Counted from the stretch's first letter, positions 1-64,000 are shown. The stretch is 64,000 nt of DNA from a virus (IMGVR_UViG_3300046819_000361), one strand, 5' to 3'. Notes: generated from the letters alone by a model not told the origin. Program-made: numbers and translations.

Positions 1-948
1 CAACCCTGTAATGCTTTCTGGAATTTCGTATACAGTATTTACGAACATGATGATAGCCAATCCAAATATTGCATAGAATGCACCATGCTCTAGGTAAATG
101 AATTCATCAACAGTGCCCTTATCTACCATTAGTAATGTTAAGCTTCTTACGAATAACGCACCGATACCAAGGCCAATCATGATGATGAAAATATTGTTTG
201 TCAATGCTAATGCACCTAATACTCCGTCGAAACTGAAGCTTGCATCTAATACTTCCAAGTAAAGAAACGATGCTAACCCGGATTTGGCTACTGCACCTGT
301 AACCGTGCCATCATCAGTCCCGATTACTGCTTCTAAACCATCGACAAGAATGTACGTTACTAATCCGAATACACTTGCGACCAAGAATGCTGATGCTTCT
401 GTTTCATTATGTGTGGATCCGATGATTTTGTAAACAATATATACCAATACTAATGTAATTGCAGATTGTATTGCTTCAATTTTGCCTAATTTAGTGAATC
501 TTTCTTCAATTGGTTTAAGCCAATGCGTATCTTTGTCTTGATCGATGAAAAACTTTAATGCAACCATCATTAGGAATGTGCCACCGAAACCCATGACTGA
601 GGTATGGACTGATTCTAGCGCATGAGAATACTGTTCTGGGTCATTAACTGCTAACATGAATGATGAATATGGGTTAATTCCCAATGCAACTGATACAATT
701 GCTAATGGAAACACCATTCTCATACCAAATACAGCAATAGCCATACCCCAGGTAATGAAACGATGACGCCATATATCATCCATTCCTTTTAGAACTTGTG
801 CATTCACGACGGCATTATCAAAACTCAAACTAACTTCAAGAATTGATAGAACTAACGTGATCCAGGCTGCTTCGAGCCCACCGATCAAATATGCTAGTAC
901 GATACCGATACCAGCAATCAAAAAAGAACCTTTAAAATATTGTAACAT
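1..948 (-). CDS. DUF475 / TerC-related integral membrane protein (3' end outside window)
   Basis: Not in ORF track. Manual translation from ATG at 948: MLQYFKGSFLIAGIGIVLAYLIGGLEAAWITLVLSILEVSLSFDNAVVNA...; LEVSLSFDNAVVNA and a later LEVLDASFSFDGVLGA motif are typical of the family. Confidence 0.85.
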   Translation of the reverse strand, partial: MLQYFKGSFLIAGIGIVLAYLIGGLEAAWITLVLSILEVSLSFDNAVVNAQVLKGMDDIWRHRFITWGMAIAVFGMRMVFPLAIVSVALGINPYSSFMLAVNDPEQYSHALESVHTSVMGFGGTFLMMVALKFFIDQDKDTHWLKPIEERFTKLGKIEAIQSAITLVLVYIVYKIIGSTHNETEASAFLVASVFGLVTYILVDGLEAVIGTDDGTVTGAVAKSGLASFLYLEVLDASFSFDGVLGALALTNNIFIIMIGLGIGALFVRSLTLLMVDKGTVDEFIYLEHGAFYAIFGLAIIMFVNTVYEIPESITGL

Positions 949-983
949 TGGATATTACCTGTGTGTTTGTTAAAAGAAGCTTC

Positions 984-1011
984 ATTCTACCTGTAAATTC
1001 AGGTATGTCAA
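984..1011 (-). promoter_or_regulatory. sigma70-type promoter for the DUF475 gene
   Basis: TTGACA-16nt-TAGAAT; palindrome TACCTG-N6-CAGGTA (988-1005) fills the spacer. Confidence 0.6.
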
Positions 1012-1692
1012 TTATTTTTTAAACTTTCCGACCCAATCAGCAAATTCTTGGCTGATAATGTCTTCATATAAGTCTTCATCACTGATACTTTCGATATCAT
1101 CTATCTTCAAATAACCGGCATTTGGGTATTTTTCGCCCAAATATTCGATAAATGAGAAGTTCCCACCACCAATACCGATCAAAACCCAATATAAATCTTT
1201 AGATTGTGATTCTACGATAACCTTTTCAGTTGCTTGTTGATCGAAATTCTCGCCATCGGTGATGAAAATAGCTAATGATGGGTCAGTTGAATTAGATTTC
1301 TTCCCAAACAACTTCCCAAATAGGCCAGTTTGTACTGGTGCGGCACTATTAACGATGTCTTTCATGACTGGTGCATACTCTGTACCACCTTCACTAATTT
1401 TTTTGACGATTTCACGGTCAACAAAGTCTTCGATGTTGCTAATATTGACTGATGGCAGCTCAAATGAATCATTATGAAATGCCCAAATGTCAATAATTTT
1501 ATCTTTATCGATGTTCATACCAATTGCTAGCACTCGTTCTACCACATCTTGAACGACTTTGTTGCGATATAGGGTATTCATGGACCCACTGCGATCAATT
1601 GCCAGTTTTACTTGGCATGGAATGTCACGGATTTGTTTTTTAGTTAGGATGATACCTACTTTTTCTGCTCTTTTAGTTAAATCAATAGCCAT
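1012..1692 (-). CDS. vWA domain protein (TerF-associated vWA type)
   Basis: MIDAS motif DRSGSM, GGTEY and FITDGEN motifs; Ter-cluster context. Confidence 0.85.
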   Translation of the reverse strand: MAIDLTKRAEKVGIILTKKQIRDIPCQVKLAIDRSGSMNTLYRNKVVQDVVERVLAIGMNIDKDKIIDIWAFHNDSFELPSVNISNIEDFVDREIVKKISEGGTEYAPVMKDIVNSAAPVQTGLFGKLFGKKSNSTDPSLAIFITDGENFDQQATEKVIVESQSKDLYWVLIGIGGGNFSFIEYLGEKYPNAGYLKIDDIESISDEDLYEDIISQEFADWVGKFKK

Positions 1693-1721
1693 TTTTACTT
1701 ATCTCGGTTGATTGTTAAAAA

Positions 1722-2861
1722 TTAATGGGTTTTTGGTCCTGCAATAGTGGTCCGTCCAGCATTAGATGAAATGGAAGCATACATGCGCTTCATTTCATCC
1801 ATTCTCGATGCACTTTTAATTCTAGTTTCTTTACCAGTATTGTTTATTTGCACAATTTCTCCTAATGTACTGATTAGGTTTTGATGTACATGTTCTATTG
1901 TAGCATCATCTATCAATGAACGTTGGTTTAATTTTGCTGATTCAATTGAATTAGCACTAATGATGTTTGAATTGGTTTTAATTAGAGTATTGTTTGCATC
2001 ATCTACTGCTGCTGCTAATGCTGCACTTTTTCTTAATTCTTGACCATCTATATACATTCTGATTTGTCTTTTCCATAATGGAATAGTCATAGTTTTGATA
2101 TCATGGAATTTTTGGAGTAATGTTGCAGCACTATCTTCCATTTGACTAATTGAAGGTGCATTTTGAATAGCCATCATTTGAAATTTCTTCAAATAATCGA
2201 TTTTCTTCTCCAATCGATCTAAATTTTTTGTACTTCTATTAACTTCTTCGGCGGCAAGGAGATCTGATGCGTTAACCCGCATTTTTTCAATTTCTTTTGC
2301 CATTATTTGGTATGCTTCTTCTGCATCTTTGATCAAATTTTCTAATCTGTGATATTCATTCAAATTTTCACGGTATTGCACTTGCAGACCGTTTAATTTG
2401 GCAATAATTCTGTGATTGGCTTGATCAATTTCGTCAATAATTTTGTCCATTTGTGTGGACACATCAGTGAATTCTGCTGAAAGTTGTTCACGGACATTAA
2501 TAAACTTTTCTTTGATCTTTCCAAAGAGTTTTGAAATATTTGAATCTGAATTATTGTTCGTATTCAGGTGAAATGTCTTCGCCATTGTTAGAATACTAGT
2601 TAACTGTTGTTCAACGAAGTCAACGTCAGCATCTTTGACTTCATTTAATAAAGCTTCTGATTTTTTGGCAATATCTGACATAACATCCGCCCCGTAATCG
2701 ATAATCCCGGTTGGTGAATCAAATGTTGAAAGTAATTGGAGTACACGAGGATTGGATGCGCCTAAATCTGACAATTGTTTAGGTGAAACTGGTGTAAATG
2801 ACTGTTTAACTGAAACTTCAGTACCAGATGATGACACTTGAACAGGTTTAAAAGACTTCAT
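1722..2861 (-). CDS. Toxic anion resistance protein, TelA family
   Basis: Long coiled coil with TIPLWK motif and N-terminal IIDYGA; next to vWA and DUF475 genes. Confidence 0.8.
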   Translation of the reverse strand: MKSFKPVQVSSSGTEVSVKQSFTPVSPKQLSDLGASNPRVLQLLSTFDSPTGIIDYGADVMSDIAKKSEALLNEVKDADVDFVEQQLTSILTMAKTFHLNTNNNSDSNISKLFGKIKEKFINVREQLSAEFTDVSTQMDKIIDEIDQANHRIIAKLNGLQVQYRENLNEYHRLENLIKDAEEAYQIMAKEIEKMRVNASDLLAAEEVNRSTKNLDRLEKKIDYLKKFQMMAIQNAPSISQMEDSAATLLQKFHDIKTMTIPLWKRQIRMYIDGQELRKSAALAAAVDDANNTLIKTNSNIISANSIESAKLNQRSLIDDATIEHVHQNLISTLGEIVQINNTGKETRIKSASRMDEMKRMYASISSNAGRTTIAGPKTH

Positions 2862-2886
2862 AATACCCTTTTGAATGTGAATGTGT

Positions 2887-2915
2887 AAAAAGATAGTAGG
2901 GATTTCTCCCTACTA
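2887..2915 (-). terminator. Intrinsic terminator after the tmRNA coding piece
   Basis: TAGTAGGGA-GAAA-TCCCTACTA hairpin followed by TCTTTTT on the minus strand. Confidence 0.7.
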
Positions 2916-3260
2916 GGTATTTTTGGTTATAAGGTATTTCCTACCCCAGAATTCGCTGGTTATTAAGCAGCGATAGCATCAAAGATGCCATCTACAGTGT
3001 AGAATTCAAATTTAGAATCGTTTGCGATTACTATGTTTATGCTGATTAGGTCAGTCATATCTCCTGTTGCCTTCTCCACTATTACACCACGTCGAAACCA
3101 ACTGTCATTCCCATCATAAAAACATAGGTACTCCCCTTTGAAGGGGCAGGGAGTTTATGGCTATGGCCCCACTCTGATACCAACCTATGTTCTTATGGTG
3201 GAAATGCCCGGGGTCGAACCGGGGTCCGCAATGCCTTTATTTTGAAGGAATAACAACAAT
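2916..3260 (-). ncRNA. ssrA: tmRNA, circularly permuted (two-piece) gene
   Basis: Acceptor piece (about 3260-3196; GGAC-CCCGG-TTCGACC-CCGGG-CATTTCC-ACCA) precedes the coding piece that starts GGGAATG at 3112; 7-bp acceptor stem with G3:U70; tag frame 3025-2963 reads ANDSKFEFYTVDGIFDAIAA-stop-stop. Outer boundaries approximate. Confidence 0.9.
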
Positions 3261-3441
3261 TCTGTATATCTATACCGCACACCCTTGCGACTTCAGCCTG
3301 TTAAGGTAGAGCTACTAAATAGAAGTCATAGAGTTCTATATGTTCGCATAGATAAGTTAAATATCTAACTATGGTTCAATAATGGCGTACCACTCCTAAT
3401 CGTTTGTACTATGTACCGGATTTAAGTTAGACTATTTGCTT

Positions 3442-3469
3442 ATTATAGCATTATATTTATATTTGTCAA
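3442..3469 (-). promoter_or_regulatory. sigma70 promoter with embedded TATAAATA late motif, upstream of tmRNA
   Basis: TTGACA-16nt-TATAAT; TATAAATA lies in the spacer. Confidence 0.7.
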
Positions 3470-3472
3470 GAA

Positions 3473-3544
3473 TTATTTGTTACGTTTTACACGTGCTTTT
3501 GTTCTTGGTTGACCGGTTACTTTGTTATTTCTACTTCTAGCCAT
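3473..3544 (-). CDS. 23-aa basic micro-protein MARSRNNKVTGQPRTKARVKRNK
   Basis: GAGG ribosome-binding site, ATG to TAA, own promoter TTGACA-16-TATAAT at 3576-3603. Confidence 0.6.
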   Translation of the reverse strand: MARSRNNKVTGQPRTKARVKRNK

Positions 3545-3629
3545 TTTCGGTACCTCTGTTGTTTAAGATGAGCTTATTATACATCAGCCAAACGTGATGT
3601 CAAGCATTTTTTAATAAATACTACTATTA

Positions 3630-4106
3630 ATGGAGAAGTATGTGGACATAGGTATCCCTAATTTTGATTTTTTTAGTCTGGTACAACAAGCAGGATTCCC
3701 AATAGCCCTTGCAGTAGTGTGTGGTTGGTTTATTATGCAAGCAATTCAGTTAGTTCTGAGTTCTGTAGTTAAATCAATTAAAAAAATCATAGGTCTTATA
3801 AAATCCATGGACGGGCGAGTGAAACAGATGAATATCGATGTTTTAGACTTGGATAAACTGGTATCTAAATCACTAGAAGTCGATCCACTGCCATTAAAAG
3901 TACATCATGAAGTAGCAGCAGTTATGAATAGCCATGGTGAAAAACCGCCACCTCTACCTTCACCACCACCTCCGCCTGATGCTCCAAAAAAATCTTCAAT
4001 ACTTAAAAAGATTTCTGATGTGGTAGATGATGCGGTTGGAAAGGCACAAGATATTGTAGATGATGCTACTAAACTAGCAGAAAAAGTGGAGAAAATTAAA
4101 AAATGA
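3630..4106 (+). CDS. Small membrane protein (1 TM + coiled coil + Pro-rich tail), paralogue 1
   Basis: GFPIA TM motif; TAAATA late promoter upstream; true start may be GTG at 3642. Confidence 0.6.
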   Translation: MEKYVDIGIPNFDFFSLVQQAGFPIALAVVCGWFIMQAIQLVLSSVVKSIKKIIGLIKSMDGRVKQMNIDVLDLDKLVSKSLEVDPLPLKVHHEVAAVMNSHGEKPPPLPSPPPPPDAPKKSSILKKISDVVDDAVGKAQDIVDDATKLAEKVEKIKK

Positions 4107-4387
4107 GCCCAGAAACAGTAAAGTTTTTTTCAGATACATTAACTCCGATACTCGGTAGTTGTGTTCTAGGTGCTTTTATCTTTACAGCATTAAAGTTTGT
4201 ATTAGGTGATATTATTACATCGGTAAAGTCATTAGCTGGTATTGTAATGGCATTAGAAAACAGGGTTAAAACCTGTTCACACGAACTTATTAAAATCGAC
4301 GTTACTATATCATCGGTATTGGGATTACGCCCAGATTTAGATAGGATTTCGAGAATGGACGGGAAGGTAGACGCTCGCCGAGACTAA
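4103..4387 (+). CDS. Small membrane protein, paralogue 2
   Basis: TM helix then LENRVK coiled coil, similar to 3630..4106; ATGA overlap. Confidence 0.6.
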   Translation: MSPETVKFFSDTLTPILGSCVLGAFIFTALKFVLGDIITSVKSLAGIVMALENRVKTCSHELIKIDVTISSVLGLRPDLDRISRMDGKVDARRD

Positions 4388-4423
4388 TTATCGTAAAAAC
4401 GACGCACTTGTATAAATATAGGT

Positions 4424-5041
4424 ATGAAAACAATTAATTATAGAAAAATATACGAACAACATTATGGAAAAATACCAAAAGATGAAAACAATCGTTCATT
4501 TCAAATTCATCATATTGATGGAAATAGAAATAACAATGATATAACTAATTTATTGTGTGTTTCAATACAAGAACATTACGATATACATTATAAACAACAA
4601 GATTGGGGTGCGTGTTACCTTATTGGAAGAAAGATGAGAATACCGGTAAGTGAATTATCTGAACTAGTTAGGAATCAACAATATGTTAGGATAGCAAATG
4701 GAACACATAATTTACTCGGAGCAAATAACCCTGTTCATGCAAGAGTAGCTAATGGAACACATAATTTCCTTAAAGAAAATAGGTCACAAGAAGTTTGGAA
4801 TAAAGGGAAGACTAAAGAAACTGATTCAAGGGTTCGTAAAAATGCTGAATCCCGATCAAAAGTTAGATATAGTGAAGAAACTAAACAAGCCTTTAGAAAG
4901 CCAAAATCTGAGGCAGGGAAAATTAATATGAGATTAGGACAGTTGGGAAAAAAGTATCCTAAAATACAATGTTCTTGTTGCGGTAAAGAAATACCATCGA
5001 ATGCAATGGCTTCTCATATGAGAACACATACTAGGAAATAA
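4424..5041 (+). CDS. Free-standing HNH homing endonuclease
   Basis: IHHIDGNRNNNDITNL...EHYDIH HNH motif, ANGTHN repeats, C-terminal CxxC...HxxxH finger; TATAAATA at 4411-4418. Confidence 0.85.
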   Translation: MKTINYRKIYEQHYGKIPKDENNRSFQIHHIDGNRNNNDITNLLCVSIQEHYDIHYKQQDWGACYLIGRKMRIPVSELSELVRNQQYVRIANGTHNLLGANNPVHARVANGTHNFLKENRSQEVWNKGKTKETDSRVRKNAESRSKVRYSEETKQAFRKPKSEAGKINMRLGQLGKKYPKIQCSCCGKEIPSNAMASHMRTHTRK

Positions 5042-5045
5042 TTAG

Positions 5046-5324
5046 ATGGATATAACACAAATTGCTGATTTGATAAACCGATATGGATTTCCGATTATTG
5101 CGGCTGGGTATATGCTTCGGATGGTGAAATATGTGTGGTCATTCACTATTGATGAAATTAATCCTGTATTGGGGGAAGCAAGTAAAGAATTAATTACATT
5201 AATTGATCGTATTAGATTACTTGATAATGATTTATTGCGACTTACAGCGAAGTTAAATACAGTATTGCAAATGCGTGAAAATGCACAAAAGCAACAAACA
5301 AGGGGTAGTAATGAGAGTAAGTGA
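5046..5324 (+). CDS. Small membrane protein, paralogue 3
   Basis: YGFPIIAAG TM motif plus LIDRIRLLDNDLLRL coiled coil. Confidence 0.6.
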   Translation: MDITQIADLINRYGFPIIAAGYMLRMVKYVWSFTIDEINPVLGEASKELITLIDRIRLLDNDLLRLTAKLNTVLQMRENAQKQQTRGSNESK

Positions 5325-5601
5325 ATTTATAAATGAAGATTGGCAAAAAGTAAATAAAAAAGACAATACGGATGGTATGAGTCAAAAAGCAGTTAATTCT
5401 TATAAACGGGAAAATCCTGGTTCTAAATTAAAAACAGCAGTTACTACTAAACCTAGTGAGATTAAGAAAGGAAGTAAAGATGCCAATCGAAGAAAAAGTT
5501 TTTGTGCAAGATCAAATGGACAAAAAAAGATGCATAACATAGATTGTTCAAGCACACCTGATAAGCCAATATGTAAAGCTCGTAAACGATGGAATTGTTA
5601 A
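5311..5601 (+). CDS. Conserved basic phage protein (RRKSFCAR type)
   Basis: Start likely at 5311 (MRVSEFINED); NPGSKLKTAVT, RRKSFCARS and ARKRWNC motifs. Confidence 0.6.
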   Translation: MRVSEFINEDWQKVNKKDNTDGMSQKAVNSYKRENPGSKLKTAVTTKPSEIKKGSKDANRRKSFCARSNGQKKMHNIDCSSTPDKPICKARKRWNC

Positions 5602-5610
5602 GGAAACAAA

Positions 5611-6165
5611 ATGGGAATTGAAGATTTAGGATTAAAAGCAGCGAGGAAAGCTGAAGAAAAGCAAATATCCTCTGCTGGGGATAAAATCAAAAGTAGAGCT
5701 GGACTAGTAATTAATATTTTTGCTGCATTATTAGCTGCTAATACATATATCAGCGGAACATTGAACAGTACTATAATGAATAACACTATTAAAGCTAATG
5801 ATTTATGGAACTTTTATCAAGCAAAAAGTATGAAACAAACCATGTATGAATTAGCAGCATCAGATGCTGACACGCCTGAACTTTCTAAAAAGTTTTTAGA
5901 TAAGGCTGCCAGTTATGAAAGTGATCCAACCACACGTGAAGGAAAACAGGAGTTATTAGAAGATGCCAAAGCTTTGGAAGAAGCACGTGATGTTGCTAAA
6001 ACAAAAACACCTTGGATTTCTTATGCGAGTTCAGCATATCAATTAGCCATTGTATTATTGTCAACCAGTATATTATCAGCTAACATCTATTTGTTTTTTG
6101 GAAGTTTTATTGTGGCCGCCAGTGGTCTTGGACTAATGTTACAAGGAATATTTTTGTGGTGGTAA
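5611..6165 (+). CDS. DUF4337-like membrane protein
   Basis: N-terminal TM, DLWNFYQAKSMK motif, C-terminal QLAIVLLS TM pair. Confidence 0.7.
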   Translation: MGIEDLGLKAARKAEEKQISSAGDKIKSRAGLVINIFAALLAANTYISGTLNSTIMNNTIKANDLWNFYQAKSMKQTMYELAASDADTPELSKKFLDKAASYESDPTTREGKQELLEDAKALEEARDVAKTKTPWISYASSAYQLAIVLLSTSILSANIYLFFGSFIVAASGLGLMLQGIFLWW

Positions 6166-6167
6166 GA

Positions 6168-6249
6168 ATTGCCGTAGGACCGTGACTCTGTTACGAAGGC
6201 GATAGGTATCTACTACCTTTGGAACGCTGATTCGCTACCAGCGTTCCAA
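6168..6249. other. Multi-hairpin element between convergent genes (terminator or structured RNA)
   Basis: Stems 6168-6173/6198-6203, 6181-6186/6190-6195, 6204-6208/6214-6218 and an 11-bp stem 6219-6229/6239-6249. Confidence 0.45.
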
Positions 6250-6260
6250 GAAGTGTAGTA

Positions 6261-8330
6261 TTACTTACTAGTGGCAACAAATGTGCCATCCCAATCTTCT
6301 GGTAATGAATTACTGTTTTTGTATTCAGCAATACGATCAATCATCATTTCATAATAATGATCCATGTCACCATCAAACTCACATAATAATTGTTTACACA
6401 TTTCAGAAGCCACATCCCAATGTTTGCTTCGATAGGTATTTAACATTTGGTTGTGGTAAGATAATGCTGGATAATAATAATCATCATGATTAAAATCATC
6501 CAAATGGCTTAACACAGTAAAAATGTGTACTCCTTCTTTCTTACCTTTTACCGCGATTTTATCAAGTTCGATTATAAAGTATTCGTCTTTGATATAGTCT
6601 GCTGTCTTCGTGCCCAGAACGATTTTGACGCCGTATGGCTTGCTTTGGCCTTCAAGACGTGAAGCGAGGTTAACCCCATCTCCAAGGCAAGTATAATCAA
6701 AGCGCTGATTGCTACCCATATTACCAACAACGACAGTATCAGTGTTAATACCAAGTCCCATACCGAATGCAGGTACCCCCTCTTTCTCGATCTCATCATT
6801 AAACTCCTTTAAGTTAATTAACATTTGTAATGCTGTTTTTACAGCATGTTTTGCATGATCGGGGTCATCTAGTGGGGCATTCCAAAACGCCATTTGAGCA
6901 TCGCCGATATATTTGTCTAATGTTCCATCGTTTTCAATGATTTTTGCGGTCATAGCAGTCATATAACGGTTCATTATTTGTGTCAATCCTTGTACATTTT
7001 TACCATAATGTTCTGAAATAGATGTGAATCCACGTACATCTGTAAACATAATTGAAAGTTCACGTGACTCACCGCCTAATGTTAATAATTCAGGATTTTT
7101 CTGTAATTTTTCTACTAAAGCAGGGCTTAAATAAGTGCCAAATTGTTTTTTAATTTGTTGCTTTTGAAAGAATTCACTGAGGAATTTAACACCGTAAGCA
7201 TGTAAACCAACCAACACTATACCACTTACGAAAGCAGTTATGTCAAACAGATACAAATATGTTAAAAATACATAGTGACTGGCGAATACGGCACCAACTG
7301 ACAGTGCAATTATTGATGCTAGCCCAATATAAATCCATCTAGTGAGGAATAACAATATAGTACCAGTTATTAATAATACTAATACCTCCACGCCATCTGC
7401 ATAATCAGGGCGTTGGATAACAACCCCATTCATCATTGTTCCTATTACTGCTGCTTGTGCTTCATGTGGAAAGATAGCACCATTGGCAGTTGGTATTGGG
7501 TTACCAATCCCTGCTGCGGTTGGTCCAACAATGACGATCCCACCAATAAAATCGTAATCATCTGTGATAGTATTTAAACCTTTGTTGATAGACTTCTGAC
7601 TCCAATCAATCCAGATACGGCCTAAATTATCAGTAGTGATCGGTCCAAATTTAGGAATTCTCAGTTTTTCAACGCCATTTTCATTTAGTTTGATTTGGAA
7701 TGTAGTATCACCAGCCGCAACCCGTAACGTTTCTAAACCTAACGATGGGTATAACTTATCCTTAACTGAAACCACTAATGGCATTCTACGATTAACCCCG
7801 TCTATTTCTGGTAAGGTATTAACTGTGCCAACGCCTGCTGCTTCATCATTCAATATTTCAATATTTGAAATGATACCTGGGTATTGAATTATTCTATCAA
7901 GGAAATCTGGGCCTAATACAGCCGCACCTGGTACTCTTGGGGTATTTTTAGTAAAATCAGCTGGTATGCTTGGTAAAATAACCAAGTTATTTTTTAATGT
8001 ATTAGATAATACTTTATCCCCGCCCTGACGGTCAGGTTCTGGCATCAAAACGTTAAAAACGACCAACCCAGCGTTATGCTTATATAGATCTTCGATTATT
8101 TGAGCATATATATCGCGTTTAAATGGCCATTGTCCATACTTATCTAATGAGTTTTCATCGATATTAATAGTATAAATTGGATTATTTGTGATAGGTTTTG
8201 CTGAAATAAGCGTGTCAAAATATCGTAATCTAACACTTTCCACAAATTCTGGATCAGAAATTCGAACACTTAATATTACAATCAATGTTAATAATGCCGT
8301 CCAAGGGTTTAATAATATTTTTTTAATCAT
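6261..8330 (-). CDS. CHASE2-domain class III adenylate cyclase
   Basis: IDENSLDKYGQWPF CHASE2 start, 3 TM helices, FTDVRGFT, DKYIGDA and GDGVNLASRLE catalytic motifs. Confidence 0.92.
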   Translation of the reverse strand: MIKKILLNPWTALLTLIVILSVRISDPEFVESVRLRYFDTLISAKPITNNPIYTINIDENSLDKYGQWPFKRDIYAQIIEDLYKHNAGLVVFNVLMPEPDRQGGDKVLSNTLKNNLVILPSIPADFTKNTPRVPGAAVLGPDFLDRIIQYPGIISNIEILNDEAAGVGTVNTLPEIDGVNRRMPLVVSVKDKLYPSLGLETLRVAAGDTTFQIKLNENGVEKLRIPKFGPITTDNLGRIWIDWSQKSINKGLNTITDDYDFIGGIVIVGPTAAGIGNPIPTANGAIFPHEAQAAVIGTMMNGVVIQRPDYADGVEVLVLLITGTILLFLTRWIYIGLASIIALSVGAVFASHYVFLTYLYLFDITAFVSGIVLVGLHAYGVKFLSEFFQKQQIKKQFGTYLSPALVEKLQKNPELLTLGGESRELSIMFTDVRGFTSISEHYGKNVQGLTQIMNRYMTAMTAKIIENDGTLDKYIGDAQMAFWNAPLDDPDHAKHAVKTALQMLINLKEFNDEIEKEGVPAFGMGLGINTDTVVVGNMGSNQRFDYTCLGDGVNLASRLEGQSKPYGVKIVLGTKTADYIKDEYFIIELDKIAVKGKKEGVHIFTVLSHLDDFNHDDYYYPALSYHNQMLNTYRSKHWDVASEMCKQLLCEFDGDMDHYYEMMIDRIAEYKNSNSLPEDWDGTFVATSK

Positions 8331-9196
8331 AACATATTTTCTATATAGTTTACAATGTGGTCTGCGACATTAACATTACAATATTGGTTAAATCCGCTAA
8401 ATCCTGGGTTTGAATTTGCTTCACACACAACAAATCCTTCTTTTGTAAAAAGCAAATCAATACCGGCTATGTCTAATCCTAGCACATCTGCTGTGTCAAT
8501 TGCAATCTCTTCTATTTCTGGGGTAACTTCGTATTTCTCGCCAGTCCCACCATTTGATATATTGGCTCTAAAGTCATTTTTTGGTGCGGTTCTTTTCATT
8601 GCGCCCAGAACTTTGCCACCAACCACAAACACTCTTAAATCCTCACCTGGGCGATCACCAATATACTCTTGTGCAATTAATGTTTTTTCATTATGAAGTG
8701 CATCTACGAATTCGATAATTCTAGTATATTCGAGCTCGGATTGACATAGGTATACCCCTTCACCAAAACTACCAACTACTACTTTGATTACACAAGGAAA
8801 TCCAATTGTAGTGGCCACTAAATTATTTGTTATTGGAAACTTGACCACCATTGTGGTTGGTACTGGGATATTATTGCGGCTTAATATTTCACTAGTTTGA
8901 AATTTATCCTGGACTATATTAATACTTTCACTTGAATTAATGCATGGAATATTGGCTAATTCGAAGTATCTGATAACCGATAGTTCTGAACGGGTAATAC
9001 CAGCACCCAATCTTACTAACACTATTTTTGGTAGATCGAATTTAATTCCTTGATAATAAATACCGTCATTGATTACAATATCAAATAAATTAAAATTACA
9101 GACTTTTACAGTTATATTCTTATCCACAAAACTCTCTAATAATTTTAGAGTTTCAAAATCGTGGGTTGCGTGTTTAGTTAGTATTAAAACTGACAT
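8327..9196 (-). CDS. rimK: RimK-family ATP-grasp ligase
   Basis: DKFQT, GSFGEGV, QEYI...DLRVFVVG, FRANISNGG, GIDLL, EANSNPGF. Confidence 0.85.
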   Translation of the reverse strand: MSVLILTKHATHDFETLKLLESFVDKNITVKVCNFNLFDIVINDGIYYQGIKFDLPKIVLVRLGAGITRSELSVIRYFELANIPCINSSESINIVQDKFQTSEILSRNNIPVPTTMVVKFPITNNLVATTIGFPCVIKVVVGSFGEGVYLCQSELEYTRIIEFVDALHNEKTLIAQEYIGDRPGEDLRVFVVGGKVLGAMKRTAPKNDFRANISNGGTGEKYEVTPEIEEIAIDTADVLGLDIAGIDLLFTKEGFVVCEANSNPGFSGFNQYCNVNVADHIVNYIENML

Positions 9197-9231
9197 GGGT
9201 TTCCTATATATTAAACTGTATTTATTTAGAA

Positions 9232-10341
9232 TTATTGCTGAACTGAAATTTTAGCACATCCTCCTAGTGTCGCACAATTGAAATTTATAGAATATGACTG
9301 ATTGGTATTGCCGCTTTGTGAAAGACTGAGATCAGTTGGCTGCCCTGATATTATGATCTTGGCCATATGATTTCCTGATCCTTGTTGTAATGTATCTACG
9401 TTTTTATTATTGCCATTCAATTCAATTTCAAGGTAATGATTTCCGTTATCTTTTTGTTGAGATAATAATGAGTTATTATCACCATTAATTTTAGAAAATA
9501 TTCCCTTATCTCCGCCCGAACTGAGTTGTAATATAGAAGCGTTGTTATTATTGCCTAAAATAATTAATTCTGTGTAATTCGTACCAGATATTGATGACAA
9601 AGTTTCGTCAATATTAACAGTATTATTAGATCCAACACCATAGTAATTAACAAAATTATTTTTAGACCCAGATTGAGTAATTGTTATTGTATTTAAATCA
9701 CCAATTTGCTCGATATAAACCTGTGTATCAGATGTTGCTCGGTTTATAAATGATTGGACATTTGCGGCATTTACCGTATTTGTATTGAATTGAAATGATG
9801 ACCCGCCACAGCACAATGGTGGTACAAAATAGCTAGGAGAGGTAGCTAAATTGTTAGTAGGTACAACTACTATTCCGGACCCAACATCCCAATTTAGTTG
9901 AATAACTGCACCCCCTCCATTCTCATACCACCACACATCTATAGTGTACACTTGTCCTGAAGTCAGCGTAATACTCCCAGAACCATTAAAATTTGCTGGT
10001 CCTTGTTCAATCCAATTGTTAATAACAGTGGTGTTATTGATTGACATATAGAATCCATCATCACTTCTGTTATAGAAAGTTATTGTTTTATTGCCTGACG
10101 GACCTGGCCATAAAATGTTTCCTGTAAAATGAACTAGTACACCATCTGTGCGTCCTGAATCCATGACTACACCACTGCCCCAATTATAATTTAATGATGG
10201 GACTATACCGGATGATAGAATGGTTCTATTGGTTGTTCTGGTAGGTGTTGCGCCTCCTGCGGCATACGCAACATATTCGAGGCCGAGTACTCCATCTGCT
10301 AATACACGAAATGATATCAAAAACAATAATATATATTTCAT
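9232..10341 (-). CDS. Secreted PA14-domain protein with C-terminal curlin-like repeats
   Basis: Signal peptide; SDDGF and WYENGGGA PA14 motifs; (I/L)xQxGxxN repeats; terminal Cys pair. Confidence 0.75.
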   Translation of the reverse strand: MKYILLFLISFRVLADGVLGLEYVAYAAGGATPTRTTNRTILSSGIVPSLNYNWGSGVVMDSGRTDGVLVHFTGNILWPGPSGNKTITFYNRSDDGFYMSINNTTVINNWIEQGPANFNGSGSITLTSGQVYTIDVWWYENGGGAVIQLNWDVGSGIVVVPTNNLATSPSYFVPPLCCGGSSFQFNTNTVNAANVQSFINRATSDTQVYIEQIGDLNTITITQSGSKNNFVNYYGVGSNNTVNIDETLSSISGTNYTELIILGNNNNASILQLSSGGDKGIFSKINGDNNSLLSQQKDNGNHYLEIELNGNNKNVDTLQQGSGNHMAKIIISGQPTDLSLSQSGNTNQSYSINFNCATLGGCAKISVQQ

Positions 10342-11435
10342 TTTATTTGTATTACTCCAGTATTTTGTGTAATAGTCACTATATTTCCACCTGGGCTACC
10401 ATCACCTATAATGGTTGATGCTGATACACTATTTTGAATAATATTAATTGTAGTATTAGAATTAAATCCTTGTGTTTTTATTTCAGAATAATGTTCAAAC
10501 GGTGCAATTCGAAAAGCTGTCCCTTTGCCACGATCTCTGATATCATCATTATTTTTATCCCACGCAACGCATATACTTGTAACCGCATTACACCCTAATT
10601 TACCAGCAGCTGCCATCATTGCTAGAATCCTTGCTTGTTCAATTTCCTCGCCGCTTTTTGAAACTTGAATTGCAACCCTACGTGCGGCTTCGGCTTCTAT
10701 TTCTTCTAATTCCTTATCTCTTGGGGATTTCATTACTTCTTTCATAACTCTCTGTACTTCTAATGGTTTTACGATAATCAGATTATTGGTTATTTTCGAC
10801 TCAATTATATTAATTGATGTAGCCGGGGTTGGTGAGATGGTTGCACTTTGTACAAATGTAGCTTGAAATGCTTCGTCAAGAATTACTTTTCCAGCCAATG
10901 TTTCTACTTCAATTTTCCCTACTTTGCAGGTATTTTCAGCTAATTCGTATTTTTTGATATCTTTTTCATCCTTGCAGCTCGGGACTAAAACGATTAAACT
11001 TTGTCCAGATTCATCAACTGTCATAGTGAAATCAGTTCCCCTAACCGCAATTGTGGCAGCTGGCGTTTTAATATTTACTTGTTGTGGGTTATTTTTTGCA
11101 ATTTGACCTGATGCATATCTTACTGTACCCATACCAACTTTTAATGCTAGTTTACTTGCATCGCTAGCTTTTGGATCGAAAACAAAATCATCAATTAAAA
11201 GCCGACTATTTTCTGTAACTTTTACTTTAGTATCGTCTTTGAATGTTATATTACTGGTACAACTGCCAGTAATATAAACATCCATACTTTCTATAATAAC
11301 ACCTTTATCCCCAGGAATATTCTTTTTATTTCTTTCAATTTTACACCCATTGCTCGTGGCATCGGTTACTGTCCCTATACCAGCATAAGCAACTTGTGAT
11401 GATAATAACAAAATTATTACCGGAATTATATGCAT
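10338..11435 (-). CDS. Secreted FecR-domain protein
   Basis: Signal peptide; ITFKDDTKVKVTENSRL and IKTPAATIAVRGTDF FecR motifs. Confidence 0.8.
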   Translation of the reverse strand: MHIIPVIILLLSSQVAYAGIGTVTDATSNGCKIERNKKNIPGDKGVIIESMDVYITGSCTSNITFKDDTKVKVTENSRLLIDDFVFDPKASDASKLALKVGMGTVRYASGQIAKNNPQQVNIKTPAATIAVRGTDFTMTVDESGQSLIVLVPSCKDEKDIKKYELAENTCKVGKIEVETLAGKVILDEAFQATFVQSATISPTPATSINIIESKITNNLIIVKPLEVQRVMKEVMKSPRDKELEEIEAEAARRVAIQVSKSGEEIEQARILAMMAAAGKLGCNAVTSICVAWDKNNDDIRDRGKGTAFRIAPFEHYSEIKTQGFNSNTTINIIQNSVSASTIIGDGSPGGNIVTITQNTGVIQIK

Positions 11436-11437
11436 AA

Positions 11438-12235
11438 CTATCTTGCTATAGCGGCTTGTGCATTTACTATTGTACTTGAGCTAGATCTAACCGTGATTGT
11501 ATTATTATCACCTGATGTCTTGATATCAATAGTAGTGTCATTCGTTCCTTGTTGTTGAGTGGTGATAGCATTAAAATTACCAACAATTACTTCTTTTAAA
11601 TTGTGACCAATAGCCCCAGCGACATCACTTTGCTCGACGTTTAACAAATTACTATTTCCCGTGATGCTTATATCAGACACACCATTAGTACTTAAAAGAT
11701 TTTCTGTGACCTGATTACTATTGCCCGTAATTCCTAAAGTACTAGAAATATAATTGCCTATGATATTTTGGATAACTGAGTTTGAATTGCCAGTAATAGT
11801 TTCGGTGATAACAACATGATGATTATCTGTATGATTGGTATCACCGATCACTAATCTATTATTGTTATCATTCCCAGTAACAGTATTTGAATAGCGATTG
11901 TTACTTCCTCTGATGATATATTGTGCCCAGTTGTTATTCCCGTGTTGTGTCATTGACAGTGTATTGCTGCCACCATTGATAGTGGCATAATTAGATGCAC
12001 TTGGTGCATCTGGTACATTTGTAACCACATTTGTATTGGCATCAGTTGTGATAGTTCCAGATATACCTCCTATATTATTGGTGCCGCCTACCTGTTCGAT
12101 TGTAATAACATTAGTATTGCCTAATTGTTCCATGAACACATTATTGGGACCAGTTGCAGTGCCGGTTGCTAATAATAATGATGAAAAAGATACCATTAAT
12201 GATGCTATTAAATAATTAATTATTTTTCGTTTCAT
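11438..12235 (-). CDS. Curlin-like (CsgA/CsgB-type) repeat protein
   Basis: Signal peptide; N/Q/G/T-rich with regular EQxGxxN and ITGNSN repeats. Confidence 0.75.
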   Translation of the reverse strand: MKRKIINYLIASLMVSFSSLLLATGTATGPNNVFMEQLGNTNVITIEQVGGTNNIGGISGTITTDANTNVVTNVPDAPSASNYATINGGSNTLSMTQHGNNNWAQYIIRGSNNRYSNTVTGNDNNNRLVIGDTNHTDNHHVVITETITGNSNSVIQNIIGNYISSTLGITGNSNQVTENLLSTNGVSDISITGNSNLLNVEQSDVAGAIGHNLKEVIVGNFNAITTQQQGTNDTTIDIKTSGDNNTITVRSSSSTIVNAQAAIAR

Positions 12236-13050
12236 TTCCTTTGCTCCATTGTTGATTTAAACGCCCAGTGACCTTTACGAGCGCCTTCACGAACTGTATC
12301 TACAACTGCGGCTTGGATAGCTTTATTAGTTGCTCTATTAATACTTTCGTTTATGCTACCACCTATTTCTGCTTCTAATGCTTTGGTGTCGGCGGCAATG
12401 AATCTCAATACACCAAATTTATCCATATAACTTAACACTGTTTTTGTTACGGTGACCGATGTTAAAATCTCGCCTGATGTAACTGATACAGTCCGCAGAC
12501 TCACAGTAACTGTGTCACTTTGATATTGTGTTTCGCCTCCGATTCCAAAAATCCGAACCCCAGCACCCCCTGTCAACGTATTGGAATCATAACCGACAAT
12601 TGCCCCTTCTGCTATAACCCCTGCGAATAACATAGCTGGTAATGCTTGTGCATCTTTACCTTGGAATTGCTCACGAGCTTGCCTAATCATCTGTCGTTCT
12701 TTGATCAAGTTATCCAACCCAACTCGTTCAACCACTGTGAACCATCTAGCATCACCCACATCTTGTAATGCTTTAATCAAGTAGTTCTCAGCACCTTGCG
12801 TGACCGCAGAACTTAAACTGGCAATATTTGGCATTGATTTTCTTTGACCAGTTTTATCAGTAAACCCGTAAACTGCGATGGGGATAGATCCAGATGATGG
12901 TGGATCTAATTTGTTTTCATCTTTTAATAAAAAAATACTTTGCTCGATAATCGGATTGTCAAATTGTTCACCTGTGATAAATTTGTTTATAGCACTGCTG
13001 GTAGCACACCCTTGTAATAATATCATTGATAAAATAATAATTTTGTTCAT
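12232..13050 (-). CDS. csgG: Curli secretion channel CsgG
   Basis: Lipobox LQGC; AVYGFTDKTGQRK, SAVTQGA and WFTVVERVGLDNLIKERQMIR. Confidence 0.92.
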   Translation of the reverse strand: MNKIIILSMILLQGCATSSAINKFITGEQFDNPIIEQSIFLLKDENKLDPPSSGSIPIAVYGFTDKTGQRKSMPNIASLSSAVTQGAENYLIKALQDVGDARWFTVVERVGLDNLIKERQMIRQAREQFQGKDAQALPAMLFAGVIAEGAIVGYDSNTLTGGAGVRIFGIGGETQYQSDTVTVSLRTVSVTSGEILTSVTVTKTVLSYMDKFGVLRFIAADTKALEAEIGGSINESINRATNKAIQAAVVDTVREGARKGHWAFKSTMEQRK

Positions 13051-13052
13051 AA

Positions 13053-13532
13053 TTAGAAATAAAATGACCCAGATGGTACTTTCATTGATGTGGATTGAGA
13101 TGGGTTTGAGTTATTAGTGATATTAATAATAATCAATCCTTGATCCAATCCAGCGCCTAAACTCCAAGTGACACTATTGCCGCCTAAATCTGGCATTGTT
13201 CCGCATACTGCTCCTGGTGTGGTGCATGTTGATCCTTCACTAAACATAGAGTCAGTTAATTGTTTAGCTAATTGTGAGTAAATTCTAGATTCTAAATTTG
13301 CTAAAAATTTAGCTTGTGGAGTATTTTGAGCATCAGATAATATCTTTGTACGTAATGCATCCGCAGCAGCTTTATTTTTATCAGATGCTTGCGTTTCTAA
13401 TTGATTTAGTGTTAACGCATGTGAGCTAAATCCAATGCCACTAAATGCTGGACTATTAAACGTGTGCTGTAATTCGGATGAATTTACAGATAATGCTACA
13501 ATTAATAATGAAAAACCTAGTACTTTGGTCAT
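13053..13532 (-). CDS. csgF: Curli assembly protein CsgF
   Basis: Signal peptide followed by ELQHTFNSPAFSG; FLANLESRIYSQLAKQL; directly upstream of csgG. Confidence 0.8.
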   Translation of the reverse strand: MTKVLGFSLLIVALSVNSSELQHTFNSPAFSGIGFSSHALTLNQLETQASDKNKAAADALRTKILSDAQNTPQAKFLANLESRIYSQLAKQLTDSMFSEGSTCTTPGAVCGTMPDLGGNSVTWSLGAGLDQGLIIINITNNSNPSQSTSMKVPSGSFYF

Positions 13533-13586
13533 GAATGTACCCCCTTATCGTATTTAAATAAAGGAATGCCAAAATAATACTAGAAG

Positions 13587-14258
13587 TTAATCTATTGGAA
13601 ACAAACACTGTGTTACATAGATAGATGCTTGATCTTCTGTCAGACCTAAATTCATTAGAACTTTGGGATTGTGTGGGTTAAGCCGTTGATTTTCAATATA
13701 AAACCTATGTTTATCTGAAATATCAAGAACTGTGTGATTGGTATCTTTTAATGATATAAGATATGTTAGCAGGGTGGATGAAATGGTAGACACTATTTGA
13801 GATATCTCAGAATCTAGTTGAATATTACCAGCGGCAATTATCGATTCTGAGAAAATACGTTTACCCCAATCTGGTAATTCTCTTTTTTTATTCCATGATA
13901 ATTTATTTGATTCTTCGTCAAACCAAGATGATAATGGGTGATTACTAATGACGGGGCTAAAATCATGAAAACACCCAGTTATTTTATTTCTACCGGCAAA
14001 CACATCAAACCCAAAAATTGGTGCAGGGTTATGATAATGTGGATAAATGCAGCAATGCATCATCCATAACCCACGAGTATCCATTGTATCAATAACATTG
14101 ATATGTGCTTTTCTATATAAATCAGAAACCCAGGTGGTATTACACCAACCTGGGTTATTGAATTGCTCAATTGATGAAGCAGAAATTTTTCCTGATTCAT
14201 CGAGCTGGTGTGTGAATAACTGCTGAATGCTATTTAACGAATCCAGCAGTTTATTCAT
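13587..14258 (-). CDS. Ferredoxin-dependent bilin reductase (PcyA/PcyX-like)
   Basis: MHCCIYP, PIFGFD, DFSP, RELPDWG and QRLNPH motifs; coupled to heme oxygenase. Confidence 0.85.
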   Translation of the reverse strand: MNKLLDSLNSIQQLFTHQLDESGKISASSIEQFNNPGWCNTTWVSDLYRKAHINVIDTMDTRGLWMMHCCIYPHYHNPAPIFGFDVFAGRNKITGCFHDFSPVISNHPLSSWFDEESNKLSWNKKRELPDWGKRIFSESIIAAGNIQLDSEISQIVSTISSTLLTYLISLKDTNHTVLDISDKHRFYIENQRLNPHNPKVLMNLGLTEDQASIYVTQCLFPID

Positions 14259-14787
14259 GTAACGCCTTCATGATTTTTATTGCCCATTCAAACGCAACTC
14301 TAGCCTCATCACCTAAATCATCTGTCATTTCTGCTCTAATTGCATTTCTTAATCCGTCTACGTCATCAAACTGGTAGAATTTTCCAGAACCAGGTGTTGT
14401 TTTTGCGATGTATTGCCCACCGTATAAATCCCCCGTGTGACGAACATATAAATGTGCTTTTATTAAATGTCTACGTGTCGGATCATTCAATAAATCTACT
14501 ACATATTGATTATAAGCCATCGTTTCTGGTAAAAACGCATAATGTGTATTGACATCACGCAATTCAATAAAATCTTGGTAAATTCCAGGTAAACGTTCAA
14601 TACCTGGTAAGTTATCAAAAAACCCTAATATTTTACACCCAAATTCTACAGGTCCGTATGCAGCCATCATCTGATATAGATAATTTGTATACAATTCTTG
14701 TGAAATTTTACCGGTTAATAGTAATTTTGCAAAAGATGTTTTTTCAGCTTCCGTGTGCAAATCTTTGGTGATCTCTTTTAAACTCAT
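14251..14787 (-). CDS. Heme oxygenase
   Basis: LKEITKDLHTEAE and HLYVRHTGDLYGGQ. Confidence 0.9.
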   Translation of the reverse strand: MSLKEITKDLHTEAEKTSFAKLLLTGKISQELYTNYLYQMMAAYGPVEFGCKILGFFDNLPGIERLPGIYQDFIELRDVNTHYAFLPETMAYNQYVVDLLNDPTRRHLIKAHLYVRHTGDLYGGQYIAKTTPGSGKFYQFDDVDGLRNAIRAEMTDDLGDEARVAFEWAIKIMKALHE

Positions 14788-15087
14788 TTATTCCTCTGCG
14801 ATAGTTATTTGTAATGGGAACCCATTTTCACGGGCCATTTTAGTTGCTTCTACCGATTTAGTTTCTGCAATTTCGAAATCATAAAAACCAGCAATACCAG
14901 AACCACTTTCGTGTACTTGCATAGTAACAGTGGTTGCTGAATGGATTGTGTGATTAAAGATTTCAATCAACATTGCAATTACAAAATCAATAGGTGTGTG
15001 ATCGTCATTAAGCACAACGACTTTCCATCGTTTTGGTTCGGTAACTTTGACTGCAACATTTTCTTTGATTTTAATATCAGTAGACAT
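14788..15087 (-). CDS. clpS: ATP-dependent Clp protease adaptor ClpS
   Basis: VVVLNDDHTPIDFV, MQVHESG, EIAETK, GFPL. Confidence 0.92.
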   Translation of the reverse strand: MSTDIKIKENVAVKVTEPKRWKVVVLNDDHTPIDFVIAMLIEIFNHTIHSATTVTMQVHESGSGIAGFYDFEIAETKSVEATKMARENGFPLQITIAEE

Positions 15088-15107
15088 ATTTTAATTCCAG
15101 ATAAGGT

Positions 15108-15125
15108 GGGGGAGGAAACTCCCCC
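15108..15125 (-). terminator. GC-rich hairpin after hsp20
   Basis: GGGGGAG-GAAA-CTCCCCC. Confidence 0.5.
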
Positions 15126-15131
15126 TGGTTA

Positions 15132-15569
15132 TTATTTAATTTCGATTTTTCTTGGTTGTAACGTTTCAGGGATTATACGCTCAATTTTAATTTTAAGCAA
15201 CCCATCTTTTACCTCTGCTTCTCGAACTTCCATGAATTCTGCTAACGCATAAGTCTGTTCAAAATCACGTGATGCTAACCCACGGTGTAAATATTCCCAA
15301 TCAGCTGATTCTACTTTATCACTGTGTGTTCCAGTAATTTTAAGAATATTTGATCCAGCTGAATGTGAACTATCAATCATAACAGAGATATCGTCTTTTG
15401 TAAAGCCTGATACTGCTAATTCGATACCATAGTTCAAATCATCATATTTTATAATATTATGTGGAGGATAACTTCCAGTATTGAAATTTACACGTGAATT
15501 AAACAGGCTATCAAAGCCAATTAAAGTTTTAGCTAACACTGATGCGTCTATTGGTCTTAATGTTGTCAT
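15132..15569 (-). CDS. Small heat-shock protein Hsp20 (IbpA-like)
   Basis: YPPHNI, IELAVSGF, YLHRGLASRDF, DGLLKI. Confidence 0.92.
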   Translation of the reverse strand: MTTLRPIDASVLAKTLIGFDSLFNSRVNFNTGSYPPHNIIKYDDLNYGIELAVSGFTKDDISVMIDSSHSAGSNILKITGTHSDKVESADWEYLHRGLASRDFEQTYALAEFMEVREAEVKDGLLKIKIERIIPETLQPRKIEIK

Positions 15570-15626
15570 GCTTGTCTCCTTATTTAAGCAAGAAGCTCAT
15601 AACACCCAATTTGGCATGTTATGAGC
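15570..15626 (-). promoter_or_regulatory. ROSE-like RNA thermometer leader of hsp20
   Basis: UCUUGCUU-AAAU-AAGGAGA hairpin with bulged G over the SD, preceded by a long hairpin. Confidence 0.7.
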
Positions 15627-15643
15627 ATATATCACACTTGTGA

Positions 15644-17536
15644 TTAAACCTCTTTGAATTCCGCATTCATGGAATCATCACCGCCTTCGGTTGTTGACGG
15701 ATTATTTGCTTGTTCAGCTTCTTGTTTTTTTGCAAAAACCGGAGTGGCTGCTTCAAACAATTTTTGTATCGATTGTTGAATTTCTTCGACATTATCGCCG
15801 CTATTGGCTTTTTCAAGATTTTCGACAGCTGATTGAAATGCTGATTTTTCTTCATCAGTTAATTGATCTTTTACTTCATCAAAGTCTTTTTGCAAAGAGT
15901 GACGTTGTGATTCTGCTTGATTACGTGCTTCAATCAACTCTTTTTGTTTTTTATCTGCATCGGCATTTTCTTCAGCATCTTTCACCATACGTTGAATTTC
16001 TTCCTCGGTTAATCCTGAATCCGATTTAATGGTGATGTTATTCTTCTTACCAGTGCCCTTATCCGCTGCTGAAATGTGCATAATACCATTTGCATCAATA
16101 TCAAAAGTTACTTCGATTTGTGGAATACCGCGTGGTGCAGGTGGAATCCCATCTAAATTAAATTCACCCAACTGTTTGTTATATCTATATAAATCACGTT
16201 CACCTTGCCCAACTTTAATAGTTACGGCTGGCTGGTTATCATCCGCTGTTGAGAATGTTTGACTCGCTTTAGTTGGGATTGTAGTATTCTTTTGAATCAA
16301 TTTGGTAAAAACCCCACCCATTGTTTCAATACCAAGTGACAACGGTGTTACATCTAGTAACAATACATCGGTTTTATCACCTGCTAATACTGCGCCTTGA
16401 ATTGCTGCACCGGCTGCCACTGCTTCGTCTGGATTGATATCTTTACGTGGTGTTTTGCCGAACAATTTTTCAACTGCTTCCTGTACTTTTGGCATTCTAG
16501 TTTGACCGCCAACGAGAATTACTTCATCGATATCACTATTACTAACGCCTGCATCTTTTAATGCGATTAAACATGGTTGTAATGATCGTTGAATCAAATC
16601 ATCAACAATTGATTCAAATTTTGCACGAGTTAATTTAACGTTTAAGTGTTTTGGACCAGATGCGTCTGCAGTGATATATGGTAGATTTACATCGGTTTGT
16701 TCTGATGATGACAGCTCAATTTTAGCTTTTTCAGCACTTTCTTTCAATCGTTGTAAAGCTAATGTATCATTTTTCAAGTTGATACCGGAATCTTTTTCAA
16801 ACTCAGTGACTAAAAATTCCATTAAGCGTTGATCAAAATCTTCACCACCTAAAAATGTATCACCATTGGTTGATAATACTTCAATTTGTTTCTCACCATC
16901 GATATTTGCAATCTCGATAATTGAAATATCAAATGTACCACCGCCAAGATCATAAACAGCTACTTTGCGATCTTTATTATCGGCTTTATCAACACCGTAT
17001 GCTAAAGCAGCGGCTGTTGGCTCGTTGATAATACGTAACACTTCAAGACCAGCAATTCTGCCAGCGTCTTTGGTAGCTTGTCGTTGCGAATCGTTAAAGT
17101 ACGCTGGGACTGTAATTACCGCTTGTGATACTTCATGTCCGAGGTAATCTTCTGCAGTTTTCTTCATTTTACGAAGAACCTCTGCTGAAATTTGTGGAGG
17201 AGCTAATCGCTCACCATTTGCTTCAACCCAAGCGTCGCCATTTTCGGCTTTGATGATTGAATACGGCATTAAGTCGATGTCTTTTTGTACTGCTTCTTCT
17301 TCGAATTTTCTTCCGATCAATCGTTTTGCAGCATAAATTGTATTTTTTGGATTTGTGACAGATTGGCGTTTTGCTGCAGCACCGACTAATACTTCATTAT
17401 CAGTATATGCAATAATTGACGGGGTTGTGCGAGTGCCTTCTGAATTTTCGATAACTTTGGCAGATCCATTTTCAAGAATTGCCACACAAGAATTTGTGGT
17501 ACCCAAATCGATACCGATGATTGATGTTTTACTCAT
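15644..17536 (-). CDS. dnaK: Chaperone DnaK (Hsp70)
   Basis: [25 protein letters not shown]; full length, 630 aa. Confidence 0.98.
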
Positions 17537-17593
17537 TGTTAAGTTCTCCTATTGTTAAGCAAGAATAAGGGTAGACCCATATGGCATCTACTC
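17537..17593 (-). promoter_or_regulatory. ROSE-like RNA thermometer leader of dnaK
   Basis: UUCUUGCUU...UAGGAGAA pairing over the SD; upstream hairpin shares AUGCC-N-GGGU with the hsp20 leader. Confidence 0.6.
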
Positions 17594-17606
17594 ATTTATT
17601 TATCAT

Positions 17607-17635
17607 ATTATACATATGAATTACTTTTTTGTCAA
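17607..17635 (-). promoter_or_regulatory. sigma70 promoter for dnaK
   Basis: TTGACA-17nt-TATAAT, perfect consensus. Confidence 0.75.
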
Positions 17636-20600
17636 GCAATTTTTAATACCGGCATTGGAATATACTGCAGATACTTTTTACTATTGCTTGCATTCACTGT
17701 TTTTACATTCGCCACTAGTTTAATGATTTCATCTGATTCGAGATAATTTTTCATTACTAGCGCATTCTCCTCAGAATCTAACTTAAGGCAATTAACACTG
17801 CCACTTAAATGAGTGCCTGGTTCTGCGATTATTAGTTTACCGAGTTTTCCTGTGGATTCAGTTGAATTGAATACAACCCGCCAGAAATTGGATGTGTCAT
17901 CATTAATTCTGTTTATCAGGTCTTCATCGTTAGTGTATCTTATTTTCCCGGTAGTAACAACCATTTTGTACTTCCCATTATCTAATAGTTCAGATTCAAA
18001 TTGATTTCTATCAAGTGACCCTGGTTGGACTCTCATAATCGAACCAATATTATTGGCTGGTACTTCATATGAATGATTATAAAATTTATCATTAACGTCT
18101 GAAACGGTAGTTGATCTATCAAAATAAAATGCACATGGATTAGAGGATATATTTGTGAAGTATTCTTTACATGAATCTATTTCATATAATCCTTTTTCAA
18201 TATACTCTTTTTTGGATTTACTAGAATAGGTTTTCCCACCATATGGCATAATAGATACAACAAAGGTATCTGCGATAGTTAATGCCAATTGTGTGCATTT
18301 TTTTGCAAGATTATCACCTTGGCCTCGGTGTTTATAGCCATCTCTGCTTGTATCATCTGCGTTGAATGGTGGGTTAGTTAGAATTACATTGACCTGTTCT
18401 ATAGTTGGGGCATTGATAAAATCATAGTTAGTGATATTTTTTTCTGGAATATTTAAACTCAACTTTTGATTCATAACACAGAAAAATTCATGCCACTCAC
18501 CATCGATATCATTGTAAAACACTTTGGTTGGATCGATATCTTGCCCAAATTCCTTTGCAATTTTGAATAATTCTAGTAAAAACCCGCCTCTTCCAGCACA
18601 TGGGTCATAAAATGATAGCTCATTTAATGACAGCCCATTAGCAATCAATTTGGAAAGTGTATTAGTTATAACTTCTCTGATTAAATCGTTTGATTCGGCT
18701 ATAAAACTAATTTCTGATCTATGTATTGGATCTTCAAATAATTCTAGAAGTTTTTCACTATCATGTTTGCTATCATTTAATTTCTGAATCCATCTATTGG
18801 TATATGCAATATCAATTTCTGAATTATCTGACATCACAATTGGGAAATACTCAACGCCTTTCCCAACAAATTTCAAGATTTGATGATTATTAGACTGTAA
18901 TGCTTCTTCAACTAAATCTACACATTCTTTTACTGTTTGGGTATTATGGATAAATGCAAAAAGACGACATTTTGCAACAAATTTTAACTTCATATTGTTC
19001 CAATTAAGTTTTCGATCATTAGGTGAATCAAATGGAATTCCTTGTTGAATACATGCAGTTTCTCGTTGCTTATTCTTTGCATCTGGGTTTCCATTATCCA
19101 CTAACTGCTCAACTTGACCCTCCGCTGATACTGCATTATGAAATTTATATTCAAAATCTACAGGTGCATCGGTAATTTTAATACATTGATTAACACCATA
19201 CGCACCTTTTGCACTACACTGTTCAATTATTTCAGCAAAATTTGGAATATCAATAGCCGTCCATTCGCCATTTCTGGCAGTGAAATAATTATAATTCGCG
19301 ATGATTTCATCAATAATATGACGAGTACTTGCATCTTTATCCCGATCAATAGCTAATTTTTCTTCAATATTAACCATGATTGCCATTGATGCTTCCAAAT
19401 CGCCGATGAATACGCCGCAATTGGTCTTGCCATCACTAACTCTGCCAATCCTACCAGTAGCTTGTTCAAAAAATTTGATACTATCACCGAGATTGCGAAG
19501 AAATACGAATGTTCCTAATTCTGGGATATTAGCACCAGTGCAATCTCTGATACATGTCAAGGTTAATGTACTACCTACTGACTCTGCAATATCATTTTTA
19601 CGTTGTCCCAAGTTATCTTCATACGCATCAAAAATGGTACCTTGAAAAACCCCATGGTATATTAAAAGAGATTTTAATGCACTGATATATACTTTAGCAC
19701 TGGCTGATTTACTACCAGTTGGTAATGCTACCATGATATGTTGTTTGGCTTTTTCACATAATTCTGGTGCATTGAAGATACTCAAGCGATCACCATTTTC
19801 ATCAAACGCATTACTCCCAAACATTCTGGTAAATAGCCATAAAATTGTTTTTTCATATTTGAACTTGTTTGATTTCGCACTAAACGTGAATAGTTTTTGC
19901 CAGGTAAAACCTTCATTATCAGATTGCCAATTATCATCAGTTTTAAGACGTGCTGTAATTTCTTTTACATCAATGCCATAAAAATTGAAATCTGGGTAGT
20001 TTATGAAATCACTATTGGGATTTATTCGTTTGTCTTTATACAAATCGTTGCGTGTGAATAAAGAGTATTCGGCACTAGTGAAATGTTCAGCAGCTGTTTT
20101 TCCATAGATAAAATCATAAGGAGTACCAGTAACAAATAATTTGAAACATTCTGGAAATGCACTATTTAATTGTTTCCACATTATATTATTGGAGTTACTT
20201 AACATTTGATGTGCTTCGCCTATACTAAACGTGCCAATGCGTTCAGACAATCCTGAGTACCTAGAATGTAACAAACTACCCGATTTTTTTGCAATATCAT
20301 GATAACTTCCAAATAATACTGGTACTATACCATCGTCATGATAATTCGGAATATCTGATATATTATCAATAATGGTGGCTTTTGCTCGAACCATTTGTCG
20401 GGTTGCATAATTACAGTTATTGATGTAAGAATCATACCATTGTCGTGTTAAATAAATTTTTATTAATGAAAAGTCGATAAATCCGTAATTACCTACATTG
20501 ATGCCTGATACCGATGATAATTCATTGAGTAATTCACTTATAGTGCTAGGAATTGTAGCTACAGCCACATTCACTTTATCATTTGCAAAATTTTTAATCT

Positions 20601-21255
20601 TGTGGATTTGGATTAATAATGCTAACGTTGACGTTTCCTTTCCAGCACCGGTTGCTGCTGCTAACAGATGTTTATCAGTATTAATTATTTTGTCAAAACT
20701 ATCCACTAGATAATCACGTGCAGTGTATGTTTTTAATGTGGGTGTATATAATCCATTTTTGATCATTTCATGCGCTATATCCCACTCAATGACTATATCA
20801 GTTCTCCAATTTGGATTTGAAGTAATATATGATTCTGGTACTGGGTGTAATTCTAAACTACGGCCTGCCATGTCATTGATGTAATACTTTTTCTTAATTG
20901 GCATTAAGTCTCGAATTTCATTATCATAACCTTTTCTGCAATTAATGTCGTCGTCTTGGATATTTGGATCGTAGTTTGGATCAACTGAAATTGCATGTTC
21001 AGTCATATCCCACACACCTAATAAGTTCTTTTCTACAGTTAAACTACCTCTACACTTACCAACCGATTCGTCGAGTGCGTATTTGATAACCTCATCGCGT
21101 GTAAATCCACGGTGATCTCCGTATTTAACGAAGACTTCATCATCTATTTTGATAATTAGTGCATAAGTCCATAATTTTTTTAGACCTGTAGATAATACGT
21201 ATTGTTTAATTTTTGCTTGTTTCATTGCCTCTTCCGTGTGCCTTAATCTTTCCAT
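17632..21255 (-). CDS. SF2 helicase-like + N6-adenine methyltransferase fusion (restriction-modification-like)
   Basis: Walker A ATGAGKET, GEAH, TGTP, QATGRIGR; MTase YDPCAGRGGF and NPPF; C-terminal target-recognition-like region. Confidence 0.75.
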   Translation of the reverse strand: MERLRHTEEAMKQAKIKQYVLSTGLKKLWTYALIIKIDDEVFVKYGDHRGFTRDEVIKYALDESVGKCRGSLTVEKNLLGVWDMTEHAISVDPNYDPNIQDDDINCRKGYDNEIRDLMPIKKKYYINDMAGRSLELHPVPESYITSNPNWRTDIVIEWDIAHEMIKNGLYTPTLKTYTARDYLVDSFDKIINTDKHLLAAATGAGKETSTLALLIQIHKIKNFANDKVNVAVATIPSTISELLNELSSVSGINVGNYGFIDFSLIKIYLTRQWYDSYINNCNYATRQMVRAKATIIDNISDIPNYHDDGIVPVLFGSYHDIAKKSGSLLHSRYSGLSERIGTFSIGEAHQMLSNSNNIMWKQLNSAFPECFKLFVTGTPYDFIYGKTAAEHFTSAEYSLFTRNDLYKDKRINPNSDFINYPDFNFYGIDVKEITARLKTDDNWQSDNEGFTWQKLFTFSAKSNKFKYEKTILWLFTRMFGSNAFDENGDRLSIFNAPELCEKAKQHIMVALPTGSKSASAKVYISALKSLLIYHGVFQGTIFDAYEDNLGQRKNDIAESVGSTLTLTCIRDCTGANIPELGTFVFLRNLGDSIKFFEQATGRIGRVSDGKTNCGVFIGDLEASMAIMVNIEEKLAIDRDKDASTRHIIDEIIANYNYFTARNGEWTAIDIPNFAEIIEQCSAKGAYGVNQCIKITDAPVDFEYKFHNAVSAEGQVEQLVDNGNPDAKNKQRETACIQQGIPFDSPNDRKLNWNNMKLKFVAKCRLFAFIHNTQTVKECVDLVEEALQSNNHQILKFVGKGVEYFPIVMSDNSEIDIAYTNRWIQKLNDSKHDSEKLLELFEDPIHRSEISFIAESNDLIREVITNTLSKLIANGLSLNELSFYDPCAGRGGFLLELFKIAKEFGQDIDPTKVFYNDIDGEWHEFFCVMNQKLSLNIPEKNITNYDFINAPTIEQVNVILTNPPFNADDTSRDGYKHRGQGDNLAKKCTQLALTIADTFVVSIMPYGGKTYSSKSKKEYIEKGLYEIDSCKEYFTNISSNPCAFYFDRSTTVSDVNDKFYNHSYEVPANNIGSIMRVQPGSLDRNQFESELLDNGKYKMVVTTGKIRYTNDEDLINRINDDTSNFWRVVFNSTESTGKLGKLIIAEPGTHLSGSVNCLKLDSEENALVMKNYLESDEIIKLVANVKTVNASNSKKYLQYIPMPVLKIA

Positions 21256-21313
21256 AAATCGGAATCCATTTCCGATGAGCCTATTTTATAACATGAAATT
21301 TATTTTGTCAACT

Positions 21314-21340
21314 AAAAGGGGGAATTAAATTCCCCCTTTT
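21314..21340. terminator. Bidirectional intrinsic terminator
   Basis: AAAAGGGGGAATT-A-AATTCCCCCTTTT inverted repeat. Confidence 0.75.
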
Positions 21341-21341
21341 G

Positions 21342-21572
21342 TTATCTTTTTTTAGGTAATGCTTCTTTTTGAAGTTTTTTCTTTAATCGTGCCTTTGCTG
21401 CGCCTTTAGCCCGTTTGCGTTCAGTAGTTGGTTTCTCGTAATATTCTTTGGCACGTAGGTCTTCTAATTTGCCTGATTCTTCTACTTTCTTTTTAAATTT
21501 GCGAAGAGCCTGGTTGATATTATCGGTTTCCTTTATAATAACGCCTGTTCTAGTCTTCCTGTTGATCATCAT
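21342..21572 (-). CDS. rpsU: Ribosomal protein bS21
   Basis: NINQALRKFKKKVEESG and EYYEKPTTERKR; exact start uncertain (21569-21602). Confidence 0.9.
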   Translation of the reverse strand: MMINRKTRTGVIIKETDNINQALRKFKKKVEESGKLEDLRAKEYYEKPTTERKRAKGAAKARLKKKLQKEALPKKR

Positions 21573-21978
21573 AATCGTCATCTTCTCCTTCATTGATGTC
21601 ATTGTTTAATTCTTCTGCTACCCAATCCAAGTTATAAATCCTATTTTTTGAAATTAAGTTATATGGTGTTAGTTCATCCGATGTAATATAAAAAACATTT
21701 GGTTGTGCTAACAAATACGAAACAAAGGATTTTGTCAATTGATTACAGGTATCAACGTCGATAATTATTACATCAACGATATGTGCTACACTTAATAACC
21801 AATCAATATCTGATTCATCTTGTTCATAAATAAACACATTTAAATCATCAATACTGTTGCTCAGGATAGATTGGAATTGCTGTTTAACGTGCATCGATGG
21901 ACTTACCAACAAGTAGCTTACGTTAATATTGAAAATTTTATCTGGTGGGGTAACTATTGTAATTCTACCTAAATTCAT
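21550..21978 (-). CDS. Hypothetical protein (alpha/beta, acidic tail)
   Basis: 142-aa ORF with RBS. Confidence 0.55.
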   Translation of the reverse strand: MNLGRITIVTPPDKIFNINVSYLLVSPSMHVKQQFQSILSNSIDDLNVFIYEQDESDIDWLLSVAHIVDVIIIDVDTCNQLTKSFVSYLLAQPNVFYITSDELTPYNLISKNRIYNLDWVAEELNNDINEGEDDDYDDQQED

Positions 21979-22050
21979 TTTACCTTCTATAGAAAATTAT
22001 CACTAGAAGTTAATTCTAGTGATGTATTAATTGTATTTATATCGCCAACA

Positions 22051-22509
22051 CTATTTCATTAAACTTAATGAAACTTTTTCGACACCGCCTATATTTAATG
22101 CCACTGCTGCGCCTTTTGAAAGATCCATGATTCTATTTTTAAACCACGGACCCCTATCTGTTATTCTAACAACTACTGATTTATTATTTTTCAGATTGGT
22201 CACCTTTACTTTACTTTGTAATGGATAGGTACGGTGTGCTGCTGTCATTGCATATTGGTTATAAATTTCACCGGATGCCGTAGGTCTGCCATGGAATTTA
22301 CTTCCATAGAAAGATGCTAATCCAATGTTTTTAGAAGGTTTTTTAACCTGAACTTTCTTATTCTTGACTGCTGTCTTTTTCACAGCTTTTTTCACAGAGG
22401 TGTGATTAACTTTTTTAGCAGTAGATTGGTGAGCAATGTGCCCTTTTGCTTCTACTGCAGACGAACATAAACTAATCATTAAGATTAGTGATAAAAGTGA
22501 ATATTTCAT
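22051..22509 (-). CDS. rlpA: RlpA-like lytic transglycosylase (DPBB)
   Basis: ASFYG, TASGE, TAAHRT, RITDRGP, DLSKGAA; start reset to MKYSLL at 22509 (AAGGAG RBS, signal peptide). Confidence 0.88.
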   Translation of the reverse strand: MKYSLLSLILMISLCSSAVEAKGHIAHQSTAKKVNHTSVKKAVKKTAVKNKKVQVKKPSKNIGLASFYGSKFHGRPTASGEIYNQYAMTAAHRTYPLQSKVKVTNLKNNKSVVVRITDRGPWFKNRIMDLSKGAAVALNIGGVEKVSLSLMK

Positions 22510-22563
22510 TTTTTCTCCTTTCACTTGGTGTATCCTACAATAGCGATACATTACATTAAGGGA

Positions 22564-22725
22564 GATAACTGCCAAGGATTTAAACCCTGTGTCACTGGCG
22601 TTTTCTCCATCAGTCATAATATCTGTCACATATTATGCCTTTGGCGAGTATGGCTTCCCGACGTTCGGGTTTCTTATTGGCCAAGACTCGCGGGATTGAT
22701 ACAACTTAAATTCAACCCAACTATC
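22564..22725 (-). ncRNA. Candidate structured cis-regulatory RNA in the rlpA leader
   Basis: 9-bp closing helix enclosing at least 5 internal stems; GC-richer than surrounding intergenic DNA. Confidence 0.5.
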
Positions 22726-22806
22726 TTATTTCGTTAGAAACTTAATTTTGATACTATGTATTTAGCTTTAACTTGCTAGTCATTTTACTATTATTGCATA
22801 CAAATG

Positions 22807-23025
22807 TCAACCCCATGCAATAGTGAACTCATCGATTTTTGTGAGTTGATCTGGTTCAAATTTATCAGAACTGAATTTTAACATGGCAATAAGGGTAGAC
22901 ATTTCCGAATCAGATGTTTCAACGGATTGGATAGATACCCAATTACTATTAAATTTTAAGTATTTGGGCATCTGATCAACCAATTCCACATCAAGTTCGA
23001 ATGGAGTGTTTATTAAGAGTTTCAT
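22807..23025 (-). CDS. Hypothetical protein
   Basis: 72-aa ORF; TAAATA motif upstream. Confidence 0.5.
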   Translation of the reverse strand: MKLLINTPFELDVELVDQMPKYLKFNSNWVSIQSVETSDSEMSTLIAMLKFSSDKFEPDQLTKIDEFTIAWG

Positions 23026-23073
23026 ATGAATTCCATCTATGATAAAGTATTTACCTTATTCATAGATTGAATT

Positions 23074-23445
23074 TTATACTACTTTATGCACGATAAATGC
23101 GGTTTTCACACCGTTAAACTGTAATGTTCTTGGGTCAAACGTTAACTTAAGGACATGGTAGTTTGCTCTTAATCGTTGTTTGATAGAATCAAAGATTTCT
23201 TTGGATGATTTTGATCTGCCAGACAATTGGTCGGCCAGTCGCTTCACATCTTCTTTGTATAACAAGATTGATGAATTGTCATTTACATTTGCATCAAGTT
23301 GTGCAAACAGCTCATTGATTTTTTCAGATCTCTTATCGCTTTCTAACCGGAATTCGTTATCAGTGTATTGAATGCCAGCTGTTTTTCCTTTGTTGAGGTT
23401 GATTGGAGTTACTAATACTACTGGTAATGACGCTATTTTAGCCAT
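23074..23445 (-). CDS. Hypothetical protein
   Basis: Start reset to MAKIASL at 23445 (AGGA RBS; promoter TTGACA-17-TATAGT at 23476-23504). Confidence 0.55.
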   Translation of the reverse strand: MAKIASLPVVLVTPINLNKGKTAGIQYTDNEFRLESDKRSEKINELFAQLDANVNDNSSILLYKEDVKRLADQLSGRSKSSKEIFDSIKQRLRANYHVLKLTFDPRTLQFNGVKTAFIVHKVV

Positions 23446-23500
23446 GGTTTTTCCTGTAAAATAAAAAGAAAGGCTACTATAACCTAAAATTGAATAAATG

Positions 23501-23791
23501 TCAATTAGCGAATACAGTTGGACTACCGGTTTCTGCGTAAGTTGGTTCCCACGTACCATGACCTGTTGTTGCATCTCCTTTTCTATGGACTGGTTTATTA
23601 TTGATGAACACTGATGATGACCCATCTTTTGCAACATCACCGCATGTTAATGTATCACCTACTCTGACTGCTGATTCGTTATTTACAAATACATTAGGGC
23701 TACCAATTGCGTAAAACGTTTTGTGATATGGCGCACCTGGTCCAGAATGACCATGATGATTGTCAACATTTTTTCTTACAATTTCTGGCAT
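23501..23791 (-). CDS. PAAR-repeat spike-tip protein
   Basis: GSPNVFVNNESAVRVGD, CG, GSSSVFINNKPVHRKGD, GSPTVFAN. Confidence 0.9.
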   Translation of the reverse strand: MPEIVRKNVDNHHGHSGPGAPYHKTFYAIGSPNVFVNNESAVRVGDTLTCGDVAKDGSSSVFINNKPVHRKGDATTGHGTWEPTYAETGSPTVFAN

Positions 23792-24294
23792 AATTTATCC
23801 AATTCTGTTTTGTAGTTATCGAAAGAAGTGTTTATCGCTTCTTCTGTTTCGGCGTTTTGAATTTCTAAAGTATATTGATTAGACAAATCTCTAACTGCGT
23901 TGATAAATGTTCGCATTGTTTGGTACTCTGTTGAGTCTTTACCGTAATCTGCTTCGATGTTTAGTTGTCGATAGATTGGGTAAGTTGTGTCAATGTTATG
24001 ATATGCATATTCGTTGATTGATTGTTTTTTTTCAAGTTTAAAATTATTGAATAGATACTCAGAAAAAACCCAAGATTCGTCTTCTAATGAGAAAATAAAA
24101 AACCGATTTGTTTTAAGAGGTAGTTTATAAATATTATCATTTTTATAATAGGAATTGATTAACTTATCAGTATTATCCACTTCTACATCTACAAAAAACC
24201 CAAAATAAGAGTTTTTAGATGTTGTGGGGTAATTTGTTTGATTATAGGAAATTATTATTCCGGTATTTTTGTCTATTTCTATTTGATATTTCAT
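23776..24294 (-). CDS. Tail fibre assembly-like protein
   Basis: YPIYRQLN motif and helical C-terminus; follows tail genes. Confidence 0.5.
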   Translation of the reverse strand: MKYQIEIDKNTGIIISYNQTNYPTTSKNSYFGFFVDVEVDNTDKLINSYYKNDNIYKLPLKTNRFFIFSLEDESWVFSEYLFNNFKLEKKQSINEYAYHNIDTTYPIYRQLNIEADYGKDSTEYQTMRTFINAVRDLSNQYTLEIQNAETEEAINTSFDNYKTELDKLCQKL

Positions 24295-25202
24295 ATTACT
24301 TTTATAAATTGATATGTTCCAGTATTAACAGGTGGTACGTCGCTATCAGATGTATACCCAGATTCATAATACTGTATATAAGGACCTGAGTATGCTGAAT
24401 TTGGTATTCCATTTATATCCAATAAATCGATATATCCAGTGGTCAATGAAGTCCAAACGACTGCATTAGTAAAATGGTGATGTATTGTAGAATTCGTTCT
24501 TTTTTTCCGGCCAAAATACTTTAAATTAGAAGCATCGATAAACATCGATGTGCCAACCGATGAAAAACTAGATAAGTCAAAACTAGCCGCTGCATAATTG
24601 GTGTAAGTGCTTGATATAATTGATACTGTTGTAGGAATTCTCAACGAAGATGTATAACACATTTGTCCATCATTATTATATACATTTAAACCATGACCAG
24701 ATGTTACATCTGGTAAATGATCGACCACTGAGCATATAATAAACTCTATTTGTATGTTTAAATTTTCATAGTACATTGTAGTTGTCAGGTTCGCCCAATC
24801 ACTGTTTATTGTCCTCCTTCCAAGAAGAGCTGAGGGTTTAGGAGTATGTAGTTTTGCTATTAGTAAATAACATTTGTATCCATTAACATACTGGGGAGAG
24901 CTGAGAACATCTAGTGCACCATTCCAACGGACTGGCCAATCTTGTGGGCAATATGCAGTAATAGCAACAGATGGATCTGGTGTTACAGGTCTAATAAATA
25001 ACTGATGTCCAAGTGGGACATTAAGAACAGCAACACCTGATTCTGTCTTGGATGTACCATAAAATCCACCACTAGCACCATATATATAGTTAAATTGGGA
25101 GTTGGTGTTCACTACCCCTCTAGAAACAATTTGATATGTTTTGTAGTTACTGGAAATCTGAATATTATTGAAATCGTTTACTATATTTAATCCATATTCC
25201 AT
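24291..25202 (-). CDS. Tail-tip accessory protein
   Basis: MEYGLNIVND start and internal HGLNVYNNDGQMCYTS repeat. Confidence 0.55.
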   Translation of the reverse strand: MEYGLNIVNDFNNIQISSNYKTYQIVSRGVVNTNSQFNYIYGASGGFYGTSKTESGVAVLNVPLGHQLFIRPVTPDPSVAITAYCPQDWPVRWNGALDVLSSPQYVNGYKCYLLIAKLHTPKPSALLGRRTINSDWANLTTTMYYENLNIQIEFIICSVVDHLPDVTSGHGLNVYNNDGQMCYTSSLRIPTTVSIISSTYTNYAAASFDLSSFSSVGTSMFIDASNLKYFGRKKRTNSTIHHHFTNAVVWTSLTTGYIDLLDINGIPNSAYSGPYIQYYESGYTSDSDVPPVNTGTYQFIKVI

Positions 25203-25203
25203 A

Positions 25204-25566
25204 TCAATACCTACAGATGTAGAATGTTGGGTCTGCCCCGATGTTATATATATACTCTATATATGTATATAGCGAATAATCATATGTATATGGTATTGTC
25301 CATAATACTGCGGTTATATAACCATTATAAATTTTATATTTAATATTTCCATTTGTATTACATATATGGAAGGTTCCATCTGCTAATATATAATCAATTG
25401 GGATAGTCAGTGTAAGAGGTGGTGGGTATGTATAAGGAGCAACTGAAAATGGTTGTGTACTTACATACGAACTTATACTATACACACCATAAAGATTTGC
25501 GTGCCTGCTACTAAAATCAATCTCCACATTCCCACTACTATCAAAAACCTGTAATCCGTATGCCAC
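25204..25566 (-). CDS. Tail-tip accessory protein
   Basis: MAYGLQVFDSSG start, as in genes downstream of J-like fibres. Confidence 0.55.
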   Translation of the reverse strand: MAYGLQVFDSSGNVEIDFSSRHANLYGVYSISSYVSTQPFSVAPYTYPPPLTLTIPIDYILADGTFHICNTNGNIKYKIYNGYITAVLWTIPYTYDYSLYTYIEYIYNIGADPTFYICRY

Positions 25567-25567
25567 A

Positions 25568-28141
25568 TCAAGCTCCTAAATTACCAAGTTTTACACGAAG
25601 TACGCCATTGCTATCAAATACTTTAATAACCTCAGCGTCCATTTCCATTCTGGCTCCAGAAGCAGCACTTTTAGCACTAAAATTAGCTTTACCAACTAAA
25701 GCAATACTACCAATCTGTGCAGAACCTATGGCTGCATTATCAATAAATGTAGTTGCATTGCCTGAGGTTATTTTATTCAACGTTGCAAAAGCACCTTGAT
25801 TCTTAATACTAGCGGCATCAATTAAAGCATCTGCATAATCCTGTGTTACATTCTGAGGGGCAGAAGTAACAATATCAATTGCCCAACCTGTTTCCCACAG
25901 ATTTCGTGCAAAGTTTGAATATCCAGCAACAAAATCCTTAACCATTACTTTTGGATAACTCCAGGAGCTGGTAGGTTCGCCGATATAGATACAACATTTG
26001 TCAAGTGCGGAGTCATAACCAAATCTGACTCTGTTGTCTGCAGCTGTTGAACCAATTAAATTAGCTTCTGTGTTGTACCAAGCTCCTGCGCCATAATTAT
26101 AACCAGCCAAGTTCAGACTAAAAGATTTATCAGAACTGTAGGTATAAACGTTCACCGCGAATTTCATCATGGTATTAGTGAAACCTAGGGGTAGTATAAT
26201 TCTGATCATACCTGTGACAGCGTTTTGATTATTGTTAAAACTAGCCCCGACAGGACGAGCAACAAATAAAGTATTGTTCTCTTCTATGACGTTTGACACT
26301 CTTGCGTCATTGTAGTTAGTTACATCCGCATAATCAGCAGGTCTTTTACCATCATTATTTTGTACATCAGACCATTTTTGCTGTGCATTTAGTAACGCAG
26401 AATAGCCAAGATTATCAAACAATTTACTTTCTGTGCCATCCACAACTTCAACAACAGGATAGCCAAATACTTGTGTCTCACCTGCTGTTGTGCAATAATA
26501 TTGATAAGCACGAGTGCCTGTGTATTCAACATCACTTGCCCAACAATAATTCCATCTTTCAGCGATCAGTTCACCTGTGGTCAAATCGAATATACCTGAA
26601 CCAACATTGGTGTTCCCCGTACTTCCAGCCGGAAACACATAACCAACCAACAAATACCAACGGTTTGCCACTAAACCAGGTCTCTCTCCGTAAACAAAAT
26701 AAGGGTTACTATTTTTATTACCTGTGTTTAAATCACAAACTGTATCTCCAAGAATACCCCAATAATACCTGCCAGTATTCCCTCCGGTTATTTTGACGGG
26801 AACCGCAAATCTATATGATTTATTTTTATCGACTTTAAACCAATTTTTACCGGCATTTGCATCAGGATACCAACCACCGTCGGCAGCATTGTCACCGTTA
26901 GATGTACATTTCCACACAGGGACACGAGTACCTGTTTGATTTGTGTCATACACTATGGAATTTTCTGAAGCAGCTCCATTCAAAGTCCAAGGAGGGGTTT
27001 GTCCCACAACCCACGTATCTATTTGTAAATTATTGAACATCAAGTCATTACTGGGCTGTCCTGAGATATTAGTGCCCCAAGTGGCACCAACGGTAGCACC
27101 AGCCGCCGCAGATGATTTTTCTAATCTAACTATTGTATAATCATCCGTGTAGGTTTGACTATTATTAGTTACTGTAACTGTGACTTTTGCTGATTTTGAA
27201 GTTCCAAAATGTGTAGCAGATATCGTTTGTGATGATGTGCCACTATTAGAAGGTGCAGTTTGAAATCCAGAAAATGTCCAAGAATAAATTGGGCTAGTCA
27301 TATTGATAATATTTGCTGTGAAAATAATATCAGCCTGTCCAGCATCTATTGTGCCATCGGTTGCAGTAAATGAAACTTCACGGTTAGATGTGATAGAAAC
27401 AGTAGAGCCTAATCCAGATTGGCCATCCGTGCCTGCTTTAGATTTACTAAATGTTTGTGATTTGACAATTGTAAAGGCAGTATTACTAGCAGATTTGCCA
27501 GTTATGGTATATGTAATACTAGAGGTATCAATATTATTAGCCACGCCTGAATGATCACCTACTGTTAAATAAGTACCAGAATCAGTTAAAGATCCTCTTG
27601 TTATATTAGTAGCAGTGGATGTAACAGTCCATGTTCCAGCAGAGGTGCCAACCCCGTCATATGATAATTGGGTTGCGCCTTCGTACACATAAACATTAGT
27701 ACCAGACCCAGTGTACGAACCTACTACTCCGGTAGAGGTTGCTGGAAATGTAAATGATTCGTTTGATAATATCGCTGAAATCCCATTAGTGCCATTCGTT
27801 CCATTAGTGCCATTAACAACAAACAGTACCGGAGTCCCCCATGTTCCACCAGTACTAGATGTATTGGGTGGTATTATACTAAATGTATAAGTTGCAGCCC
27901 ATGTTGGCGTAGTGGTAGATGTTGGAATTGACGCTGACCAGATTGTAGCACCGGTGGATGGGTTAGTTGCTGGATTTGGATCAGTTGGTACGGTTAACAC
28001 TTGTGTGCTAAAATTATAAGAACCCCCTGATGGTGTGTCTGGTTGACCAACTTGTTGAGCATAAACTGTGGCAGTATAAAAACTGCCACCATCATTGACA
28101 TCAACTATTGTAATTTCGCCACTTGAAACTTTTGTTGCCAT
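25568..28141 (-). CDS. Tail fibre / host-specificity protein
   Basis: Thr/Ser-rich beta modules, GTN repeats, C-terminal IDNAAIGSAQI...NGVLRVKLG (lambda J-like end). Confidence 0.7.
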   Translation of the reverse strand: MATKVSSGEITIVDVNDGGSFYTATVYAQQVGQPDTPSGGSYNFSTQVLTVPTDPNPATNPSTGATIWSASIPTSTTTPTWAATYTFSIIPPNTSSTGGTWGTPVLFVVNGTNGTNGTNGISAILSNESFTFPATSTGVVGSYTGSGTNVYVYEGATQLSYDGVGTSAGTWTVTSTATNITRGSLTDSGTYLTVGDHSGVANNIDTSSITYTITGKSASNTAFTIVKSQTFSKSKAGTDGQSGLGSTVSITSNREVSFTATDGTIDAGQADIIFTANIINMTSPIYSWTFSGFQTAPSNSGTSSQTISATHFGTSKSAKVTVTVTNNSQTYTDDYTIVRLEKSSAAAGATVGATWGTNISGQPSNDLMFNNLQIDTWVVGQTPPWTLNGAASENSIVYDTNQTGTRVPVWKCTSNGDNAADGGWYPDANAGKNWFKVDKNKSYRFAVPVKITGGNTGRYYWGILGDTVCDLNTGNKNSNPYFVYGERPGLVANRWYLLVGYVFPAGSTGNTNVGSGIFDLTTGELIAERWNYCWASDVEYTGTRAYQYYCTTAGETQVFGYPVVEVVDGTESKLFDNLGYSALLNAQQKWSDVQNNDGKRPADYADVTNYNDARVSNVIEENNTLFVARPVGASFNNNQNAVTGMIRIILPLGFTNTMMKFAVNVYTYSSDKSFSLNLAGYNYGAGAWYNTEANLIGSTAADNRVRFGYDSALDKCCIYIGEPTSSWSYPKVMVKDFVAGYSNFARNLWETGWAIDIVTSAPQNVTQDYADALIDAASIKNQGAFATLNKITSGNATTFIDNAAIGSAQIGSIALVGKANFSAKSAASGARMEMDAEVIKVFDSNGVLRVKLGNLGA

Positions 28142-28149
28142 GTATATCC

Positions 28150-29622
28150 TTATGGTCTGTTTGCATCCACGGTGATTCTGGATTTGAAATCTACTTCGTC
28201 ACCTGACAAAGTTATCGAAGCACCTGCGGAAGTTGTTCTAGTACCACCTGTGACACAGCCGTATAATTTACCACCACTAAATGTTGTAGTAGATGACGGC
28301 GCTGGGAAATTAGTGAAACTTAACCATGATGAATTTGTAGATGGGGTTCTGATAGTGACGGCATTAGTGGTACTAGATGCAACTTCATAAAAATAAGCAC
28401 TACCATCTGCTGCTACACATTTAATAATATCACCAGCTGCAAAAGCATAAGATGTACCAGAATAGCTAATTACAGCAGAGTTGCCTGGTGTTGCAACACC
28501 GGTGATTGGTGCGCCACCTGCGGTTGATATTTTGCTAGTATCAATAAAAGCGCCACGTTTACCATTTTTATCCCAAAAATACCAAGTAAAAGACCATCCA
28601 GTTAATGTTACAGCAGAATCGCCATACCAAACTGATGGTGTTAAATTGGTGCTGCCTTTACCATTCTGTAATTTGTCACCTGAATCAGAATTGATAGTAC
28701 AGGTATACGGATCAGATACATCATAAATTGTAAAATAAGTTGAATAAGTTTTAGAATCAGAGTCAGTGACATCAACTCGATATATACCAATTTTAGTAAC
28801 TGCATTTTCATTAATTACTAACGTATTATAGGTTGTAGATGCACCAGCAGCTGGGATATTTACGTTTAACTCCGCTAAAGATCCAGTAGGAATGGTAGGT
28901 GATGCAACTGTTTTAAAGCCATATTCTGTGCCAACGTTAGCTAGTGTAGCATCAATCAAGGTACTACCGTTATTTTCGTACCACTTATAAGTAATCCCAG
29001 ATGTATCAACCACCCCACCTGCGCGAATAAGGTCAACCGAAATGGCAGTATTTGATTTAGATGCGGTTGTTGATTTTTCAATACTATTGGATCCACGTGT
29101 CATAATATAAACAGCATTAGTACCAGTTTTCACTGTATTCAATGTGATACTGCATGTGATATGTGTAGTTAATGTGGTACGTGCATCATAGTAATCTGCA
29201 TCGAAAAACACAGTAAATGTGCCAACGGTATCTAGTAAATTAGCACCGAGTACAAAAGTGGATGAAGTGGTAGCACCGGCTGCACCGTGTGTGATTGTAA
29301 ATGGGGCATTAACGACAACATATGAATTATTAACAAAACTGGTTGAGGTCGAAGCAGTAGTTAATGCGGCACCACCTTGAGTAAGTGCAAATTGTTTATT
29401 GGTTAATGCAGCCCATACTTCTGCTGTAGTTAATCCAGAAATACTAATTACTGGAGTAATCGTAAGTGCAGAAGAAGAATAGTTTGGAGTAAATGAAAGT
29501 GTACTTTCATCTTTTGTAAAAATTTGTTGAGTCCCACCACTTGAAGATAAGTATGCAGCAATAGAACGTGCATCGTTATTATCTACAATGGTAATTTGAC
29601 CAGTTGAAACTAATGTTGCCAT
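28150..29622 (-). CDS. Tail structural protein (Ig-like modules)
   Basis: N-terminus STGQITIVDNND shared with 25568..28141; YKWY and FTWYF Ig-like strands. Confidence 0.6.
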   Translation of the reverse strand: MATLVSTGQITIVDNNDARSIAAYLSSSGGTQQIFTKDESTLSFTPNYSSSALTITPVISISGLTTAEVWAALTNKQFALTQGGAALTTASTSTSFVNNSYVVVNAPFTITHGAAGATTSSTFVLGANLLDTVGTFTVFFDADYYDARTTLTTHITCSITLNTVKTGTNAVYIMTRGSNSIEKSTTASKSNTAISVDLIRAGGVVDTSGITYKWYENNGSTLIDATLANVGTEYGFKTVASPTIPTGSLAELNVNIPAAGASTTYNTLVINENAVTKIGIYRVDVTDSDSKTYSTYFTIYDVSDPYTCTINSDSGDKLQNGKGSTNLTPSVWYGDSAVTLTGWSFTWYFWDKNGKRGAFIDTSKISTAGGAPITGVATPGNSAVISYSGTSYAFAAGDIIKCVAADGSAYFYEVASSTTNAVTIRTPSTNSSWLSFTNFPAPSSTTTFSGGKLYGCVTGGTRTTSAGASITLSGDEVDFKSRITVDANRP

Positions 29623-29645
29623 GTATATATGTCCTCTATTTTTAT

Positions 29646-32600
29646 TTAGGTTGGATTCACAATGTCACAGAAAAAACTTGCTTGTGAATTTACGTCATCT
29701 ATATTTATGAAAATTTGCTTGTATCCGCTACTATATGCGGCATTCCAAGTTTCATCATCATTTGGAATTTCTTTTGGAATAACTGAAACACGCCGCCATC
29801 TAAACCAACTAGCAGGAGTAATTTCTGTTACATCAACGCCATTTAAAAATAAATGTGCTTTTAACGTTGATGTTTTTGATTGGCCAACCCGAAATTCTGT
29901 GCCATTTGTTGATTCAATAATCAACAAATAAGCCTCGCCATTTTTGCCATTAAATACTACATTAATAGTCTGTGAATCTAATAAAACCGCCCCGGATATA
30001 ACACTTTGATTGTACAATTTTACAGTAACACTGGATGCATTCGAATTACTTGGTAACGTTAAGACATAGGGCGATGTTGATACATCAATTGCAGTGGTTG
30101 CTTCAACCCCATTATTTGGAGTAACTGTAATCCATCCGTAATATGATGTTGTATATGCAGCATTATCCGTCATTTTTCCGTAAATGGTAATTGGCGTGTA
30201 GTTACCTTCACTAACTGCATCTGCTGCACTTTTGACAATAACGGCGGCATCGGTTTCTATGGAATATGATGGAGGAATAACTGCAGTTGTGCCAGCCTTT
30301 GATTTACTAAATGATTGATTGGTGATGATTGAAAAATCGTCCCCATTCATTCGTTTACCAATAATAGTATATGTTATTGATGCACTATTAATATTAGCAG
30401 CCATGCCAGAATGATACCCAACCGTGACATAATCACCAGAATCAATTAAACTACCAACTGTTATGTTTGTTGATATTGTTTCAACCCGCCATGTGCCAGC
30501 GGTGGTACCAGTTCCGTCGTATTCTAACTTAATGGTCCCTTCAAAAACTGTTAGTGATGTTCCAGAATCAATATAAGATTCAGTTGGTACTGTACCATCT
30601 GAATAAGCTGATAGTGTGTGAGATTGATTAGGATTTATTACACTAATAGCATCCAGTGATTTAGAGCCAGATGTAGTCCAAAATGAATTAGATTGCGCCG
30701 GTAATATAGGTAAAATATGATTGGATAGGTTTGAATTATGATTAGCCGTACATATCCAACTATAACCAGCATTGTCGGTGACAATATCCCCAACTGAATA
30801 ATTATGTGATGGTTCCCAGAAGCCAACATATACATTTCTGGTGGCATTACTTTGTGGTTTACCAGTGCCATATATATAATCCCATGCGGCACCACCGCTT
30901 GCCATTGTTACATTACCATCACTATCTTTAATAATAATAGAATTAAAGATAGCAGTACCGCTTTTATCAATACGCCAACCTGAAAATGTTCCACTATCAG
31001 AATAGTTTTCAGATTGGATATATTCGCCAATATGAGCATTAGTTATTGAAGCATTCTGGATATACGCACTATCCATGTAAATACCAGGATCAATTAACAC
31101 ACCATTAATGGTAGTTGGTGTGGTTTGTACAACGAATGGTACGATTGGGTTGAATAAATCCCACGAAATGCCATTATATAAATAGGTATGTTTGGTAGTC
31201 GAATTGAACCAAGTATCGCCGTTGTTAGGTGATACTGGAGTGGTTGGTGATGAAAATGTAGTCGGTGCCGAAATCCAAAATGTGTCGGCATTAACACCAA
31301 ACGCCGATTCTGTTGCAGATGATGCCAATCCAAACCCAGAAATCCTACCATTAACATCAACTTTTAATGTATATTGTGCATATAAACTACTAATGTCTTC
31401 GGAAACGGTAGTGAACTTTTGCTCAATAGTTGCATCGGTGTTATCAACACCATTCAATCTGGAACTAATCTGTGTGACTAAATCTGCCATATCTGCATTA
31501 GTTAACGCAAGAGTAGTAATCTGTGAACTATTGGATTCTGATGTTGTTACTAGTTGATTGAGTGTGCTAGAATAATTTGCAGTAGTGGTATTAATGGACG
31601 TAATAGCTGATTGCATGTTATCAACTTTGGTCAGCATTTGTCCAAGGGATTCAGCTTGGGTTGCAGAAGCAGTATTAAGACTTGATATACTAGATTCAGC
31701 GTTAGCAGTTCTTGATAACAGACTTGTAAATGTCTGTGCTTGTCCGGCTACTGTAGTATTAAGACTTGATATACTAGATTCAGCGTTAGTTGTTCTTGTT
31801 AATAAATTATTTAATGTTTGCGCTTGTTCTGCAGTGGTAGTACTAACATCAGTAATTGCAGATTCATTTGTACCAACCCTGGTCAACAGTTGAGACAATT
31901 CTGTGGCTTGTGCTTGGGTTACTTGTGAAAGATTAACTATTGATGATGACATATTCCCAACATTCACCCCCAATGTTGATAAATCACTCGCAATTGCGGT
32001 ATCTCCTGCTATTCGGGCAGTACTTTCATTAGATACAAATGCTTCGGCGGTAAACCCAGAATTATTGAAATTGTTTAATCTTGTTGCGACTGTTGTAATA
32101 TCAGAAGCTAATGCAGTAGTCGCGGTAGTTCTTGATATTGATTCTTGTTCAATAGCACTAGCATTGCCAGCAAGGGATGAATGTATGGTTGTTATATCAG
32201 ACGCTAATGATTCATAGCTGTTTTGTCTAATTAATTTTTCTGCATCAATCGCTGCTCTTCTATTAGTTGCTTCATTTAATATTTCAGTTGCGCGAGTTTG
32301 TGATTCTTCAAGTAATGAATCAGATAATGTGGCATATGTATTAACCAGTGAGGTGACATTATCTGCTACTATTTTTATGCGAGATGCAACACTATTTGCT
32401 AATGTATAATCGCCATCAATTAAATTAATTCGATCATGTAAATCTTTATACAAATGTGTTTCGGTTATCTTGCCCGATAATAGTGCTAGAATATTTTCAG
32501 GTGTTAGCTCATTAGACCCAGTTGACCCAGATGCACCACTAGCACCGCTAGCACCGCTAGCTCCCCCAGATCCAGATCCACCACCTGATCCACTACCAGA

Positions 32601-32756
32601 GCCAACTGGTAACCCACCATAAGTAGCGCCATCGCCAACGAATATTTGTTTTAATGTGGTATCATAGATTATTTCGCCTGCCAATGGGCAAAATGCTAGT
32701 CTATCAGTAGTTGGACCACGTCTGAGTAAAATGCTTCCTTTAGAATTAGTTGTCAT
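29646..32756 (-). CDS. Tail fibre with Mtd-N-like head, coiled coil, DUF1983-like and CBM5/12-like domains
   Basis: LRRG...GEIIYDT...VGDG; YTLKVDVNGRISGFGL; WEPSHNYSVGDIV. Confidence 0.7.
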   Translation of the reverse strand: MTTNSKGSILLRRGPTTDRLAFCPLAGEIIYDTTLKQIFVGDGATYGGLPVGSGSGSGGGSGSGGASGASGASGASGSTGSNELTPENILALLSGKITETHLYKDLHDRINLIDGDYTLANSVASRIKIVADNVTSLVNTYATLSDSLLEESQTRATEILNEATNRRAAIDAEKLIRQNSYESLASDITTIHSSLAGNASAIEQESISRTTATTALASDITTVATRLNNFNNSGFTAEAFVSNESTARIAGDTAIASDLSTLGVNVGNMSSSIVNLSQVTQAQATELSQLLTRVGTNESAITDVSTTTAEQAQTLNNLLTRTTNAESSISSLNTTVAGQAQTFTSLLSRTANAESSISSLNTASATQAESLGQMLTKVDNMQSAITSINTTTANYSSTLNQLVTTSESNSSQITTLALTNADMADLVTQISSRLNGVDNTDATIEQKFTTVSEDISSLYAQYTLKVDVNGRISGFGLASSATESAFGVNADTFWISAPTTFSSPTTPVSPNNGDTWFNSTTKHTYLYNGISWDLFNPIVPFVVQTTPTTINGVLIDPGIYMDSAYIQNASITNAHIGEYIQSENYSDSGTFSGWRIDKSGTAIFNSIIIKDSDGNVTMASGGAAWDYIYGTGKPQSNATRNVYVGFWEPSHNYSVGDIVTDNAGYSWICTANHNSNLSNHILPILPAQSNSFWTTSGSKSLDAISVINPNQSHTLSAYSDGTVPTESYIDSGTSLTVFEGTIKLEYDGTGTTAGTWRVETISTNITVGSLIDSGDYVTVGYHSGMAANINSASITYTIIGKRMNGDDFSIITNQSFSKSKAGTTAVIPPSYSIETDAAVIVKSAADAVSEGNYTPITIYGKMTDNAAYTTSYYGWITVTPNNGVEATTAIDVSTSPYVLTLPSNSNASSVTVKLYNQSVISGAVLLDSQTINVVFNGKNGEAYLLIIESTNGTEFRVGQSKTSTLKAHLFLNGVDVTEITPASWFRWRRVSVIPKEIPNDDETWNAAYSSGYKQIFINIDDVNSQASFFCDIVNPT

Positions 32757-33003
32757 AGAATACCGTCACTATATCTTCAGGGCCATAAATTTTAGATGGA
32801 TAGTAGGATGCAGTTCCGGCGAGCGGGATTTCACCCCCATCATGTAAAATTTCTGTTGGTAGTCCTTGAGTAAAATCGCCTCCATCCATACTTTGAACTA
32901 TGGCAGATTCATATAGTACTTTTATTGGACCAGCATCCAATCCAGATGTGGTGAAAAGATTGTTTTTGTCGAAAGGTGCACCTGCTAATATTTTATAACC
33001 CAT
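32746..33003 (-). CDS. Hypothetical (likely virion) protein
   Basis: 85-aa ORF with DAG/DGG repeats; TAAATA 4 nt upstream of ATG. Confidence 0.5.
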   Translation of the reverse strand: MGYKILAGAPFDKNNLFTTSGLDAGPIKVLYESAIVQSMDGGDFTQGLPTEILHDGGEIPLAGTASYYPSKIYGPEDIVTVFYDN

Positions 33004-33066
33004 GACTTATTTATCAGAAATATTGAGTACATTATTTCTGAATTAGGTATTAGCAGGTGCTTGTGA

Positions 33067-33354
33067 TTAAACGATGATACCAGTTGTTGATTTGGTATAT
33101 TGAGAAGCTGATTCTTTATCTGAAGGTTCAAGAACAACGATAGTTGATCTAGCCAACTTGATATCCCTATCGGGATCTACTGTGAATAAATATGGGACCA
33201 TGCCAATTCCATTATGACCACTTGCTAATACTTTTGGTTTTGAAACTTTGATGAAATCATTACGTTCTTCAACTAATGATGCAATCAATTCCTCGCCGGA
33301 GGTTAATTTTACGGTGACTACTTCACCAGGTGAAACGCCTTTATCTATAATCAT
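33067..33354 (-). CDS. Hypothetical protein, possibly Sm-like fold
   Basis: VTVKLTSGEELIA beta-rich pattern; coupled to glutaredoxin. Confidence 0.5.
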   Translation of the reverse strand: MIIDKGVSPGEVVTVKLTSGEELIASLVEERNDFIKVSKPKVLASGHNGIGMVPYLFTVDPDRDIKLARSTIVVLEPSDKESASQYTKSTTGIIV

Positions 33355-33653
33355 ACTGCTTCCTGTAAATATTGTCTTAATTCTGTGAACCCGCCGATAT
33401 AATTGCCATCGACGAAAATTTGTGGAACGGCTCGTGCGGTGGGGACGGCTTCGAGCAAATCTTCACGAGTCCATCTATCACCTGAAATGTTACGTTCTTC
33501 ATATTCATAACCTTTCATTCGTAATAATGCTTTTGCTTGATCACAGAATGTGCATTGATCCTTTGACCAAACAATTGCTACATTTTTTGAATATGGCTTT
33601 GTTAAAAATCCTTCAGCATTGACCACATAATCTGCTGGAACTTGATCTGACAT
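33351..33653 (-). CDS. Glutaredoxin
   Basis: CTFC active site, VPQIF, IGGF. Confidence 0.92.
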   Translation of the reverse strand: MSDQVPADYVVNAEGFLTKPYSKNVAIVWSKDQCTFCDQAKALLRMKGYEYEERNISGDRWTREDLLEAVPTARAVPQIFVDGNYIGGFTELRQYLQEAV

Positions 33654-33654
33654 T

Positions 33655-33822
33655 TTATGCTCTCTCTACTTCTACAATAACATTACTACCGACTAATTCT
33701 TGAACAATTGATTCAACAGTTGATTCAAACTCTTCTCCAATTAGCGATTCTTTTAACGCATCATCATTTTTTACCAATTTGCTTAATTTAATTACTACTA
33801 CTTCTTCTTGAACTTGTGCCAT
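33655..33822 (-). CDS. 55-aa hypothetical protein (missing from ORF track)
   Basis: MAQVQEEVVVIKLSKLVKND...VIVEVERA; AAGGA RBS; promoter TTGACA-17-TATAAT at 33858-33886. Confidence 0.65.
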   Translation of the reverse strand: MAQVQEEVVVIKLSKLVKNDDALKESLIGEEFESTVESIVQELVGSNVIVEVERA

Positions 33823-33891
33823 TTTTATTTCCTTATATTTGTGTTGTGTGAAGTACTATTATACATCATACTTCACACGTTGTCAAATCTA

Positions 33892-34455
33892 TTATGCGTT
33901 TTTGAACGCATTTACTTTTGCTTTAATTCGGTCTAATTTGGATGGTTTAGCCTCCAAATAATTAACAGAAATATCCCTGAACTTCACCATTTCTTCACGA
34001 TCTATACGTTGTCGTTCTAGATTACGTTCTTCAACAGAGCCGTGGTGATGTGGCATAGGCCGTAGCTCAGGTTTTGGACTACCTGCTATACTACAAACCG
34101 GTGCATTAATTTTGGTGATTGTATATTCACGTATGTTTTTCGCTAATGATTTTGAAATCGATCTAGGTTTATCAAAAAAATCAGCTACTGCAAACATAAA
34201 TTTTACAGTTCTACAATTATATTTGTCTTCAACTGCATTGATATGCCCAGTAATAGCTTTCATTTCAACGGCCCATTTATCAAGGTCTCGATCCTTCATT
34301 GCTTCGTATTTTTTAACTTCCGCTTGTTCTTTTAAAAGTTGTGCTTCTAGCAACGGTTTATGATGTTCTTTAAGATCGGGATCTTTTAATTTTTCTTCTA
34401 ACTTTTTAACTTTGTCTTTTGCTTTTTCTAACAAATAACTCATAATATACCTCAA
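33892..34455 (-). CDS. Hypothetical protein
   Basis: Lys/Glu-rich ORF after nrdB. Confidence 0.5.
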   Translation of the reverse strand: MRYIMSYLLEKAKDKVKKLEEKLKDPDLKEHHKPLLEAQLLKEQAEVKKYEAMKDRDLDKWAVEMKAITGHINAVEDKYNCRTVKFMFAVADFFDKPRSISKSLAKNIREYTITKINAPVCSIAGSPKPELRPMPHHHGSVEERNLERQRIDREEMVKFRDISVNYLEAKPSKLDRIKAKVNAFKNA

Positions 34456-35564
34456 ATGTTTGGTAGTTCATCATAATTTAATTCGCTGCTCATCACACCA
34501 ATTACATAACTAATCGATTCGCTTTCTTGTAAAGCGGTTTGTTTTTTACTAGGATCAGTATGACGTGTAAACCATGGTATTGGAGTGGTTTTTGGTGCAG
34601 TTCCTTGGTACTTAATACCAATTTCTTTTAATGAACCAACTGCTGTGTAATCGACAAAATCTTTTAAGATATTGGCATTTAACCCGATCACTGGTCCTTT
34701 CATAAACAAGTAATCTGCCCAAGATTTTTCTTCTCTGATCACTGATTCGTAGATACCATATACTTCACGTTCTAACCGTACTTTAGCTGCTGCAAATCTT
34801 GGATCATCTTTAACTAATTGATTAATAATATAAGCAGTCCAGTCTTTGTGTAATAATTCATCTTGTAAAATTAATGAAATTATATTACCATTTCCGATGA
34901 ATAGTTTATTCTCTACCATGGCTAAACTAGTAGCAAATGATACCATAAATCGGAAAGCTTCTAATGCATAACTAGCATGTAAAGCCAACCAAATGTGATC
35001 TATATGTGCTTCTTCGTTGTAGAGGAAGTTAACAGTATCTTTTACTTCTGCTAGGCAGTTATATTTGTGAAGTTTGTCATAATATTTACCAACACTAGAT
35101 GCCATGTCGATAATTTCTTTTGTGTCATGAATGGTATTGAATACTTCTTTTGGCACATTGTAAATATTTCTAATAATATGGCTATAACTGCGGCTATGAA
35201 TGTTTGTTTCAAAAAACCCCCAATTATACATTAATGCTTCGACTTCTGGAACCGAGCATACTGGTGTGAACACTTGGGTTGGCCCACGTCCCTGTAAACT
35301 GTCTAATGCAGTTTGTCTTAATACATTGCTAGTGAAAATATGTTTAACAGCATCACTTGCATCTTTGAAATCATTGGCATCTTTACTCAATGAAATTTCT
35401 TCTGGTACCCAAAAGAAACCACGAGCAGTTTGTTCAAATTTTTGAATTTTGGGATATCGGACTTCTTCAAACCGTTGAATAGTTACTGGCCCTGATGGGT
35501 CAAGGAACATTTTACGATTTAAATAATCTGTTTGTGTTTTTAAGTTATATTGTTGTTCTGACAT
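34452..35564 (-). CDS. nrdB: Ribonucleotide reductase class Ia beta subunit
   Basis: FFWVPEEI, DSLQGR, ETNIHSRSY, EAFRFMVSF, DELLH. Confidence 0.95.
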   Translation of the reverse strand: MSEQQYNLKTQTDYLNRKMFLDPSGPVTIQRFEEVRYPKIQKFEQTARGFFWVPEEISLSKDANDFKDASDAVKHIFTSNVLRQTALDSLQGRGPTQVFTPVCSVPEVEALMYNWGFFETNIHSRSYSHIIRNIYNVPKEVFNTIHDTKEIIDMASSVGKYYDKLHKYNCLAEVKDTVNFLYNEEAHIDHIWLALHASYALEAFRFMVSFATSLAMVENKLFIGNGNIISLILQDELLHKDWTAYIINQLVKDDPRFAAAKVRLEREVYGIYESVIREEKSWADYLFMKGPVIGLNANILKDFVDYTAVGSLKEIGIKYQGTAPKTTPIPWFTRHTDPSKKQTALQESESISYVIGVMSSELNYDELPNI

Positions 35565-35573
35565 TCCTTGTCC

Positions 35574-35720
35574 TTATTCGTCTGGTAATCTTCTTTCGTG
35601 ATAAATTACTAATGCATCTTCTAGTAATTCGATTTGTTTTTCAATCCTCCATTTTACTAGAGGATCGGTTTCTGTTTCTAATTTTTGTTTTAGATGTTCT
35701 ATATCAGGTATTTTGTTCAT
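35574..35720 (-). CDS. Small hypothetical protein
   Basis: Likely start MNKIP at 35720. Confidence 0.4.
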   Translation of the reverse strand: MNKIPDIEHLKQKLETETDPLVKWRIEKQIELLEDALVIYHERRLPDE

Positions 35721-35982
35721 CGATATAAGCTTGCAACCCTTCATTAAAAATATTTCCACCATTTGTAGCCATATACCCGGTTACTGAACTATGGTCTTCA
35801 AATTTAATAATCCATTTTTTATTTAATTTACTAAATCTAAAAACAAATAATTTAGAACCTAATTCGGTCATTGGGATCTTCTTTCCATATCTAACTTTAA
35901 ATCCAAAACTTCTTGTATCAGACAACGGATAAAAATTAAATCCATTATGTAGTTTATTTCCTTCTTTTAAAATGTGAATCAT
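35704..35982 (-). CDS. Hypothetical protein
   Basis: Likely start MIHILKEG at 35982 (GGAG RBS). Confidence 0.45.
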   Translation of the reverse strand: MIHILKEGNKLHNGFNFYPLSDTRSFGFKVRYGKKIPMTELGSKLFVFRFSKLNKKWIIKFEDHSSVTGYMATNGGNIFNEGLQAYIDEQNT

Positions 35983-35993
35983 ATTATTCTCCA

Positions 35994-36953
35994 TTATAAT
36001 TTGCAAGATTCGCAATCTGCTTCACCTTCATCAATACCGCTTGGTAAATCAACTTCATCTTCTGCTTTTGAACCAGCTTTATCTATAAGTGAGTAATAAA
36101 AGGTTTTTAGTCCCCATTTATGTCCTAACATCAAATTTTTCGCAATTAATGTTCCTGGTACTTTTCTATCTGGAAAGTGTTTAGGCGAATAAAAAGTATT
36201 CACTGAGATTGCTTGATCGACATATGCTGCTAAAACAGATGCAGTTTTTAAGTAACCTATGCAATCAGTCTGGTCCCATAGTAACTGATATTTATTTTTC
36301 AGTTTATGGTATTCTGGAACTACTTGCGTTAATGATGCAGCTTTTGATTCTTTGGTTTGAATTAACTGCATTGGCATTTCAATTCCATTTGTGCTATTGA
36401 TAACAACAGAACTGGATTCAACTGGTGCGATAGCCATTTGTGTGGCATTTCTAACTCCATATTGTTTCATACTAGCTCGTAAGGTTTCCCAGTCTAATTC
36501 TGGTGTGAAATCAGTTAACTCATTAACACCCTCTGCACGTAATTCCCATGGGAATATACCTTGGCCGTATCTCGTTAAATGACTATGCTCACACGCACCG
36601 CGTTCTTTTGCTAATTCAACACTGGATTCGGTGGTATAATATGCTAGATGTTCAATCCAACTTTTTACTTCTGATAGCATATCTGGATCACCGTATTTGA
36701 ATCCACGTTTAGCAGCCCAGTATGCAAGATTTGTAATACCAATTCCTAGCGGTCTAATTTCATCATTAGATAATTTAGATTGGATTGATAAGAAGTCTTG
36801 GTAATCCAAAATATTGTTAAGACTGCGGTGTAGAATACGACACGCCCTACGCATATCTTCTGGGTTTCTGAAAGCCCCCCAGTTGATACTTCCAAGTGTG
36901 CATAAACTGATTTTTGGCACAGCACGGGTGCATTCTTTTTTAATTATTTTCAT
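35994..36953 (-). CDS. nrdA: Ribonucleotide reductase alpha subunit, C-terminal fragment (NrdA-b)
   Basis: SLCTLGSIN, RPLGIG, APVESSS, NSTNGIE, KTFYY, C-terminal CESC; own AAGGA RBS. Confidence 0.92.
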   Translation of the reverse strand: MKIIKKECTRAVPKISLCTLGSINWGAFRNPEDMRRACRILHRSLNNILDYQDFLSIQSKLSNDEIRPLGIGITNLAYWAAKRGFKYGDPDMLSEVKSWIEHLAYYTTESSVELAKERGACEHSHLTRYGQGIFPWELRAEGVNELTDFTPELDWETLRASMKQYGVRNATQMAIAPVESSSVVINSTNGIEMPMQLIQTKESKAASLTQVVPEYHKLKNKYQLLWDQTDCIGYLKTASVLAAYVDQAISVNTFYSPKHFPDRKVPGTLIAKNLMLGHKWGLKTFYYSLIDKAGSKAEDEVDLPSGIDEGEADCESCKL

Positions 36954-36963
36954 TAATTATTCC

Positions 36964-37740
36964 TTAATTATTCCTTAATAATTTTCCGTATTTTATTAAA
37001 ATATATCTACTTTTTCCAGTACTAATAGATGCATCGACTAGTGAATTATAAATAATGCCATCAAATTCTATTTTTGGCAACGCTTTCAATCTCTTTGCAG
37101 TTTTAACAGATTCACTATTAATTTTATTTTTTTCTTCTGATGTCAGATATCGATATGTGGCATATTCGTAAGGTACATTTCTAATATTTGTAAGTTTTTT
37201 ACATTTATAGCCATGGTGATGACCACGCTTTCCTCTAGCAACAGCACTCATAGTTGATGGATTTAATGAATGTGTTTTACAAAAATCTAACATATTCCTT
37301 ACTATAAGTGTGTCCCCGTCTGGTGTTATAATCTCCCAGGTATCTATTGATAAATTGGCTTTTTGGTTGCAGGTTAGGGTGCTTCCTTTGTTCCAAGCTT
37401 TGCGAGTTCCAGTTTCAAATGCAATTTTATGTGCTTTGCTAATTTTATGACCAGACCCAGTATTCCCACCACCCGCTGATGGTGAAATGTTATAGTAAGT
37501 TTTACTATTAGCACAATCACGGGCGGTTAGATAAAATTGTTCTCGAATAAACAATTGTTCTTCGGATTGTACATATTCAACTATAACCCGGGTGAATATA
37601 TCCATTCCATATTTTCTAACCGCATTTAAAAATCTATAACCACTGCCGGTATATCCATCGTCTATAGTTCCTTTATGTGACCCCAAATATTTCATACCAT
37701 TTACATTATTAGTCCATTCGTAAATAAACCCAATATACAT
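36964..37740 (-). CDS. GIY-YIG homing endonuclease inserted in nrdA
   Basis: GFIYEWTN...KYLGSH...YTGSG...REQFYL...YYN (Seg-like); TAAATA upstream. Confidence 0.88.
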   Translation of the reverse strand: MYIGFIYEWTNNVNGMKYLGSHKGTIDDGYTGSGYRFLNAVRKYGMDIFTRVIVEYVQSEEQLFIREQFYLTARDCANSKTYYNISPSAGGGNTGSGHKISKAHKIAFETGTRKAWNKGSTLTCNQKANLSIDTWEIITPDGDTLIVRNMLDFCKTHSLNPSTMSAVARGKRGHHHGYKCKKLTNIRNVPYEYATYRYLTSEEKNKINSESVKTAKRLKALPKIEFDGIIYNSLVDASISTGKSRYILIKYGKLLRNN

Positions 37741-37791
37741 TATACATTCTCCTTTTATAATATATTTATGTACATTAGGTTATGTTAACTA

Positions 37792-39321
37792 TTACATTAG
37801 TAAATCTTTAATATCATCATCTTCGGTTAGTTCTCTAACTTTTTTCTTATCACCGTTAGCTAACAGAACTTTATGCTGTCCTGGTAATACCACATCAACG
37901 CCATTATCCAATGTTAATTTAAACTCACCTTCATCGTTTAATGACTTAAATGGAACTGAAGGCAACACTATCTCTGCACATAAATTTGATTGATATACTG
38001 GGTGAATGTTAGTATCAAACGGCCCTTGATTTTGGACATTATCAACATACATTAGGTAAATACGCCCGGTATCAGTGCGTTCTTTAAGTAATCCACCTTT
38101 GAATACTTCTTCTGCTGAAATAACTTTTTTTCTTAAATCTTTGCGTTTTTCGTATTTTACGTATAATTCTTCAAATTGTGCATTATTTCTATAGAATGCT
38201 TCGTACAATTCTGGAACTTCATTTGGATCAAAGAATGTGATATTTTCTTTAGCTTTGAATCGTCTCCAAAATAGCGCCGATAATACAACCCCATAGTCCA
38301 TATGTCTAACACGGGTTTCTTCTGTGCCTTGGTTATTTTTTAATACAATCAAATCATCAAATTGATAGTGCCAGATTGGGAAATATACTGTACAAGACGC
38401 ATTTCTGATACCACCTTGGCTACAGCTTTTCAGATCACCAAACCATTTTTTTAAGAATGGAATCATGCCGGTATGCATGATTTCTCCACCTCTGATAGGA
38501 GAACCTAACGGACGTAATCTACCAACTTCTAATCCGATGCCAGCACGTTTGCTAGCATATTTGGCCATCATTTCTCCAGAGGCGAATATACTATCAAGAT
38601 CGTCGTCGCTGCGTATAAGAACGCAACTGCTAAATTGTTTTGTGGGGGTTCCGAGGCCAGCGAGAACAGGAGTAGCCAAAGTAAAAAGGCCATCAGATGC
38701 GGCATTGTAATATTCCTTTATGTATTTCATTCTAGCAGAATTTGGTTCTTCTTTATGGAAGACAGTAGCTGCCGCAACCATGTATCGTATTTGAGGTGTT
38801 TCAAATACTTCTTTTGTTGAACGATTTCTGATCAGATATTTTTCAATCAACTGCTCAATTGCAGCATATGAATATTGCTCATCTTTGTCATGATCAATAA
38901 ACGAGTCCATTTTATTCCAATCATCTTCACTGTACCATGATAATAATTCAGGTGTATAAAGACCAATTGCTATATTGTTTTGCACAATTGAATAGAGGCT
39001 CGGTGGGTTGTATTGTCCGTATACATCTTTGCGAAGCATAGATAACCGTTGTTTACCGGCTACAAATTGATAGTTAGTGTGACCAATATCAGGATTAGCT
39101 TCAACATCAATAAGATCAACGATTGCACGTAATGTTATTTCATCGATTTCTTTGGTTGTGATACCATCATAATAGTGTGGCTGACTCTTGATTTCAATCA
39201 TTGATTGACTGACATCTGCTATTCCCGCGCATACTTTAGCGATTTGGGACTGCCATTTTTCAATGGTCAATGGCTCTCTTTGGCCATTTCTTTTTATTAC
39301 TGTAATTTTGTTCATATCCAT
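37792..39321 (-). CDS. nrdA: Ribonucleotide reductase alpha subunit, N-terminal fragment (NrdA-a)
   Basis: ATP cone VIKRNG, FSSCVLI, SQGGIRNAS, QSNLCAEI; ends with a non-RNR tail. Confidence 0.92.
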   Translation of the reverse strand: MDMNKITVIKRNGQREPLTIEKWQSQIAKVCAGIADVSQSMIEIKSQPHYYDGITTKEIDEITLRAIVDLIDVEANPDIGHTNYQFVAGKQRLSMLRKDVYGQYNPPSLYSIVQNNIAIGLYTPELLSWYSEDDWNKMDSFIDHDKDEQYSYAAIEQLIEKYLIRNRSTKEVFETPQIRYMVAAATVFHKEEPNSARMKYIKEYYNAASDGLFTLATPVLAGLGTPTKQFSSCVLIRSDDDLDSIFASGEMMAKYASKRAGIGLEVGRLRPLGSPIRGGEIMHTGMIPFLKKWFGDLKSCSQGGIRNASCTVYFPIWHYQFDDLIVLKNNQGTEETRVRHMDYGVVLSALFWRRFKAKENITFFDPNEVPELYEAFYRNNAQFEELYVKYEKRKDLRKKVISAEEVFKGGLLKERTDTGRIYLMYVDNVQNQGPFDTNIHPVYQSNLCAEIVLPSVPFKSLNDEGEFKLTLDNGVDVVLPGQHKVLLANGDKKKVRELTEDDDIKDLLM

Positions 39322-39455
39322 ATGTTGTTACTCTCGCTTATCTGTCTACTTAAATCCGTTTAGGTAGTATTTATTGATGATAAGCAAGATGTTAAAAAAT
39401 TGATAAGTTATTGAAAATTAAGGATTATTAATTAACTTATCACCTAATACAGAGT

Positions 39456-39484
39456 ATTATACACTACAATTGGTGATAAGTCTA
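39456..39484 (-). promoter_or_regulatory. sigma70-type promoter for nrdA
   Basis: TAGACT-17nt-TATAAT inside a 10-bp inverted repeat. Confidence 0.55.
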
Positions 39485-39493
39485 GTAAAATTT

Positions 39494-42037
39494 TTACTGA
39501 ATCGATGATTTATACGTAAACGAGAAGATACCAATATCGTCTAGTAGACTGTTTGTATAATAGATACCGATGGCGGATTGACCACCTGAAAATGCTGCTG
39601 TAAAATCAAGCCAACCAAGAAAATCCTCATTTCCTACGTAATCATATTCATCTGACGAATGGATTTGTGAATTGGCTATATCAGCAATTACTGTGATAAT
39701 GCCTTTTCTTGTAAACTCTCCTACTGTACTGGAGTATACATATTCTATTTCGTGAATAATTGATCGTTGTTGAACACCCTCGATTGACACGGATGATGGT
39801 AGATTAAACAATTTTCTACTAGTCAATGTATATATCAATGGTAGAGCTATAGTTTCATCTACCTCGTACAGACCCTTGCCACTAAATTCAGGTACATAAG
39901 TTGATCTGATTGGTAATGAATAATAATCCCAGCGGTCAGATTTGATATTTCTAATTATATTGCCAAAATTATCAGAATAAATTTGAGGAATAAGGACCCC
40001 ATCATTATCACCAACATTCGCTAGGATGATATTATCGATTATGTTTTTTACACCAGTCTTAATCCAAATTGCTTGTTTTATAATATTAGAAAATTTTAAA
40101 TTGCTAATTAATGTATTTCTAGCGCCATATTCTTTTCCTACAATTGATGGATTGGAAAATTCACCAAAGACCATGCCATAAGTACCAGATGAAATAGTAC
40201 CATCAACAAATTTATTATTATCGATATCGTAATCGGAGTAAACACCATAACCAAAATTATTAATAATTATATTTTTGAATAAGTTATTAGTAGTGGTAAC
40301 ACTCTCACTTACAGCCGCCATTGAAATACCATAATTGGTGGTTCTTGTGCCAGAACTCCATGTACTAGACAATGCGATATTTTCAAATATACTATCTTTT
40401 ACTGCATCTAATTGTAACCCATCTGACACATTATCTAACACGCTAATAGATAAATTTTTGAATATAATATTTTTCGGTTGATTTAATGATGTGGTATTCT
40501 CAATAGAATTAGGTGATCCAGGACGTGATAATTCATTTACAAATTTAACAACAGCGGTGTCTTGAACCATTGTTAAAACAAATTCGCCATTAGTTACATC
40601 ATCTGTAGCAACGTTATTTAATATTAAACTTTCAGAATCAATGACGTCTACGACAATAGTGCCGGGTGAGATTGATGGCCCTGATACTATTGCACCAATC
40701 ATATATTCTGCTGCACTAATAGTAGATATTGTAAAACTATTATAGTTTGCATTTCCTGTAATGTGTCTATCTCTGTTAAATTTTAAAATGGTTTTATCAA
40801 TACCAGCACCTACTATTGTTGCATAACTGGGAACATATAATGTATTGGAGATATTATATGTTCCAGGTGGTATTTCAAGGATAGATCTAAATTCTGGATT
40901 AGCTGATGCCAAACTCCCGGCTGCTGGTAATATGATATCAAAAATTTGCGGATCGGTTTCTGTGCTAGAAGATGGATTATCCATTGTAATACTAATACCT
41001 GGTATTACTGATAAAATAACGGTATCAACTGGAATTCCTGGGCCACCTATTTCTGCTCCAACATACGAATAACTAGCACTAGCAGTATTGATTGTATAAC
41101 TTCCTGGCGCTGATACAGCATTGATTGTAATAACGGGTGGAACATTCAGAAATAATTGATTAATAGCATTTTGTAAGCTAACAGTGTCGTCAACTATGCC
41201 ATTCCCATATGTGCCAAAATCGGCAGTATTCACTCTATCATCCAAGCGAGACTGTATGGTTCGTAAAGCAGTATACTTGACCGGCACTGATGGACCAGTT
41301 ACCGATATTGCCCGTAACAAAAAGTCAACACTTCTAGTGTTCAAATTTACTGTTTGATCAGATATAATGTTGGAATTATTTGAAATAGTTACAGAAGAAC
41401 TCCCGATTTCAGTTACCACTGAATTATTCAGGATACCGGTGCCATATATCTCCATTCCAACCACAAATTTATCTATATTTTGTGTGATATTTGTTATTAT
41501 ATTTGATCCTGGATGAACAGTTCCTGTAAATGTAAAACCTGTTCTGATATTATCCAATCCTAATGCGTTAGTTGGTACCGTAAATTGTGATCCATACGAT
41601 ATCCCATAACCAATCGATGTAATGTTTACAGTTACGACCGCGCCATTAAATACCGTGATAGTTGCGGTTGGTAATGATATTGGCCGATCACCATATGTAA
41701 CCCACTCTAATTCAACATTATTGTAAGTACCATCTGTATAATCAGTGCCAGGTGCTACGATTTCGACTCTTTGTATTGATCCACTTGCTTTATAGATATA
41801 ATCTAAATTGCCAAGTAAATTAGCTGATTCGCCTTTTAAATTTGGTACATCAAGTTCAGTTAACAATCGAGTGTTGCCAACATGTGGTGCACCTTCGGCA
41901 ACAGAGCCATTGCCAATATATAATTCTTGGGAATCAATCGCCCACCCTAATTCACCACTTGCTAATTGTGGTAATCCAGTGCCACTGAATTTTCTTCCGC
42001 GACGCTGTTGTATTCTTGAAATGGAAACTATTGCCAT
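39494..42037 (-). CDS. Virion structural protein with beta-helix (pectate-lyase-like) region
   Basis: MAIVSISRIQQRRG...GELGWAID...LYIGNG N-terminus; DFGTYGNGIVDDT; PPGTYNIS. Confidence 0.65.
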   Translation of the reverse strand: MAIVSISRIQQRRGRKFSGTGLPQLASGELGWAIDSQELYIGNGSVAEGAPHVGNTRLLTELDVPNLKGESANLLGNLDYIYKASGSIQRVEIVAPGTDYTDGTYNNVELEWVTYGDRPISLPTATITVFNGAVVTVNITSIGYGISYGSQFTVPTNALGLDNIRTGFTFTGTVHPGSNIITNITQNIDKFVVGMEIYGTGILNNSVVTEIGSSSVTISNNSNIISDQTVNLNTRSVDFLLRAISVTGPSVPVKYTALRTIQSRLDDRVNTADFGTYGNGIVDDTVSLQNAINQLFLNVPPVITINAVSAPGSYTINTASASYSYVGAEIGGPGIPVDTVILSVIPGISITMDNPSSSTETDPQIFDIILPAAGSLASANPEFRSILEIPPGTYNISNTLYVPSYATIVGAGIDKTILKFNRDRHITGNANYNSFTISTISAAEYMIGAIVSGPSISPGTIVVDVIDSESLILNNVATDDVTNGEFVLTMVQDTAVVKFVNELSRPGSPNSIENTTSLNQPKNIIFKNLSISVLDNVSDGLQLDAVKDSIFENIALSSTWSSGTRTTNYGISMAAVSESVTTTNNLFKNIIINNFGYGVYSDYDIDNNKFVDGTISSGTYGMVFGEFSNPSIVGKEYGARNTLISNLKFSNIIKQAIWIKTGVKNIIDNIILANVGDNDGVLIPQIYSDNFGNIIRNIKSDRWDYYSLPIRSTYVPEFSGKGLYEVDETIALPLIYTLTSRKLFNLPSSVSIEGVQQRSIIHEIEYVYSSTVGEFTRKGIITVIADIANSQIHSSDEYDYVGNEDFLGWLDFTAAFSGGQSAIGIYYTNSLLDDIGIFSFTYKSSIQ

Positions 42038-42094
42038 AAATAAATCCTCTTTAGTATTATTTATGCAATACTTGGTGTCTAAAAGGTATTGAGT

Positions 42095-42811
42095 TTAAAT
42101 ATTAGAAAAATATTGATCAACCCGATCCCACCATTTATTCTCCCAATAAGGAAAATCTTCGCTTGATAAAATGAATTCTTGATATTGTGGTTCACCCCAA
42201 CTGCCTGGTTTTATTTCATCAGGTTTTACACACATCAGAATTACACCTTTTTTAATATTAGTTCCATGAATTTTATTATGTGCGATACTATACGCAGTTA
42301 ATTGCAAAAAGTAATCTTCTATATATTCTAGTTTTTTTGGTTTGTTGGTTTGTTTGTAATCAAAAATTGATTCAGAATTTTTATGTATGCCTACTGCATC
42401 TGCAGTCCCTGCATACAGACCTGGGTAATATAATCCTACTTCTGAACCCCAAATTTCATTGATATTGATTAATCCCTGATTTATGATAGTTGACGCCATT
42501 AAATGACTTTGTTTACTATACGGATTAGTACCGGGGGTTGATAATTGACCGGTCATGACAAAATCTTCAAGGTACTTGTGCATTCGTGTACCCCTTCCAG
42601 CAGATTCGAGTGTTATTTCTTGTGCTTTCTTATCACCAACAGACTTTCGCCATGCTTGCAATGCAGCTACTTTTTCTACTGGTTTAGTTGAATCTAGGAT
42701 AGTAGTTACTGATGGGACTTTTGATCCGTCTGGGCAAACATAAAGACGTTTGCCTTCGACGGATTCTCTATCGATTTGTGTATAATTGAATCTTTCTTGT
42801 AATAATTTCAT
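42095..42811 (-). CDS. PD-(D/E)XK exonuclease
   Basis: PSVTTIL, RGTRMH, YAGTAD, DYKQ, YFLQLTAY; promoter TTGACA-17-TATAAT at 42817-42845. Confidence 0.82.
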   Translation of the reverse strand: MKLLQERFNYTQIDRESVEGKRLYVCPDGSKVPSVTTILDSTKPVEKVAALQAWRKSVGDKKAQEITLESAGRGTRMHKYLEDFVMTGQLSTPGTNPYSKQSHLMASTIINQGLININEIWGSEVGLYYPGLYAGTADAVGIHKNSESIFDYKQTNKPKKLEYIEDYFLQLTAYSIAHNKIHGTNIKKGVILMCVKPDEIKPGSWGEPQYQEFILSSEDFPYWENKWWDRVDQYFSNI

Positions 42812-42848
42812 ACTGTATTATATGATAATAATTAAAGAATGTCAACTT

Positions 42849-43217
42849 TTATTTTGATTTTAACGCATGCATTGCAGTTTGTTTGACGGTAGCATGACTT
42901 GGATCAATTGGTTGTTGTCCGGTATTACCACTGCTATTAGGCATAGTTGTTGCATTTCTTGGATCAAAAATTACACCAGAATCATCAACTCTGCCAGCTT
43001 TATTGTCAATCATGTTTTGCAGGGTTGGTGTACTATCTAGTAATTTAGTAAACGCATCATAATCAGGTATCATGGGTGCGCCTGAATTTGCATCAGTTAA
43101 TGTTCTATTGATGGCATCCCATGTTAATGTAACTGGTTTACCGGTTCTATCAGCATTTGCACGAGCCGCCCAAAATAACTCTGCTAGCGGCTCAATTGAT
43201 TCACATAACTGATTTAC
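42849..43217 (-). CDS. ORF probably reached by -1 frameshift from the upstream gene
   Basis: Frame open from 43247 to the stop at 42849; first ATG/GTG/TTG only at 43073; lies in the -1 frame of the A-AAA-AAG site at 43217-43223. Confidence 0.5.
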   Translation of the reverse strand, partial: VNQLCESIEPLAELFWAARANADRTGKPVTLTWDAINRTLTDANSGAPMIPDYDAFTKLLDSTPTLQNMIDNKAGRVDDSGVIFDPRNATTMPNSSGNTGQQPIDPSHATVKQTAMHALKSK

Positions 43218-44155
43218 TTTTTTTTTGAGCTTAACAATAACCCTAGTTTACGGCTATACTCAACACTTTCTCTTTTCAGTCTACCTGCTTCTGCAGCTGG
43301 TTGTGGTAATTCCTCGCCTTCTGGTGCAGGGGGTAATCCGCCTTCTTCACCTGGGATTTGTGGTGGTTCTTCACCTAACCCTGAAGCCACCGCTGACCCC
43401 GGTGTGCCACCGCCCATGGTTTCTGCTTGTTCACCTGAAACGATAGCCAATCCATTTGATAATCCTTCACGAGCTGACACCAATGCACTATATAAGCCTT
43501 CTAATGCACCACCTACCACTTCACTGAATTGTTGTGATACATCACTGCCTTGTTCTCTACGAATGGCATCTAACAATTCTAATAATTGGTCTGCTTTCAT
43601 GGCAGCTGTATCTTCAATCCAGTTAGTAATTTTACTAACCATATCTTTGGTTGATAAGATGTTTTCAGCTTTTTGTTCTTCGCCTTCTAATAAAACCCAA
43701 CTAGCTTGTGCTTCATTAAGATCATAGCGTAATGATAATTCAGCCGATAATTCTTCTCTATCTGATTCACCCAATTTCATACGTTTGATAGCATTGTTGA
43801 TCCAACTTTCTGGAACTGACATGTTTTGTGCTCTATGGCGGATTGCTGTATACATAGCTTGTTCACTCACTTGTCTTGTTTCAACTGGTTCTTCAACCGA
43901 TTCTGATCTTTCAAAGATTTCTTGGTTGATAACATCCAATAACGCTTTTGTTTTTTGATATGATTCATTTTCTAAAATAGAATCATAGCTTTCTGATAAT
44001 TCAAATTGACTGATATCAGTTCTTAATTTATTACGTGCGTCTTCTAATTGCACGTCACTAAACTGCTCTAATTTTAATTTATAACCAAATGTTTTACTTA
44101 AACTTTCGTTAAGTTTTTTGCTGGTTACCGGTTGTGATAAATCTTTAATTTGCAT
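43214..44155 (-). CDS. Acidic helical protein, probable head core/scaffold-associated
   Basis: Glu-rich helices, Pro/Glu-rich tail; start MQIKDL at 44155 with AAGGA RBS; TAAATA upstream. Confidence 0.5.
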   Translation of the reverse strand: MQIKDLSQPVTSKKLNESLSKTFGYKLKLEQFSDVQLEDARNKLRTDISQFELSESYDSILENESYQKTKALLDVINQEIFERSESVEEPVETRQVSEQAMYTAIRHRAQNMSVPESWINNAIKRMKLGESDREELSAELSLRYDLNEAQASWVLLEGEEQKAENILSTKDMVSKITNWIEDTAAMKADQLLELLDAIRREQGSDVSQQFSEVVGGALEGLYSALVSAREGLSNGLAIVSGEQAETMGGGTPGSAVASGLGEEPPQIPGEEGGLPPAPEGEELPQPAAEAGRLKRESVEYSRKLGLLLSSKKK

Positions 44156-44187
44156 GTTAGGTTCCTTAAACATATTTTATAATGTAT

Positions 44188-44625
44188 TTATACAAAAGTA
44201 TTCTTAAATAGTTTAGAAATTCTGTTTTTGTAAAGCGATGCTCTATAATCACATTCTTCTAGTTTGGTTAGTAGTATTGGGTATTGTTCATTATTTGATG
44301 ATTTTATGTAATTCTTTGAGATCATAAAATCAGTATAGTTAGACCAATAACTATTATCTAACTCTTTAATTTCAGAACATTTGCTGAAAAATCTATGATG
44401 ATATGCATTAGCAGCCATCAATGCACAGCTTTTCAAATGATATTGATTAATCAAATCTTTATTGCTGGTATTGTAAACTCCCCAATTTTGATTGGGTAAT
44501 TGTCTAACCAAAAAGTTTTTATATAACAATGACCCATTTGGGAGTATATTTATTGGCAATTTTTGTTGTAATTCTGCATCAAAATAGGATGCTAAATCTT
44601 TAATTGTATTTGTTGATTTCTTCAT
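44188..44625 (-). CDS. Hypothetical protein
   Basis: 145-aa ORF. Confidence 0.55.
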   Translation of the reverse strand: MKKSTNTIKDLASYFDAELQQKLPINILPNGSLLYKNFLVRQLPNQNWGVYNTSNKDLINQYHLKSCALMAANAYHHRFFSKCSEIKELDNSYWSNYTDFMISKNYIKSSNNEQYPILLTKLEECDYRASLYKNRISKLFKNTFV

Positions 44626-44815
44626 TGGCTATAACAACTGGATTTTCAAATCCTCTTTTTATTACTAGATTTTTTCTTATCATATATTCCAATTTTACTC
44701 TATCGTGACTATTGAATGAAGATAATAATCTGGGTGATTTAATTTTTTTTAAAATATCAGCTTCTTCATTTGTTATCCAAATATCAATTGGATTAATTAA
44801 ATCACAAATTCGCAT
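44600..44815 (-). CDS. Hypothetical protein
   Basis: Start MRICDLIN at 44815. Confidence 0.5.
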   Translation of the reverse strand: MRICDLINPIDIWITNEEADILKKIKSPRLLSSFNSHDRVKLEYMIRKNLVIKRGFENPVVIANEEINKYN

Positions 44816-44816
44816 A

Positions 44817-45923
44817 TTATTTAATTCCGGCAATAGTTAACATTTTATATAATAGATCAGATTCAGCCAGTTTTTTATTATTACTCATTGCTGATCTAGC
44901 ACTTCTTTCAAACTCTTTATCAGTGATATCTGTAATAAAATCATCACCTTTATCACCACCAACTTTACGATTGTGTCTGCCTTTTTTAATTAAATCTTTG
45001 TTAAGTTCATCCTCCATCGATTCCGATGTAGTTTGATCTCCCATAGTTACAACAGAGCCTGGCTTAATTGATGCTGGGTCCATTGATGGTGCTTTAAGCT
45101 GTCCGGGATGTTCTTGGTCGGGTGTTAAGGTTTTAGCATCTATTTGTTGGCCGTTTGATAATTCAGCTTTATCGCCACTGATTCCTTTGACTGTGATGGC
45201 GTTATCTTCGCCTAGAATATCTTTGATTTTCATTTGTTCTCCAAGGCTGAGTTCAGCACTTTGTAATTTGTCTATATGTTTGAATAATTTATCTAATTGC
45301 CCACGCGAACGAAGCAATTTATATGCTAAATTTTCAACTGATTGTTCACCGCCTTGCTCAAGCCCAGCTTTACGTAATCTACGTATGTCATCTAATGTAT
45401 CTTGTGCAGATGCGATATCATTCGATTTTAATACTTTGATAATTCTGGAAGAATAGTTACGTGCTTTGTTTTTAATTTCTTGTGGACTTGCATTTGGTTC
45501 TTCTCTGGAAGGTTTAACTAACCATTTATTATCCAAAATGCTATAAATGCCAGCAGAATAGTGATGTTGTTTACTATCCTGTACATATACTTCAACTGGG
45601 ATACTTTTAATTTTTAAATCATACTTGAAATTATAATTGTTTTTCTTTGAATTGAAGTAATCTTCTAATTCTGGATTATCAATATCAACTATTAAGTGAA
45701 GATCAATATCTGACACATTTGAATAATTAAAACTGGCATTTGACCCACTGATGGTTATATCTCGTAATTTTAAATTTTTGACTTTTAACGTTTCTAAAAA
45801 ATTTCTCGCAATCATCAGTAATTTATGACGTACTTCTGGTCGTAAATCTGTATCTTTCCATAGTACTGGATTTAATATGTCATTGATTGTGAATGATGGA
45901 GTTGATTTTTCTGAGATGTGCAT
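44817..45923 (-). CDS. Pol-beta-superfamily nucleotidyltransferase domain protein with C-terminal extension
   Basis: GSNASFNY...SDIDLH...VEVYVQD motif set. Confidence 0.65.
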   Translation of the reverse strand: MHISEKSTPSFTINDILNPVLWKDTDLRPEVRHKLLMIARNFLETLKVKNLKLRDITISGSNASFNYSNVSDIDLHLIVDIDNPELEDYFNSKKNNYNFKYDLKIKSIPVEVYVQDSKQHHYSAGIYSILDNKWLVKPSREEPNASPQEIKNKARNYSSRIIKVLKSNDIASAQDTLDDIRRLRKAGLEQGGEQSVENLAYKLLRSRGQLDKLFKHIDKLQSAELSLGEQMKIKDILGEDNAITVKGISGDKAELSNGQQIDAKTLTPDQEHPGQLKAPSMDPASIKPGSVVTMGDQTTSESMEDELNKDLIKKGRHNRKVGGDKGDDFITDITDKEFERSARSAMSNNKKLAESDLLYKMLTIAGIK

Positions 45924-45924
45924 A

Positions 45925-46164
45925 TTAAAATTTCATTATAATGGTGACAACAGTTGATAATAAACCAGCGATAATTGTTGCAGTAGCCCCAATGATTACT
46001 TTGCTCATACTTGATTTGCTTTCTTCAATTTTTTCAAATAAGGTTTCAACTTTTGTTTCAATTACTTGCAAACGTGATTCTAAATTTTGGTATCTTAATG
46101 CACATAATTCTACGTGGCTTTCTAAATTTTCTTTCTCAATATCAGTTGGTTTTAATGTTGTCAT
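45925..46164 (-). CDS. Small coiled-coil protein with C-terminal TM helix
   Basis: HVELCALRY, coiled coil, hydrophobic C-terminus. Confidence 0.55.
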   Translation of the reverse strand: MTTLKPTDIEKENLESHVELCALRYQNLESRLQVIETKVETLFEKIEESKSSMSKVIIGATATIIAGLLSTVVTIIMKF

Positions 46165-46203
46165 CGAATTCTCCGTTGACCCTGCTCAAGGGTATAGGTG
46201 TAT

Positions 46204-46608
46204 TTATAGAATTTTACTGAAAACAATATTCTTACCTGGTCCATCAGTAACAAATACTGCATATTTTTGCTCTAGTAATTCGTCCAACCCATTGATATAT
46301 GGGACCAATTCAAAATCATCTTTTAAAAACCCAATTGGATCACCATCTTTTTCGTATACGCCATCACGTTCGGATTCAAAATCAAAACGCCATACTCTGA
46401 TGATTTCATCAGTATCAAACCCCACTAATCTTCCTTTAGTTTCTGTAATTATTGGACTATTCAAAAACATAATATTGGATCGTATACCTAATGTTTGAAT
46501 AATTGTGTTAAAATTCTGTTCCTTCCATCGGGCTGATTCCTTTCCAATTTCTGCTCGATATTGACCGGTATGTGTAATGTCTACAAGAGTATATAATTTA
46601 TAATTCAT
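46204..46608 (-). CDS. Hypothetical protein
   Basis: Start MNYKLYTLVDIT at 46608; TAAATA 4 nt upstream. Confidence 0.55.
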   Translation of the reverse strand: MNYKLYTLVDITHTGQYRAEIGKESARWKEQNFNTIIQTLGIRSNIMFLNSPIITETKGRLVGFDTDEIIRVWRFDFESERDGVYEKDGDPIGFLKDDFELVPYINGLDELLEQKYAVFVTDGPGKNIVFSKIL

Positions 46609-46626
46609 GTTGTATTTACCATGCAT

Positions 46627-46654
46627 AAAAAAAGCCCACAAATTTGTGGGCTTT
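46627..46654 (-). terminator. Intrinsic terminator
   Basis: AAAGCCCACA-AATT-TGTGGGCTTT followed by a T run on the minus strand. Confidence 0.75.
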
Positions 46655-46680
46655 ATATGTACTAAAGTGAAAGTTATTGC

Positions 46681-47130
46681 TTAAGAGAAAGCAATAGAAG
46701 CACCAGTCCAAACACCTTCGGTGATAGCAACAGCGCCGTCGTATTTGTCTGCACTGTCAACACCTTTGATAGCTGCCAAGATTGCAGCTTCTGCATCACC
46801 CCATGTTGGAGGAACAGTTACTTCATTTGTATTGACATCTGAATCATTTGCAGTATTATCAGCAATCAATGCAACGAATGCAGTTGAGCTAGGCGCATAA
46901 ATTGCATAGATTTCGGCATTTAATTGTAATGCACGTACTGCAGCTGAATAATAACTATTAGAATCGGTATAAGCACCAGTTGCACCAGATTGTTTTGTCA
47001 AATCTTTGTCATTGCTGCCACTGTTGGTAATAGTTACAGAAATAGTACGTAATTTACGTGTACCGAATTGTGTGCTTGGGCTAGTTTTTACGTAGTTAGC
47101 AGCTACGATTGTATTTAATAATGAAGGCAT
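46681..47130 (-). CDS. Probable abundant virion (decoration-type) protein
   Basis: Ala/Thr-rich; strong AGGAG RBS, late promoter, own terminator; start MPSLL at 47130. Confidence 0.5.
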   Translation of the reverse strand: MPSLLNTIVAANYVKTSPSTQFGTRKLRTISVTITNSGSNDKDLTKQSGATGAYTDSNSYYSAAVRALQLNAEIYAIYAPSSTAFVALIADNTANDSDVNTNEVTVPPTWGDAEAAILAAIKGVDSADKYDGAVAITEGVWTGASIAFS

Positions 47131-47217
47131 AATCTTTCTCCTTGTATGCTTTTCACCCACCACTCCGTGGGTTTGTAATATTATTTATCTTTTTGCTAAA
47201 AAATGTGGTTTAAATGG

Positions 47218-47469
47218 TTACTTGTTAGAGTTACTTAATTTTTTAATTCCACGTTTAAATTTGCTATTATCACCAGATTTTATACTATTAATAAAACGCC
47301 TCTCTAAATCGATGGCAGTTTCTGGATCATAATTTTCTCTAATTAATTCAAGTATATTGATAGCACTTTGAATAATGTTTGAGCCACGACTTTCTATAAC
47401 TAAATTTGTATCTCTACTAATGCCAATTTGACTTAATTCTTCAAGAATTGAACGTGTTGATTTTTTCAT
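47218..47469 (-). CDS. Hypothetical protein
   Basis: 83-aa ORF; TAAATA upstream. Confidence 0.55.
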   Translation of the reverse strand: MKKSTRSILEELSQIGISRDTNLVIESRGSNIIQSAINILELIRENYDPETAIDLERRFINSIKSGDNSKFKRGIKKLSNSNK

Positions 47470-47578
47470 AACCTGTTTCCATATATTGTATTTATGGACA
47501 TTGTGTTAAATTGGTTGACTTTTTTCAAAAGTGTGGTATAATTCATTTCTCATATAACAGACATACACTGGAGAACTT

Positions 47579-47803
47579 ATGTCAACAATCACAAACAAAC
47601 TTCCACAAGCTGGTAAAACTGGCTACGATATTAGATCTGATATTTTAATGATGGCCAAAGAATTGGCTATTAAGGAATTTGATGCTGAATTTAAGTATTG
47701 GGAAATTCAGCAACAAGGAATGGAACACAAGCCAGAATTCCCATCTATAGATAAAATTCTTGAAATTGCCAATCGAATGAATGAGTTTGTGGGCAAGAAA
47801 TGA
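47579..47803 (+). CDS. Hypothetical protein in its own transcription unit
   Basis: Promoter TTGACT-16-TATAAT at 47515-47542, GGAG RBS, terminator downstream. Confidence 0.65.
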   Translation: MSTITNKLPQAGKTGYDIRSDILMMAKELAIKEFDAEFKYWEIQQQGMEHKPEFPSIDKILEIANRMNEFVGKK

Positions 47804-47808
47804 TGTTG

Positions 47809-47832
47809 AAAAGGGCTCTCGAGAGCCCTTTT
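47809..47832. terminator. Bidirectional terminator
   Basis: AAAAGGGCTCTCGAGAGCCCTTTT perfect palindrome between convergent genes. Confidence 0.8.
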
Positions 47833-48240
47833 CTATTCTATTGATTCAAAGCCAAAAAATTCTGGATGTAATTTGCCCCATCTACGCATGGATACAGCTG
47901 CCCGAGAATTTGCTTCATTTTCCTGTGGGCTACCGTCTTTGCCACTGTCATTAGTTAGCTCACCTTTAAGGTCTTGTATATAGTGGATTAGTTCATGTGT
48001 GAGAGTTCTCATGACATCTTGTATGTGACGATTGGATATCATAACGTTGATACTTTTGTCTGCTGGTCTATATCCACCGAATGAACTATTTTTTACACTA
48101 TAATCACTATTTTTTATTAAATGAATAGTTGGTAGTTCGTCTAATTCTAAATCAGTTTTTAAAAAACTTAAAAATTCTTTAAGTAGTTTTTCTGCTTGAT
48201 TGTGTGATAGACTTTCGGTTAGTATTTCTCGTATTTTCAT
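47833..48240 (-). CDS. Zincin-like metallopeptidase
   Basis: RTLTHELIHYIQ (HExxH) with downstream ENEAN. Confidence 0.7.
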   Translation of the reverse strand: MKIREILTESLSHNQAEKLLKEFLSFLKTDLELDELPTIHLIKNSDYSVKNSSFGGYRPADKSINVMISNRHIQDVMRTLTHELIHYIQDLKGELTNDSGKDGSPQENEANSRAAVSMRRWGKLHPEFFGFESIE

Positions 48241-48258
48241 TTGATATCCTGATAACTA

Positions 48259-48579
48259 TTATTTAGCAATCTGAGCCCGTGCTTGTTCTGCTAATAATTC
48301 TGAAACCTTTGCATTTAATGCAACGTTATCCCAGGTATTTTTAATAGCGTCATATGAAGAACCCTCCCAAACTACTAACATGCGTTGTGAAATACCACGG
48401 TTAGTTGTAGTTCCATCTGGCATTTCTTCTATTTGGAATGGTCCCATTTCTACTTCAACTTTGATTGTTTTTTCTTTGATATCTTCATGAATTGCAGTAA
48501 TCAAAAATTCACTAGATGAGATATTTTCTGATAAAATGATTTCACCTGTGAAAGATTGAATATTAGTTAGATCTGTCAT
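48259..48579 (-). CDS. Hypothetical protein
   Basis: 106-aa acidic ORF after the tail fibre gene. Confidence 0.5.
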   Translation of the reverse strand: MTDLTNIQSFTGEIILSENISSSEFLITAIHEDIKEKTIKVEVEMGPFQIEEMPDGTTTNRGISQRMLVVWEGSSYDAIKNTWDNVALNAKVSELLAEQARAQIAK

Positions 48580-48666
48580 AATAATTCCTATAATTGTTTG
48601 TTATGGTATTTATCCAATAAGCTAACAGCCTAATTCCAAAGTAACTAGGCTGTTGGGTATTAGGTT

Positions 48667-51600
48667 TTAATTATTTTCCAATTTTTCAACTCTTTCAATT
48701 AATTCTTTCAATGCTTGAATTACCAATGCGACAAGTTTATCATAATATACAGTCAAATATTTTTCATCAATTGGTGCTGGGACTACAATTTCTGGAAGTA
48801 CTGCTTGTACTTCTTGTGCAGAAACACCTACTTCTCGTTTAACACTATAACCTAATTGTTGGGCGATTTCATTTGCTTCATAATAAAACCCATTTAAATT
48901 CTTTATTTTTTCAATAGCATCTTCAATGTTTCCTAATTTAGTTTTCAAGCGTTCATCGGAATAATATGCTGTGATATTATTAGTAGCCCTAATTTCACCG
49001 GTGGTAGCTGATGCAGCAGTTCCAATACCAAGTGAATTTAATTGTACGTTGGACGCAGTTGTATAAGATGTTCCAGCAGGTCCAGTGGCACCATTAGTTC
49101 CATTAGTTCCAGCAGGTCCAGTGGCACCATTAGTTCCATTAGTTCCAGCAGGTCCAGTGGCACCATTAGTTCCATTAGTTCCATTAGTTCCATTAGTTCC
49201 AGCAGGTCCAGTGGCACCATTAGTTCCATTAGTTCCATTAGTTCCAGCAGGTCCAGTGGCACCATTAGTTCCATTAGTTCCAGCAGGTCCAGTAGCACCA
49301 CCAACACCAGCCGCCCAAGATACGGTAGATCCATTTGTCGATAAATATTTTCCATTTTGGCCAGAAACCGATGGTATACCAACTGCTTGTGTCACCCCAT
49401 CTGGGAATCTTACACCGGTAGTAGTTTCAATAGTCCCATTTACTAATAATTTTGAACTGTTGACATTGGTGGTAGAGCCAATTAATACATTACCAGAAGC
49501 ATCAATTCTTAATTTTTCAGTGGGTGCCGCACCATTACTAGTTAAAAATGCTAGATAATTCGATGTATTACCACCTGAAACTATTTGTGCATATCTATTA
49601 TCACTATAATCAACCGATCCGGTAATAAAAGTTAATGCAGATAATGGTGTGCCAGTTCCATTTCTATTTTGGATTATTGTGTTAGTCACTCCATCAACAT
49701 CACGTCTGATATGAACTGCACCAGCTATAGTTGAACCTATTGTTCCAATTCCTAATGTGCCTGTATAGATAGATAAAGTACCATTGCCAGCAGTCCCATT
49801 ACCGGAAGTGGCCATAATTCTTGTATCATAATCTACTGTTGTAGCACCACTATTGAAATCAAGATAAGGAGATGAAGCAGTATTATCTAATCTACCTAAT
49901 GTAATACTACCACCACTATCAGTGCCGATACCAACTCTACTTGTAGCACCCCAAATTGCAGTTGAGCCAAATATATTAGTTGTAGTAGTACCAGTACTAC
50001 TGCCAATATTAATACCAGTTGTTGAACCACTTACGCCACCTGTGCCAATAGCAATATTTTTAGTTGCACCGCTAATAGTAGCACCAGTATCAATATTAAG
50101 TGTATGGGTAGCAGTTGATTGACCAATTTGAATTAATCCAGTTTGACCTGTACCACCTAAAGTTAATGTACCTGTACTAGCTGCTGTTCCCAAAGAAGTT
50201 GTAGTTGTAGTTGCACCAACTAACGATATTGTATTAGATGCAGTTAATGTACTAATAAATGATGCACCAGCTGCAACTGACAATGAAGATTGTAATGCAA
50301 CAGGGTTATAAAAATAAGCATTGCCTCTACCAATTAATTCATTATTAAATATAGTTTTAGGATCAACTATAACATGATTACCGATAACTTTTAATGCATT
50401 AGTATTTGTTGTAAATTGATATACTCTATCAGCACTATTATCAATTAATAAGGCAATATTATTACTAATATCAATATAGATATCACTGATATTACCAATA
50501 TTAACACCACCTGCTGCAGCAATTAATCTACTATCATAGACCGCAGTTGTTATATTCCATGGTGTAGATAAATTATATTGTAATATTGCATCTGCAACTA
50601 AACCAACAATATACATTTTAGTGCCATCGCTATTAAATTCAATACCGTTTGGTGCAGTTTCTTGAGTAGCAACTGAGAATGTATAAGTAGGAGTTGTAGC
50701 AGTAGTTGTTAAATCCCATGGTGTAGATAATGCGAATTGATAAACAGTATTATTAGTATCTCCAATAAGATGCATTTTAGTGCCATCTGGACTAAATTCT
50801 AACCCAGCTGGAACTGTATCTTGAGTAAATGTATATGAAGTTACATAACTAGCAGTAGAAATATTCCATGCAGTTGATAAATTAAACTGTTGAACTGTAT
50901 CAGTAGTTGAATCATTAACAATATAAAAAGCTGTGCCATCTGGTTTAAAGAATAACGAATGTGGTGTTCCAGCAGTTGTAGTTACACTAAATGATAATCC
51001 TGAATAAACAGCAGTAGAAACATCGAATGCAGTAGATAAAGTATATTGATAGACTGTATCATTGGTTGATCCAATAATATACATTTTAGTGCCATCTGTT
51101 GACATACTTAATCCTAATGCATTGGTTTCTTGTCCAGTAATAGAAATACTATTAACATATCCCCATCCTTCAACACCACTAGTTTTAGTTAAGATTTCTT
51201 GCGTGTTAGATATTTTAAAATTACCATCTACTTCTAATTTAACACTTGGACTTGTTGTTCCTATACCAACATTACCAGTTCCTTTTGGTGTCAATAATAT
51301 ATTGATATTAGTATCAGACCCTTGAGCGGATAAAACCGGACTATTTCCTGTTGCAGATCCAGTTATTTGAACATAATTAACAGCAGATGTGGTATGCGAT
51401 ATTCTAAATTGCTCGTCTGATACATTAGATGACGTATAAAATCTAACGCTACCTCCACCCGTTGCATATAGACCAAAATTTGCCGAACCCATTGCTCCTA
51501 ATTTTTGAATATTATTCGAATTGTCGCGAGAAAATAAGGTATATTGGCCCGTTGTTGTTGCATCGTCAAATTGTACCTGAGTATTAGAACTTGACCCAGT

Positions 51601-54600
51601 TTTTATCTTAACTGAACCCGTGCCTTTAGCTGCAATATTAAAATCAATATTCGAATCACTACCCTGTGCAGATATAGTAGGACCAGAACCAGTCGCTGCT
51701 CCAGTAACGTTAACATAATTAACAGCAGATGTGGTATGCGATACCCTTAATTGACTATTACTGCCAGCACCCCCCGTTCCAAAATTATGAACTCCCGTAC
51801 CTTTAGTAACGAAGTTAAAAGTTACATTTGTATCAGAACCAGTCGCTAATAAAGTTGGCCAATTAGTAGTTGATGCGCCATTCGCTTGAATATAGTTAAC
51901 AGCAGAATCAACATTAGCCACCGAAAATTGAGTGTTAGAATTTGCCCCAGTTTTAAAATTAACAGAACCAGTGCCTTTGGTAATCAAATCCAACCCAATA
52001 TTAGTGTCCGAACCAGCAACAGAATAACTAGGAGAAGATCCTGCAACTGCACCAGTCATTTGAACCCAGTTAACTGATGATGTAGTATTAGTAAATTTAG
52101 CTTGTCTAACTGCTCCACCGTTAGTAAGTATATCTACCGATTCACTACCCTTTGAGAATATATTCATTCTAATATTCGAATCACTACCCTGTGCCGAAAA
52201 AGCAACTGGGTTATTAGTTGCAGATCCTGTTGTTTGAATGTAATTTACAGCAGAGGCTGTATGAGATACTTTAAATTGCGTATATCCACCAAGCGTACCG
52301 ATATTTACACTACCAGTACCACCAGTATGAATTTGTGCATCACTTGTTGCGTGAGAAGAACGTAAAATGGCGGTATTATTATTGGTTCCCATTGCTTGCC
52401 AGTAAGCTGTAGGAACATTTCCAGTATCAACTATGCGGAACGCTTCTCCTCCAGAAACATTGAAAGATAATGAATTACCAAGAGATTGTATTTTTGTCGC
52501 GCTACCAATAGTTGCGTATGCAGCAGCACCAGAACCCCCACCACCAGAAAACGTTACGGTTGGTTGTTCGATATAACCGGAACCAGCATTGGTGATATTG
52601 AACGTAGAATTTATCGTCCAACCAGTCAAATTAAAGGTAGCAGAATTCCCTGTTCCGCCAGTAACTGATACGGGATTTGTAGGAGCTACAGAATATGCAC
52701 CATATCCTCCGCCAATACTAACGCCAGTAATAACGCCACTAGAAACTGAAGTTACTGTTACATATCCAGCAGAAGTATATGTACCACCAACAATAGTAAG
52801 AACATCATTTACAGAATAACCGGAACCCCCTGATACTATATTAACAAGAGGAAACCCAATCGACACCGTAGCAGTAGCTTGCACTCCGGTAGAAGTCGTA
52901 GGAGGGGATATTGTAACTGCTGGAGCAGATGTATAATTTGAACCAGGGGCAGATCTGATGATAGCAGTAACAGTATTACCATTGCTAATATTAACACCGC
53001 CAGAACCAGCTGCTAAATCAATCGCGCCAGCGCCTTTAGATTGTAATGCTAATGCAATATCAGCATCAGACCCTTGAGCGGAAAGTATTGGTTCATTATT
53101 AGCTGAAGCTCCAGTCGCCTGTAAAAAATTAACCGCTGAAGCAACAGGAGTAACTCTAAACTGAGAACCATTATTGGAATAAACGTTTAAATATCCGTTT
53201 TTGGGAGCTAAAACTAAATTAATAGCAGCATCAGAACCTTGCGCGGAAATAGCTGGAGCATTAGTTGTACTATTTCCGGTTACTTGAATATAATTTACGG
53301 CAGATGAAATATTTGCAATAGAAAATTGAGTGCTACCAAAAGTATTGGTTTGAAAATTAATCTGACCAGCACCTTTTGACGATATATTAAGACCTATATC
53401 AGTAGAAGCACCCGCAACCCATAATCCAGGACTAGCATTAGATTGTCCTGTTACTGCAATATAATTATTTACCGCACCAGTATTTAAAACCCTAAATTGA
53501 GTTCCACCAGATGTAGCAAAGTTAACTGAACCCGAACCTTTAGAGGCAATATTAAAGTCTACATTTGTGTCAGTACCTTGAGAGGACAAAGTAGGACCAG
53601 AACCAGATGCAGCTCCGGTTGCTTGAGCGTAGTTAACTGCTGAAGCAGTATGGGAAATTGAAAAATTTCTACCATCTAAACCGCCACTATAGAAATCGAA
53701 TCTACCCGAACCTTTAGCCGAAAATGCGATACCGTTATTAGTATCTGAACCTTGAACTGATATAACTGGTTGAAATCCCGTTGCAGAACCAGTAACCTGC
53801 ACATAGTTAACAGCAGATGCGGTATCAGCAACTCTAAATTGTTCAGCAGAATAACCTCTGGTGAACAATTTAATTGCAGCTGAACCTAACGAGGATTGAT
53901 GCAACTCAGTACTACCAGTTCCTTCAATTCCTAGTTTAGCTGCACCTCCGTTTATACCCCCAGTAACTTGAATATAACTTGTAGCAGAAGCATAATTTGC
54001 TATTTTAAATTGCGTATTATTATTGCTACCAGTATCAAATTGATAAGCACCAGTACCTTGAGTTCTTAATCTAAAATCTACATTGGTATCAGTACCGGCA
54101 ACTTGTAATAGCGGAGAAATCCCTGTAGAGGTTGAAGTAAAAATACCATAATTAACATTGGTCGATTGACTATTAATTAAGAAAGATGAACCCGTTACAC
54201 TAACAAATTGATGACTACCTACCCCTTTAGTTTGAAAAATCAATCCAACATTAGAATCTGAACCTTGCGCTGATATTGCTGGAGTATTATTAGTTGCCGA
54301 CCCGTATATATTAATGAAATTTACAGCATTACTAGCATGTGAAACTTGAAATTGTTTATTACCAACCGTATTAGTCCAAAACTCGATAGATTGATTTCCT
54401 TTAGATGATAATAGTAATGCCACATTAGTATCTATACCTTGTGCCATCATACCAACGGTATATCCAGTTTGACTACCAAATGCTCTAGGATAATTTACAA
54501 TAGAACCACCAGTACTATACGGATGGTCAGTTGCAGTAAATACAACTCCATTAGCAACTGCTAATTTAGTAATTCCGGTACTAACAGCACTTAATGTTAA

Positions 54601-54993
54601 ATCAGTAGAGGGGGCAGTAACAGAAGGTGTAATAACAGCAGAAGCATTGGCAGTTCCAGACACATCTAATTTATACGCTGGTGAGATAGTTCCGATACCA
54701 ACATTGCCTGAATATTGTGCAAATTTTATAGTACCAGTATCTAATACTTCGATACTAGGAATACCAGACACATCATTAACAGCAAATATAGTACCAGACA
54801 AACTATTAGTGATACTGAATAATTGGCCAGCCGATCCTTCAAAACTTAATGTTCCGCTAGAAGTTGGGTATGCTTTTAATGTAATATTCTGAGCTGCAGT
54901 TGATGAGTCTGCCCCAGAAAATACAATCTTTGGATCTTCGGTAGACGAACCAATATTTGGTGTAATTACGATGTTACGATCATTATATGACAT
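48667..54993 (-). CDS. Long tail fibre with C-terminal intramolecular chaperone (peptidase S74)
   Basis: About 57-aa SAVNYxQxTG...AQGSDxN repeats, propeller-like DGTKMY repeats, collagen-like segment, YSDERLK...GVSAQEV...YDKLVAL. Confidence 0.88.
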   Translation of the reverse strand: MSYNDRNIVITPNIGSSTEDPKIVFSGADSSTAAQNITLKAYPTSSGTLSFEGSAGQLFSITNSLSGTIFAVNDVSGIPSIEVLDTGTIKFAQYSGNVGIGTISPAYKLDVSGTANASAVITPSVTAPSTDLTLSAVSTGITKLAVANGVVFTATDHPYSTGGSIVNYPRAFGSQTGYTVGMMAQGIDTNVALLLSSKGNQSIEFWTNTVGNKQFQVSHASNAVNFINIYGSATNNTPAISAQGSDSNVGLIFQTKGVGSHQFVSVTGSSFLINSQSTNVNYGIFTSTSTGISPLLQVAGTDTNVDFRLRTQGTGAYQFDTGSNNNTQFKIANYASATSYIQVTGGINGGAAKLGIEGTGSTELHQSSLGSAAIKLFTRGYSAEQFRVADTASAVNYVQVTGSATGFQPVISVQGSDTNNGIAFSAKGSGRFDFYSGGLDGRNFSISHTASAVNYAQATGAASGSGPTLSSQGTDTNVDFNIASKGSGSVNFATSGGTQFRVLNTGAVNNYIAVTGQSNASPGLWVAGASTDIGLNISSKGAGQINFQTNTFGSTQFSIANISSAVNYIQVTGNSTTNAPAISAQGSDAAINLVLAPKNGYLNVYSNNGSQFRVTPVASAVNFLQATGASANNEPILSAQGSDADIALALQSKGAGAIDLAAGSGGVNISNGNTVTAIIRSAPGSNYTSAPAVTISPPTTSTGVQATATVSIGFPLVNIVSGGSGYSVNDVLTIVGGTYTSAGYVTVTSVSSGVITGVSIGGGYGAYSVAPTNPVSVTGGTGNSATFNLTGWTINSTFNITNAGSGYIEQPTVTFSGGGGSGAAAYATIGSATKIQSLGNSLSFNVSGGEAFRIVDTGNVPTAYWQAMGTNNNTAILRSSHATSDAQIHTGGTGSVNIGTLGGYTQFKVSHTASAVNYIQTTGSATNNPVAFSAQGSDSNIRMNIFSKGSESVDILTNGGAVRQAKFTNTTSSVNWVQMTGAVAGSSPSYSVAGSDTNIGLDLITKGTGSVNFKTGANSNTQFSVANVDSAVNYIQANGASTTNWPTLLATGSDTNVTFNFVTKGTGVHNFGTGGAGSNSQLRVSHTTSAVNYVNVTGAATGSGPTISAQGSDSNIDFNIAAKGTGSVKIKTGSSSNTQVQFDDATTTGQYTLFSRDNSNNIQKLGAMGSANFGLYATGGGSVRFYTSSNVSDEQFRISHTTSAVNYVQITGSATGNSPVLSAQGSDTNINILLTPKGTGNVGIGTTSPSVKLEVDGNFKISNTQEILTKTSGVEGWGYVNSISITGQETNALGLSMSTDGTKMYIIGSTNDTVYQYTLSTAFDVSTAVYSGLSFSVTTTAGTPHSLFFKPDGTAFYIVNDSTTDTVQQFNLSTAWNISTASYVTSYTFTQDTVPAGLEFSPDGTKMHLIGDTNNTVYQFALSTPWDLTTTATTPTYTFSVATQETAPNGIEFNSDGTKMYIVGLVADAILQYNLSTPWNITTAVYDSRLIAAAGGVNIGNISDIYIDISNNIALLIDNSADRVYQFTTNTNALKVIGNHVIVDPKTIFNNELIGRGNAYFYNPVALQSSLSVAAGASFISTLTASNTISLVGATTTTTSLGTAASTGTLTLGGTGQTGLIQIGQSTATHTLNIDTGATISGATKNIAIGTGGVSGSTTGINIGSSTGTTTTNIFGSTAIWGATSRVGIGTDSGGSITLGRLDNTASSPYLDFNSGATTVDYDTRIMATSGNGTAGNGTLSIYTGTLGIGTIGSTIAGAVHIRRDVDGVTNTIIQNRNGTGTPLSALTFITGSVDYSDNRYAQIVSGGNTSNYLAFLTSNGAAPTEKLRIDASGNVLIGSTTNVNSSKLLVNGTIETTTGVRFPDGVTQAVGIPSVSGQNGKYLSTNGSTVSWAAGVGGATGPAGTNGTNGATGPAGTNGTNGTNGATGPAGTNGTNGTNGTNGATGPAGTNGTNGATGPAGTNGTNGATGPAGTSYTTASNVQLNSLGIGTAASATTGEIRATNNITAYYSDERLKTKLGNIEDAIEKIKNLNGFYYEANEIAQQLGYSVKREVGVSAQEVQAVLPEIVVPAPIDEKYLTVYYDKLVALVIQALKELIERVEKLENN
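49072..49296 (-). repeat. Perfect tandem repeats encoding GATGPA(GTN)n
   Basis: 9-nt CCATTAGTT units between 18-nt CCAGCAGGTCCAGTGGCA units. Confidence 0.9.
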
Positions 54994-55024
54994 TTAAAAT
55001 CCTACTTTTTATATTCTATATTTA

Positions 55025-56275
55025 TCACAATCCATATCGGCCTCTTAACGCATTGAAACTTTGTACGATATCAGCAGCTGATAATGCTCGATTGTAAATA
55101 TTAGTAACACCAATTCTACCGTCAAAACGATTACCGCCACGCACACCTATTGTTAATGTTTTAACGGTATTAGTAATAGCACCAGTTGATTCACTACTAG
55201 TGGAAACATAGGACCCATTTCTATATATTCGCAATAAACTACCATCATAGGTTGCTACAATATGATGCCATGCATTTACTGACACACTTTCATATAATGT
55301 TATCCAAGTAGCAGAAGCTGTACCCGCAGAAAATCGTTCGGCAGTAATTTGGGTAGTAGCCCCAGCAGTACCACCAAGAAAGTATAAATTATACCCATCT
55401 CGTCCAGACCCAGGATTGCTTTCACGGTCAAAAATACCAGTATAATTTGATGCTCCTGGATTTCTAGTAGGATATATCCATGCTTCTAATGTATATGGTG
55501 AATTACCCAAGAATTGTAGATTAGGGTTATTAGCAAAGGTTAATTGTTGCGATTTAGTATAATCATAACTAAAATATCCGCTTGAGTTGTATACAGGCGA
55601 ATTAACTATAGTTGCAGTATTGTTGTTATTACTAATATCAGATACTGTAGTAGATTGAGTAATTATAGAACCAGTAGTTGGTGTGTAAGCTGTTAACCCT
55701 GTTTTTTTAGTTAATTGTGGACCAGAAACATATAATCGTTTACCGATTGCTAACGGAGTTGTCCATATTATTGACATGATTGCAGTACCCGCTTGATCTG
55801 TAACGGCAGTTAATGATAACCGATACCACCCATCACCAATATATTTAAGTTGTTTATCAACAATTACGCCACTATAATCGACCATAGTACTGGATGACAA
55901 CGTATAATCAACTTGGCGTTGGGTTGTCCATGCTCTGCCAGTACCTGTCCAAAATCTTAATGATATAATATTAATAGAATCTATATCTCTAACATACCAA
56001 CTTTGTGTTACTGTATCGCCTGCAGCAACTGATGATGCCCCTTCATAAATATATTGCGCCCCAGAATTATCAGATATGGTTATGATAGTATATGAGTTAT
56101 TAACTGGGCCGCCGGTTGATATTAATGTTTTATAACATCGAGTAGCATTTAGAGAACTTAAACTTTCGCTATCGGGATACAAATTTTCCGATTGATTATA
56201 ACTTTTAAGATTCACGGGGTCTAACGATAATACCAATCCAGAACTTGATAGTTCTGGTCCACTATAACAACTCAT
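55025..56275 (-). CDS. LamG/concanavalin-A-like lectin domain virion protein
   Basis: GLVLSLD start, WHHIVATYDG, IYNRALS...FNALRGRYGL. Confidence 0.75.
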   Translation of the reverse strand: MSCYSGPELSSSGLVLSLDPVNLKSYNQSENLYPDSESLSSLNATRCYKTLISTGGPVNNSYTIITISDNSGAQYIYEGASSVAAGDTVTQSWYVRDIDSINIISLRFWTGTGRAWTTQRQVDYTLSSSTMVDYSGVIVDKQLKYIGDGWYRLSLTAVTDQAGTAIMSIIWTTPLAIGKRLYVSGPQLTKKTGLTAYTPTTGSIITQSTTVSDISNNNNTATIVNSPVYNSSGYFSYDYTKSQQLTFANNPNLQFLGNSPYTLEAWIYPTRNPGASNYTGIFDRESNPGSGRDGYNLYFLGGTAGATTQITAERFSAGTASATWITLYESVSVNAWHHIVATYDGSLLRIYRNGSYVSTSSESTGAITNTVKTLTIGVRGGNRFDGRIGVTNIYNRALSAADIVQSFNALRGRYGL

Positions 56276-57564
56276 AATCCAAATCTCCCACGTAGCGCAT
56301 TGAAGTTTTGTTTGATTTCTAATTCAGTTAATGTACGATTATACATCTTAACATTGCTAATATTGGATTTGGAATAATACGAATAACTACCAACATTAGC
56401 AGCACCAATACGCAATACACTTTGAACCCCAGTAAATGGAACAGTATCTATTGTATCGGTTTTTTTCAACACTCCATTTAGATAAGTTTTAAAAATTGAA
56501 CCACTTTTAGTAACAACAACTTGAAACCAATTTCCAACTATTATATCGGTACCAATAACCAAACTAGTTGTATTAGGGTTAGCTGGCCCGGTATTAGTCC
56601 ACACACTATATCGAAGTGTGGTAGAATTATATAAGAACATACAATGAAACCCTTGATATGCAATTAATGCGCTAAAAGATTCGGTTGCATCATAATTCCC
56701 AGGAGCAGAATCATTAATTCTAGCCCATACTTCTGTGGTATGATCATTATACAAATAGGTTTGAGAGCTTAATAATCCGCTTGTTGTTACTTTAGCATAA
56801 CCACCAATTTTGGTAGATGCGTCACGAGTAAAATTGATTGAGTTAGTAGTATTGTCATAAGAATAATACGATGGATTATTTAATGTAAAATTATAACCAT
56901 TTCCACTAGTATCTAATAATGAGGTACTTCTAGCTATAGCTGTGGATATGGTTTTTGTATAATCGGTTAATGATGTGTCGATTTCTAATTGTGCACCCCA
57001 TAAATAAATACCGGATACACCATCCCCGGTGGCAGTCCCATTCCCATTAGCGTCGCCCAAACTAATTTGAAGATTATATGAACCTGATACTGTAGCAGTA
57101 AAAGTAATATAACATCTATACCAATCATTTGACGCATTAACGATTGTAGTTTGCGAACCAGCAACAGTGCCTGCGGCCAGGTTAATTAAACTACCTGCAC
57201 CCATGTATGCATTTGGTGATGAATTAGCAGTATCAAACCATATCATCGCATTGGTGAACCCAGCTTGTTTTAAATATATACTAAAAATGTAAGTAGTACC
57301 AGCAGTAAACCCTGAATAAGTTTGGTATGTAGATTTCCTGCTAGTTATACCATTATTACCAATTAATTTATCAGCAGTAAAATAGCCATTAGGATCAACC
57401 GCAGCATTTGCGGAAATTGTTGTACTAGTTCTACTCCAAACAACATTGCTAAAATCTTCACTATATCGCAATAAATTTTCATACTTATTATAACTTTTCG
57501 GATTAGCAGCATCTAAACATAATAATAGATTACTGGTAACGACAGATGGAGAATGAGATAACAT
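56272..57564 (-). CDS. LamG/concanavalin-A-like lectin domain virion protein
   Basis: LLLCLDAANPKS, inserted NLLRYSE...WGAQLE module, YNRTL...QNFNALRGRFGL. Confidence 0.75.
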   Translation of the reverse strand: MLSHSPSVVTSNLLLCLDAANPKSYNKYENLLRYSEDFSNVVWSRTSTTISANAAVDPNGYFTADKLIGNNGITSRKSTYQTYSGFTAGTTYIFSIYLKQAGFTNAMIWFDTANSSPNAYMGAGSLINLAAGTVAGSQTTIVNASNDWYRCYITFTATVSGSYNLQISLGDANGNGTATGDGVSGIYLWGAQLEIDTSLTDYTKTISTAIARSTSLLDTSGNGYNFTLNNPSYYSYDNTTNSINFTRDASTKIGGYAKVTTSGLLSSQTYLYNDHTTEVWARINDSAPGNYDATESFSALIAYQGFHCMFLYNSTTLRYSVWTNTGPANPNTTSLVIGTDIIVGNWFQVVVTKSGSIFKTYLNGVLKKTDTIDTVPFTGVQSVLRIGAANVGSYSYYSKSNISNVKMYNRTLTELEIKQNFNALRGRFGL

Positions 57565-58727
57565 TATAACCCAACCCTTCCGCGAATTGCGTTAAAATTC
57601 TGATCAATTTCTGCCTGAGATAATTGCTTATTGTATATTTTAAATGTTATCAAATCCATAGGAATTTTATAACTAGAATTATCCAACCAACCAGATATTC
57701 TACCAGTACCTGCAGTAAAATTACGAGGCGTTGCGTGTTGAGTACCAGCCGTTTGTGATAATGTTTGATTAACAGTATCAATGTACATTTTATTACTTGT
57801 ATAGGGGTTACTTGATAGTGATGTATTATTGACCATTACAAAACAATAATGTTTCCAGGTATTCAATAACCCAAGATTTGTTGTTTGAGTTGACGTTAAC
57901 CCATATCGATCGCTTGCTCCGGTATTAAATCCCATGTACCCTCCAACCGCATAAACATCATAACCAGAGAAGCCAAATGGCATAACACCATTTAAACTTT
58001 TTAATTTTGCTACCATTTCAACAGTAATAACATCACCTAACGTTCCTGCGGAAAAATCTGCGTAATTAGTAGAACCATCAAACGTTAACATATTTGAACC
58101 AAATACCGGACTAGCATACAAAGTTGCATTTGTTGGAGTTATAAGATTAGTCCAGTTTGCTCTATTTGGATTAGTAAATGAATTAAAGGTGGTAGCAGAT
58201 GAAGAACGTTCTACTTGAACGCCATCCCACCAAATAATATTTCCAGTGCCGCCAGAATTAGTTCCGTCTAATCGAATAGCAATACCTACTGTATTAGCAT
58301 TTGAAAAAGTAGTTGTAAACGATACTCGCGTCCAATCTGGAGTTATATTAATTGCCCCAGATGGTGCTTCAACATATCCATTGGATGAATTTAATCCTAA
58401 TATAAACAATTGTCCTGTTGTAGTTACAGAACCTTTTACATATGCGCTAACAGTCCAGGATTGACCAGATGCAGCATCAGCTAATTTTATATCTGTTGTA
58501 TTTTGAAAGGGATCGTCCCCGGTAATTACCATTTTCATCGGTGTATTACCAACAGGTGAACTCATAGATGTATCACGAGATATTGTAGCACGAGATGCAC
58601 TAGTCTTCCATCCATACAAATCCGTTGGGTTAGGATGTACGTTTGGACTAAAACTTTTTGGATTAGCTGCATCTAAATGCAATACTAATCCATCTGTGAC
58701 AATAGATGGATTATAAGATATTCCCAT
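57564..58727 (-). CDS. LamG/concanavalin-A-like lectin domain virion protein
   Basis: DGLVLHLDAANPKS, CBM-like insert, IYNKQLS...QNFNAIRGRVGL. Confidence 0.75.
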   Translation of the reverse strand: MGISYNPSIVTDGLVLHLDAANPKSFSPNVHPNPTDLYGWKTSASRATISRDTSMSSPVGNTPMKMVITGDDPFQNTTDIKLADAASGQSWTVSAYVKGSVTTTGQLFILGLNSSNGYVEAPSGAINITPDWTRVSFTTTFSNANTVGIAIRLDGTNSGGTGNIIWWDGVQVERSSSATTFNSFTNPNRANWTNLITPTNATLYASPVFGSNMLTFDGSTNYADFSAGTLGDVITVEMVAKLKSLNGVMPFGFSGYDVYAVGGYMGFNTGASDRYGLTSTQTTNLGLLNTWKHYCFVMVNNTSLSSNPYTSNKMYIDTVNQTLSQTAGTQHATPRNFTAGTGRISGWLDNSSYKIPMDLITFKIYNKQLSQAEIDQNFNAIRGRVGL

Positions 58728-61700
58728 CTAAAACTCCACTTCCATATCGTCTATATCTTTTCTAATAGCAGTAAATGACCAATAAAATGCATATTCTTTT
58801 CGATCAAAACAATTCCTATTCATACCAACTGTAAAACAATCATTTTCAATATCTATGCTATCAACCCAAAGAACTTTATTATGTTTAATATTGGTTATTT
58901 GAACTTGGCTTCCTGCTATTTTTACCAACCCATGAATATAATCGGGCAATTTAATAATTACCGATATGCCAGATATTGTAGCTTCTCCAGTCAATCTAAC
59001 GCCATGGTATGGTGATTCCAAACTACCATAGCGTAAACTCATATTTGGTTTAATTGGATGTTCGATCAAAAATGATTTACTGGTGGCTGCAAAAGACCCA
59101 TTTACGTGTAATTTATATAATGGCGTAATCCCGATACCAACAGTGCCATCTGCTTTAATGACAAATGGGGTTGAATCAGGGTTGGCTTCGTCTTCTACCA
59201 CTAATGCATTGCCTGATCCAGTTTGAGTGATTCTTAATGCATCCCCGGATCCTGAACTAGCAACTCGTACTTGTTGGAAAAAATCGGTTGCCGTGCCAAC
59301 CGCTGCCGTATAAGTAGCTATACCAGCACTGCCGACGGTACTACCATCATAATAGGTTGCTGCAGTTAATCCATTACTTTCGGTATATAATTGGATAGTT
59401 ATTAAATATTCTTGCCATTGTATTTCATTGGAGACTTGGATTTCATAATTACCAGTGCTTAATTTAACTGCTCGAATATGACTACCAGGACCGCTGATAT
59501 AACAAGCATCTGGTGTGTCTAAAGTAGTCCCTTCAGTGCGAATACACGCAATATAATATACATATGTGTCTGCATTAATACTTCCTTGTACCGCGTGATT
59601 GGCATTTGGATCAACTATAACAATTTTATATCCAGCCGATGTATAGGTAGCAGTTCCCAGCGCAACAGTGACTATTTTACGCCAAGTTCCTGCTGTAGCA
59701 CTACCGAAATCCAATTTTGTTTGATACATTGACAATGATACTGGTCCTGTAGCACCTTGAATACCAGTAGCTCCAGTGAGGCCAACTAATCCAGATGCAC
59801 CACTAGCTCCTTGCGATCCAGTAGGGCCAGTTGATCCACTAGCGCCTTGAATACCACTAGCTCCTTGAATGCCTGTTGCACCACTAGCTCCTTGTACACC
59901 ACTAGCACCTCTAATACCAGTTGCGCCACTGGCGCCTTGAATGCCACTGGTACCTTGAATACCAGTTGCGCCACTAGCGCCTTGAATACCAGTTGCACCA
60001 CTAGCTCCTTGGGGACCATACGCATATAATGCTGCTGAAATCCAGGTGCCTGATCCCGATCCGTTGATATTTTGTGAAGTGGTGTTTGCTGTATATGCAG
60101 TAACTTCTACATAGTCGGTTGTGCCGTTAAAATAAGCAATTGTAGATAAATTTTGACCATACCCTGCACCTGTTAAAATCTGTGTTTGATCAATTCCAAG
60201 TTGTGTACTTCCGTTCTTTCTTAATTGGATATTAGATTGTTGGGTTGTGATAGCACCAGCATCCCACCACACTGCAACATTGATATTATAATAACCAGCA
60301 ATATTAGGTTTAAATTGACTGGATGTTAACCAGTTATTAGGATCAAAATCATCAACGAATGTAACAACTTGATCAGATCCGCTAGTGATAGTTTGAGCTG
60401 TTCCATTTTTAACACCGCGAACTACATACGAGCCAGCAGTTAAAAATCCGCCATTTGCACCGCTTGCTCCCTGTATACCAGTTGCACCGCTTGCACCAAC
60501 TCCAGTTGCACCAACACCACTTGCGCCTTGGGTCCCGGTTGCACCTTGCAATCCTTGTACCCCAGTAGCACCAGTGATACCAGTAGAACCACTAGCACCT
60601 TGTGTCCCAGTAGCGCCAGTTAATCCTACAGATCCACTAGCACCTTGAATACCACTAGAACCTTGAATACCAGATGCGCCTTGAATACCTGATGCACCTT
60701 GAACGCCACTAGCACCTCTAATACCGGTTGCACCACTTGCACCCTGAATACCAGATGCGCCTTGAATACCTGATGCACCTTGAACGCCACTAGCACCTCT
60801 AATACCGGTTGCACCACTTGCACCCTGAATACCAGATGCACCTTGAATACCAGATGCGCCTTGAATACCAGATGCGCCTTGAATACCACTAGCACCTTGA
60901 ATACCACTTGCACCACTAGCACCTTGAATACCACTGGCGCCTTGTAATCCGGTATCGCCTTTATCACCTGTTCTAGCAAAAGTTATAATTACATCTAACC
61001 CATTAGTCAATGAAGTAGTTCCGGAGATATAACTAACTGGGACCTTAAAATAATTCCCCGATTGTGTTAAAGTACCAGTGATAGCAAACATTGAATATAT
61101 TGATTCATTCACTTCGTCTTTGATTGAGAAATGCCCTTTTATAGCAGAAGTGGAATCATCAATTGTTAATAATAAATTAGTTGCTACAATGCTATTGTGA
61201 TCAGTATTATTGATGTATAATACCGTGGCACTAGAAAAAATAGAATTATTAAATTTTAAATAACCAGTACCTGGGTCGGTATCGGCGGTATTAGTTGAAT
61301 AGAAATAATCAAGAGCAGCACCACCGAAGGAACCTTGCGGACCAGTAGCACCGGTAATACCAGTAGAACCACTAGCGCCTTGAATACCACTAGCACCTTG
61401 AACGCCACTAGCACCTTGAATACCAGATGCGCCTTGAATACCAGATGCCCCTTGAATACCACTTGCGCCTTGAATTCCTTGAGTACCAGATGCGCCTTGA
61501 ATACCACTTGCGCCTTGATTGCCTTGAGTTCCAGTAGCACCTGTAATCCCTGTTGATCCACTAGCGCCTTGGGTACCAGTTGCCCCAGTTAAACCAGATG
61601 ATCCGCTGGCTCCTTGAATACCTTGTATACCTGATGCGCCTTGAACACCACTAGCTCCTCGGATACCACTTGCGCCTTGGATGCCACTTGCTCCCTGGGC

Positions 61701-64000
61701 ACCACTCGCACCGATTACGCCGGTAGCACCACTTGCGCCTTGTGGACCATCTGGTCCAGCAGATCCAGTGGGACCGATTGGACCAGATGGTCCTACTAAT
61801 CCAGTTTGACCAATTGGGCCCGTAGATCCTGTATAACCAATCGAGCCACTAGCACCTTGAATACCAGATGCGCCCCTGATACCAGTTGCACCACTAGCAC
61901 CCTGAATACCAGTTGCACCACTAGCACCCTGAATACCAGATGCCCCTTGAATACCACTTGCGCCTTGAATACCAGATGCGCCCCTGATACCAGTTGCACC
62001 ACTAGCACCTTGAATTCCACTTGCGCCTTGAATTCCTTGAGTACCAGATGCGCCTTGAATACCAGTTGCGCCTTGAATTCCTTGAGTACCAGATGCGCCT
62101 TGAATACCAGTTGCACCACTAGCACCTTGAATACCAGATGCGCCTTGAATACCAGTTGCACCACTAGCACCTTGTAATCCGGTATCGCCTTTGTCACCTG
62201 TTCTAGCAAAAGTTATTATTACATCTAAATCATTAGTCAATGAAGTGGTGCCAGAAATATAGCTAACTGGTACTTTAAAATAATTACCTGATTCAGTATG
62301 ATATCCGGTAATAGCAAACATTGTATACGTTGCTTCATTTAATTCGTCTTTGATTGAGAAATGCCCTTTTATAGCAGATGTCGAATCATCAATTGTTTGT
62401 AATAAATTAGTTGCAATTATGCTATTATGATCAGTGTTATTAATATATAATACGGTAGCGCTTGATAAAGTAGTGTTATTAAATTTTAAATATCCGGTAC
62501 CAGGGTCGGAATCTATTATGTTAGTGGAATAGTAATAATCTAGTGCAGTTCCACCAAATGAACCTTGCGGACCAGTCGCGCCAGAAATACCAGTAGAACC
62601 ACTAGCACCTTGGATACCAGATGCCCCTTGAATACCACTAGCACCTTGTGGACCAGTAGCACCAGTTAACCCGATAACCCCGCTAGCACCTTGAATACCT
62701 GATGCACCTTGAATACCAGATGCCCCTTGAATACCACTAGCACCTTGAATACCACTTGCACCTCTAATACCGGTTGCACCACTAGCACCTTGAATACCAG
62801 ATGCCCCTTGAATACCACTAGCACCTCTAATACCGGTTGCACCACTAGCACCTTGAATACCAGATGCACCTTGAACGCCACTAGCACCTTGAATTCCTTG
62901 AATTCCTTGAACACCAGTTGCACCTGTATACCCAATTACACCACTGGCACCTTGAATACCAGTTGCTCCACTAGCACCCTGTATTCCTTGTGATCCTAAA
63001 GTACCTTGGGATCCACTTGCACCTTGGACACCCTGCGTACCTGATGCTCCCTGTACTCCCTGTGCACCAGTTGCACCGGTAATCCCAGTTGATCCACTTG
63101 CACCTTGAGTTCCAGTAGCACCAGTTAATCCTGTATATCCACTAGCTCCTTGGATACCTTGAATACCACTAGCACCTTGGATACCTTGAATACCACTAGC
63201 TCCCTGTACTCCCTGCGCACCAGTAGCACCTGTGATACCAGTAGAACCACTAGCACCTTGTGTTCCAGTAGCACCAGTTAATCCTATAGATCCACTAGCA
63301 CCTTGAATACCACTAGCACCTTGAATACCACTAGCACCTCTAATACCGGTTGCACCACTAGCACCTTGAATACCAGATGCCCCTTGAATACCTGATGCAC
63401 CTTGAATACCAGATGCGCCTTGAATACCACTGGCACCTCTAATACCGGTTGCACCACTAGCACCTTGAATACCAGATGCCCCTTGAACACCACTTGCACC
63501 TTGGATACCAGATGCACCTTGGATACCAGAAGCACCTTGAATACCACTAGCACCCTGAATACCAGATGCACCTTGTAATCCGGTATCGCCTTTATCACCT
63601 GTTCTAGCAAAAGTTATAATTACATCTAATCCATTAGTCAATGAAGTAGTTCCGGAGATATAACTAACTGGTACCTTAAAATAATTGCCCAGCTGGATTG
63701 AATCACCAGTGATAGCAAACATTGAATATATTGATTCATTCACTTCGTCTTTGATTGAGAAATGCCCTTTTATAGCAGATGTCGAATCATCAATTGTTAA
63801 TAATAAATTAGTTGCTACTATATTATTATGATCAGTATTATTGATGTATAATACTGTGGCGCTTGATAATGAAGTTGTGTTGAATTTTAAATAACCAGTA
63901 CCTGGGTCGGTATCGGCGGTATTAGTTGAATAGAAATAATCAAGAGCAGCACCACCGAAGGAACCTTGCGGACCAGTAGCACCGGTAATACCAGTAGAAC
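58728..64000 (-). CDS. Collagen-like fibre protein (5' end outside window)
   Basis: Extensive Gly-X-Y (GASGIQ) tracts separated by repeated globular domains; C-terminal KSFLIEHP...LRYGSLESP domain; frame open to the window edge. Confidence 0.85.
59740..64000 (-). repeat. 18-nt collagen-coding tandem repeats plus three copies of a ~400-bp domain
   Basis: ACCTTGAATACCACTAGC-type units; domain copies at about 60940-61370, 62170-62600 and 63570-64000. Confidence 0.85.

Follow-up and report, generated by a model that had tools for sequence, protein, structure and literature searches.

A phage-borne type VIII secretion module linked with FecR-fold and CHASE2 adenylate cyclase genes, and a proposed relay to cAMP

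Why would a virus carry a curli-type export channel directly beside an envelope-signaling protein and an adenylate cyclase? The question is posed by a 64,000-nucleotide stretch of viral DNA (IMGVR_UViG_3300046819_000361; here, the window), in which seven intact open reading frames, all on the minus strand, are tightly packed between positions 6261 and 13532. A first-pass annotation made from the sequence had described a co-oriented run of overlapping or closely spaced genes at these same positions, and ORF coordinates, spacing, and Pfam matches confirmed it. The csgF and csgG genes are separated by 2 nt, csgG overlaps the gene for the first curlin-repeat protein (curlin 1) by 4 nt, and another 2 nt lie between curlin 1 and the FecR-domain gene. 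The latter overlaps the gene for a second, PA14-headed curlin (curlin 2) by 4 nt, and a gap of 35 nt precedes rimK, which overlaps the cyclase gene by 4 nt. Signal peptides are present on all exported parts, and CsgG carries a lipobox.

A known viral module in a freshwater jumbo phage

The cluster is set in a freshwater jumbo phage. Relatives measure 328 to 344 kb, the stretch is present in lake-water metagenomes, and an independent lake-water DNA contig covers the entire cluster. The genes surrounding the module are host-like accessory genes (dnaK, hsp20, clpS, and heme oxygenase) and not lysis genes.

Although the cluster had been put forward as a candidate new system, a viral type VIII secretion system (T8SS) module in which FecR and the cyclase are conserved companions, and which is expressed in metatranscriptomes, was already published in 2022 (PMC9599517). 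It is close to certain that the lake-phage module belongs to the same family as the T8SS modules of SAR11 and OM43 phages. The series csgF-csgG-curlin-FecR-second curlin-cyclase is shared with the pelagiphage module (HTVC008M, Melnitz, and HTVC023P-type podophages; PMC9599517, PMC7029224, PMC9004378), in which small membrane proteins are likewise present and whose cyclases fall in one viral clade with that of the lake phage. Pelagibacter phage HTVC008M and Methylophilales phage Melnitz have an identical gene order without rimK, and the order of csgF, csgG, and a curlin-repeat gene recurs in loci L001 and L002. However, the proteins of the lake phage are only 38 to 45% identical to those of the marine phages, and the lake phage differs further in the PA14 head of its second curlin and in having rimK before the cyclase. 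What is new here is the freshwater jumbo-phage setting, the PA14 head on one curlin, the patchy rimK, and a FecR protein of dual resemblance with a curlin-like tail.

The rimK gene (8327 to 9196, minus strand) encodes a 289-aa ATP-grasp poly-glutamate ligase with both RimK (PF08443, E = 4e-47) and Rimk_N (PF18030, E = 1.5e-10) domains. It is present in 8 of about 70 loci seeded with the cyclase and in 1 of 23 seeded with csgG, and it stands alone in cyanophages S-RIM8, S-RIM12, and S-CAM8. Although the earlier reading wired RimK into the system, the gene is a patchy insert, placed after curlin 2 and ahead of the cyclase, that lies outside the module core.

Downstream of the cluster and convergent with it, a gene at 5046 to 5324 on the plus strand encodes a 92-aa protein with a single transmembrane (TM) segment and a coiled coil, recognized by clustering and with 109 phmmer matches; in the pelagiphage module, the small membrane-protein gene lies upstream of csgF instead. 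Members of its family occur alongside the module in 69 related loci. The protein has no histidine-kinase Pfam match and no kinase domain, and it is probably the protein labeled "HK" in PMC9599517.

The export channel and its curlin-repeat substrates

The csgF-like gene (13053 to 13532, minus strand; 159 aa; PF10614, E = 2e-7) encodes an N-terminal signal peptide followed by the motif TFNSPAFSG, which is similar to the N-terminal stretch with which CsgF enters the CsgG barrel; homologues were found in 70 related viral loci. The outer membrane channel lipoprotein CsgG (12232 to 13050, minus strand; 272 aa; PF03783, E = 8e-49) has the lipobox LLQGC and matches E. coli CsgG (3x2r) at an E value of 4e-47. 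In the alignment, the E. coli constriction residues Y51, N55, and F56 are replaced by M, S, and L, and because of this difference the phage channel may not follow the classical mode of curlin export.

The first-pass annotation called curlin 1 (11438 to 12235, minus strand; 265 aa, with a signal peptide) a curlin. It has no Pfam match at threshold (Curlin_rpt, E = 0.94), yet the call was borne out by a profile-profile comparison in which its family matched the curlin repeats of the second curlin family with a P value of 1.7e-16. The gene follows csgG in nearly all related loci, and its product is probably the main exported fiber subunit. Curlin 2 (9232 to 10341, minus strand; 369 aa) combines an N-terminal PA14 lectin-like head (Pfam PA14, E = 1e-9) with a C-terminal half that passes the Curlin_rpt cutoff (21.2 bits against 20.7; E = 2.8e-4). 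Its AlphaFold2 (AF2) model consists of a PA14 sandwich (residues 21 to 160), a disordered linker (174 to 203), and strand-turn repeats (207 to 343). Foldseek matched the head to the PA14 sugar-binding domains of RsgI and MpIBP (6qdi, 3.6e-10; 6x8a, 7e-8), and sugar binding by the phage protein is putative. The suggestion of a lectin-tipped curlin holds for this phage insofar as the PA14 domain is present, but it does not extend to the family, since only 7 of the 34 second curlins compared have such a head.

As had been noted, the curli accessory genes csgE, csgC, and csgD appear to be missing. A search that finds the control in E. coli detected no CsgE (PF10627) in three near-complete relatives, and the cluster itself shows neither CsgC nor CsgD. 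The module shares with the E. coli curli system (csgBAC/csgDEFG) the CsgG lipoprotein channel, the CsgF N-terminal segment, and exported curlin-repeat proteins, whereas it is virus-borne, its relatives lack CsgE, the constriction is not kept, and the FecR-fold protein, the PA14 domain, and the cyclase are extra.

The FecR-fold protein and the cyclase

The FecR-domain gene (10338 to 11435, minus strand; 365 aa; Pfam FecR, E = 6.5e-10) encodes a secreted protein composed of a signal peptide (residues 1 to 18, AYA/G), a beta domain (21 to 195), a long helix (225 to 280), and a small C-terminal beta domain (288 to 357) that ends curlin-like. Its AF2 model (pLDDT of 86) aligned with the PupR CCSSD (6ovk_R) with a Z score of 15.5 and an rmsd of 2.9 over 137 residues. 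Residues 17 to 113 aligned with 5ix9, identified as the MpIBP retention module in bioRxiv 10.1101/198937, with a Z score of 10.4 and an rmsd of 2.2 over 73 of 76 residues at 22% identity. In its modeled fold, the "FecR" protein resembles two kinds of domain, the signaling domain of PupR and the retention module that type-I-secreted adhesins carry. The C-terminal 70 aa matched the curlin 2 repeats at a P value of 4e-4 (reversed control, 0.56) and curlin 1 at 0.025, a similarity that is only moderate.

With the FecIRA regulators, the FecR-fold protein shares the periplasmic FecR/PupR signaling-domain fold, but the cytoplasmic anti-sigma domain and the TM anchor are missing: the signal peptide leads into the beta domain, and no hydrophobic segment was found beyond it. 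No FecI sigma factor or FecA-type/TonB-dependent transducer was present among the annotated neighbors of the cluster. With the LapA/MpIBP adhesins it shares the retention-domain fold (5ix9), but it is short, is Sec-exported, and lacks an RTX secretion signal, and CsgG, not a TolC-like protein, would serve as its pore. It also has no RTX repeats and no match to NF033682 at an E value of 0.01 or better.

The cyclase (6261 to 8330, minus strand; 689 aa; Pfam CHASE2, E = 5e-37; Guanylate_cyc, E = 1e-19) has hydrophobic segments at residues 2 to 20, 311 to 329, 339 to 357, and 360 to 378, giving a layout of one TM segment, a periplasmic CHASE2 domain, three further TM segments, and a cytoplasmic catalytic domain, in agreement with the CHASE2 topology given in PMC5192318. 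The protein continues at its C terminus with roughly 90 further conserved aa. Alignment to Spirulina CyaC (1wc1; the protein was also aligned to 6fht) showed that all six catalytic residues are kept, which upholds the earlier assignment of two Asp residues, a Lys, and an Asn/Arg pair and adds a Thr to the Lys. The metal Asp pair lies in FTDVRGFT and YIGDA, the Lys in DKYIGD, the Thr in FDYTCLG, and the Asn and Arg in VNLASRLE. The second specificity residue is the Thr, and the enzyme therefore belongs to class IIIb. Across 60 aligned homologues, the catalytic residues are invariant or nearly so, and the periplasmic CHASE2 domain is complete in every one. In a tree of the cyclase alone, the 53 viral sequences lie on one side of a branch as a single clade (SH-aLRT of 100).

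Linkage of the parts and a proposed envelope-to-cAMP relay

Whichever gene seeds the loci, the cyclase or csgG, the csgFG genes are conserved together with FecR and the cyclase, so that the linkage check set by the first-pass annotation does not overturn its reading. Of 82 loci seeded with the cyclase, 71 contain csgG and the other 11 are truncated contigs. For seeding with csgG, the count was limited to the 23 loci that extend 6 kb or more downstream, and all of them have FecR, curlin, and cyclase genes. Overall, the parts are co-conserved over hundreds of viral contigs. They do not always form one operon, since in 11 loci the csgFG-FecR block points the opposite way from the cyclase, and extra genes often lie between them. 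The csgF-to-curlin 2 block is 73 to 95% identical to that of related loci L014 and L062, whereas the cyclase is just 65 to 70% identical, which suggests that the two halves can recombine apart.

Of 80 bacterial orthologues of the cyclase, 28 have a FecR-like ORF no more than 10 kb away, and in 11 to 12 of these it is the immediate neighbor. The neighbors are adhesins that combine FecR, cadherin/VCBS, and RTX parts, with sub-threshold matches to the LapA retention module; 4 of 5 matched NF033682 at 21 to 31 bits, under the cutoff of 50. In Bradyrhizobium, Methylobacterium, and other Alphaproteobacteria, an RTX adhesin with a FecR/retention-module N terminus lies beside the CHASE2 cyclase. Clusters of a CHASE2 cyclase and a FecR-domain outer membrane protein have been described, and NsrA has a FecR domain according to that description (PMC9239204). 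In Sinorhizobium, there is genetic proof that a protein signal from outside reaches the cyclase through an outer membrane partner (PMC7529298, PMC13001267), and deletion of CHASE2 makes CyaD1 constitutive (PMC5498481). The pairing in bacterial envelope signaling that the first-pass annotation had pointed to is thus a real one, seen in these neighborhoods, in PMC9239204, and in NsrA/CyaK (PMC7529298). None of the 80 orthologues has csgFG beside it, FecR and the cyclase are both missing from the bacterial csgFG loci sampled, and among the samples searched the FecR-cyclase pair is joined to csgFG in phages only. Like NsrA with CyaK, CyaD1, and CyaD2 of Sinorhizobium meliloti, the phage has a CHASE2 cyclase of the same alphaproteobacterial type and a FecR-domain envelope partner, but its FecR-fold protein has no outer membrane barrel in the AF2 model, and CsgG is the sole outer membrane component.

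Our best explanation, which we favor at slightly better than even, is that of a phage-borne type VIII module joined to a FecR-fold protein and a CHASE2 cyclase that would operate as a relay. During infection, an outer membrane channel would be built from CsgG and CsgF, and curlin 1 and the variably headed curlin 2 would leave through it to form surface fibers. The FecR-fold protein would be kept in the periplasm, with an N-terminal domain that works either in the PupR/FecR manner or like the retention plug of an adhesin, and its long helix and curlin-like tail would extend toward the channel or the fiber. Together with CHASE2 it would constitute an outside-in relay comparable to NsrA with CyaK/CyaD of Sinorhizobium, such that the state of the channel or fiber would switch cAMP synthesis. 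Contact among the module parts is predicted. A trans-envelope sensing role is plausible given the precedent of NsrA with CyaK, although for the sensing relay as such, drawn by analogy, we would put the chances somewhat below even. The three near-complete relatives encode no cNMP-binding protein and no CsgD; the cAMP output must therefore rely on host receptors, and the suggestion that cAMP reports to the infecting phage lacks a visible receiver. From the earlier reading, which is partly supported as a whole, co-conservation, the FecR/CHASE2 pair, and, in the samples searched, its phage-only fusion with csgFG survive, while novelty, RimK as a core part, a general lectin tip, and a report to the phage are unsupported or overstated.

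A more specific version, which we consider rather improbable, would make the FecR-fold protein a periplasmic plug whose tail passes through or sits on CsgG and seeds the fiber, with load or ligand on the PA14 fiber passed mechanically to CHASE2 to yield cAMP. If true, the phage would thereby install a sensor of surface contact that follows the logic of the alphaproteobacterial RTX adhesin/CHASE2 cyclase pairs.

It may instead be that the curli part makes fibers for aggregation ("sibling capture") or as a superinfection shield, ideas already raised in PMC7029224 and PMC9599517, with the FecR-fold protein serving as a periplasmic chaperone or gate in place of CsgE and the cyclase independently flooding cAMP. 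The lack of CsgE in the relatives is consistent with this, as are the position of the cyclase, which is at times inverted or several kilobases from csgFG-FecR, and its divergence, which is unlike that of the rest of the block. However, an unregulated cAMP generator would not need the CHASE2 sensor that is kept in 60 of 60 homologues, bacterial cyclases of the same family pair with FecR-domain proteins without any curli genes, and no clumping was seen with Melnitz (PMC9004378). We regard this account as unlikely, though it deserves real weight.

Inside-out regulation, with FecR as an iron-related regulator, was put forward in PMC9599517, and the FecR Pfam match is genuine. The cleavable signal peptide straight before the FecR-fold domain, the missing anti-sigma domain and TM anchor, and a cluster without FecI or a FecA-type transducer all argue against it, as do the failure to find CsgD or a cNMP-binding regulator in the relatives and the adhesin-like, not iron-regulatory, character of the bacterial homologues adjoining the cyclase; it seems to us quite improbable. 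Less probable still, to the point that we give it very little credence, is a repurposing of CsgG/CsgF as a gated outer membrane pore or pinholin-like lysis timer with the other genes as accessories. Lysis timing was suggested for Melnitz (PMC9004378), and both the altered CsgG constriction and the small single-TM protein family that always adjoins the module would fit, but two conserved curlin-repeat substrates, the FecR-fold protein, and a sensor cyclase are left unexplained, and the module sits among host-like accessory genes rather than lysis genes.

The virus-encoded curli system occurs at every one of the 65 ocean stations surveyed and accounts for about 0.1% of assembled viral proteins (PMC9599517), and the locus described here extends the module to abundant giant lake-water phages. 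Its FecR and cyclase genes should be reread as a transplanted envelope-to-cAMP pair rather than as an iron regulator and a generic cyclase; the same pair accompanies large surface adhesins in bacteria. We hypothesize that the state of the fiber or channel is passed through the FecR-fold protein to CHASE2 and on to cAMP. Since Melnitz and HTVC008M carry the same module, this hypothesis could be tested in culturable phage-host pairs.

Gene layout, published relatives and carrier phage

The region at 6261-13532 carries seven head-to-tail open reading frames on the minus strand, csgF, csgG, curlin 1, a FecR-fold protein gene, PA14-headed curlin 2, rimK and a CHASE2 adenylate cyclase gene, spaced by 2-nt gaps or 4-nt overlaps with the sole exception of 35 nt before rimK. 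The ORF coordinates and the Pfam matches to the translated products thus confirm the seven-gene layout and spacing reported in the first-pass annotation. Within this region, all on the minus strand, Pfam matches were obtained for CsgF (2e-7), CsgG (8e-49), FecR (6.5e-10), PA14 (1e-9), RimK together with its N domain (4e-47), and CHASE2 and a class III cyclase domain (5e-37 and 1e-19, respectively). CsgG carries a lipobox, and the N termini of CsgF, curlin 1, the FecR protein and curlin 2 resemble signal peptides.

Although real and intact, the cluster is one more case of an already published viral module type. The Pelagibacter phage HTVC008M and the Methylophilales phage Melnitz, like the window, carry csgF, csgG, a curlin, FecR, a second curlin and the cyclase in the same order. 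A "partial curli operon" was described in PMC7029224 and PMC9004378, the texts of which are silent on the cyclase and FecR. The full viral module, with FecR and adenylate cyclase included and co-conserved, was described in PMC9599517, where it was detected at 65 of the 65 ocean stations examined, was expressed in metatranscriptomes, and was considered to be of alphaproteobacterial origin and transferred between myo- and podophages. That paper makes no mention of CHASE2, PA14 or RimK, and no later literature explaining the pairing of FecR with the cyclase was found.

The window is phage DNA, encoding tail proteins and ribonucleotide reductase, and it comes from a jumbo phage that is widespread in fresh water. 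Cluster-bearing relatives include viral records of 328-344 kb with a completeness of 92-100%, one of which has terminal repeats. With the probable source sample excluded, 12 metagenome runs (lake water or unspecified, from 12 studies) cover at least 90% of the sampled words of the stretch. The arrangement, including rimK, is not an assembly artefact, since the entire cluster is also found on a 19-kb contig obtained independently from lake water, which shows 84 differences in 10.5 kb. A megablast search of the phage collection with the cluster gave no match; the cluster is absent from the nearest record available for comparison (G001), which is a 16%-complete fragment and hence uninformative. 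In two freshwater metatranscriptome runs, short contigs matched pieces of the cyclase and rimK genes, with several parts of the cluster uncovered and DNA carry-over possible.

Directly upstream of csgF lies a co-oriented, host-like run of genes on the minus strand (13587-17536) encoding DnaK, Hsp20, ClpS, heme oxygenase and ferredoxin-dependent bilin reductase. The DnaK product of 630 aa is 65-69% identical to DnaK-annotated sequences of the phage collection, and in about 11 related viral loci the heme oxygenase and bilin reductase pair likewise stands ahead of csgF. At the other end, plus-strand genes for a very basic DUF6321 protein (5275-5601) and a DUF4337 protein (5611-6165) converge on the end of the cyclase gene; homologues of the DUF4337 protein also occur near the cyclase in the relatives L005, L025, L026, L027 and L033. 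At 5114-5307, an independent lake-water contig (run X3) has 1218 other bases in place of 192, at a site adjoining an HNH endonuclease gene (4424-5041), in what looks like a variable insertion spot. Near the window start, a TerF-like vWA protein and a protein of a tellurite-resistance (TerD-type) PHROG family are encoded on the minus strand (1012-2861).

Linkage of the module in viruses and its bacterial counterparts

Relatives of the cyclase are encoded on at least 595 viral contigs. Among the 82 cyclase-seeded loci examined, csgG was found within 10 kb in 71, csgF in 70 and FecR in 73 to 74; in the 11 loci lacking csgG, the contig breaks off no more than a few kilobases from the cyclase. In the HTVC008M-like clade, seeded from CsgG, curlin, FecR and cyclase were all present wherever at least 6 kb lay downstream (23/23), and FecR was present wherever the downstream sequence reached 2.5 kb (48/48). 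Because the linkage holds from both seeds, the outcome that the first-pass annotation had named as counting against its proposal, FecR and cyclase genes not co-conserved with csgFG, is not what was found.

When 8327-13532 is compared with the related viral loci L014 and L062, the block from csgF to the PA14 curlin is 73-95% identical, whereas rimK (68-69%) and the cyclase (65-70%) are far more distant; the loci closest to the window's cyclase have a CsgG that is only ~50% identical. The contrast in divergence between csgF-to-curlin 2 and the cyclase points to recombination between the two halves and suggests a boundary near rimK. The rimK gene itself was present in eight cyclase-seeded loci and one csgG-seeded locus, which are scattered on the cyclase tree (the rimK-positive rows have a most recent common ancestor that subtends 34 tips, 4 of them positive), and in several cyanophages it is a stand-alone gene. 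Its inclusion in the system by the first-pass annotation is therefore not borne out; with so patchy an occurrence it was rejected as a core component and is regarded as an accessory insert.

Clustering identified a family of small proteins with a single transmembrane helix and a coiled coil (~93-125 aa, usually two paralogues) that accompanies the module in 69 related loci. The gene lies upstream of csgF in marine phages (L001:4270-4908 and L002:3926-4488) and downstream and convergent in the window (5046-5324, plus strand). The family corresponds to no Pfam family and, judged by position, is probably the "HK" of PMC9599517; its members have no kinase domain, and a histidine kinase identity was rejected on that ground.

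Nearly all of the 80 bacterial cyclases closest to the window's are from Alphaproteobacteria, and identity over the full length is 31-38%. None of the 80 had csgF or csgG within 10 kb, and a FecR-like ORF was found within that distance in 28, directly adjacent in 11 to 12. Conversely, a CsgG relative was found in 6 of the 301 alphaproteobacterial genomes sampled, all six with csgF and curlins nearby and none with FecR or the cyclase within 10 kb. Among the sequences searched, the fusion of csgFG with FecR and the cyclase was seen only in phages, in agreement with PMC9599517. The 53 nonredundant viral cyclases, those of Melnitz and HTVC008M included (38-41% identical to the window's), all fall on one side of a branch from 72 bacterial ones (SH-aLRT, 100).

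The FecR-domain proteins encoded next to the bacterial cyclase orthologues are large and also contain cadherin, VCBS or Big_9 domains and RTX repeats; in four of five the LapA retention-module model gave subthreshold matches at the corresponding position. A gene for a giant adhesin-like protein, with a FecR/retention-module-like N terminus and with cadherin/VCBS and RTX repeats, directly precedes the CHASE2 cyclase orthologue in the same orientation in Bradyrhizobium, Methylobacterium and related genomes (L094:5691-9836, L091:6033-9710, and L097, L098, L104, L109, L121, L123 and L124). No paper on this pairing was found in the literature searched.

Curlins, FecR-fold protein and cyclase

Curlin-repeat proteins are exported by CsgG/CsgF. 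Curlin 2 attains the Curlin_rpt cutoff of Pfam; curlin 1 has no Pfam match reaching threshold, and at the level of family profiles it matches the curlin-repeat region of the curlin 2 family (P, 1.7e-16). In the window's curlin 2, a confidently modelled PA14 sandwich, similar in structure to the sugar-sensing or sugar-binding PA14 domains of RsgI, MpIBP and flocculins, is followed by a disordered linker and regular strand-turn repeats. The heads of the family vary, with Curlin_rpt in 18 of 34 members and PA14 in only 7; the PA14 tip is not a general feature. CsgE was absent from three near-complete relatives, the positive control having worked. In the relative L027, the usual place of the second curlin after the FecR gene is taken by a gene (5190-7748) whose 853-aa product carries an autotransporter beta-domain (Pfam, 1e-20).

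FecR/PupR-type domains bind the periplasmic domains of outer-membrane partners, and adhesins are held in an outer-membrane pore by retention modules. In the window's FecR-fold protein, the signal peptide runs directly into the beta domain, and a role as an anti-sigma factor was rejected for this reason. The AF2 model (pLDDT, 86) consists of a beta domain (21-195), a helix of ~55 residues and a small beta domain (288-357). [quoted passage not shown] The last 70 residues are moderately similar to the curlin repeats at the end of curlin 2 (P, 4e-4, against 0.56 for a reversed control) and show no significant similarity to curlin 1 (P, 0.025). Curlin HMMs did not match the FecR ORFs at an E value of 1e-3; the extreme C terminus is alike in kind among 74 viral homologues.

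Alignment of the cyclase to Spirulina CyaC confirmed the two metal aspartates, the Lys, the Asn and the Arg named in the earlier annotation and showed Thr as the second member of the Lys/Thr substrate pair. With all of these kept, the enzyme is an intact adenylate cyclase of class IIIb. The hydrophobic segments of the protein follow the usual order of TM1, periplasmic CHASE2, three TM segments and cytoplasmic catalytic domain. Co-folding of the periplasmic part of CHASE2 (residues 24-318) and the FecR-fold protein in its mature form gave a score of 0.01, which is uninformative on binding either way. Metallophos (calcineurin-like phosphoesterase) genes occur near the cyclase in about 21 relatives (e.g., L017:13170-14006 and L022:11112-11909); as cAMP phosphodiesterase partners they were rejected, since they appear LpxH/YfcE-like, with only an 18-bit CpdA match, and none is in the window.

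Proposed envelope-to-cAMP signalling and competing readings

In S. meliloti, sensing of an external protein by the CHASE2 cyclases depends on NsrA, a protein of the outer membrane (PMC7529298, PMC13001267), and CyaD1 without CHASE2 is constitutive (PMC5498481). CHASE2 cyclases in other phyla are found in clusters with FecR-domain outer-membrane proteins (PMC9239204). Clusters of CHASE2 kinases with LysM/FecR proteins have also been described (PMC5192318). The sensing role first proposed for the cluster agrees better with the FecR and CHASE2 genes than does the reading of PMC9599517, which takes FecR as an iron regulator. Regulation of secretion by iron or by cAMP is improbable in our estimation.

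The linkage varies: 11 loci have the csgFG-FecR block in inverted orientation with respect to the cyclase, and the two are often separated by other genes. It may be that the fibres serve aggregation or shielding and that the cyclase is independent of them, a reading that we consider rather unlikely, though the most credible of the alternatives. The constriction residues of E. coli CsgG are not kept in the window's CsgG. A role of CsgG/CsgF as a lysis-timing pore appears very improbable.

In the best-supported reading, the phage would have coupled an envelope-to-cAMP signalling pair with a fibre-secretion system. The analysis establishes the gene content and the homologies; how the parts touch, which way the signal runs and what cAMP does are inferred. 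For the suggestion that the signal reports to the phage, no receiver was identified, and cNMP-binding proteins were absent from the three near-complete relatives, the positive control again having worked. The state of the channel or fibre would set cAMP synthesis in the infected cell, and the cAMP output may act on host receptors.
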